This document shows positions 1 to 64,000 of a DNA stretch of 64,000 nt, piece after piece. The translations under genes were made by a program, and so were the position numbers. Location of the stretch: positions 62,930,001 to 62,994,000 of the forward strand of contig JANJGN010000004.1 of NCBI GenBank assembly GCA_026770705.1, given 5' to 3'. Source of the stretch: Isurus oxyrinchus (Eukaryota). Every line of letters starts with the position of its first letter. The first letter of the stretch is position 1. The notes below the pieces were generated by a model. It was not told the origin of the DNA. It searched no databases and worked only from the letters and a program-made list of their open reading frames with translations.

Positions 1-580
1 AGAAGAAAAATTCACCGTGCAGCTAAAGGACTCCACTAGAGCACATGGTGGTCCAATGTGAATCCCCAATGATTGCAGAGTCAAAGTACCTAGCAAGGGT
101 GAGCAAAAATTCAGTACAAAGGCTGAACTAGCTTTTAAAAGTCTTCAGGCCATTAATCAGTCTGAACAGTCTGTTTTGTTAAAACACTGCGGCCAGCCCA
201 GGTTCAGAGTTGGCACCACACCATGTGGCAACCGAGCTTTGCTGAGGGAAAAAAACAAAGTTTTAAAAACTCAGCCAAAGCTGGAAATTGCTTTTGAATC
301 ACCCTAACAGACTCCAAAAACGTTCTAAAGGGCTCAAATCTTTGATTTAAAACTTTGCTGCAAAAAATAGATCCCTATGGGTTGGGTCTGCAATTGCTGT
401 GGGTGCCTGCCAAAACCTGACAAGCGTGGGAGGAAGCATTGAAAAAGTGGTTACTGCAGCGCCATCATTAAAAGTGAAACAGCATTTAACAGTACTTCCC
501 TGAGCTGAAACACAACCATGGTTAATAAATCAACCCTACCAGTTCAATCTGGGCTGATGCAAGAGCCAAACTAGATGTAA

Positions 581-810
581 AACTGGGTGTCATGGAGAAG
601 AAATTTTTTAAGTTACTAGGGTAGGATTAGGTAGGAAATCAGAGGAAGTCCAAGTTAATATGTTTTTATAATTATTTGGTAACATTTCCAATGAAATAAT
701 CCTAAAGCTAGGCATTGATGAAGCTTCAGCCAGCTTTGATGAGGTATTAAAAGCCTTTGACAAGTATTTTAAATCTTCAAATGTTGGAGAGTGCAGAGCT
801 TAAAAAGAGG
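581..810 (+). mobile_element. Degenerate Ty3/Gypsy gag N-terminal region
   Basis: Manual translation through stops and frameshifts gives NWVSWRRNFLSY*, VGLGRKSEEVQVNMFL, FGNISNEIILKLGIDEASASFDEVLKAFDKYF and MLESAELKKR. This matches the WxxWxxRF..GL..KSEExQVNTLLY..FDEVLxxFDxYF..LERAKF pattern of metazoan Gypsy gag. Confidence 0.75.
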
Positions 811-1463
811 TATAGAACACCCACTGTAAAGCAACGAAAGGGAAAAAGACAACACCCAAGCAACCAAATGATGGTTGCAGAACACGTCAGTGCAATGGGA
901 TGCATGAACTGAAGAGCTTAGTGCAGGGGAAAGAGGAGGCTAAGAAGCAGCCAGAATGCTTAAGAATATAACTTTCTGAAAAAGCCAACAAATTACCCAA
1001 ACTGCAACAGCTGGTGGCAGTACAAAGCAGGCAGCTGGTTCTGTATGAAGGGACAGTCATAGACCATTCCAAGCTGAGAGCAGATAATGAAGCCACAAGT
1101 AGCATGACTACAGGACTGAAACAAGTTAAGGCTTTGTCGGAGACAGACCTGCCTAACAATGAAACCAAAATGAAGAACAAGGATAAAGCTTTGATGTAGG
1201 CAGAGAAAGAAAAGACAGAAATAAGATTGGAAAATGTAAATCTGAAGCTGAAGATCAAGGAACTAGAAGGAAAAGCATCGTTTGCCTCAGACTTACTGAG
1301 GACCATTGAACTGTTGAAAGATGTAATGGCTGAACAGAAAATCAAGAACCTAGAATGCCAAGAAAAAGCTGAACAGTCGCATGAGAAAATAGAAGGTCTG
1401 ACAATGTTTCTGAGACTCTTCACACTCCAATTCGCAAAAATAAAATTACAGAATGTGAGCTTG

Positions 1464-1913
1464 AAGGAATTGCTGATAAATCAGAACAGCTGGTTGAATG
1501 TGGAATTAACAGCCAAAACTGAGTAAATTCTTAAACTACGATCCAATCTGAAGAACACGAAAGATGAGATGTGCAGTATGGAAGGACAAGTCCAGACTTT
1601 AAAAGCAGATAAGGCAAAGTCTAAGAAGCAGATTGAGGATTTAACGTGTGAATTGAACGATTCTAAGGAGCAGTCAGTGACTGTGGAAGGAAGATTCTGA
1701 AGGGAATTGAATGCCCAGGTGAAGCTGTTAAGTTTGTATAAGGATTCCATGGATAACTCTGAAACAAAAAGAATTGAACTCACCAGAGCAGTGGCTGAGC
1801 TGAATGAAAAGATTAATAATCTTGAACAAGTATCGGAAAATAAGAGACTAAACAAATATTTGGGTGAAATTGTGAAGCAAATGGAAACAAAGGTTACATT
1901 TTTGAAACAACAA
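1464..1913 (+). pseudogene. TPR: Intronless, internally deleted fragment of nucleoprotein TPR (N-terminal coiled coil) inside the Gypsy element
   Basis: One frame reads KELLINQNSWLNVELTAKTE*ILKLRSNLKNTKDEMCSMEGQVQTLK...KQIEDLTCELNDSKEQSVTVEGRF*RELNAQVKLLSLYKDSMDNSETKRIELTRAVAEL...ENKRLNKYLGEIVKQMETKVTFLKQQ. Recalled human TPR reads [20 protein letters not shown]...[26 protein letters not shown]...[59 protein letters not shown]...[26 protein letters not shown]. There are two in-frame stops and no introns. Confidence 0.85.
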
Positions 1914-2183
1914 CTTCTAGGAGGAACATGGCGGAACCCACGAAAATAGAAATGAATGAACAGAGCCAACATTCCCTCTGGAAGAAACAGGATAAGCAAA
2001 TGGTATCTAACCACAGAAGATGGATGGTTGATGAAGAGAAATTCAACATGACGGAGGGCAAGAAACGAATCAGATGAAGTCAACCAAGTGCCGGAATCAC
2101 AGAGTATTGATTTCAACTCCAAACCAACAAAGCTTGCCCAAAGGAACTGAGCCCACCATTCCTCCAAATGTGACCAGAATGAG

Positions 2184-2283
2184 AAACAAAAACAAAAATA
2201 CCTGGATAAACTCAGCAGGTCTGACAGCACCTGCGGAGAGGAATACAGTTAATGTTTCGAGTCCGTATGACTGTTCACCAGAA
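2184..2283 (-). mobile_element. Penelope-like element terminal fragment
   Basis: aaacaaaaacaaaaatacctggataaactcagcaggtctg...gtttcgagtccgtatgac is the same terminus seen in the other Penelope-like copies in this window. Confidence 0.7.
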
Positions 2284-2287
2284 TTGG

Positions 2288-2529
2288 TGTTCGGCATAGG
2301 AAGGGTTAATGCGGGACTGGAGAACAGCACCTCCCACAGTATAATGTACAGCGGCACATGACAGGGGACAAAGTTTTATGGAAAGACGCAAGTGGAAGGA
2401 AGTCAGCATGAAGTTAGCTCCTAGTCTGGATTACACTTTATACATGTTTATAGTTATGTATTACCAATAAACAGTACAACCTTACAAATCTCTGAACTCT
2501 TCACGAGACCTTTTGAACAACTAATAACA
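2288..2529 (+). mobile_element. Candidate 3' LTR of the Gypsy element
   Basis: It has TG...CA ends (tgttcgg...aataaca) and an internal AATAAA near 2466. It follows a pol C-terminus-like remnant (CRNHRVLI...VTRMR, ~2085-2183). The partner LTR and PPT are not visible. Confidence 0.5.
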
Positions 2530-2539
2530 ATCTTTGCCT

Positions 2540-2721
2540 CTAACATTCTCACCTCATTAAATATTGGTCTTAAAGCCTACCATTTTGACCAAGCATTTGG
2601 CCATCTGCCCTAATATCTTCATACGTGGCTTAGTGTAAAATTTTATTCCATAACACTGCTGTGAACCGTTTTGGAAAGTTTGTACGTTAAAGACGTTATA
2701 TAAATACAAATTGGTGTTTTT
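2540..2721 (+). mobile_element. L2-type LINE 3' end fragment
   Basis: cttaaagcctaccattttgaccaagc...gtgaaccgttttgg...ttatataaatacaaattggtg resembles an L2 3' tail. Related fragments lie at ~42150-42295 (+) and ~17985-18140 (-). Confidence 0.55.
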
Positions 2722-2746
2722 GTAATCCAAATCTTCAGTTGGTTAT

Positions 2747-2964
2747 CCAAAACAAAAACAGAATTACCTGGAAAAACTCAGCAGGTCTGGCAGCATCGGC
2801 GGAGAAGAAAAGAGTTGACGTTTCGAGTCTTCATGACCTTTCGACAGATTTGAAACGTCAACTCTTTTCTTCTCCGCCGATGCTGCCAGACCTGCTGAGT
2901 TTTTGCAGGTAATTCTGTTTTTGTTTTGGATTTCCAGCATCCGCAGTTTTCTTTGTTTTTATTA
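2747..2964. mobile_element. Palindromic Penelope-like insertion with 14-bp TSD
   Basis: Inverted arms (ccaaaacaaaaacagaattacctg...gacgtttc / gaaacgtc...caggtaattctgtttttgttttgg) are flanked by cttcagttggttat at 2733-2746 and 2965-2978. Confidence 0.85.
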
Positions 2965-3020
2965 CTTCAGTTGGTTATGTGCGGCTTTGACCTCTAGATG
3001 ACAGTGCGAGCACGCCGTTA

Positions 3021-3369
3021 GCGGTATTCCTGGCGACGAGCGGCCTCGGCCTGTAGGTGGCGAAATTGCTGGCGCTGGGTGGCCTAGGCTGGTAGGTGGC
3101 GGTGTTCCTGGCGACGAGCGGCCTCGGCCTGTAGGTGGCGGTATTCCTGGCGCTGAGTGGCCTGGACCTGTCAGGTGGCGGTATTGTTGGCGCTGAGTGG
3201 CCTAGGCCGGTAGGTGGCGATATTCCTGGAGCCGAGTGGTTTGGACCAGTCGGGTGGCGGTATTGTTGGCGCTGAGTGGCCTGGGCCTGTAGGTGGCGGT
3301 GTTCCTGGCGACGAGTGGTTTGGAGCAGTAGGTGGCGGTGTTGCTGGCGCCGAGCGGCCTGGGCCTGTT
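3021..3369 (+). repeat. CpG-rich 39-bp tandem repeat (~9 copies) at the POLR1E promoter/5' UTR
   Basis: Unit is approximately ggtggcggtgttcctggcgacgagcggcctcggcctgta, starting at 3056, 3095, 3134, 3174, 3213, 3253, 3292 and 3331, plus a partial first unit. Confidence 0.92.
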
Positions 3370-3414
3370 GGGTCCTGTGTTAGAATCAGTGGCGTGTTTG
3401 TAGTGGTTGTGGTA

Positions 3415-3484
3415 ATGGCGGTGGTCGGTGTGTGGAAGTACAGACGTTCAGCGGAGTTGAGTCCAGAACAGTCGGCCACACTTG
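3415..3484 (+). CDS. POLR1E: POLR1E coding exon 1
   Basis: ATG...MAVVGVWKYRRSAELSPEQSATL+G followed by donor GTAACG. It aligns with human ...RWQYCGAPDGSQRAVL, and phase 1 joins exon 2 to give VQFSNGKL. Confidence 0.85.
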
Positions 3485-3669
3485 GTAACGCTTGCGAGTG
3501 CTGGATTGGGGCAGCGGTGAAAGGCCCGGAACTGAGCGGTAGCACGGAGAGAGAGTCTGAGTATTAGATTCACAGATGGCGAAAAAGGGGAGAAGAGAGC
3601 TGGAGTGTAGGGGGTGGGCTGAGACACACACAAAGCTAAAGAGGGGTGAAGGAAAGAAAGGCAGGCGGG

Positions 3670-4889
3670 GGGAGAATATGGCGAGAAGGCCAAAAATCGG
3701 TTTGGCGGCATAATGAAAGCAGGTTGCGATTGCCCGTTCCGCCTGTCAGTAGCGGGCCATGTTTCCTGCTGCTGCATGTGAGGAACCTGAGTTCAATACT
3801 TTAGCATCTCATTATAAGCCCTGCTCACCAGAATCATTCCCCCATGCTGGATCACCGGGCACGATCATGCCAACATATTTCACAACTGTACATAAGGAAC
3901 GTGCACCTGACGAGCTGCACTTCACCTGGGGCTTCGAGGCTTGTTTGCCTACCTTGCTTCAGATAGCATCACAGTCATCAGTACCAGGCAACACCATGTC
4001 ACTTTTAGGGAGGCTCATGGGCAAGTCTTTACCTACTAAACCAGCCGTAGAGGCAAGGGTGGCTTTTCAGTGGCTGTATGGCTAGGGCTTGCTTGGGAAA
4101 AGGGAGAAGTGCTCTCAGGCAAGGGGAGAGAGCAGTACTGGGGGGGGGGGGGGGGGGCACCCCCGTGTGTGTGTGCGGGGGCACCCCAGAGTGTGGTTGG
4201 TGGGGGGAGGGGGGGGGGACATGTTGATCTGTGCAAGTGGCCTCAAGATGGTGAGGACTGAGGAGGTGAGGCCAGATGGAGATGTGAGGGTATATGAGAG
4301 ACAATGTGTAGTGATGTCCTTTGAACTGGCAGTGAGTGAGTTGCCAGTGAATGTGAGATGAGCTGTGTGTGATTGAGTGAGAGAGTTTAGAGTGATAAGA
4401 TGGTTGCCTTACACTGACAGGGCAGATGAGATAATTCATCTTTTTTTTGCACCGGTTGGCTGACCTCTTGTGTGCAGCATTGGCACTGACTGCCACTGCT
4501 TTCCAAGCCGGAGTGGTGAGACTGATAGGCCTCCCGCGGCCAGAGTGGCGGCAGACGACATCGCGACAGGCTTCCATGGCATCCAGATGGTGTCCCAGGG
4601 ATGTGTCACTTAATCAGGGGGCTGTACCCTTCTTGCCTTTTGGGGCCATGTCTTCACCACAGCAGCCCTGGGCTGCAAGCATTGAGAAGTGTGCCTGCAG
4701 TGCAGTTTAAATATGGTGCCTGGCGTGAGGAAACAGTGAGGCAGGTCAGAGGCCGCCCGCCAGCAAGATGGCGTGTTTCCTGTGGCTGCATAATTAATGA
4801 GGTGGGAATGGGACGATGTGGTGCAAAAACAAACTACTTTTTTCCTGCCCATTACTGCACTTTGTGCAAATCTGGGACGATTCCACCCC
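3670..4889 (-). mobile_element. PIF/Harbinger DNA transposon remnant with Myb/SANT-like ORF (4413-4649)
   Basis: Minus strand reads MAPKGKKGTAP*LSDTSLGHHLDAMEACRDVV...TTPAWKAVAVSANAAHKRSANRCKKKMNYLI, then a GTAAGG donor. The terminus gattccacccc is followed by TAA. The left boundary is uncertain. Confidence 0.65.
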
Positions 4890-5007
4890 TAATTACTGTG
4901 GTGATGCAGAAAATCTGGTAGCATATAGCCATGTGAAAATACGATGTTGTTGCGATAATGGAGCACTGACTCAGAGAAGGGCAGTAATTGAAAAGCAGAG
5001 TAAGGCG

Positions 5008-6760
5008 AATGCTGGAGATCTGAAATAAAAACAGAAAATGCTGCAGATGCTCAGTAGGTCAGGCAGCATGTGTGGAGAAAAACAGAGCTAATGCTTCAGG
5101 TGGATGATTTTCATCAGTAAGATTGGACGATATAAGAGTTAGCCTTCCAGGGCCAGAGTGAATGGTGATGGGACAAGAACACAAACAAAAGATGTGCCTA
5201 AAGAATATAAAAACAGAAAATGCTGGAAAAACTCAGCAGGTCTGGCAGCATCTGTGGAGAGAGAAACAGAGTTAACGTTTCGAGTCAGTATGACTTTTTC
5301 AGTGCTAAACAGAAGGATTTTATGTGATGGATTTTATCCTGTTTAAGAGGGGGTGAAGCAAGGTAGAAGGTCAGGGAAGAGTCACATTTCTACTTCTCTT
5401 TAACTCTGAAGAAGAGCCATACGGACTCGAAACGTTAACTCTGTTTCTCTCACCACAGATACTACCAGACCTGGCTGAGTTTTTCCAGCATTTTGTTCTT
5501 ATTTTAGATTTCCAGCATCTGTAGTATTTTGCTTTCATCATGTGTCTATAGCAGGTATGCTGCTGACTGAAAGCAAAATTAAGAGAAAAATTGAGGAAAA
5601 GGGAACAAGATGGAGGCAGAGATTATGGTCTGAAATTGTTGAACTCAGTGGTGTATTTATTATGATGCAAACTTCACATTATTGTTTCTGAGATATCTTT
5701 TTTCCTTATCTGAGGATTCCAACCCTCTTTTCCCGCATTGTAGTTTATAGGGTTCTTGATCTTGTCTGCCACATTTCTTGCACTTCTCTCACTCCTTCCC
5801 CTCCCTCCCAGAACCATGATAGGGTTCCCCTTGTCCTCACCTTCCACACCACCAGCCGCAGTATTCATTGGATCATTTTCCACCATTTCTGCCACCTCGA
5901 GCACGACCACATCTTCTCTTCCTCTCCCCTTTCACCATTTTAAAGAGAATGCTCATTCCGTGATATCCAGGTCCGCTCCTCGGTCATCCCCAAAACGCCA
6001 TCCCTTTCCCACGGCACCATTCCATGCAAATACAGGAGGCGTAACATCTGCCCTTTCACTTCCTCCCTTGCTGCCCATGGCCCCAAACACTCCTTCCAGG
6101 TGAAGCAGCGATTTACATGTACTTCCTTCAATCTAGAGTGCTGTATTCATTGCTCACAATGTGGTCTCCTCTACATGGTGAAGACAAAACGTAAATTGGG
6201 TGACTGCTTTGCTCAGTCTGCAAGCATGACCCTGAGCTTCTGGTGACCTGTCATTTTAATTCTCCATCTTGCTGTTACACTGACATCTCTGTCATCGGCC
6301 TACTGCACTGTTCCAGTGAAGCTCAATGTAAACTTGAGAAACAGCACCTCATCTTGCAGTTAGGCACTTCACAACCCTCTAGACTCAACAGTTCAATCAT
6401 TTCAGGCCATAATCTCTGCCCCTACTTTGTTTCCATTTCTTTGCTTGTTTTGGTTTTTCTCTTTGTTTTGCTTTCAGACAGTAGCACACTTGTTCTAGGC
6501 ACATCGTTTGTTTCTTGTCCCATCATCATTCCCTTTGTGCCTGGAAGACTAACTTTTCTGTCATTCAATCTCTCCAATATTTCACCCTATCATAGACCTT
6601 CCTTTTTGTGTCCCACTCATCCCTTGCTCAAAATCTCTTATGTTTCTAACTTTTCCCAGCTTTGATGAAAGGTCAACGACCTGATACGATCACTCTGTTT
6701 CTCTCTCCAATGGTGCTACTGACCTGCTGTGTGTTTCCAGCATTTTCTGTTTTTATTTCA
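5008..6760. mobile_element. Penelope-like element with inverted termini, a GIY-YIG endonuclease remnant on + (~6100-6400), and a nested palindromic Penelope-like insert (~5206-5538)
   Basis: Translation gives QVKQRFTCTSFNLECCIHCSQCGLLY..KTKRKLGDCF..CHFNSPS...EAQCKLEKQHLILQLGTSQP. A hammerhead-like motif ctgaagaagagccatacggactcgaaacgtta starts at 5406. Confidence 0.75.
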
Positions 6761-6774
6761 AAGAAGGGTATCAC

Positions 6775-8165
6775 TGGGTACTAAATATTCCTGGATACAA
6801 AGTGTTCAGAAAAGATAAGGCAGGAAAGAAAGGTGGGATAGCAGTATTGATTAAGGAAAGCATGGCAGTGCTGGAGAGAAAGAGAGGTTGCCCCAGAGGG
6901 GTCAGGAACAAAATCTTTGCCTAGAGCTAAGAAATAATAGAGGTACATTGCTTGGTGTAGTCTATAGGCCATCAACCAGTGGGAGAGATGTAGAGGAACA
7001 GATTTGTGAGGAAATTACAGAGAAGTGCAAGAATTATAGAGTGGGTGTAATAGGGGCCTTTATTTATCTTAACATAGATTGAGATAGTAATAGTGTAAAG
7101 GACAGAGAGGAGCAAAATTCCCTAGAGTGTGTTCAAGTGAATTTTTTACATCCATATGTTTCCAGTTCAATTAAAAAGGAGGCATTGCTTGATCTGTTTC
7201 TTGGGAATGAGGTGGGCCAAGTGGATCAAGTGTCTGCAGGGGAACTTTTAGGGACAGTGGTCATTGTATCATAAGACTTAGGTTGGCTATATTTAGGACA
7301 AGGAGCAATTCAGAGAAAGAATAATTAATTGGGGAAGGGCAAACTTGAGTGGGTGAGCATGGATCTCATCCACATAAATTGGAATCAAAGATTGGCAGGC
7401 AAAACTCTGAACAATTGGCTGCCTTTAAAGAGGAGATACTTCAGGTACAATCAAGGTGTATTCCCATGAGGGGGAAAGATAGGGCACACAAATCCAGAGC
7501 TGCCTGGATGACAAAAGAGATGGAGAGTAAGATGAAGCAGAAAAAGAGTGCATATGTCAGATGGATAATACAATTGAGAATCAGATTAGAAGGTTTAGAG
7601 GGGAATTGAGAAAAGACATCAGAGAAGCAAAAAGAGAGTATGAGAAGAGACTAGCAGCTAACATGAAAGGGAATCCAGAAGTCTTCTGCAGGCATAAAAA
7701 TAAAAAGTAAAAGGAAAGATTCACAAGAATGGCTTGAAGGATGAGGAACTTCAGTTACATGGATTGGAGAAGTTTTGGCTGTTTCTCTTGAAAACAAGAA
7801 GGCTTACAGGACTTTTGATAGAGGTATTCAAAATCATGAGGGTTCTGGACAGAGTAGATAAGAAGAAATTGTTCCTATTGTATAAGGATTGGAAACAAGA
7901 AGACCCCGATTTAAGGTGATTGACAAAAGAAATATGTTGCCGTGAGGAAAAAATGTTTGCCAGCAAGTGTTTGGGATCTGAAATGCACTGCCTGAGTGGT
8001 GGAGGTTTTATCAATGTGGCTTTCAAAAGAAAATTGGATCATTATCTGAGGAGGAAAAAAATGAAGGGCTACAGGGAAAAGGCAGGGGAGTGGCACTAGA
8101 TAAATTGGTCTTGCAGAGAGTCAAATTGCAGCCTCCTGTGCTGTAACCATTCTATGATTCTATGA
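6775..8165 (+). mobile_element. Degenerate CR1 LINE (endonuclease part plus 3' end, internally deleted)
   Basis: LELRNNRGTLLGVVYRPSTSG... is an APE endonuclease remnant. The 3' tail attctatgattctatga ends near 8165. Confidence 0.8.
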
Positions 8166-8174
8166 AATTTGTGC

Positions 8175-8460
8175 ACAGTAAGCTCCCATGTACAGCAGAT
8201 ATGATAATGACCAGGTAACCTTTTTAGGTGATGGTTGACAGATAAATATTGGCTAGGACACTAGGAATAACGCTCTTACTGTTCAAAATAATGTCATGGG
8301 AACTTATGTGTTAACCTGAGAGAGCAGGTGGACCCTAGTTTAATATTTTCTCCGAGTGTCTGACAGCGTAGCATTCTCTTAGTTCTGCACTGAGGTGTCA
8401 GTCTTGAATTTTGTGCTCAAGGCCTAGAGTGGGACAAGTCAGAACCTTCTGACTTAGGTG
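8175..8460 (-). mobile_element. Deu-domain SINE, degenerate
   Basis: It is similar to the reverse complement of the copy at 45258-45670. Confidence 0.55.
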
Positions 8461-8799
8461 AGAGTGCACGTGTGGCTTACTCAGATGGAGTATTTTACCT
8501 AGGCAGCCCACAAGGATGGAGATCTTACTGGATTTGGTTATGAGTAATGAAGTAGCTTGGGTAGATGAATTGAGTGTGGATGAGCACCTTGGCAGTAGTG
8601 ACCACATGATAAGATTTAAGATCGAGCTGGAAAGGGAAAAAGCCAGTTCAAACACTAGAAGACGAGATTGTATTAGATCAGATTTTTAAAAGATGGTGAG
8701 CAAGGTGAGGTGGAAGAAACTGGCAAACACAACTGAGCATCATTTGCCAGCTAAACTACATTGATATTTAGTATAAGTATGCATACATGCAATCTGCTT

Positions 8800-11498
8800 T
8801 TAAAATGAAGAAGGTTAAGCTAGAGTGATGGGGGGTGGGAGCTTGAGTGGGGAGACACGAGAGGGAAACAAAAGTAAAAAGCAAAAATGAAAGGCAGAGG
8901 AAACAGACTAGCAGCAAATAGGGCCATAGTACGAAAAAATATGTGTAAAAAGGCAAGCCTAAAGGCACTGTATCTGAATGCATGGAGCATTCGCAATAAG
9001 ATAGATGAATTAACAGTGCAAATAGATGCAAACGGATATGATATAATTGTGATTATGGAGCCATGGCTGCAGGGTGACCAAGGCTCAGAAATGAATATCC
9101 AAGGGTATTCGATATTTAGAAAGGACAGGCAAAAAGGCAAAGGAGGTGGCATGTCATTGTTAGTTAAGGATGAAATCAGTGCAATAGTGAGAGAGGATAT
9201 TGGCTCAGAAAATCTAGATGTAGAATAAGTTTGGAGCTAAGAAGCAGCAATGGGTAGAAAATATTAGTGGGAGTTGTTTAGGCCTCCAAACAGCAGTGGT
9301 AAGGTAGGAGAAGGTAATTAAACAGGAAATTAGAGATGCATGTAACAAGAGTGCTACAGTAACCATGGGTGACTTTAATCTACATATAGATTGGGCAAAC
9401 CAAATTAGCAGTAATACTGTGGCGGATGAATTCCTGGAGTGGATTTTTAGACCAGTACATTGAGGGACTAACTAGGGAATAGGCATCCTAGATTTGGTAT
9501 TGTGCAATGAGAAGTGGTTAATTAATAATCTTGTTGTGCGGGGGCCTTTAAGGAACAGTGGCCATAACATGATAGAATTCTTCCTTGGGTTGGAAAGTGA
9601 AGTCCAATCCAAAATTAGCGTCCTAAATCTAAACAAAGGTAACTACGAAGGTATGAGGTGTGAGTTGGCGAAGATAGATTGGGAACTTCATTAAAAGGTG
9701 GTTGGGCAATGACAAACTGTTGCATTGCAACAGTTATATATTTCTTTCTGACGCAAAAACAACAGGAAAAGTGACCCAACCATGGCTAACAAGAAATTAA
9801 GGATAGTATTAGATCCAAAGAGAGTCATATAAAGTTACTAGAAAAAGTAGCAAGCTTGAAGATTGGGAGCAGTTTAGAATTCAGCATTGGAGGATGAAGA
9901 GATTGTTTAAGAGGGGAAAAATAGAGTATGAGAGTAAACTTGCAAGGAACATAAAAGAGGGCTTTAAAAGCTTCCATAAGTATGTAAGAAGAAAAGATTG
10001 GTGAAGACAAATGTAATTCCCTAACAGTCTGAAACAGGGGAATTTATAATAGAGAACAAGCAAATGGGAGAACAATTAAACAAATACTAATTCTGCTTCA
10101 AGGAGGAAGACACAAATAACTTCTCAGAAATACTAGGGAATTGAGAGCTTAGTGAGAAGGAGGAATTGAATGAAATTAGTATTACTGAAAAAAAACGTGC
10201 TGGAGAAATTAACAGGACTGAAAGCCGATAAATCCCCAGGGCCTGATAATCTACATCCCAGGGTACTAAAGGAGGTGGCCATGGAAACAATGGATGTGTT
10301 GGTTATCATCTTCTAAAATTCTGTAGATTCTGGAACAGTCCTGGCAGATTGGAGGGTGACTTATGTAACCCCACTATTCAAAAAAGGATGGAGGGAAAAA
10401 ACAGGGAATAACAGACCTGTTAGCCTAACATCAGTGGTAGGGAAAATGCTTGAGTCTATTATAGAGGATGTGATAACAGGACACTTAGAAAATATTAATG
10501 GGATTAGACAAAGTCAACATGGATTTATGAAAGGGAAATCATGTTTGACAAACCTACTGGAGTTTTTTGAGGATGTAACTAACAGAATAGATAAGGGAGA
10601 ACCAGTGGATGTGGTGTACTTGGATTTTCAGAAAGCTTTTGATAAGGTCCCACACAAGAGGTTAGTGTGCAAAATTAAAACGCATGGGATTGGGGGTGAT
10701 ATATTGGCATGGATTGAGAATTGGTTAGCAGACAGGAAACAGAGTAGGAATAAATGGGTCTTTTTCGGAATGGCAGGCAGTGACTAGTGGGGTACCACAG
10801 AGATCAGTGCTTGGGTTACAGCTATTCACAATATATACCAATGATCTGGATGAGGGAACCAAATGTAATATTTCCAATGCCGACGGCACAAAACTCAGTG
10901 GGAATGTGGGTGGTGAGGAGGATATTAAGAGGCTTCAAGGCGATTTAGACAAGTTGAGTGAGTGGGCAAATAAATGGCAGATGCAGTATAATGTGGATAA
11001 GTGTATAGTCCATTTAGGACTGAGATGAGGAGAAACTTCTTCACTCAGAGGGTGGTAAACCTGTGGAACCACAGGGAATACTCCCCAGAAATACTAGGGA
11101 ATTGAGGGTCTAGTGAGAAGGAGGAATTGAAGGAAATTAGTATCACTAAAAAAAACAGTGCTAGAGAAATTAATGGGACTGAAAGCTGATAAATGCCCAG
11201 GACCCAGATAATCTACATCCCAGGGGACTAAAGGAAGTGGCCATGGAAATAGTGGATGTGCTGGTTGTCAACTTCCAAAATTCTGTGGATTCTGGGAGGG
11301 CTGAGGAGGCCAAGCCACTGAATATATTTAAGAAGGGAATAGATACATTTCTAGACTCTAAAGGCTTCAAGGGGAATGGGGAGAGAGTGGGAGTATGGTG
11401 TTGAGATAGAGGATCAGCCAAGAACATATTGAATAGTGGAGCAGGCCCCAAAGGCTGAATGACCTACTCCTGCTTCTATTTTCTATGTTTCTATGTTA
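8800..11498 (+). mobile_element. CR1 LINE, ORF2 (APE endonuclease and reverse transcriptase) disrupted
   Basis: Motifs include LKALYLNAWSIRNKIDEL, QHGFMKGKSCLTNLLEFFEDVT..DVVYLDFQKAFDKVPH and SGVPQRSVLG. The 3' tail is ttctatgtttctatgtt. There are many stops and frameshifts. Confidence 0.9.
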
Positions 11499-11541
11499 AT
11501 TCAAATTACTGTTACTTTGAACTAATTGACAAAAAGAGACA

Positions 11542-11828
11542 AAGACAAAACAAAACTGCGGATGCTGGAAATCCAAAACAAAAACAGAATTACCTGGAAA
11601 AACTCAGCAGGTCTGGCAGCATCGGCGGAGAAGAAAAGAGTTGACGTTTCGAGTCTTCATGACCCTTCGACAGAACTTGATTTCGAGTCCAGGAAAGAGT
11701 TGAACTCTTTCCTGGACTCGAAATCAAGTTCTGTCGAAGGGTCATGAAGACTCGAAACGTCAACTCTTTTCTTCTCCGCCGATGCTGCCAGACCTGCTGA
11801 GTTTTTCCAGGTAATTCTGTTTTTGTTT
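11542..11828. mobile_element. Young Penelope-like insertion forming a perfect palindrome, with a 15-16 bp TSD
   Basis: Arms 11575-11701 and 11703-11829 are exact reverse complements. The TSD ttgacaaaaagagaca lies at 11526-11541 and 11829-11844. Confidence 0.9.
11727..11765 (+). ncRNA. Minimal type I hammerhead ribozyme-like motif (mirror copy on - at 11639-11677)
   Basis: agtt-CTGTCGA-agggtc-atgaa-gactc-GAAAC-GTC-aact gives stem I agtt/aact, stem II gggtc/gactc, a palindromic ACGT stem III and a GUC cleavage triplet. Core position 6 is U rather than A. Confidence 0.7.
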
Positions 11829-11994
11829 TTGACAAAAAGAGACATCTTGTTCTGTTTTATTTAAATTACAGTACACAATGGTGACTTATATTTTTTCCCA
11901 TTTAAAAAAAAGTTTGAATTAACAAGTGACTGGCATAGACTCGATGGGTCTAATTCCTTCTGTGCAGTTCTGTTATGACTATGACTGAATGTAT

Positions 11995-12320
11995 AGGGTA
12001 TGGTGACTTAATAGCTCTGATTTTGGATCAGCAACCCACAATGGACAATGGGTTCAAATCCTATCAGGGAGAATTGTGCAATTGAATTCAATAAATTTAG
12101 TAATTTGTAGACTCACCCTGGATAAAATAACCATCAAAGCTGCCAGATTATCATAAAAATCCAATTGCTTCATGAATGTCCTTCAGGCAAGGGAATCTGT
12201 CACCCTACTCAGTCTGGCCTACACATGACTGCAGCCCAAGGACATGATTGACCTTTAATAGGCTCAGGGCAATAAACACTGCTTTGCTGGCATTAACCAC
12301 AACCCAAGAATAAATCTAAA
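11995..12320 (+). mobile_element. tRNA-derived SINE, degenerate
   Basis: It has a box-B-like gggttcaaatcc and a 3' tail ggcaataaacactgctttgctggc resembling the end of the LINE at 26850-27480. Confidence 0.5.
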
Positions 12321-12456
12321 AAATTGATTCACTGATCTTCAGTTTAGAAATAAATAATATTGCATTGGTTGTTTTAAAAAAAAATTACCAGAATCATGTA
12401 CAACTTACTTTCTGGGCTGCTAATTAAGTTTATAAAAATGTTGTCCTGTTTTACAG

Positions 12457-12560
12457 TTCAGTTTTCCAATGGGAAGCTCACAAATTCAGAAAATGTGGAA
12501 TTTCAGCTGCACAAAAATATACACAAAAATAACCCCCGGAAGAAGAATCAGCTTATCATG
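12457..12560 (+). CDS. POLR1E: POLR1E coding exon 2
   Basis: ttacag|(V)QFSNGKLTNSENVEFQLHKNIHKNNPRKKNQLIM|gtaagg. Confidence 0.95.
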
Positions 12561-12724
12561 GTAAGGGTTAAGTGACGTAAAACACTTAACAGTTTGTGTC
12601 GTGGTTAAGCCTGGCATGGCTGATTGCTCTGATTGTGCTATTCCTTAAAGCTGTGTTAACAACATTGCTAGTTCTTTGAAATTGTTGCACTTACTTGAGA
12701 TGATTCTTTTTCATCCCCCTGTAG

Positions 12725-12801
12725 TCTGCTGAGACAGATAGATTGACGTACGTTGGAAATAATTTTGGATTGAGTGCCCTGAAGTGTAACTCACTGTGCA
12801 A
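12725..12801 (+). CDS. POLR1E: POLR1E coding exon 3
   Basis: ctgtag|SAETDRLTYVGNNFGLSALKCNSLC(K)|gtaagt. Confidence 0.96.
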
Positions 12802-15305
12802 GTAAGTGTGTTTCTTTGACTCAAAGGCAGAATTCCTGTTAAATGTAAAGTGCTGAAAACATGGGTTGTCAGCATATCAGAAAAGGAAGCAGTTGTGATG
12901 ACAAATAGGCTCTCTCTTGTCTCTTTTGTATCTGCCCACACATTGAGTCCTGAGAGGGGTAATACAGATCAGCTGGAAAAAAATTATCTTCCTTCCAGTT
13001 TGACCTACTGTAGTGTAAAGTAAGTATTGTATCAACTAGTCAAATTTGCAGGATGAGGAATCAGTTGATATCTCTTTGAAAGAGCTGGCTCAGGCAAGTT
13101 GGGGAAATGGCTCTCTCCTGTGTTGTAAGGTACAATGATTAATTTTTCCCCAAAACACAGCAACATTTTGGACAAAGTGCATTTTTTGTTTCATTTACCA
13201 ATGGAGTCCTGGGAGCTGCATTGCCCATACACTGTACAAAGTTTGTTTGATGCTGGTCTTTGCAGTGAAAGCCAGATATTGCAGTATGAAATGGAGACAT
13301 TACTTGGTGTTTAGGAATAAACTGCCCTTGGTAACTTGAGAGGGGAAGGGTGAGGGCGAGACAGGAGGAGGAAAGAGGAGGAAGTGTGTGCAGGTACATG
13401 ATATAATTGTGCTGGTTGTCATAATGAGAATTTTCATCATTTTTATTTTAACAGATCTGCTATGGAATTGCTTACATTGAGTTGGAAGATACAGTATTTC
13501 ATAACTATATGGCTATTCTCAACAAAGTGTGTCAGGGAAAATGTTGCATTAAGTGTGGCAGGATCATGTGCTAGATGTGAGAATTTTAATATTTATATTA
13601 GTCTTGCATTTGGCTGGCCTTTTGTCAAGTTTTTCTGTTATAATTCTTGTGTCCACATTTATAATATCTAATCTGTTTTTATAGTGGAAACTGCCTATGT
13701 AAACTCCCCCTCATGGGTGCAATTATAGTATGACAAATGTGCATGGAGAACAGTTTGCAAACTTCTCAATATTTTTCCTGATAAACTTTTACCCTATAAT
13801 ATATCATGAATATAAAACCTGGTGTGTGTATGCACTTCCTGTACATCATCTAATTCAGGTTTCTGTGTCAGAACAGCAGTAATTATTTAGCATGTACAAA
13901 CTCTTCAACAGGAGATACCTGTCACAGCATCTGCAGCTTCTCAGTTGACCTGTATATGAATTCTTGAAGTATTACTTAAATTAAATTAATCAGGCTTTGC
14001 AATTTGAGTAGGACACACACTCTTACGCCTTAATGGCAGAATAATACCTTGTGGTTTAATAGTATAATGTTGTGTCCTTACAATGCTGCACATCCTCTGA
14101 CTTGCTCATGTCCATATCCTGAACTTGACAATTTATATATAAAGTAAGAACAAGAAAGGGCCTCTCTGTTCTTCGTCCAGAACTTGCCCACCTCTTGCCT
14201 TAAAGATTCGGCATGATCTATGTTAATTGCTTTTAGTTGGGGCTCTTTTTCAACTTCTTTATCCTTCCAGTACATCCACAGCTGTTGATGGCCCTTTGCT
14301 ATCTTGTGTAAATAGTTGCTGTTACAAGTATGAGCCCTGTTTTCAGTCAACACTTACATTCATGTACTTTCCAGTAGAGACCGCTGGATAGTGATCAAGG
14401 TCAGAAAAGTTTCTCACCCATCTTATGGGCTATGGTGGCCAATTTAAGATCAAAATTCACCACCAAAGTGAACACATTATGAACTAGCATCAGTGGAAAG
14501 TTTGGTCAAAGTGATGAAGAGTGCACCAATCCCTTGCACTTTGACTTTTTTTGTTCTCTGCCATTTTCTCCCTCTAAAGAGTTTTCGTAACTTAGTGAGT
14601 TCTGAACGTTCTTTATGGATGAGCAATGAATATTGAGAGGTTTTTGAATGCTGGGAAAGAGATGGGGGTGGGTGATGAATCACAGTCAACCTTGATCCTG
14701 CTGTCATCTGATACCCAGATGCATGTTTCCAGCACAGAATGCTGGAGCACAACCCCTTGCCAATGTTTCATTGTCCTGATGAGATGCTGTGTTCAATTAT
14801 GGTACCTCTTCTACCTAAAATCAGCTAACCCACTGTAGACTCTGTGTTAAAACTAGGACCATTGCTCATTGCCATCAGGAACCAATGGTGCTTTAATTTT
14901 TATCTTGGCTCTTCTGGTAATCTTCTGAGAGTTCTGTGTTGACTTTCATTTTTTGAACCTGGGAAATTGACTAGGCAGAAAGTGACAAAAACAAGGTTTA
15001 ACTTTATAATGTGGCTTACTCAGGCTGCTCAAGTTGTCCTTTGCTTTATACTTTTTTAATATGTAGTTAATTTGATTGTTTGCATGTTACATTTTGATTG
15101 GATTTTTAGCCTCTTCAGAGAGCTGAAGAATCTGTGTTACTGCATTAATAGGAAAGTGACTACGTGTTAACATGCATGCGGTATTTTTGTAAAATAAAAG
15201 GTTAATGCTTGGAAATTACTGTTCCAAAAATGCAAATGTTTGGGAAGTTACTGCAAAAAAAATGATGATAAAGTTTTCATTGATTGGAATGTGTTCTTCA
15301 TTCAG

Positions 15306-15391
15306 GTATTTTGTTGGTGTGCTAAATAAAAGAACTGGGAAAATGGAGGTGCATGATGCTCAGCTGTTCAACATGCAACCCTTCTTTCCTG
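15306..15391 (+). CDS. POLR1E: POLR1E coding exon 4
   Basis: ttcag|YFVGVLNKRTGKMEVHDAQLFNMQPFFP|gtaagt. Confidence 0.96.
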
Positions 15392-16724
15392 GTAAGTTCT
15401 TCAGTACATAGTTTTTAGCCACCCAGTGAAGATAATTAGATATGGCTAAGTCAGGCTTCTTTGCACCAACAACTTGGATGTATGTGCTACAGTTAATGTA
15501 GAAGCATTCATGGCACTTTGCAGAAATGTCATCAGCCAAAAAATGGGTACTGATTCAGAGAAGGGGATATTAGATGGATGACTGCAAACCTGTTGACAAT
15601 TCTGGGTGGGGTGAGTGGGATAAGGAGCTTGATAAAGTTAGCTCCCAGCAAGTGTGCTGAGCGGAGGTTGGCGAGAAAGGAGGATGAGGCAGCTGTGGAT
15701 GCTGCTTCTAAGGTGTTATCAAGGGGTGCCTAGATGGTTCGTTGAAAAATGCAGCAAGAGATACTGGGGATAGCTGTGGACTTATCCAAAAGAGATTGAA
15801 GCCTGGAATGACAGCAGGAGAGTAGAATGGGGCGTTGGGTCTGTGCAAAGTACCTGAGGGAAGAAATGAAAGGTGCCAGGAGAGTGGGGAAAATGGTAGC
15901 ATTGGTTTGGAGCAACAGCCGGAATGAGCTCATGAATAAACATAAAGCAATTTAGGTTACATGTGATCTCATGATCTGTTGAAGGACGTTTTAAAGAATT
16001 TTTTTGAGTGGGTGGAAACAATAACTGGGATGAGATTGTTTTGAAACTGGCGAGCCTACCTTACCTTATTTTTCCCAAGTAATACTAGCTGACCTCTTGT
16101 GACATTACTCATGGGTAGTTTGGAATTCAGAGCAGGGTATAGTTGTTTGGATGGAACTGTGCTTAATTGGGTTCGTCTTTTTTGAGACTACTGCTCAGGT
16201 GGTACTCCTAATGGCATTACTTTTGATTGGTAAACGTCTTCTGGTTCTGGATGACTACATAGCCAAATTGTGATTCTTGGTATGTCCACCTAGACAGTCT
16301 AGCAAGCTACTTGATCATCAGGAGCATCTCAGCTGGACTGCCGTCCGTCATTGTCTACATATGCATATTTCCAGCTGGAGTCACTGGACTGGATTTTGCT
16401 GCAGAGGCAAGTTAGGAGGCAGGTCTGTCAGCAGTTTCGTTCAGCAGCATTGCTTGCTGGTTGTCCAATATGTTGCTGCCTTTGTGTGATTTTTCTGGAA
16501 GCAGCATCCTGAGGAAGAGGGCCACCCGCGTGGAAGCAGCTGGACATCAAATAATCTCAATGTTAACCTGATTGAGTGGTCTATTTCCAAATAGCTGCAT
16601 CCAACTGCGCCTGTTGATGCTAATGTCAGGCCATTGCCTGATGGTGGCCTCCTGGTGACAGGTTGAGAGGCAGGGAGGCCTCCTTTAAATCCACCCAAGG
16701 GCAACAGCGAGCCACAGTCAAGAC

Positions 16725-17091
16725 TAGGTTTGCCAACCCTCCAGGATTGGCCTGGAGTCTCCAGGAATTGAAGATCAAACTCCAGGACACTGCTGTGTGT
16801 AACGTTGGAGAAAAAAATCATCAGGATGTTAAAAAAAGGTTGTTTTATTTTGTCATTTTTTTTAACATTTCTTGTTACCAGATATAAAAATATTGAAAAT
16901 AGGTGAAAAAAGGCTGTTTTGGCTGACAGTCGAGCATTATCCAATTGGGTATTGAGCCTTTTGCTTTCCAGTTGGTGTAGAAAGGCAGTGTGTCAAAAGG
17001 GTGGATGCGTTGGCCAACCAATGGCTAGAGTGTGGGGCAAGTCATGTGATGAAACCTCCAGGAATACATTTAATTACAGTTGGCATCACTA
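16725..17091. mobile_element. Non-autonomous hAT-type DNA element (MITE)
   Basis: The imperfect terminal inverted repeats taggtttgccaac and gttggcatcacta are of the TAGGGTTGCCA type. The 8-bp TSD is only partly retained. Confidence 0.6.
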
Positions 17092-17589
17092 GTCGCAGCT
17101 GCAGGTTTCCTCATCACAATGATTGCCTGGCAACAGTGGCCTCATTTACTTTTAAAATTTTAGAAGTCTTTGGAGGGCATCTCCATTTTGAGGCCCCCTT
17201 GAAATCCCCTCCATGCATTGGCAGAACCCACTTACTTGGTGGAGGGCACAATTAACCCTGCCACCTGCCTGTTGTCCCCTGTTGGACAGTGTTTCCAGAG
17301 GCAGCCTGTAATCAGCTGCCTGCTGGATAATTTCACAGGCGGGTAGGACTTGGATACCATCGGGGTTGGGACTCCCGTATGATCCTGACACCTGCTGGAA
17401 AATTCAGCGCAGTAGGTGGGGATTGCACCCTGAGTAAACATAGTATGAATTAATGATTGAACCTCAGACCTTTATGGTTTCTCTGGCTCAGTTCAATATG
17501 TGGAGCTTCAAGAATCCAGACTTTTGCTAGCTAGTTGCTAATCACTGTAATCCAGATCTCTGGTTTACTCTTAAAAATAAGAAGGAGCC

Positions 17590-17710
17590 TGGAAAAGGCT
17601 ATGGGCCAAGTGCTGGTAAATGGGATTAGGTAGGTAGGTCAGGTGTTTCTTATGTGTCGGTGTAGACTCGATGGGCTGAAGGGCCTCTTCTGCACTCTGA
17701 TTCTGAGATT
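17590..17710 (+). mobile_element. CR1 3'-terminal fragment
   Basis: It is near-identical to 35812-35925, the 3' UTR of the long CR1. Confidence 0.75.
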
Positions 17711-18670
17711 GTTATTGTCAGTTGCTTCCCTTTCTGGTAAGATTAATTTTCCACAATCAAAAGCATGCTATAATGTCTTTGCTTTTCCAGGTTTTTTAAA
17801 GCTCTTCTATTATTAACTCTTATAACTTTAATGAATTTCATTCAGAGTATGAAATGTAATTTTGAACTGGTTGATGCACATCCTGAAGGCTAATAGGAGA
17901 ACTATTCCTCCCCCATCGCTGACCGCCTCTGTCGTTACAGCTATTTGAACACAACAAGCTCTGTACACAATGTAATGTAATTCAGCAACAACTTCCACTG
18001 ATGTGGTGCCTTCAATGTTGAAAAATATCCTAAGCTATTTCAGAGGCGTGATCAAAATACCAGTGCTGGGCCAAAAGAGGAGATGGCAGGATGGGTCACC
18101 CAAAGCTTGGCCAAAGAGATGGACTTTAAGGAGGGTAGGAATGGAATTTCAGAGTGTGGGGCCTGGATGACTCAAGGCATGCTTTGGCAGTGGTATAGAA
18201 AAGGTAGGTGGTTGGGGAGGGGGGGGGGGGCGTGGTGAATTACACAAGAAAACAGGCTCCGTAGAACAGTTTGTGTGTGTGCTGGAACAGGCAGGTGGGT
18301 TAGAGCTTTAAGATGCTGCAAAGTTGGAGAGGAATGAGGAAAAGGAAAATTTAAACACGGTTAAGGATTTTAAATTTGAGGTGTTGAGGACCAGGAGCCA
18401 ATCTTAGTCGTTGAGAATAGAAGTAATAGGTGAACAGGATTCTATATAATGCACGTAAGGATGTTTGTGGCATATGATCAGGCACAATATAAATGCACAT
18501 TATTTTTATTTCTCTGGGCTTATTGGAGGATGTTTGGAATGGCTTTTTATTGTGGTCTAGCAAGGAACCACAGCACCATCACCTGTGAAATCGGTCTTTT
18601 AACCAAGAATTATTTGAAATGTCCATTTATAAATTGGAGCAGCATATTGATGCCAGTGTCATTTCCTCAG

Positions 18671-18726
18671 GTGAATCTGCTACAGAAGGAGACCCCAATG
18701 AAAAAAACACCTCTTACAGGGAGAAG
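18671..18726 (+). CDS. POLR1E: POLR1E coding exon 5
   Basis: cctcag|(G)ESATEGDPNEKNTSYREK|gtaatt. The human equivalent ends TYREK and the phases match. Confidence 0.9.
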
Positions 18727-18869
18727 GTAATTACTCTTTGTGAAGCATTTGACAAAGACTCCATTTGTGGGATGCACTGCAGCTACTTGCCAAGGCTTCT
18801 TCAGCAGCACTTCCCAAACCTGTGGCCTCCAGCAGCCAGAAGGACAAGGGCAGGAGGTACATGGGAGCG

Positions 18870-19345
18870 AGTGCAATGAAGATTTACTAGACTGGTCCCT
18901 GGGATGAGGGGTCATCTTATGAGGAGAAGTTAGCTGGACTAGGCCTATGCTTCCTGACCAATGAGAGAGAAGAATGAAACGTACAATTCTTAAGGAGCTT
19001 GACAGGGTAGATGCTGAGAAAACTTTTCCCTGGCTGGGGAATCCAGAACATGGGGTCACAGTCTAAGAATAAGCAGTCAGCCATTTCAGATTGAAATGAG
19101 GAAAAAAAATTTCACTCAAAGGGTTCTGAATCTTTGGAATTCTCTGCTTTAGAGAACTGTGGATGCTGAGTCAGTATTCAAGTATTACAGTATTCAAGAC
19201 TGAGGTTGATTGATTTTTGGGCACTAAGGGAATCAAAGGATATAGGGATAGTGCAGGAAGATGGAGTTGAGGTAGATGATCAGCCATGATCTTAATGAAT
19301 GATGGAGCAGGCTCCCAATTCAGCACCTATTTCCTATGTTCTTAA
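18870..19345 (+). mobile_element. CR1 LINE 3' fragment
   Basis: gtgcaatgaagatttactagactggtccctgggatgagg... is the typical CR1 RT C-terminus followed by 3' UTR. Confidence 0.75.
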
Positions 19346-20259
19346 TTATAAATACGTCACAACCACAAGTTCAATAAACAAAAATATAGAGGAGGACACA
19401 GTAGATAAATCTATGCATATGAGTACAGCAGCTTGGTAGTGATATTGGACTAACACCCGGTGACTGAGAGCTAAAATTTATTTAATGAATGATAAGTGTT
19501 TGAAAAAGAACAAGCAGATCGAGGCAAAATCATTATGAATATTTAGAATACAACTGGATATCACAATGGAAAAGTTAAGGTAGCAACCGGATGGGACACA
19601 ATGCCTGATATTTTCTTACCCTGACATTTGTGTGTTTGTAAAGTTCTTTCTCCTTCCCTTCTGCACACACAGCACCATTTCTAGGCTGAAGCATTGTAAA
19701 CCCAGTGATTTTTTTTATATATATCAGGCATCTCTGAATGTTGCTTTGTAAATAATTGCCAGTACTCTTGAGAGCAGCCTTAGATTTAACTGCTCTAGTC
19801 ATTCTTCACCCCTTCACTTCTACTTTGTGCCTGTCATCAAGTGCAATAATGGAGCAAGTTTATCTTGACACTGGTGATGCTGCATCTTAATGACAACACT
19901 CTTCAGCTAAGTGCTTGGGGCTTTCTCTCAAGCATTAACAAATCTGGCAGTCATCTAGCAGGAACCGCAGTTCAGTACTTTGAGTTGGTTTGTGTATACT
20001 TTTCCATCTCATATGGCATCATGTGCTCATGTGACAAATGAGAGCTCCTGGAATTTGCACAATAATGGTAAACAGGTGGGAGTAAGTGGAAAATCTCAGG
20101 TTCTTAAGGCTTTTAGGGTGACTGCTTGATCAGGAATTAGAATATTGCATTCAGTTTTATTTTAATCGGCCTGTACAGGCCTGTGAATAGGAAGGAAGTA
20201 ATTAACCAAACTGATGTTTCGCTATTAAAGTATATTAACTGTTTGCTGTTGATTTCTAG

Positions 20260-20404
20260 GTGGATTCCCTCATTGAGGCCTTTGGTACTAACAAGCAGAA
20301 ACGTGCCTTGAGCTCTCGCAGACTGAATCGGGTTGGGAATGAGACTTTGCAGGAAGCTGTGGCTAAAGCAGCAGAAAATATAATTGAAAAGAAAGGAATA
20401 ACAG
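20260..20404 (+). CDS. POLR1E: POLR1E coding exon 6
   Basis: ttctag|VDSLIEAFGTNKQKRALSSRRLNRVGNETLQEAVAKAAENIIEKKGIT|gtaaag. Confidence 0.97.
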
Positions 20405-21806
20405 GTAAAGCAGCCAAATTGCAGGGCAGAGGCTACTCTATAAATATAAGATCAAACAGTCTGCCGACACAAAATAATTTTCAGTTACAGCAATCTGAGT
20501 TATTAAACTGAGGAAGGTGCAAGGAGCAGAGCCACTGAGGTTTAATGACTATTTTGTCAAGTTATGTGGATAAATCATGTATGCATCTCAAAACCATCCA
20601 TTGTGATGATTGGTCAGTGCTAAGCTTTTGTATTACGTTGGGCATTGAGAACCAGTAGTCATGAGAGGAAGAATGCAACTGTCAGTCACTTTGGTGACAG
20701 CTAGTAAGATAGGGACCGTTAAGTACATGATGCATGAAAGAATCTTTAATATAGTGAGACTGCTCATTTTGGATCTTCTGAAGACTGCTGTTGGGTTTGA
20801 ACAATTGGGGAACAACATCTATCTGGGAGAAAATCTATAAGAAGCAGTTTCCATGTTTACTTCGCAGTTTGTACTTAACACCTGAAGGTCCTTCGTCCAC
20901 CCACCCCAGGTTATGTTAACCTTTAAGAGATCAGTATAGGAACTATATTAAGACCTGAAGATTATTTAATCTTGTTACCATCCTTGTAGAGACTGATAAC
21001 TTTTTAAAAGAGATGAATTTCCCAAACGACCATTGGAAATAACTGAAGGATGACTTTTCACATTTTAAGGCTTTTACTGTAGCTATAACTTGGAGTTTTG
21101 GAATCGGGCTGGGAGGCTTTTAAAACTTGATAGCTTCCCAGTAAACAAACTACAATCAGTATAAAGACCTGAATCACAGTGAATGAAAGAGGGGAATAGT
21201 ATTCTTAAGGCTGGGAAAAATTGTTTTAAAGGGTATGAAAAGCACTGAGTAATGAAGACCAGGAATAGGCTGAAGTAAAGAATGGTGGGCTTATGTCAAA
21301 AAAATGGTATTTCTAAACATGCTTTATATATCTATATTTTAAATAGCTTGTGGTCAATTTTAAAGAACTAACAGACATGTGCTGGTTTAAATAAATTTAT
21401 TACACACTTGTTCCGAAAATATAAACGCTACCCCAGTCACACACCGCACGCTCAAGAAAGATACAATAGAAGAAGATATTTCATTTCTTCAAGGTTAAAT
21501 GAAAAGAATAGTTAACCATTCACGTGTTTGGCAGTGTTGTAGGCGATCAGTCATTGCAGGCCCAGTAAATAATCTTTTTCCACTCTTGAATTGTAGTTCA
21601 GATGGGTTCAAATAGCTGAAGCCAGATATCCTGATTATTGCAGGATTCCCTCGAAGAGGTGACTGCTCAGTAGGTCACAAAACTAGGCACTTGTGATTTT
21701 TGTTTCAGGAAGGCAAATTTCTTTACAGATGGACTTGGAGTTTTGGAATCGGGTTGGGAGGCTTTTAAAACTTTATAGCTTCCCAGTTCTTAAAAGGTAA
21801 AAATGA

Positions 21807-22962
21807 TACGAACATATGAACAAGGAGCAGGAGTAGGCTATTCAGCCCCTTGAGCCTGCTCCGCCATTTAATAAGATCATGGCTAATCTGATAGTAACCA
21901 GAAATCTGCATTCCACTGACTGCCAATAATCTATCACCCCCTTATCAAGAATCTACCCACCTCTGCCTTAAAAATATTCAAAGACTCTGCTTCCACCACC
22001 TTTTCAGGAAGAGAGTGCCAAAGACTCATGACCCTCTGAGTGAAAAAAAATTCACCTCATCTCTGTTTTAAATGAGTGACCCCTTATTTTTAAACAGTGA
22101 CTCGTAGTTATAGATTCTTCCACAAGAGGAAACATCCTCTCCACATCCACCATGTCAAGACCCCTCAGGATCTTATATGTTTCAATCAAGTCACCTCTTA
22201 CTCCCCTAAACTCCAGCGGATACATGCCTAGTCTGTCCAACCTTTCCTCATCAGACAACACACCCATTCCAGGTATTAGTCTGGTAAACCTTCTCTGAAC
22301 TGCTTCCAATGCATTTACACCCTTCCTTAAATGAGGTGACCAATATTGTACACAGTACTCCAGATGTGGTCTCACTAGTTCCCTGTACAACTGAACCCAA
22401 CTTTTGTACTCAATTCCCCTCGCAATAAATGATAACATTCTATTAGCTTTCCTAATTACTTGCTGTACTTGCATACTAGCCTTTTGTGATTCATGCACTA
22501 GGACACCCAGATCCACCTGCACCTCAGAGTTCTGCAATCTCTCACTATTTAGGTAATATACTTCTCTTTTATTCTCCCTGCCAAAATGGACAATTTCACA
22601 TTTTCCCACATTATACTTCATTTGCCAGATCTTTGCCCACTCATTTAACTTATCTACATCTGTTTGTAGCCTCCTTATGTCCTCTTCACAACTTACTTTC
22701 TTTGTGTCATCAGCAAATTTAGCAATCATCCCTTCATCCAAGCCATTTAAATAAATTGTAAACAGTAGAGGTCCCAACACTGATTCCTGTGGCATGCCAC
22801 TTATTTCATCTTGCCAACCTGAAAAAGACCCATTTATGCTTACTCTCAGCTTCCTGTTAGCCAGCCAATCTTCTGTCCATGCCAATATGTTACCCCCTAC
22901 ACCATGAGCTTTTATTTTCCACAATAACCTTTGATGTGGCATTTTATCAAGTGCCTTCTGGA
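21807..22962 (-). mobile_element. CR1 LINE, 5'-truncated RT region
   Basis: ORF 22052..23047 contains QKALDKMPH..SGMPQESVLGP..KFADDTK..LVRPHLEYCVQYWSP. Confidence 0.92.
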
Positions 22963-23583
22963 TGCTGTCTTTTCTGGAGCAGCTGGCTTGTGGGGGGTTT
23001 TCTGCAGACGACCCAGGTGTTTTCACGGTCTTTAGATTAAAACTCATTATCTCTAACTTGTTTCGATTACATGGTCAATGCTGGTATTGTTTAACCAGAA
23101 TGGTTTGGAAGTCCAAAGACATCACTATACAATAGAAGATAGGTAGTAGCGTTTCACACTTACTTTGTGGACAACTGATTTCTTCAACTCTCTTTTGTGA
23201 AACTTTGATCTTGGAGACAAGAAGTCTGGAGGTCTATTGACTTTAAGTTTTGGATAAATCACAGACATTAGTATATGCAAATTCCACAGATAACATTCGT
23301 CTGAGTATGCCCTTTCCAGGGACTGGCCCACCCAAGGTGACTTGATTAGAACTTTCCAGAAGTTTCAGATGGTCTGTGTTGAATAAGCAAAGGTCACCAT
23401 ATTCTTGGTGGCCATCTTAGTGCCTTGTGAGTGTCAATTTTAATACACAAAAGACAGTTTCAGAAGCTTCCACAAAAGTTATGAAGGGGACATACCGCTG
23501 TTTTTATGTGTTATTGTGGAATGTATTGAGTGCTGTTTTGTAATGTATATGTAATATATTTCCAACATTTTGTTTTTCTAAAG

Positions 23584-23691
23584 CTTTAACTAGTGAGGCA
23601 ACGCAGTTCGAGTCTCAGGACCAGTCGACTTTTCTTCCTCCCTGTCATGCTGATGCACATAAGCCTGAGGATGTTTATAAGTTTGAGGACC
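23584..23691 (+). CDS. POLR1E: POLR1E coding exon 7
   Basis: ctaaag|(A)LTSEATQFESQDQSTFLPPCHADAHKPEDVYKFED(L)|gtatccttt. Confidence 0.96.
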
Positions 23692-23809
23692 GTATCCTTT
23701 ACTTACTGAAAGTTGAACTTTTGCTATGTAGTCAGTTGCTCTTCACTGGTACAGTATCACCGCTTTAGAAATGGTTTAATTTGTCTTTAGGAGACTCATT
23801 GACGTTTAC

Positions 23810-24356
23810 ACACTGAAGGAGGCCATTTGGCCCATCACATCCATGCTGGTCAACAAAGATCTGACTACACTAATCCCATTTTCTAGCGCTTGGTCCATAG
23901 CCCTGGAGGCTATGACAATACAAGTGAATATCTAAACACTACTTAAATGCTACTTAAATGACTCAGCTGCCCTTTCAGGCAGTGAGTTTCAGACTCCCAC
24001 CACCCTCTGGGTGAAAAAATTTCTTCTCAACTCCCCTCTTAGCCTTCTACCTCTTACCTTAAACCTATGCCCCTTGGTTACTGACCCCTCTACTAATGGA
24101 AAAAGTGCCTCCCTGTCCACATTATCGATGCCCCATATAATCTTATACACCTCTATCAGGTCCCCTCTCAACCTTTGCTGCTCCAAGGAAAACAACTCCA
24201 GCCTATCCAATCTTTCTTCATAACTCAGACCCTCCAGCCCAGGCAGCATCCTGACAACTCTCCTTTGCACTCTCTCCAGTGCAATCATATCCTTCCTATA
24301 ATGTGGAGACCAGAACTGCATGCAGTACTCCAGTTATGGCCTAACCAGCATTTTAT
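23810..24356 (-). mobile_element. CR1 LINE 3' fragment
   Basis: ORF 23989..24321 reads QFWSPHYRKDMIALERVQRR...RNFFTQRVV. Confidence 0.88.
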
Positions 24357-25399
24357 AAATGACTTAGCTATACACAAAGTTTGTAATGTTACTATTGTGC
24401 AGTTCATGCTGTTGTGAAAAGGGTTTTAGATTTGATGTTGTGGGGCAGGGGAGTGACAAAGTATTAAAATGTATTTACAGAATAGAAACAGGCAGTTTTG
24501 GCCCAACAGGTCTGTGCCAATGTTTTATGCTGCACATGAGCCTTTACCCACCTTCTGTTCCTTGCTCCCTCATGCACTTATCTAATTTCACTTTAAATGC
24601 ATTTATGCCATTTACCTCAACTACTCCCTTGTATTAGTGAGCTCCACATTCTCACTATTCTCTGGGTCAAGAAGATTCTCCCTATTTGATTTATTAGACT
24701 CTATCCTATATATATGGCCCCTAGTTCTTGTCTAGCCTGCAAGTGGAAACATCTTGTCAATGTCTACCTTTTCAAAAACAAAATAGTGTGGCTGCTGCAA
24801 ATCTGAAATAAAAACGGAAAATGCTGGAAATGCTCAGCAGGTTTCGCAGGATCTATGGAGAGAGAAACAGTTTTGTCTTCGTTTTGGGAACTGCAGGTCG
24901 GGCTATTTCCAGGCATCACATTCCCTGCTTCTAAAAGGGAATGCATTCATCTGGTGTTTTGGTCTCCAGGAGTCATGTATGGGCTGGAGTTGGGATGCTG
25001 TCTCCCAAAGCGACAGTGGAAGTGGGCAGATGGTGAGGCCAACAGGTTAGAAAGCCCACCTCTGTTTACTGGGACATCAGCCCCATTCTATTCATGGTTG
25101 TTAGGCTGTTTAGCTGTGGCTCCTTCATATCTCCCATGGCCCCTGCATATTTTCTATGCATCTTCCATGCCCTCTCACCCAGGTACAGAACCAATGAGCT
25201 AAATAATAAAACTGGCAAATCTTTGAAATGCTCATGAAATAAGAAAAAATTAGTCCCTTTGAAAAAAATTGCCCCCCTCGCATTCTCAAAACTGTCATTC
25301 AAACACAAGCAGTAAAAGTTCTGTAGAAAGACTCTGTAATTCACTTAATATCTTCTAATCTTGTCCACATAAACAAATAGGCATTGAAAAACCACTTCT

Positions 25400-26095
25400 A
25401 AGTTAGTTTTATGTGCTTGTAATATGGTTATCAAACAAACAAAGTTAGCAGTCTCCTATGAGGTGTGTAAACATTCCCCTGCCAGGATGAATGTGTTAGT
25501 GTGTCTTGGAGGTTAGCCAGACATTCATAATGAGGCCTTCTGGCAAAATAGATGTCTGGCCATCTGTTCAGTCTGCTTTTGTTAATATACATGTCAGATG
25601 GCCTCATTATGAATGCTTGGTTGATCTCCAATCCTTTTTGCATCTTCTTCGATGCCTCTATATTTTTAATAATATGGAAACCAGACTGTTCATACTACTC
25701 TGTGTGGTCTAACCAAGGTCTACGCAAGTTAACATAACTTCGTTGCTATTCAGTTATCTCTCTAGAGATGAATTACAGAACTATGACTTTTTTATGACCT
25801 TATTAACCCATGTCCCTACTTGGTGACTTGTGGGACTCTGACCCCAGATCACTCTGTTCTCTGCTCAATTTAAATACTTAATTACCAAGGTGTATGTCCT
25901 CATTCTACTTACAAAATGTAGCGTCTCACCGTTATCTATATTGATGTTCATTTGCCAATTATCTGCCCATTCTGCCCGCTTATTAATGTTTTTTGTTGCA
26001 GTCCTCCTCTGTATTAACGACATACTCCAATTTTGTGTCATCTGCAAATTTTGAAATTGTTTTTCTGGTTCTCGAGTCCAAATGTGTTGGTAATT
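25400..26095 (-). mobile_element. Old CR1 RT fragment
   Basis: The minus strand carries degenerate KFADDTKL and WADNWQM motifs. Confidence 0.6.
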
Positions 26096-26099
26096 AGCC

Positions 26100-26298
26100 A
26101 TGGTCCATGAAGGACCATAGGCATCTGCCTCCATTAGAGAGACAATTGGTTATATATCTTGAGGGACACCACTCCACACCATGCATGGAGCAAGGCAAAG
26201 AGGCAGGCCCCCATGAACTACTACAGCTGGTACGGGGATTGAACCCGTGTTGTTGGCATCATTCTGCTCCACACTCTAGCCATCTAGCTAATTGACCC
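26100..26298 (-). mobile_element. tRNA-derived SINE
   Basis: A box-B-like gggttcaatccccg lies on the minus strand near the 5' end. Confidence 0.5.
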
Positions 26299-26849
26299 CT
26301 CAAAATGAACTGTAATCACCAGGAAACAAACCTGGTTCAGTTGCTTGAAAGATAGCTATGCTCACCCACATCATTTCAGTAAATAGCTAAAAAGAGTCCC
26401 TCAGCACCAATTTCCCAACTTAGCAGTCGGCCCAAGAAGCATTCTGCCCCCAGGAGACTCTTAAGTGGTAGCAAAACCTGTCTACTTTTATGGAGAGCTG
26501 GTGACTCTCAACCAAGTTGCAACTGCTAAGTCAGCTTCCTGCTACAGTAATTAATACCCATTCAGGCAATCAATTTCAGTTGATTCACAGATAACTGTAT
26601 TGCCAGGCGGTTTCTGTTAACTGGATATTTTAACTAGATGGTTGTTTTAAAGTTCTAAGCCAGTGTCTGACTGTTAGTCAGAATTACAGCTTAATAAATA
26701 CTTGTCAGAGAGATTCCACCTGCATCAACGCCCTGACTTAGCACTCGGCTCAAGACGCACTCTGACCACAGAAGACCCTGTGCTCCCTTATTCTATTTCC
26801 ACTAATTGGTGAGTTAGTATCTGGAGGTCTTAAATATAAGATCTTTGTT

Positions 26850-27480
26850 TCTATTTGTTCATGGGAAATTAACATCACTGGCAAGGCCAGCATTTATTGC
26901 CCTCATCCTTGATTGTTCTTGAGGAGGAGGTGGTGGTGAGCTGCTGCCTTGAACCGATGCAGTCCATGTGGTGTAGGTTTATCCACCGTACTTTTAGGGA
27001 GTAAGTTCCAGGTTTTTGTCTGAGCAACTGAAGGAACAGTGATATAGTTTCAAGTTGGGATGGTGTGTGACTTAGAAGGAAACTTGCATTGGTGGTGTCT
27101 CCATATGTCTGCTGCCTTTGTTTTTCTAAGTGGTATAAGTCGCAGGTTTAGAAGTTGCCTTCGAAGGAGCCTTGGCAAGTTGCGGCAGTGATCTTGTAGA
27201 TGGAACATACTGCTACCACTGTCTGCCAGTGGTGGAGGGAGTGAATGTTTAAGGTGATGGATGGGTGCTGGTCAAGGGGGCTGCTTTGTCCTGACTGGTG
27301 TTGAGCATCTTGAGTGTTGTTGGAATTGCACTCATCCAGGCAAATGGAGAGTATTCCATCACACCCCTGACTTGCGTCTTGTAGATGACGGACAGATTTT
27401 GGGGAGTCAGGAGGTGAGTTACTTGCTACAAAATTCTCAGCCTCTGGCCTGCTGTTGTAGACATAGTATTTATATAGCCT
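26850..27480 (-). mobile_element. LINE (CR1/L2 superfamily) 3' fragment
   Basis: The minus strand encodes YKTQVRGVMEYSPFAWMSA..LNIHSLHHW and ends in gggcaataaatgctggccttgccagtg...atgaacaaatagaaac. Confidence 0.7.
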
Positions 27481-28299
27481 TCCATCAACACCAAAAGAAT
27501 AAAGAAAAATAATGAATATTGCTGAAAAGAGACATGGTGCAAAGCTTTTCATCAGGACGAAAGCAAGAATGCCAAAATTCAAATGCTCTCTCAAATTATA
27601 CTACAGGACCAAAGAGTGCTGATTGATTTGCAAGTTAACTCTGATTGGCTGGGACATTGTCATGAGGAAAGCAACGACAGAGTATAGGCTCCCCGAGCTC
27701 CTGGGTAATTCAGAAAAGGCACAAGGCTTGAAGATATTCCTTTTGTTTGCAGAGATTGGGCTGCTGCATATGAATGTATGTCGTTTCTAGTGACATAAAG
27801 ATTTGGAGATTTTTGATGCAGAATGTTATTAGGATGCAGAATGTCCTATCAGAAACAGTGGGGAAATCAGAATCCATAATAGTTTTTAAGAGGGAAGTTG
27901 ATAAAAATTGGTAAAAATGAAACTTAAAAGGGTATGGGAAAGGACAGGGAAATGAGACTAAATGATTAACAGATTCACAAAATGCAATGGGCTGAATCTC
28001 TTGTAAGAACATAAGAAGCAGAACTTGGTATAGGCCTTACAACTTCTCGAGCTCTACCATTTAATAAGTTCAAGGTTGATCCCCAAAAGTGCCAAGTGCT
28101 GTAAAATTCTAAGATTGTGATAATTCAGTCCTGCAAAAATCCTAAAGCTGAGACTTTCTTTAAGAAATGACCACCACTTTACCTGGTTACAGCTCTGGTG
28201 GTATGGTAGTAGACAGATGGACAAAATAGTTAGGTGATTGTAGCTTGTGTCAAATTTTTTAAGTTGTCAGACTTGGGTATCTCCTTAATTCACAACAAG

Positions 28300-28393
28300 T
28301 CATCTCACCTACTGAGTATCAAGCAATCGAAGCACACTGTGCACTGAAAATTAGCAGTGCAGAAGAAATTTGCAAACTGGCACAAACTGGCAA
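28300..28393 (+). CDS. POLR1E: POLR1E coding exon 8
   Basis: acaag|(L)ISPTEYQAIEAHCALKISSAEEICKLAQTG(N)|gtaagt, compared with human LLSPAEYEAL..TSEEILK. Confidence 0.92.
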
Positions 28394-28683
28394 GTAAGTT
28401 TAGTAGACAATCTGTTGGGATGATGCTGTCAGACACAATTGCTGTAATTCTGATGCATTTAACAAAAATTTCCTGTTTAGAAGAGTACATTTTATATAAA
28501 AAGAAATCATGATCTATGCTCATCTTATAGTTCATTATGTCTGACCACTCTTAATATCTTTTGTTACATAATATTACATGCATTAAGCAAATCAAGGTTG
28601 GAAACTCTGGAGTAGCAGAGGGTAGAAAAGGTTTGAAGCACAATATTTAAGAAGTGATCTAATGCTGTTGTGTTTATTTTTAG

Positions 28684-28823
28684 CTATTCCTCCTTTGTCC
28701 TGGAATCATTGAAATCCTTACCTCAGGATGAGAAAAGTCGTGATTATAAGTGTCATTGCTTGTTTTATGTACACACTCTGATCAGATTGCACAATTTAAA
28801 AAACCACGAATTGAAGCACAAAG
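28684..28823 (+). CDS. POLR1E: POLR1E coding exon 9
   Basis: ttttag|YSSFVLESLKSLPQDEKSRDYKCHCLFYVHTLIRLHNLKNHELKHK|gtaaaa. Confidence 0.94.
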
Positions 28824-29571
28824 GTAAAATTCATCTTTCCTTCCTTTGTATTTTTGTCAGTGATGCTAAAGATTGACATGTATATTAAGTCAATTACACT
28901 TTGGAGAATTAAGAGCTTTAACATCAGTTGTGCAAAGGACAACATTCTCATTGCTTGTCTAGCATAAAAATACTAAATAGAGCCTACATTTAAATGTCAT
29001 GAGTCATGATCAAGGTCAGGAACCAGAATTTGGTCAGATTTAGAACTCTTGAATTCTACCAGTTTCAGGTGATTCAATTGAACTTTACAAGTCTTCAGAT
29101 TAATAATGTATGTGAACTTTATATTTTTTTATAGATATCAGATCCAATTTAACTTCCAATAGATTTTATTTTTATCCCGGCAAAGTTAAAATCCACTCCC
29201 GATTGTTGATAATAATAGGCAAAGACGTTTTTGTTTTGTCTCCACCATTTTGTGATGACAGTATCATTTCTGTTGTGATCAGTCTATGTTATCTGTATTA
29301 CTGCACTGTACAAAATGTTTATGAACAATTGGAAAATTACAGTTAGAAGTGCATGAACAGCTGTGCTACAGAGTGACTAAATAACAATTTTCCAGATGAA
29401 CAATTACTAAATGAATCAATGTGTGAGTAATGATTTGGCAATTTGCTCATTTTCATGAGCTTAGCTTGTGTGCTGATTTGTCAACCTTCCTGGTGCCTGC
29501 AATGTTACAGAACTGGTCACTTAACTGCGGTGGTAATAGAATGGTTTTATTGTGTCAGCTTTGCTCATATG

Positions 29572-30625
29572 ATCATAGGCAATAGGAGCAGAAGTAGGCT
29601 AAGCGGCCCATCGAGTCTGATCCGCCATTCAATAAAATCATGGCTGATCTGATAGTGGCCACCTTGCTGCCTGTTCCCCACGACCCTTGACTCCCTTGTA
29701 GATCAAAAATCTGTCTAACTCAGCCTTGAATATATTCAATGATCCAGCCTCCACTGCTCTTTGTGGAAGAGAATTCCAAAGACTAACAATCCTCTGAGGG
29801 AAGAAATTATTTCTCATCTCCATCTTAAACAGGAGACCTCTTATTTTTAAACTGAATCCCCTAGTTCTAGATTCCCCCAGGAGGGGAACCATTCTGTCAG
29901 CATCTACGCTGTCAAGCCCCCTCAGAATTTTAAATGTTTTAATAAGATCACCCCATGTTCAAACTTCAATGAATATAGTCTCAACCTGCTCAACTTTTCC
30001 TCATAAGACAAAACCTTCATCCCAGGAATCAGCCTAGTGAACCTTCTTTGAACTGCTTCCCAATATATCCAATATGCAAGTATATCTCTTTTTAACTAAG
30101 GAGGCCAAAACTGTACACAGTATTCTAGGTGTGCTCTCATCAATGCCCTCTACAGGTGTGGCAAGATTTCCCTTTTATACTCCCTCTTGCAAAAAGGCTA
30201 ACATTCCATTTGCCTTCCTATGTACTTGCTCTTTACTTGCATGCTAACTTTTGGTGATTCATGTACAAGGACACACAGATTCCTCTGTATTGCAGCATTC
30301 TGTAGTCCCTCCCCATTTAAATAATATTCTGCTTTTCTATTCTTCCTGCCAAAATGGACAACCTCACATTTTCTCTCATTATACTCCATCTGCCAAATTT
30401 TTGCCCACTCACTTAACTATCTATATCCCTTTGCAAACTCTTTATGTCCTCCCCACAACTTGCTTTCCTTACTATCTTTGTATTGTCAGCAAACTTGGCT
30501 GCAATACAATTGATCGCTTCATGTAAGTCATTAATGTAGGTAATAAAAATTGAGTCCCCAGCATTGATCCCTGTTGTACCCCAGTTGTTATGATTTGCCA
30601 ACCTGAAAATTGACCCATTTATCCT
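29572..30625 (-). mobile_element. CR1 LINE, 5'-truncated
   Basis: Motifs AKFADNTK, KCEVVHFGRKN and NFFPQRIVSLWNSLP. Confidence 0.88.
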
Positions 30626-30639
30626 GAAAAATTGTGGAA

Positions 30640-31020
30640 CACTGAGTCAGAGTTTATGGGTTCGAATCCCACTTCAGGACTTGAACATGTGATCTAGGTT
30701 GACTCTTCAATGCTTTACTGCAGAAATTCTACACTGTTAGAGATGCCATCTGTTGATGAAACATTAAATTGAGACTCCATTTGTCCATTCAGGTAGGCAT
30801 TCTGTCCAGGGGAGTTCTATCTGGCCAACATTTGTCCCTCAACCAATATCAAACAGATTTTGCTGTCATTTGCCGATTGTGAGATCATTCTGTGCACAAA
30901 ATTGGCTGTTGTTTGTTTACAGAGTAAACGTGACTGCACTTCAAAAGTAGTTCATTGGCTGTGAAGCACTTTGGGATGAACTTAAAAAATGAAAAGCGTT
31001 AAGTAATAGAAGCTTTAACT
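30640..31020 (+). mobile_element. Deu-domain SINE
   Basis: It has box B gggttcgaatccc, a gatgccatctgttgatgaaacattaaattgag Deu-like core and a gtgaagcactttgggatg tail. Confidence 0.65.
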
Positions 31021-32059
31021 TTTATAGCTCGAGGTCAGCCTTCCAATAACATGTCTCTTTTGCACTTTGTGGGAGTGCATGATGAAATGGAAGTGCTTTC
31101 AAAATGTGGATTCAGATGAAGTAGGGAGATTTGGAATTCAGCAGAGTAGTGGTGGAAGTGACTTGAAATCAATGAGTTTAGGCTGAGTTGTTGCTATTGT
31201 GAGTTGCTAATTAGTTAAATCCCAGGTCTCAAATATTGCTTCTAGTTTTAGTACCATGCAGGGCAGTCACTGAAGTACTGACGTCCTTGGTTTAAATTTA
31301 GTATCTGATCTCCAGAGCATATAATAAATGAATGCAAACTGACGTGGTCATAGTGACTGACTTTGTACTTTACAGCATGGTACCAAGAAGTTGTATTTGA
31401 ACCGTGGGATTTTCTTAATTGGAGACAAATTTTCAATAATTAAGAAAATGTCATCTCATTAATTTCCATAGTTAAGACAAAAATTGAACAACTTGCCCTT
31501 AGGAAATGTGCTCCAAAAATCAATATGTTGTTATAATTTTAATTGATTTTTGAGCAGTTTTGAATTGCCTGCTGGGAGAGATGAGAAGGGTATTTAGCAT
31601 CAGTTTAAGATCCTTCATCTAGCTGACCCAAATTTCATCCATTTAGTTTGGGCTTGAGTTCAAACCCATGTTGTTGGGTGAAAGGCTATTGTCACTGTCC
31701 TCTGCACTGGTTGCTGCTTTCACAGCCTTTTTATTACTTTAAAATATATGCTGATTTTATTGGCAAGAAAGTGTACTTGGGTTTGTGTGAATATTGTTGT
31801 AGTTTTCATAAATGTCTGGAGATTTCACATAAACATGCCCATGGGATTGAGTAAAATTCTTCAGATTTTCGTGGCTGACTCTAGATGCAGTCATCTGGTC
31901 CCTTGTCCAAAATTCAGCAGGAGAGTTCCACACTCGCATTATTCCAATGTATTATTCCCATATGCCATTCCCAATCACCCTTACTTAGAAGTTGATTCAG
32001 ATTCAGGCAGTGGATTTCTCAGTGAGCTTGTCAGGATTCAACGATGTAACAAGATTACA

Positions 32060-45670: not shown

Positions 45671-46442
45671 GATTGGAAACAGCAACCCAAGTAATAGCAA
45701 GCAGTGCAGATTAGATAGTGCAGCCCAATTAGTGGTCATTTTTTAAAAGGCACAAATTGTGGCCATAGCAACGTGGCTCTCTCAACACAAGTAGGGTTGT
45801 ACATGTGCTCCCCATTGCAAGTTTAGATGCCACATGGAGAAAAGCTACAAAAATGCTCAGATCCTGCACCCAGAAATAGGCTGTACTCAGTGTTGTAAAA
45901 ATGTATGCAAAGGTTTGAGATGTGAAGCATTTTAGGACATTGTAAGATATGTGAATATCAATGCTGATTTGTTCTAGTTCTATTTAAGATCTCAGCTATA
46001 GTATATTAAGCAGGAGTGCAACATGTTTGTGCCTTTATTTAGAAAGGAGCCCAAGTGACGTGTTTTTCAGGTGTTATATGCCATTTTCAGATTATTGTAA
46101 TCAAAATATTTTAAGTTTTTTTGTAGCTAAATATTAATAATTTTGCATAACATAAAAAAGTTTAAATATGGTTAGAATTTTTTTAAAAATCCGTTACACA
46201 GATCCTTATCTTTTCGAATAGCTCCCAGTAGCATTCAGTACATTTAATATGGTTTTGACATCTGCATACTGAATATAGATAATTTATATAAAATAAATTA
46301 AACGGTATCAATAAAAGCCTATTCATTGTGAAACCATCTTCCAGAACTCCTTCATTTAGCTCACTGGATTTGGACATGCATTTATTTTTTTGATTCCTTG
46401 CTGCTTTTGGAAAAAAGAACAATTGGAACTGCTTGAAATGTA

Positions 46443-46875
46443 GGGCAGAATTTTGCCTTTGTCGGGCAGACTCAGTGGGGGCGGTCAGGAAGCCGACTGC
46501 TGCCCATGATTGGGGCCGGACTGCGATTTCATGCTGGTGGGCCAATTAAGGCCCACCCAGCGTGAAACACGAGCAGCAGTGCTCAGCACTGCCTGTGTGG
46601 GTGGGGGAGGAGGGCGAGAAGGGAACTTCATGCATGTGTGCAAGTGAGTGCTTGAAAACAGAGCTGCCTCAGGGAGATGAGTTTTAAAAATTAGAAATAA
46701 AGATGTTAAAAATGTTATAAAAACATGTCCCTTCTCATGTGACTCTGTCACGAGTAGGGACATGGCATAAATTAAATTCAAAATTTTTTATTTGATGTTG
46801 AAAACCTCATCCCACTTGTGGGTGAGGTTTCCAAAAAAAATGCAAAGGCTGCTTGACGTTTTTGTCTGCCTCCCC
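46443..46875 (+). mobile_element. Non-autonomous DNA element remnant (Harbinger-like terminus)
   Basis: It starts abruptly with gggcagaattttgcc followed by a GC-rich subterminal segment. The second terminus was not identified. Confidence 0.4.
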
Positions 46876-47594
46876 ACTAAATGCTATGTTATCCACAGGA
46901 GTCAACAATCTCCTGCTCTGGATTCAAATGAGGCCTCAAGCCTTGCCAACCCAGCTGTTGAAGCCTAGGCAGCTCAGTCATTATATATTTTTATATGCCT
47001 TTTGTCTTTGAACTCTGTGGGCCTGGAGGTTTGGAAAGGGCTATTCTGAGTCCTGTTTTCTCATTGGTGAAAAAATCCTAAATCAGAACATCAAGGCATG
47101 GGAATACAAATTAAATTTTGTACGTAGCCCCTGAAGCTTTATACGACGTTTCTTCTTGTGTCCCATGAAGGCAAAATCTTGAACAGTTCTGCTCCACATT
47201 ACAGTAGGAATAAGAGTGTGCCAATCAGCCCCTTGAGTCTGTCCTTTTTTCCCCTGCCCCAACCCCCTCCACCACCCTTTAGTTGATTTGTATCTCAACT
47301 CCATTTACTTGCTTTTGCTCCATCTCCTTTGATAGCCTTACCCAACAAAAATCTATCTACCTATAGGGGGGACATTGAACCCTTAACCATGGTAAGCCAA
47401 ATATTCCCTTATCCAACAATTCAGATGCACAAACTTTGCAGATTATATAAATAATTAGTGCATCAGCAAAAATTCCCCTCAAATGTGCTATTAACTGTTT
47501 TTGTATACATCTTTTTCTCACTCTTGATCAATGTAGAGATCGGTTTTTAAAAAAACTCTTCATTTCTCAACTTTTGTTTTGCTGTACTTTATAG

Positions 47595-47751
47595 AATTTT
47601 GGACATTGCAAGAGCAATGGGTTTAAATATTGCAAAGAAAAAGGTGGATATTCCTGGCAGTACTGCAGAGGATCATAAAATAGCAACACTCTCATTACCA
47701 TTGGCTGTGCGAAGTAAACTTCAAGGTCGCAAAAGGAAGAAAACATTGTAA
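47595..47751 (+). CDS. POLR1E: POLR1E coding exon 12 (terminal)
   Basis: ttatag|ILDIARAMGLNIAKKKVDIPGSTAEDHKIATLSLPLAVRSKLQGRKRKKTL*. The twelve exons sum to 1251 nt, i.e. 416 aa plus stop. Confidence 0.96.
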
Positions 47752-48574
47752 ACAGAGACACATAGCCAAATGTCAAATCAGCTTTTGAGTCCACAAAGGC
47801 ATATGCATGAAGAATCTCCAACAAGAAGCACATTATCTGGTATGAAGAGTTGGCAAATACTTCAAATATGTTTTGAATAGGAGGACCCAGGTACCATGAC
47901 AGTGTGATTGAAATGTAATAGATATTTTGAACTATGAGTTAATAAGTGACTGTTAAGATATGTCTGTTTTCTTAATTAAACTTCAAAATACAGTCAGTAA
48001 CTTATTTGGAGTTGAATATTTGTCCAGTTTATCAGGCAATGCAAAGGTGGATCAGAATTTGTATAACTGGTCACTTTGCACACCTCCACAGGACATCACT
48101 TTGTATCATTTAGTTATAATTTCAGATCAAATTCTCGTGGCTGTACTGAAATACAGTTGCTCAGTGAAGTTTGGTAATACATTGCCATTGAATAAGGTAA
48201 GTTTTGATATTCTGGAGTTTTACTCAATTACTCTTGAGGCTTGTGGGGGAAATTTTCGATGCTTTTCCTTGGCATTCAAAAATGTTGGCCAGTTGTAAGG
48301 TTGATGTAGCTGACAGCCCATTCGCCTGCAGAAAAAATTACCTTCCTATACAACATTAATATTTCTTAAACGATTCCACAGCTTCTGCTTATCCATCCCG
48401 TTTCAGTGCTCCTAATTGAAGAATTAGTTTAAACCAATCCTTAGTTTGCCTATCAACAGTTTGACTCTCTGCCTCCTTATCCTACTGTATAATTTAAGTT
48501 AGAAAATATTCCAAAATGGTGTTAGCCAGGGCTATGGGGTAGTCATGCTCACCTTTGTTGAAGGTTCACTCGAG

Positions 48575-48730
48575 AAACTTAAGCACATAATCCAGGTTGA
48601 TATTTCAGTGCAGTACTGCGGAGGTGCTGCACTCTTGGAAGATTCCATCTTTCACATGAAACATTAAAACGAGGCCCTATTTGCTCTCTAAGGTGGACAT
48701 AAAAAATACCATGGCACTTAATTCAAATAA
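48575..48730 (+). mobile_element. Deu-domain SINE fragment
   Basis: cagtgcagtactgcggaggtgctgcac...ccatctttcacatgaaacattaaaacgaggccc. Confidence 0.6.
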
Positions 48731-51700
48731 AGGAGCATAATCAGCTGTTCTTCTTGCATTTTCCAGCAGCAGTTACTGAATAGTTTGATCATCAGCTGCT
48801 TGTCACATGCAGAACTTGTGTTTTGGAGAAATTATTAATTTAAACTACAAATGTGGCATATCTTATGCTGTGTTTTATGCCTTATGTTTTTAAGATCCTT
48901 TGATAAATATTGTCAAGATGAAAACTTTCTTAATCAACTGTGAAGTGCTTTGGGATGTCCTGAGGATGCAAAAAATGCTGTATAAATGCATCCCAAGAAA
49001 AAAAAACCTTTTTAGTTACGTTCATTTGAATTGCATGTATAAAAGAATTGACAGTTTGGATAATATAGTCTCTTAAAATCAAGACATCCCAAAGCACTTC
49101 GGGATGACTTGACCAACAGTCACTCGTTACATAGGTAAATATATCAGCTGATATGCATATAATGAATGAAAGAAAAATCTGTTTTTATATGAAGTTAATT
49201 CAATAGTTGTAACATTTAGTTTAATGTATCCAATCGATAGCAAATGGCACTCTTCAATTTTGATATCACAGGAACAGAAATTTTACAGCGGGTAGCATCT
49301 TGCCAACTGCCTCTCACCAACAGTTCAAAAAGTGGTTTGGTAAAGCAGGCTGCAGGTTTTTTATGATTTTGAAATGTTGGGAAATTCAGTACAATACACT
49401 TTCACTTTAAGATACTATGGCAAGGATCAAGAGTTCCTTGGGAGCCATTCTAAACCAGCTTAACCAAAAAGTTTCCTTATACAGATAAGCGAAAGTTATA
49501 AATTAAACAAATCTTCTATTAACATAGTGAACAGAGATCAGTGTTATTGGGATATAGATGGAATCTGGAAGGAGCAGGCATGATTCTTTATCCTACCAGA
49601 CTTTTTGCTGGGTGTATGCTAACATCAATTTGGATCATAGAATCCTGCAGCACAGAAGGCTATTCGCCCAATTGTGCTTGTGTGGCTCAATGAGCTATTT
49701 AATTAGACCAGCACTCCTTTCTCCATAGTGCTGCATTTTTCTCTTTTGTTATGTTAATGCATTTCAGACCATGAATTTGTGTCCTATGGTCACTACGAGT
49801 AGAAACAGTTTCTCCATATTTACTCTATCAAACCCCTTCGTCTAAAGCAGAGGTGCTCAAATTTTTGAACGTAAATCAGTATTGCAGCTTTTCCTCTTGT
49901 AGTACTACTTTATCTCAACAGATGGTGGTCAGGTTGAGAATGAGGTTCAGACGGAAACTTTGGGGTTGAAAGCATTGTTATGCTGTCTCTGTGTTCAGTA
50001 ATCGAGATGTTGAATACCACAAGGCTTATGTGTATTATGGTGAGGTTTTGGCAGGGGGGGTAGAATCATTAGCTTTACTTGTCCTTACTAGGCTCCCAAA
50101 ATAATTGTATTCTCCTTTACTGCACTACTCCATACTTTGTGGGTTGGCTTGAAATTAGCAGGTACCCAAATGCCTTTAAATACATTTATTTTATGTATGT
50201 GCATTTTAAAAAATTATTTGAGACTGGAAGTTCCTTTCCCAGATTGCTGCAATGTATTTATGTAGGCATAACCATTCTTCGAGAGAGAGAATGGGCAGAG
50301 GGGTGAGCAACATCAGAGGCATGAAGAAAAGCATTTGGGTATATTGAGCACAAGGGAACACATTAGACAGATTATAGGTAATCTGGCAGAACAGATTGCC
50401 TACCTGTTGATTTCAGTGCATTGAAGATCAATATTCTCTACCAGATAATCTGTAGTTCTGATACTGGGTAACTAATGTTCTATTCCTTGATGCTGTTACT
50501 CTCACTTTGATTAGTGCAATCTGTAATAAATTCAGTACATGCAGCACTGTTTTTTATTGAAAACTCCTTATTACTCCCAGGTTGTGGAGTGCTAATTTTT
50601 TTTCCAATGTTAAAAGGCGTCACACATGTTGGCTGCTATTTTATCATCCTGAAATCAGGTTACTACAAATTACTTGATGTTTTCTAAGTATTTTTCTCAG
50701 TAACTGAAATTTCAAAAGAGCAAAATAAGAATGCAAAATTTTTTTAACAATATATATTTTAAAACATGATTAAATTAATTCATTGAATTATTTTTTATTA
50801 AAATCTTTACTTGAAGACCTTACTCTTTCTATAAAGGCTTGGACTTAATCCAAATTCAGCGGTGGCAAAAAAATCATGTAATCTGAGCATGTACATTTTA
50901 TCAAAATACCTTGGATGCATAAGTACAATTCAGTAGATTTTCATCAAATCATTTTGAGAAACATTTCGAAATCATTATGTTCTCAATTTAATTGTAAAGG
51001 GGCAGTAGGAAACAAATGATAAAATTGATCTGTTGTAGTTTTTATTTTGGAATACCAAACTTAGGGTGCATTAAGCTGAAGGGGAGGGAGAGAGTTGATG
51101 TTAATTTGGTTTTCAAAATTGAATAGTGGTTGAATTTTGAAGTCTACTAATTATTTAAAACCCTAAAACATCTGCTGCTGTGAGGGATACAAAGATAGAC
51201 AAAGGTTATTTCTGGAGGGAAATGGAGGTGGAGAATAACTTTACTGATAAGATTTTAATTAGTTTTCCATCCAGATTTTTGTCCTGTGCACCTGCAGGAC
51301 CAGACTGAGCACTAACTGAAGGTCCCTCTTCACTTTCACTGCGTTATGTAAGTGACTATTTATCTGTTGTTAGTGGGTTAATCTTCCTCCAGTGGCATCA
51401 CAGCTAAACTCGATGCATCCTTGCCCCAGATAATAGCATTTTTTTAATGGGGGTGAGAAGCAGCTGGACATGTTTTATCACATGTAGACCATGCCTAGTT
51501 GCTGTTATCCCCACACCATCTTCTGGTAATGTAGTTTGCAGGGTAAATATTTGCTAGGATACTAGGATAACTATGTCAAAAGTGCCGGAGGTTCTTAGTT
51601 ACAGATTGTAGGTTTTCACAATCGTTTTTAATTTCTTACTCATGAAGTGCAGAATATGAACTGTCACAGCTGAAGTGGTGCAAGCTACAGAATCACTACA

Positions 51701-53246
51701 GTACACATGATTCAACTATTCATATTTACTTGTTTTTGCATCTACTTGCTTCAGTCATAGCACTCCTCTTAATTGGTTCAAGTTCCACACCAAAGACCTG
51801 AAAACATAATCAAGGCTGACACTTCACTGAAGTTTTCCCAATATCCTGGCCAACACCCGTATCACTAAAAAATGTAATTAGTTTATCTGTGGCCCAATTT
51901 CAGTGCAAAATTGGTTGCCCTCTCTGCTTACATAACCACAATGTCTACAAAAAGTAATTCGCTGGCTAAAAATTTTTAATGCTGACGAAGAGATATGTTA
52001 GAAAAATGAGTTTTTTTTTGTATTGAAATATAATATGGTTAGAGATCCCATGGCTTAAATTGAATTTATGTTTACAAATTGCCTCAGAGGCATCATGTGA
52101 GGTGGGACTAGAAAAAAATATTTTTCATTATAAGCCAACAGGGAAATGAACAGCAATAGTATCTTGATGACCTGTCAATCTGCACGAAGGCTTGGGAGAA
52201 TTATTTAATTTAATAACAAACCTAGAAATTGAAAAGCTCACTCCATATATAACCAATTTTAACCATTGTATCTGAAGAAAAACCAAATTGAATATTGTGT
52301 AAAATAAATACACAATTCAGCCTCTGTTGGGACTCAAATGGCCTGTGCTGGCTTGGTTTCTTTTTGAAGTGCCCCTGTCGTTTGAATGTTACTCTTAGGC
52401 TTCTAAATTTTCAATAGTTGTTTTTATTTTCCCAGCTCATCCTTTTTATGTTAACACAATCATACAATCAACTGAGGGCTATATAGAGAAAAGGTTGTCA
52501 CTGCTTGTGTGAGCTAGCCGTTCACATTCTGACTCAAGTATCCCCCTTTGGAGTCATCCAACCAGGAGAAGTGATGAGACATGATCACAATGCAGACAGA
52601 ACTCAAAGCAAACACTTCCCCCACCACCTGTAACTTCAGTAGAAGAGCTACAGTAACTCTTCCTGTTCTTCAATGATAAAGCCCACACCATGATGCGAAA
52701 TGTTCTTTTACTCTTGAAGATAAAGCTTTAGGAGGAACTCATTACTGGTCCACAAAGAAAATGAATTACACTGTAGCTTCTCAAATAGGTGAAATTCCAT
52801 TCATAACCATCACTCTTTGAAGTGCTAGGAGAAATCTTACTTCTGTGTAGATGTCAGCTCAGAAAACATTCAGGTTCAGATTTGCATGGATACAAAAAAT
52901 AAAAATAAAAGTTGTCCCTTGTTACATTGCAGCTTGAAGTCAAAATACATGGATAAGATTGGCAGCTGTTAATAATGCAGACTGTAGTACGAAACTAGGA
53001 ACTTTAATAAGCAGGTCTACGCTTCTATTAGAGGGTTGCACCATGTTATTAAACTCCAAATGGAGGTTGCCAACAACTGTGGCATTTGTTTGATTATATT
53101 ATGTTCGAAGATAACCTGTAAGGAAGTGAATTAACAAAAGGCATGCCCCAAGTTTCTTTTCTGTTACTGAAAACACATTTGATACAGGAATTGAGACATT
53201 AAATTGTTTTAGTGGCACATTCTGTACCAATGCTGATTTTAATTCA

Positions 53247-53424
53247 TTAAAGTATGGAACAGAAAATGCTGCCATTATCATGGCAGCCCCCTTCGACCCT
53301 TGCAGCTATTCGAGTTGTCATGGATGCAACTCTTTGACGAGTCTGAACCATGGAGGTGGCTCGATTTGATCCATCGACAAGTGGCCTTGCTGGAGGATTG
53401 TCCAGTTTCCAGGCTATGCCAGAT
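53247..53424 (-). CDS. FBXO10: FBXO10 terminal coding exon
   Basis: ttgcag|SGIAWKLDNPPARPLVDGS...AARVEGGCHDNGSIFCSIL*. The human protein, as I recall it, ends ..ARVEGGYHSNRSVFCTIL. Confidence 0.9.
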
Positions 53425-55468
53425 CTGCAAGAACTAACAGAGAAATGTTCCATCAGGGACATAAAATGAGAAATATTGTTTACAGGTTTCACTTGTCATG
53501 GAACATAAGCAGCTAATTATGTAGGTCACTTTTACATTAATTTTTCATCAGACTATTGTAATGGAGAGTTATTGAAGCAATCAAATTTGATAAACCATCC
53601 AAGAAACAAGATGAAAGATGGTCCCCTATTTCCCTCAGTCATACCTGAGGGGAATCATTTCAAGACCACATCAAGAACCTTACAATGTTGTGCCAGACAG
53701 GGAGTGGAGCAATTAGTAATACCAATGGAAAATGATTAAATATAGGTGACTCATCATGGCAAGCGTTCCAAAATAATTGCAGGACTGCATATACACCATC
53801 CAAATCATATTAGCACCCAGTATTAGTATGCAAACTGCACATAGTCAGTTTGATGTCACAACAGTGGACACCAACACTGAGCATGTTTAATGTCCTCTAT
53901 CAGTAGATAACATTAGTTGTGGAAGCTCAAAATCCTCCTATCATATGGAATACCATCCTACTGGGTGGTATTATGATGATCATTGCCACAGAAGAAGTGT
54001 TCACCTCACAGCCTGTCACACTACTAATCAACCTGCAAATCCTTCTACTAAGGAAAGAATGTGAAGAAAATAGCAAATAATTTTTTTGTTACAAGGAGGG
54101 CTATGTCAATACAGACTCAGATGTGTCTTATTGATTTCCCACTTTTAAAAAGACTAACTACAGTACTAATAAGTAAATACCATTTTGAATCCTTTAAACC
54201 CTCAATGGAAACCATGGACATAATCTAAACAAAGCATCTCCTCATCCACACAAAATTAGCTTAAAATAGTCTTCAAATTCCATCTGGATGACACTTCCCA
54301 GAATTTAAAAGAATTGTGTACAATACATTTATGTCTTTATTCAAATTTGCTTTTTTTCATTTTATCTGAAGGAGCCTTGTCAATGGGTTAGGAAGATAAA
54401 CCATTAGCTTTAGAAATAGCTTGCCCATCGGAATCAGGTGGTGCTGGTGCTACATGGATATCAAAAGTAAACTGGAGTAAATAAATTGTGATTCAGAGAT
54501 TTTCTTTCTACTCAGAACGAAATTGTTCTCTTTGTATTCCCATTTTTTTAGGTTTTTCCTATCTTGTAGCACAGCAGCTGGTTATTAAAAGGTAAATTCA
54601 CCAACTCCACACACAGCAGGATACTGAACTCATTGGGAGAATTGGTTTCACAATGTTCTAGGCCATCCCCAAAACTTGTCACCTATGAGTGGAGGTTGCT
54701 GCAGGGAGTTTTGAATTGATGACCTTACCCAGCTACCAAGCCCTTAAATTGAGCCCATACTTGCTCTGCGATCCATTTGACAAGTCTCACTGAAATTCAG
54801 TGTGTACAACACCTTTCCACTCTCAACACTGACTCAATCCCAATTTCATTATTTGAGACCTGCCTCAGAGTTCAGTAAGCTATAGGCAGACTGGGTTGAA
54901 CGGTGGCCAGCATATGCATCTTCACTAGTGTATTAATGCTAAGAGAGAGTTTAATAACTTTAAACTTCTAATATAGAATAACACGCACCAATTCCTGAAG
55001 CTTTCCCAATGGTCCCAGGAGATGGAAATACACTGCTGGTGCATCACAAAGATCCTATGCCTGATCCCAGGGCTGTACTGAATTAGGCTTGCCACAGTTG
55101 CTGTTATGAGGCTTTTTTATTACTTCAATTAGAAAAGGCATTCACAAAGTTAAAAGCAGGTCAAGTAATAGAATTCTGAAGGTTCATTTCATACGTATCA
55201 ATCCTACAATGCGAGTACCGTACATTTTTTTAAAAAATGGAGCTGAAATTCACAGGTTGATTAAGTGGAATTCCAACACATGAGCTATCCCTCCCCCTTA
55301 CCAAACCAGAAGCTCTAAGACACAAAGTCCCAGCCTGAGAAAATGCGGAGCAGAGAGAGAAAATAAACAGATAGGGAAAATGACCACAGAGCGGGTGGCC
55401 ATGTGACCCATGACATCTTTACCTAAGGGAAATTTTACCAAAAATAACTTACAAAGAACAGAACTTAC

Positions 55469-55650
55469 TTTTTGCTGCAGGCTAAAATTTCATTACTTTG
55501 CACAGTACATCTTTCTGGGTTTTCCGTTTTTTCTAAAATGGTCTTCCCTACTTTTCCTCGGAAGATTTGATTTTCTTGCACTGCTCCCTTAGCTTGGTCC
55601 AAGATTGCAATCCCATAGTCGTGAAGAGATTGGATTCTGTTTTTTGTCAC
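55469..55650 (-). CDS. FBXO10: FBXO10 penultimate coding exon
   Basis: cttcag|VTKNRIQSLHDYGIAILDQAKGAVQENQIFRG...NEILACSK(K)|gtaagt. The phases are consistent. Confidence 0.9.
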
Positions 55651-55907
55651 CTGAAGCAAAGCATATCTAAGCATTATGTCATGGACCCATCCTATCAGTA
55701 CATAAGTCATCTCCTATAGTAAAAAGAAACCTCAGGGTATTTTAACATTGACAAGTAATACAGCCAAAGTAGGCAAGATGGGTAGATGGAGGCATATTCT
55801 GGATTACACTCTAGATGCAAAATATTGCAACTGTATGTTCATAGAAAATAATGGTCTGGCCCTCAAAGGTCGCTAAAGACTATTTAAAATTTTGATACAG
55901 AACCCAC

Positions 55908-56218
55908 CTTCATATCTGCATTCTCGAGAAGCTGCAGACCACATCCGTGATTTCCCAGGATGTCATTCTCCAAGACAGTCCCTTCTCCCTTTGAGGTGAC
56001 ACCATGGCTGCTGTTGTCATAGATACCATTCCCCCGAAGTTCAACTTTGCATCCTGCTTCTACAAGAACTCCACCTACACTGTTGCAGGTGATGCTGTTG
56101 TTTGTGATGTGGGTAAATTGACTGCTCTGATAAACTGCAATCCCATTGTCATGATTGGCATGGACTGCGTTGGCTATTATGTTGAGTGTCTCACTGCTCT
56201 TTATGTACAGTCCAGCAG
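55908..56218 (-). CDS. FBXO10: FBXO10 internal exon (PbH1/beta-helix repeats)
   Basis: caccag|(A)AGLYIKSSETLNIIANAVHANHDNGIAV...VELRGNGIYDNSSHGV...GLQLLENADMK|gtgggt. Confidence 0.92.
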
Positions 56219-57782
56219 CTGGTGAGAAGAAATTAGAGGAAATATAAAGAATATCAGCCAGCACATGAAACTGCAGTAATAATGCACAGATTGGAACAGC
56301 AAAAGAGTAACTGGGTGAATAAACAATAAACCTTTCTATAACCAATTTGCGTTATGGTTGAATTTTTGTCTAAATGAACTGATAATTCCAATTATGCCAT
56401 TTTGGGAGCACCGTTACCACAAGAACTGTGGCAGTTAAGGGGAAGGCAACAAGACATGGGCAATAAATATGGTCTGGTCAGCATCACCCACAGGAACAGG
56501 AGAAAGCTTGTTTTGCCATTCTATCAGATTATGGCTGATCTGTACCTCAACTTCATTACCTGTCTTTGATCCAAATCCCTTGATAACCTTACCAAAAAAC
56601 ATTTCATCTCAGTCTTAACAATTTCAATTGACACTACCTTTCAGGAAAAGAGTATCAGATTTCCACTACACTTCATGCTAAGCGCACCAAGAACAAAACA
56701 AAAGCCTGAACAATATGCTACTGGGACAGGTTAATGGAGGGAGAATGTATTATTTCACATTGATAATGTGACAATGATACACCTAGCCTTTAAAGCAGAT
56801 TGCTTGAAAAGTAACAACCCAGACTGCCAATCCTAGTGATGTTTTCTATTACTATCACTATGTAGTCCCCTGCATACTTTCAGCCTTGGCAAAAGCTATT
56901 AATTGTTGAGATGACACTTTTTAAAACCATCCAGAATTTTGAAGAGTAATACGGACTCAAAATATTAACTCTTTGTCTTTCTCTCCACAGATGCTGTTGG
57001 ACCTGAGTTTTTTCAGCATTTTCTGTCATGTCTGTTGTGAATCTTTCATTTAACTATCACTATGGGGGATGGGAAAAAGGGATATTCCAACTTTGGCAGG
57101 GAATCAAAATAAAGACAGGAGCAGATCAGCCTCCCACTCCACCCAAAGGAAAGGATAATTAGATGGAGTGTATAATGAACAATTGATCTACCACCACCTG
57201 TTTTGCACCCCCACTGAATTACACCAGTAGGTGAAAATTGCCCCACAGTGTGCTTTGCATGGTATGATGCCCCTACCCTTATACCTTAGCCCATCTTCCA
57301 ATATACATTGAGCAACAATTGGGAGATTTGCTTGTGGCTAAAAAAAAAACACTTCATCAGAGGCACCTCTTCATTTAGAAAAAAAATTGAAGCCAAAGAA
57401 GAAACGGAGGTTTAATTGAATGTGAAAGCAGACCTTGAATTAACAGCACACAAAGTGGTAATTCAGCCCAACAGGGGTCTTTGTCAAGTTTAAACTCCAC
57501 AGGAGCCTCTGCCCACCTTCAACATTAGGAATGTTCTCACCAAGTTTACGAGTTTCTATTAGAATAAAGATAATAGTTTTATTTCTAATAACTACTACTT
57601 TCACTTTCATTATATATTCTCCATCAGCCAAACTGTGATTTTGTTTTTAAATTAAATTATCCTACCCTAGCTTTGTGATCAAATGTCTGAAGACATTTAA
57701 TACTTAGCCATTGAAATCAACTAGTCACATGTTTCTGGCAAGCTACAAACGCTAGTTGCTATAACTCCAATTCCCCACTTAC

Positions 57783-58058
57783 CGCCATTGTGATTGATGT
57801 TGTTAAACTCAATCAGTGCCACGGTGATTGGCTTGTGTGACGTGTATCTCTCCTCGTCACTGTCAAAGTCATTTTCCCAATTGATGATCTCCCCTTCATC
57901 ATTGAAATTCTCATTGCCTCTTTGGTTGTTGAGGTAGTCATTTGCGTCATCTTTACGACAGAAGACAGCCACTCCATAGATATTGTTGCGGCTGATCTGA
58001 TTATTGGCAATGTGGGGTAGACTAGAGGACATGACCCATACCCCACAACCCTTGTTAC
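57783..58058 (-). CDS. FBXO10: FBXO10 internal exon
   Basis: gtgcag|(G)NKGCGVWVMSSSLPHIANNQISRNNIYGVAVFCRKD...ITVALIEFNNINHNG|gtaagt. Upstream exons lie beyond the window. Confidence 0.92.
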
Positions 58059-58162
58059 CTGCACAAACATTTACCAACAAAATTAATTTCTTAATTTGAG
58101 ATTCAGAAAACAAAGAACAACTTTATTTGAGATGCATTTGTCCTTTCAGACTTCTTGCTTTT

Positions 58163-58185
58163 TCTCTCTCTCTCTCTCTCTCTCT
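58163..58185. repeat. (TC)n microsatellite
   Basis: About 11 TC units, directly visible. Confidence 0.9.
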
Positions 58186-58946
58186 GGAAGTGTGTAATAC
58201 AAAGAGGTGTACAATTCCATCAGTAACCCCACCCTAAGACTGTAGTAGCTGATCTTGACATAGGAGATTAGGTAGTGAGTACTGCCGCACAATTACAGAA
58301 TCTGACCTCATTTGCACAGATATGGCCTTCCCAACTGCCATTTGCTGACAGCAGCTCCCTTGGTCCTGACTGGAAATGGAATCCAAGACCATTCTGGCCA
58401 CTGTGGTGAGGGGGATTGGAACAGGGATTTTTAATCCTGCTTACTCATTGTAAGTAAAGAAAGCAAGTAAAGCAGCACCTTTACAGGGCAATTGAAGTAT
58501 GGCTGACTGACAGGATGTTAACGTGACTAATACAGAATGAAACAGGAATGGACTTTTTATATGATGCACTAAAACTACAACTTCTGCAGGATTTTTAGAT
58601 ATCAGTCCCTTTACTGGGATGTATGCAAGTCTCTTAAGAAACCTCTACTGTAATTACATCAAGTTTACAGCACAACAACTAGCCATTTAGCCAGCCATAC
58701 TAAACTATGCCAGCCTTTTTATCCACACAAACCTCCTTCCCCTCTTTGCCTAACTCTAACAGCATATCTTACTATTCATAGGAACAGCAGGAGACTACTT
58801 AGTCTCTCAAGGCTGTTCCACCATTATTCAATGAGATCATGGCTGATCTGGGACCTAGCTTCATATACCTGCTTTTGCCCCTGATACCTTTGGTTTGACA
58901 AAAATCGATCAATCTCAGATTTAAAATTAATAATTAATCTACCAAC

Positions 58947-59903
58947 TGTTATGACCACAGCCGTGTTTCCCAGAGGGAAACTTGGTTTGCCGACCATAAC
59001 CTTTCTTTGTATTCTGAAATCGAGAAGATGACGTACCGATCTCAACAGTAAGAGGTCCAGTAACACTTTTGGGATTTTAAAAATTAAAAGTAGAAGTTTT
59101 ATTAACAAAAATAAATGAAAACTTAAGTGCGTAAAATTACAGTTACACAATTAAGGTTAGTCTTACAAAACATTCCCACAAAAAGACTCTACTTGAACAA
59201 GTAGATACCTCAAGGTAACACTCCCTTATAGATATTAACTATAAAGAAATCCATAACATTACATAAGGCAAACTGCTGTAGCTTTAATAAAGGCATACCA
59301 CAAGACCTCTATCTTCTTCCACTCTTCAGTGGAATCCACTTTAGAATAAAACTGCTTGTTGCAGCTCAAGACTTTTCTAGCTTGACTGGATGGTTGATTC
59401 AAACCGCGTCCTCTCCCAGCCCAGAGCTCCAGCTATATCCCAACAGCTCAAGCAGCCCTGCTATCTCTCCACAGCAACACTAAAATACATTTTTCCCCTT
59501 TCATCTCTGGTTCCATTGTTCTCGCACCTCTTTGAAACGCAAATCCTTCCAAAATATAAAATCCTTTGTCTCCATCTTGTCTTTGCTTTCAGGTCGAAAT
59601 ATAATAATCCCATTACTATTTACCAATGGAACTCATGCAAAATACAAACACGTTTCTTTTCACCTCTGACTCCCCTTTGATATTGAAACAAACTCTCAAC
59701 TTAATCTAAAAATGCAAATGTTAGACCTATTTACTTGTAACTCAAACTTAACACCTCTATCCTTTTCATGGCTCAACGCCACTGCCCCCAGACAACCTGA
59801 CTCCTATCAATCTCTTGACCAGCTTAATTAAATCATACAAATACATACACACAGAATAACACATTTCCCAAAAATATTTTAAAAAATAACATCCATTCTC
59901 ACA
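58947..59903 (-). mobile_element. Solo LTR (957 bp) with 5-bp TSD
   Basis: It starts with TGTTATG and ends with CTCACA, flanked by ccaac at 58942-58946 and 59904-59908. It interrupts an older CR1 3' region. Orientation is inferred from tttatt near 59098. Confidence 0.75.
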
Positions 59904-60662
59904 CCAACCTTTATGTGAACAAGTGTCTCCTACTTTCACTCCTGAAAGGGCTGGCTCTAATTTTTTGATTGTCCCTCAATCCCAGACTCCCCAGCTAGTA
60001 AAAATAGCTTCTATCTACCCTATCTGTTCCCTTTAATATCTTGAAAACTTCAATCAATCACCCTGTAACCTTCTAAATTCCAGGAAATACAACCACAGCT
60101 TGTTTGGTAAATCTACACTGTACTCCCTTCAAGGCCAATATATCTTTCCTAAGATTTAGGACCCAGAACTGCTCATGGTGCTCCAGGTGTGGTCTGACCA
60201 GGGCTTTCATTATTTAGAAAGTACCATGTTCTAACCATTTTAGGTCTAAAGTGAATGACCTCACTTGTCTACATTGAAATCCATTTATCAAAGTTTTGCA
60301 CATTTAATCTGTTAATATCTTTTTATAATTTTATGCTTCCTTCTAAACTGTTTACAATGCCACCTTTCTTTGTACCATTGTCAAATTTAGATATGTCGTT
60401 TTCTATCCCATCATCTAAGCCATAATTAATTAATAAAGTGAATAGTCAAAGCCCCAATACAGATCCTTGCAGGGCATCACTTATCACATCCTGCCAATTA
60501 CAGTACCTTCCCGTTATTCCTACTGTCTCCTTCTGCTCAGGCAATTTCCTAACTAGGTTAATAATTTGCCTCCAATCTGATAAACTAAAACTTTAGCTAA
60601 CAGTCTCTTATGAAGGACTTTATCAAATGCATTCTGAAAATCTAGGTAAATAACATACATTC

Positions 60663-63085
60663 CATAGAACCATAGAAAAGTTACAGCACAGAAGGAGGCC
60701 ATTCAGCCCATCATGCTCATGCCAGCCCAAGGACACCCAGGTTCCTTTCTAATCCCACCTTCCTGCATCTGGCCCATAAACCTGCAGTTTGCAGCACTTA
60801 AGATGCAGGTCCAGATACTTTTTAAAAGAGTTTAAGAGTTTCTGCCTCTACCACCAACTTGGGCAGCGAATTCCAGACACCCACTACGCTCTGCGTAAAA
60901 AAGTTCTTTCTCATGTACCCCCTACACCTTCTGCCACTTATCTTGAATCTATGCCCCCTGGTTCTAGAATTCTCCACTAAGGGAAACAATTTTATCCTGT
61001 CCACTCTATCTATTCCCCTCATAATTTTGTATACCTCAAACAAGTCACCTCTCAGCCTTCTTTGTTCTAAGGAAAATAACCCCAACCTATTCAATCTCTC
61101 CTCATAGCCACACTTTTCCAACCCTGGCAACATTCTTGTAAACCTCCTCTGCACTCTCTCCAGAGCTATTACGTCCTTCCTGTAATGTGGTGACCAGAAC
61201 TGCACACAATACTCCAGTTGTGGCCTCACTAGTGTTTTATACAATTCCAACATTATATTCTTACTTTTATATTCTATACCTCTGCCAATGAAGGAGAGCA
61301 TTCCATATGCCTTCTTTACAACCTTGTCTACTTGAACTGCTCAGGGAGCTGTGTACTTGTACGCCAAGATCTCTCACTTTATCTACCCCTCTTAGTATAT
61401 TCCTATTTATTGTGTAATCCCTGTAACTATTTGACCTCCCTAAATGTATGACTTCACACATGTTAAAATCCATCTGCCACTTTACCGCCCACTCCAATCC
61501 ATCTATATCGTTTTGGAGATTAAGGCTATCCTCTACACTATCCACTAACTGGCCAATCTTTGCGTCATCTGCAAATTTCCCAATCATGCCCCCCATGTTC
61601 AGGTCCATGTTCGTTAATATATAACACAAACAGCAAGGGTCCCAACACTGAGTCCTGTGGAACACCAGTTGAGAAACTTTCCATTCGCAAGGGCATCCAT
61701 CAACCATTACTCTTTGTTTCCCGTTACAAAGCCAATCTTTTATCCAGTTTGCCACATTACCCTGAATCCCATGGGCTTTTACTTTCTTGACCAATCTGCC
61801 ATGTGGGACCTTGTCAAATGCCTAGCTAAAATCCATGTACACAACATCCACTGCACTACCTTCATCAACCCTTCTTGTCACTTGCTCAAAGAATTCAAGC
61901 AAATCTATGAGGCAAGACCTTCCTTTAACAAATCCATGCTGACCATCCCTGACTAGTCCATGCCTTTCCACATGACAGTTAATCCTATCTCTCAGGATTG
62001 ATTCCACTAATTTGCCCACCACTGATGTAAGACTAACTGGCCTATAATTGTTTGGCATTTCCTTTGATCCCTTTTTAAACAATGGAACTACGTTTGCATT
62101 TCTCCAGTCCTCCGGTACGTCCCCTGTATCTAGTGTAGATTGGAAAATCATCCTCAAAGCATCTGCTATCTCCCCCCTGAGTTCCTTCAGCAGCCTCAGA
62201 AACAATCCATCTGGCCCTGGTGACTTATCAACTTTCAAGGATTTCAACCTTTTGAGCACTTCCTCTCTCTTTATGACTATCCCTTCCAATATTTCGCAGT
62301 GTTCCTCCTGGATATCTACATCCTCCCTTTCCTTTGTAAACACGGAGACAAAATATTCATTCAAAATCCTTCCCACAGCCTCTGCATCTACACACAAGTT
62401 TCCATTTTCATCTCTGATTTTTCCTTAACTGAACTGCATTAATGTATTGGTAAAACATCTTTGGGTTATCTTTAACTTGACTTGCTAATCTTTTTTCCTT
62501 TCTCTCTTTGATTTCCTTATTTCCTTTTTTACTTTGTCCCTGCACTTCCTATATTCGTCTAGGCTATCTGCAGTGCTTAGTTCTTTGTGCCCATCGTACG
62601 CTTTATTTTTCTGTTTGAGCTTCCCCTGTACTCCTCTAGACAACCAGGGGGGTCTAGATTTGGCAGTACCACTCTTATTTTTGTAGGGAACACGTCTACT
62701 TTGTATAATTATGATCTCGCTTTTTAGTGCTTCCCACTGGTTTTCCACTGTTTTATCCTCCAGCAGTGCTGTCCAGTCCACCTCAGCCAAGTCCCTTCTC
62801 ATTTCTGCAAAATTTGCCTTCCCCCAGTTCAAGACTTTTACTCCTGCCTTATTTCTGTCCTTTTCTATGGTAATGCTAAATCTAAGTGAATTGTGATCAC
62901 TGTCCCCGATATGGTCACCAACTGTCACTTCACCCACTTGCCCTTCTTTGTTCCCCAAGACTAGGTCTAGAATTGCATCTCCTCTTGTTGGGTTTGTCCC
63001 TAATTGGTTGAAAAATTTTTCCCAGACATATTGCATGAGTGTTTCTCCCTCAGTGCCCCTTATGTTGTTTGAATCCCAGTTGATA
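60663..63085 (-). mobile_element. Younger CR1 LINE, 5'-truncated ORF2
   Basis: ORFs 62485..63036, 61822..62397, 61267..61794 and 60822..61301 carry SDHN, QHGFVKGRSCL, FADDAK and LVRPQLEYCVQFWSP. The tail is (ttctatg)2-like. Confidence 0.93.
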
Positions 63086-63104
63086 TTAAGGATTCATATT
63101 CAGT

Positions 63105-63332
63105 TGACATTCAGATGAAAGGTCACAGACCTGAAACATTAACTGTGTTTCTCCACAGATGCTGCCAGACCCACTGAGTGGCTGGGATTTTCTGGCCTTG
63201 TTGCGGGCAGGACCTGCCACAGGTGAGGCTGTACCCCAGTCAGAAGTCCATTGACTTGTGGCGGGAGCGGAAGATCGTGTCGGCGGGTGGATGCAGAAAA
63301 TCCCACCGAGTATTTCCAGCATTTTTTGTTTT
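63105..63332 (+). mobile_element. Penelope-like terminus containing a ~120-bp MITE (63185-63304)
   Basis: cagatgaaaggtcacagacctgaaacattaact is hammerhead-like. The inserted segment has TIRs gggattttctg and cagaaaatccc. Confidence 0.6.
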
Positions 63333-64000
63333 AATCCATATAAATTTCCCTATCCACTACACTAGTCACCTATTCAAAAAGCTCAGTCAGATTCATCAGG
63401 CATAATCTATTCTTTACAAATCCATGCAGGCTCTCGATGAGCAGAAAATTTTCAAAGTGGTCAGTCATCTGATAAATAATTACAGACTCTAGCAATTTCC
63501 TGACAACAGATGTTAGGCTAACTGTTCTATAATTCCCCAGTTTCTCTCTGTTACTTTTCTTAAAGAGGAGAATGATATGCACAATTTTCCAACCTAAAGG
63601 AAGGTTCCTGAATTGATAGAACTTTGGCAGGTTATAGTTTGGACATCTGAAATGTTCTCACCTCCTTCCTTTAAAATCATGGGATGGAAACAAACAGCTC
63701 TGGGGATTTGTTGCACTTTAGTGCCATCAATTTTTCCACAACAGTTTTCTTGCTAATGTTATTTTTTGCTGTGTCCCTGATTCAATAACAGTTTTCTTGG
63801 GATGTTTGGCAGGCTAATCTCTTCATCTATTGTAAATACTGGTGCAGAGTAATTATTTAGAATGTCCACCATTTCCTTATTTTCACTGACATCACCATTA
63901 TCAGTTTTCAAAGAGCTCAGATTCCTCTTGACCACCCTCTTTTCTTAACATAATGGTAAAAGTTGTGTTGATTTTGATAGCCCTTGCCAATTTCTTTTCA

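Follow-up and report, generated by a model that had tools for sequence, protein, structure and literature searches.

The family described here resembles several known systems in part. The gag-onc retroviruses are replication-defective, helper-dependent elements in which host mRNA, sometimes from two genes, is joined in frame to a truncated gag; their cargo consists of signalling or transcription-factor domains and they are not known to form germ-line families. In maize, the LTR element Bs1 contains exon fragments from three host genes that are unlinked, joined at switch points which its copies share, according to the excerpted text of two reports (PMC5131818, PMC7264820), but it is present in 1–5 copies, and one fragment of the three is not in frame (excerpts of PMC5131818). 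In animals, partial mRNAs have been found within LTR elements, with short shared sequence at the joints; such LTR-mediated retrocopies can combine several parent genes and go through further rounds as non-autonomous elements, and a template-switch route to them was set out by Tan et al. 2016. The cases given in the excerpts of that report are young and come from fly, mosquito, zebrafish, chicken and mammals (PMC5131818). Finally, the telomeric LINEs of Drosophila have repeatedly captured host fragments that were kept in successful lineages, although these are non-LTR elements and the fragments are 140–235-bp pieces of piRNA genes acting via small RNA (excerpts of PMC13534243). Neither "in-frame" nor "fused" occurs in the text of PMC13534243.

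Anatomy of the element and its host-derived pieces

The window analysed here is a 64,000-nucleotide stretch of the Isurus oxyrinchus genome (GCA_026770705.1, contig JANJGN010000004.1, positions 62,930,001 to 62,994,000, forward strand). Its positions 1–2529 are most of a 2.96-kb non-autonomous LTR element which, with the upstream stretch added, extends from −435 to 2529 (Table 1). For comparison we used 60 copies of the family, the window copy included, which were picked by similarity and are a non-random sample.

Table 1. Features of the element copy, in window coordinates
Feature	Position	Strand	Remarks
5′ LTR	−435..−167 (window-relative, just outside the window)	+	76% identity to 3′ LTR
5′ leader of element	1..517	+	LTR and primer-binding site upstream of window
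gag start and short gag piece	518..900	+	ATG 518, first ~85 codons; piece at 850–898
x1 in-frame segment	901..1050	+	in 52/60 copies
UACA remnant (aa ~1186–1211)	1046..1121	+	81% to host exon
x2, 96-bp in-frame segment	1122..1217	+	in 50/60 copies
ninein piece (aa ~1170–1254)	1213..1465	+	77% to host exon
Spliced TPR piece (aa ~187–440, exons 6–10 and 12)	1464..1906	+	74–85% DNA identity to host gene
Fusion-frame tail	1911..2150	+	common to sister non-autonomous group; family stop near 2148
pol 3′ end	2112..2184	+	different frame from fusion; 77% to L174
Unrelated common repeat	2184..2286	.	private to window copy
3′ LTR, ends ACA	2286..2529	+	
Target-site duplication ATCTT	2530..2534	+	ATCTC at 5′ end; 4/5 bases match

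A first-pass annotation, made from the letters of the window, had proposed a Gypsy-type element in which a captured TPR fragment took the place of pol. Its candidate LTR proved to be the 3′ LTR, and the 5′ LTR, primer-binding site and target-site duplication expected upstream were all located. Family LTRs are direct repeats ~270 bp long with TGT...ACA termini, and so with the TG...CA ends usual for LTRs. Copies of the family carry a TGG-starting primer-binding site, which we take to be a tRNA-Leu match, directly after the 5′ LTR, and a purine tract before the 3′ LTR. This tract is present in other copies and gone from the window copy, in which a 103-bp repeat took the place of the tract and of the first ~14 bases of the LTR; the repeat has 77 matches across 49 of 100 loci.

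Pol-bearing relatives have a gag start that does align with the frame assigned to the gag N-terminus at 581–810, although this frame opens at ATG 518 rather than at 581. The short gag piece at 850–898 sits ahead of the zinc knuckles in relatives, and the fusion family is without both the gag middle and the zinc knuckles. Structure prediction gave the gag piece a pLDDT of 57, with no clear fold match on this low-confidence model and no Pfam match; its identity as gag follows from its position and its homology to gag in pol-bearing relatives. PDB sequence searches and fold searches with the low-confidence gag model returned nothing clear, and of the ESM Atlas searches one gave weak generic matches and one gave no match. 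The absence of pol was correctly noted, none of the 60 fusion copies matching it, but most of gag is gone too. As for the pol C-terminal remnant, the part ending in VTRMR stands, while the CRNHRVL motif is probably due to chance, since it spans a window-specific 2-bp deletion near 2108 and lies outside the stretch matching L174 pol. The window copy is dead, as had been concluded, with many stops and indels that disrupt the gag frame near 622, 771 and 861, and deletions near 1951 and 2108 in the tail frame.

Beyond the element, an inverted pair of a common short repeat, presumably "Penelope-like", occupies window positions 2732–2964; contigs of a second organism skip it, so it is a younger insertion. 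A tandem array of about nine G-rich 39–40-bp units lies at 2978–3412.

The reading frame at 1464–1913 matched whale-shark TPR (58%, E 1.3e-24), its sole match among 798 candidates, which agrees with the original assignment. The host TPR gene is multi-exon and lies on C16, where its exons were mapped; the exon 1/2 boundary is imperfect, and all pieces used are exon 3 or later. The window copy reads through TPR junctions 6/7, 7/8 and 8/9 at 1568, 1661 and 1742, and six TPR exon junctions are crossed by single alignments, each in 21–53 of the 60 copies. Because these junctions are read through without introns, the TPR piece comes from spliced mRNA, which bears out the RNA intermediate proposed at the outset. 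It is thus an intronless partial mRNA inside an element, the feature by which an LTR-retrocopy is recognized. The piece carries family-shared deletions of 33, 96 and 186 nt and was repeatedly shortened across the family. In other copies TPR starts at aa ~97, and in none of the 60 does it pass residue ~445.

Other origins of the TPR piece were considered. Exon skipping as the source of its deletions was rejected since the breakpoints lie inside exons, and generic coiled-coil similarity was rejected by DNA matches to the host loci. An L1-type processed pseudogene was also set aside, there being no poly(A) after the TPR piece and identical junctions in dozens of copies.

The longer coiled-coil frame drawn at 903–1949 was right as to TPR but missed the two other donors, ninein and UACA. 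A profile of window positions 1125–1463 and 13 other copies matched only shark ninein (8 matches, best E 1.4e-34). Many copies have an extra ~740 bases at window position 1051 that are UACA (69% to Carcharodon, E 7e-77), and one such piece, used as a DNA query, had the host UACA exon as its fourth-ranked match; the host UACA is itself 98.8% identical to the Carcharodon protein. UACA reaches up to ~450 codons in other copies, with pieces spanning aa 694–1211. The host loci of UACA and ninein are on C25 and C19. Intron loss is uninformative for these two genes because each piece lies within one large host exon. Segments x1 and x2 were absent from the host UACA, ninein and TPR stretches compared, and no long-frame host exon for x1 appeared among 150 scored loci; both segments may come from further host mRNAs.

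Size, relatives and age of the family

All three host genes are found in 55 of the 60 copies (TPR in 59, ninein in 59 and UACA in 57), and 52 have gag plus all three. A DNA search of the 4.98-Gb genome with 581–2529 yielded 6106 candidates, the 40 best of which all had ~70–80% identity. The x2-ninein piece is present at 149 or more loci, from a scoring of 150 out of 2223 candidates; at least 150 loci carry x1, and with ~39 common to the two sets by eye this amounts to ~260 distinct loci. An 18-mer of the TPR piece occurs 72 times and is present in 18 of 64 known copies, giving ~250 or more copies ("or more" since it was picked as the best conserved word). A few hundred copies is thus a fair estimate of family size. 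The same junctions recur in dozens of copies, so that the predicted multi-copy family, rather than a lone pseudogene, was found, and the notion of a non-autonomous LTR family that transduced TPR mRNA in frame with Gag is supported, with TPR as one of three donors. Of the 15 fusion copies scored at both ends, 7 have target duplications matching at 4 or 5 of 5 bases, compared to 5 of 272 mismatched pairs, so the copies inserted independently with the cargo on board. At least three layouts exist, one of them with UACA pieces out of order, which points to possible recombination between family members. Every copy examined is broken: in a scoring of the best 150 of 2223 candidates no intact copy was found, and open frames reach 283 aa at most, where the host ninein exon has 576 aa. 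The family thus appears to have died out in this genome.

The LTRs are not confined to the fusion copies. A 20-mer spanning the LTR and primer site occurs 121 times, and at 40 spread places among 100 listed we found all three host genes in 4, some in 2 and none in 34; pol was present at 8 of the same 40 places, and 7 belonged to a sister non-autonomous group. Three pol-bearing elements, L174, L160 and L171, have full gag, protease, reverse transcriptase, RNase H and integrase, and their motifs make them probable "Mag"-like Gypsy elements. In L174 the reverse transcriptase (PF00078), RNase H (PF17917, below cut-off) and integrase (PF17921) come in that order, as would be expected of Ty3/Gypsy pol, an order that alone is also compatible with BEL/Pao. 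Fusion copies have the LTR, primer-binding site, gag start and pol 3′ end in common with these three elements and form a single gag clade. Fusion LTRs have 73% identity to the LTRs of L160 and L171 and 72% among themselves. The fusion family is thus a minority branch within a wider LTR family, to which the pol-bearing relatives, its likely helpers, also belong.

The sister group (L168, L178, L180, L185, L186 (907–1476), L195 and L196) consists of ~3.2-kb elements with gag and protease. Their insert is an orphan rich in Gln, Glu and Lys that ends in the tail frame of the fusion family, and it had no Pfam or Atlas match; the sister group is possibly the ancestor whose own rod gave way to host rods. 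Gag and protease are also found in another, more diverged non-autonomous group (L167, L184, L187, L188 and L197), where the same short motif is followed by a low-complexity insert of a different kind. At L141 and L190, copies of this LTR family are nested in or lie next to one another, and L141 holds a fusion copy within a sister-group element.

Several observations bear on age. The two LTRs of a copy differ by a mean of 17.5% (11 copies). Contigs of the second organism bridge the window insertion at its 5′ end (X7, X10) and 3′ end (X10) with ~1–2% difference. The x2-ninein joint and a short TPR piece are present in a protein of Scyliorhinus torazame (P0033, GCB74008.1), and the shared joint indicates that the chimera also exists in the catshark. 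P0033 is annotated as a hypothetical protein and resembles a decayed family copy. The UACA piece has the ancestral residue at 21 of 24 host-changed columns and the galeomorph residue at 11 of 12, and these states together with the catshark chimera place the capture early in galeomorph history. Shark divergence dates would put the capture more than 100 million years back. The silent distance between piece and host gene is 0.59 for TPR, 0.39 for ninein and 0.18 for UACA, which suggests that the genes were captured in this order, each upstream of the previous one, an order that gene-specific rates could mimic.

Reading frame and competing explanations

All 15 modal host-host junction types present in at least two copies (2 to 37 copies each) are in frame. 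A further three classes, of two copies each, differ from a modal junction by one base and are out of frame; we read them as private indels, and including them gives 15 of 18. Among all junctions, those in frame number 121/140 for TPR-TPR, 43/49 for ninein-TPR, 33/38 for UACA-UACA and 23/24 for UACA-ninein. Coiled-coil codon homology alone biases switches to frame (45–75%). At the junctions, homology measured on present-day host genes includes longest exact runs of 2–13 nt, and reaches at least 10 of 15 matches at 8 of the 15. Neutral passengers, their in-frame joints a mere by-product of homology-guided switching, could account for the 8 junctions on strong homology, where the null in-frame share is 0.67–1.0, and also for the free decay of copies since insertion. 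However, the 7 junctions on weak homology (null 0.30–0.47) are in frame as well, and with each junction compared to windows of equal similarity the product of the null in-frame shares over all 15 is 1.2e-4, the junction types being not fully independent. In addition, none of 218 host-versus-family changes is a stop, compared to up to 9.5 expected if all were element-side. Passive carriage is thus largely refuted and in our judgement improbable; the shared junctions set against the homology null argue that the frame was likely kept while the family spread.

The commonest codons of 35 copies give one stop-free phase from ATG 518 to 1130 (gag, x1 and UACA). A stop is the commonest codon at 1 of 722 host-derived columns, a mixed CpG column, and 267 stops in the copies are private. 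Between fusion subclades the gag start has dN/dS 0.17–0.31 against 0.65 for private decay, from small counts (~11 N, 9 S). Host-versus-family dN/dS, which is unpolarised and includes the host's own silent change, is 0.14 for TPR, 0.23 for ninein and 0.33 for UACA, and private decay is at 0.55–0.62. Amino-acid changes in TPR are element-side in 28 of 34 cases and host-side in 4; ninein has 8 element-side and 5 host-side (not significant, P 0.07); UACA has 20 element-side, 33 host-side and 39 silent in all, with no clear element-side constraint. Among the host pieces, TPR alone thus offers a hint of constraint that can be used. Copies share nine internal deletions, and eight of these are heptad-compatible (0, 3 or 4 residues modulo seven; P 0.008–0.14). 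Substitutions diagnostic of layouts, 3–4 between layouts in host-derived columns and 9 of 10 nonsynonymous, were too few to serve as a selection test and were dropped. A comparison of singleton and shared variants was significant but confounded by recurrent transitions, and was dropped too.

We give an even chance to the explanation that this is a dead non-autonomous Gypsy-type family whose frame was kept by selection as a Gag-rod protein aided the packaging of its own RNA. The pol-less element would have been co-packaged with host mRNAs in helper particles, where reverse transcriptase would have switched templates at short similarities and picked up host pieces; frame-breaking variants would have failed to spread. 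The translated Gag-rod-tail protein may then have entered the particles of pol-bearing relatives and brought its own RNA, a benefit in cis. Within it, the Gag start and the basic tail would have been linked by host pieces that were interchangeable and acted as an alpha-helical spacer or as an oligomerising rod, most likely not through the normal job of any one host protein. From DNA comparisons we infer that the hybrid protein was likely made while the family spread with the help of intact relatives; that its tail bound RNA is a guess, the zinc knuckles being missing. The fuller proposal, a serial in-frame and mostly heptad-register harvest of coiled coils from at least three mRNAs to build a Gag-rod-tail adaptor parasitising the capsids of relatives, is put forward tentatively, as less likely than not.

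An alternative that we judge about half as probable as the Gag-rod explanation is that the frame alone mattered: translation to near the 3′ LTR would have protected the RNA or routed its packaging, the peptide itself being functionless, and coiled-coil genes would have been captured for purine-rich periodic codons resembling the element's own insert. This would fit the climb of the in-frame share with microhomology, the free deletion, duplication and reshuffling of host pieces, the weak record of UACA at the amino-acid level and a family stop ~170 bases ahead of the LTR, whereas three modest signals speak for a working peptide: dN/dS is low for the Gag start when subclades are compared, it is low for the TPR piece as well, and the deletions are heptad-compatible. 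A role specific to TPR had been suggested from the beginning, in which the piece targeted the nuclear basket or poisoned host TPR, so that unspliced RNA of the element could be exported. Unspliced retroviral RNA is held back from export by TPR, which requires its N-terminal part to do so (excerpts of PMC3258255), TPR is the most diverged of the three pieces and is nearly universal in the sample, and an N-terminal fragment could still pair with host TPR. Yet the piece ends before the residues reported to anchor human TPR at the pore, L458 and M489 (excerpts of PMC3258255), if human and shark numbering differ by about +1, and lies far from the SPOCD1-binding stretch at 775–877 (excerpts of PMC7618654); four shared deletions and a truncation at its 5′ end have shortened it, and two unrelated coiled coils were handled alike. 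TPR-specific pore targeting is unlikely, and we regard the whole suggestion, dominant-negative action included, as having as little chance as passive carriage. Least probable to us, by a shade, is a master copy useful to the host, either as a Bs1-like chimeric gene or as a restriction factor such as a truncated-Gag inhibitor, or through silencing of host genes by small RNAs of the kind seen with Drosophila TART. Bs1 has been cited as a functional three-gene chimera (excerpts of PMC5131818) and captured host fragments direct piRNAs in telomeric elements (excerpts of PMC13534243), but no intact copy was seen among the best 150 scored loci, with the longest frame at less than half the length of the host ninein exon, and silencing at the RNA level needs no reading frame.

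Comparison with known systems

No shark or chondrichthyan case turned up in the open literature searched, and the family may already be entered in a repeat library such as Repbase or Dfam. Although capture would proceed by a known mechanism (maize Bs1; Tan 2016), a Gag fusion of high copy number with all modal junctions in frame and all donors coiled-coil is without precedent in the literature searched. The family is a natural record of repeated multi-gene transduction in which template-switch rules and frame selection can be counted across a few hundred copies, and it suggests making protein, and not shrinking, as the way in which some non-autonomous LTR elements compete. It is also an annotation hazard, as spurious paralogues of TPR, ninein and UACA arise from its copies, and so do orphan gene models, of which P0033 looks like one. 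If the adaptor reading is true, it would be a case of protein engineering from host parts for the benefit of the element, in sharks before two orders split.

Set beside gag-onc retroviruses, the shark family is Gypsy-type without env and carries structural rods only. Compared to the LTR-mediated retrocopies of other animals, it is old and high-copy and kept its Gag-fusion frame. Compared to Bs1, it comprises at least 149 loci with many junction variants, all modal junctions are in frame and all donors are coiled-coil genes.
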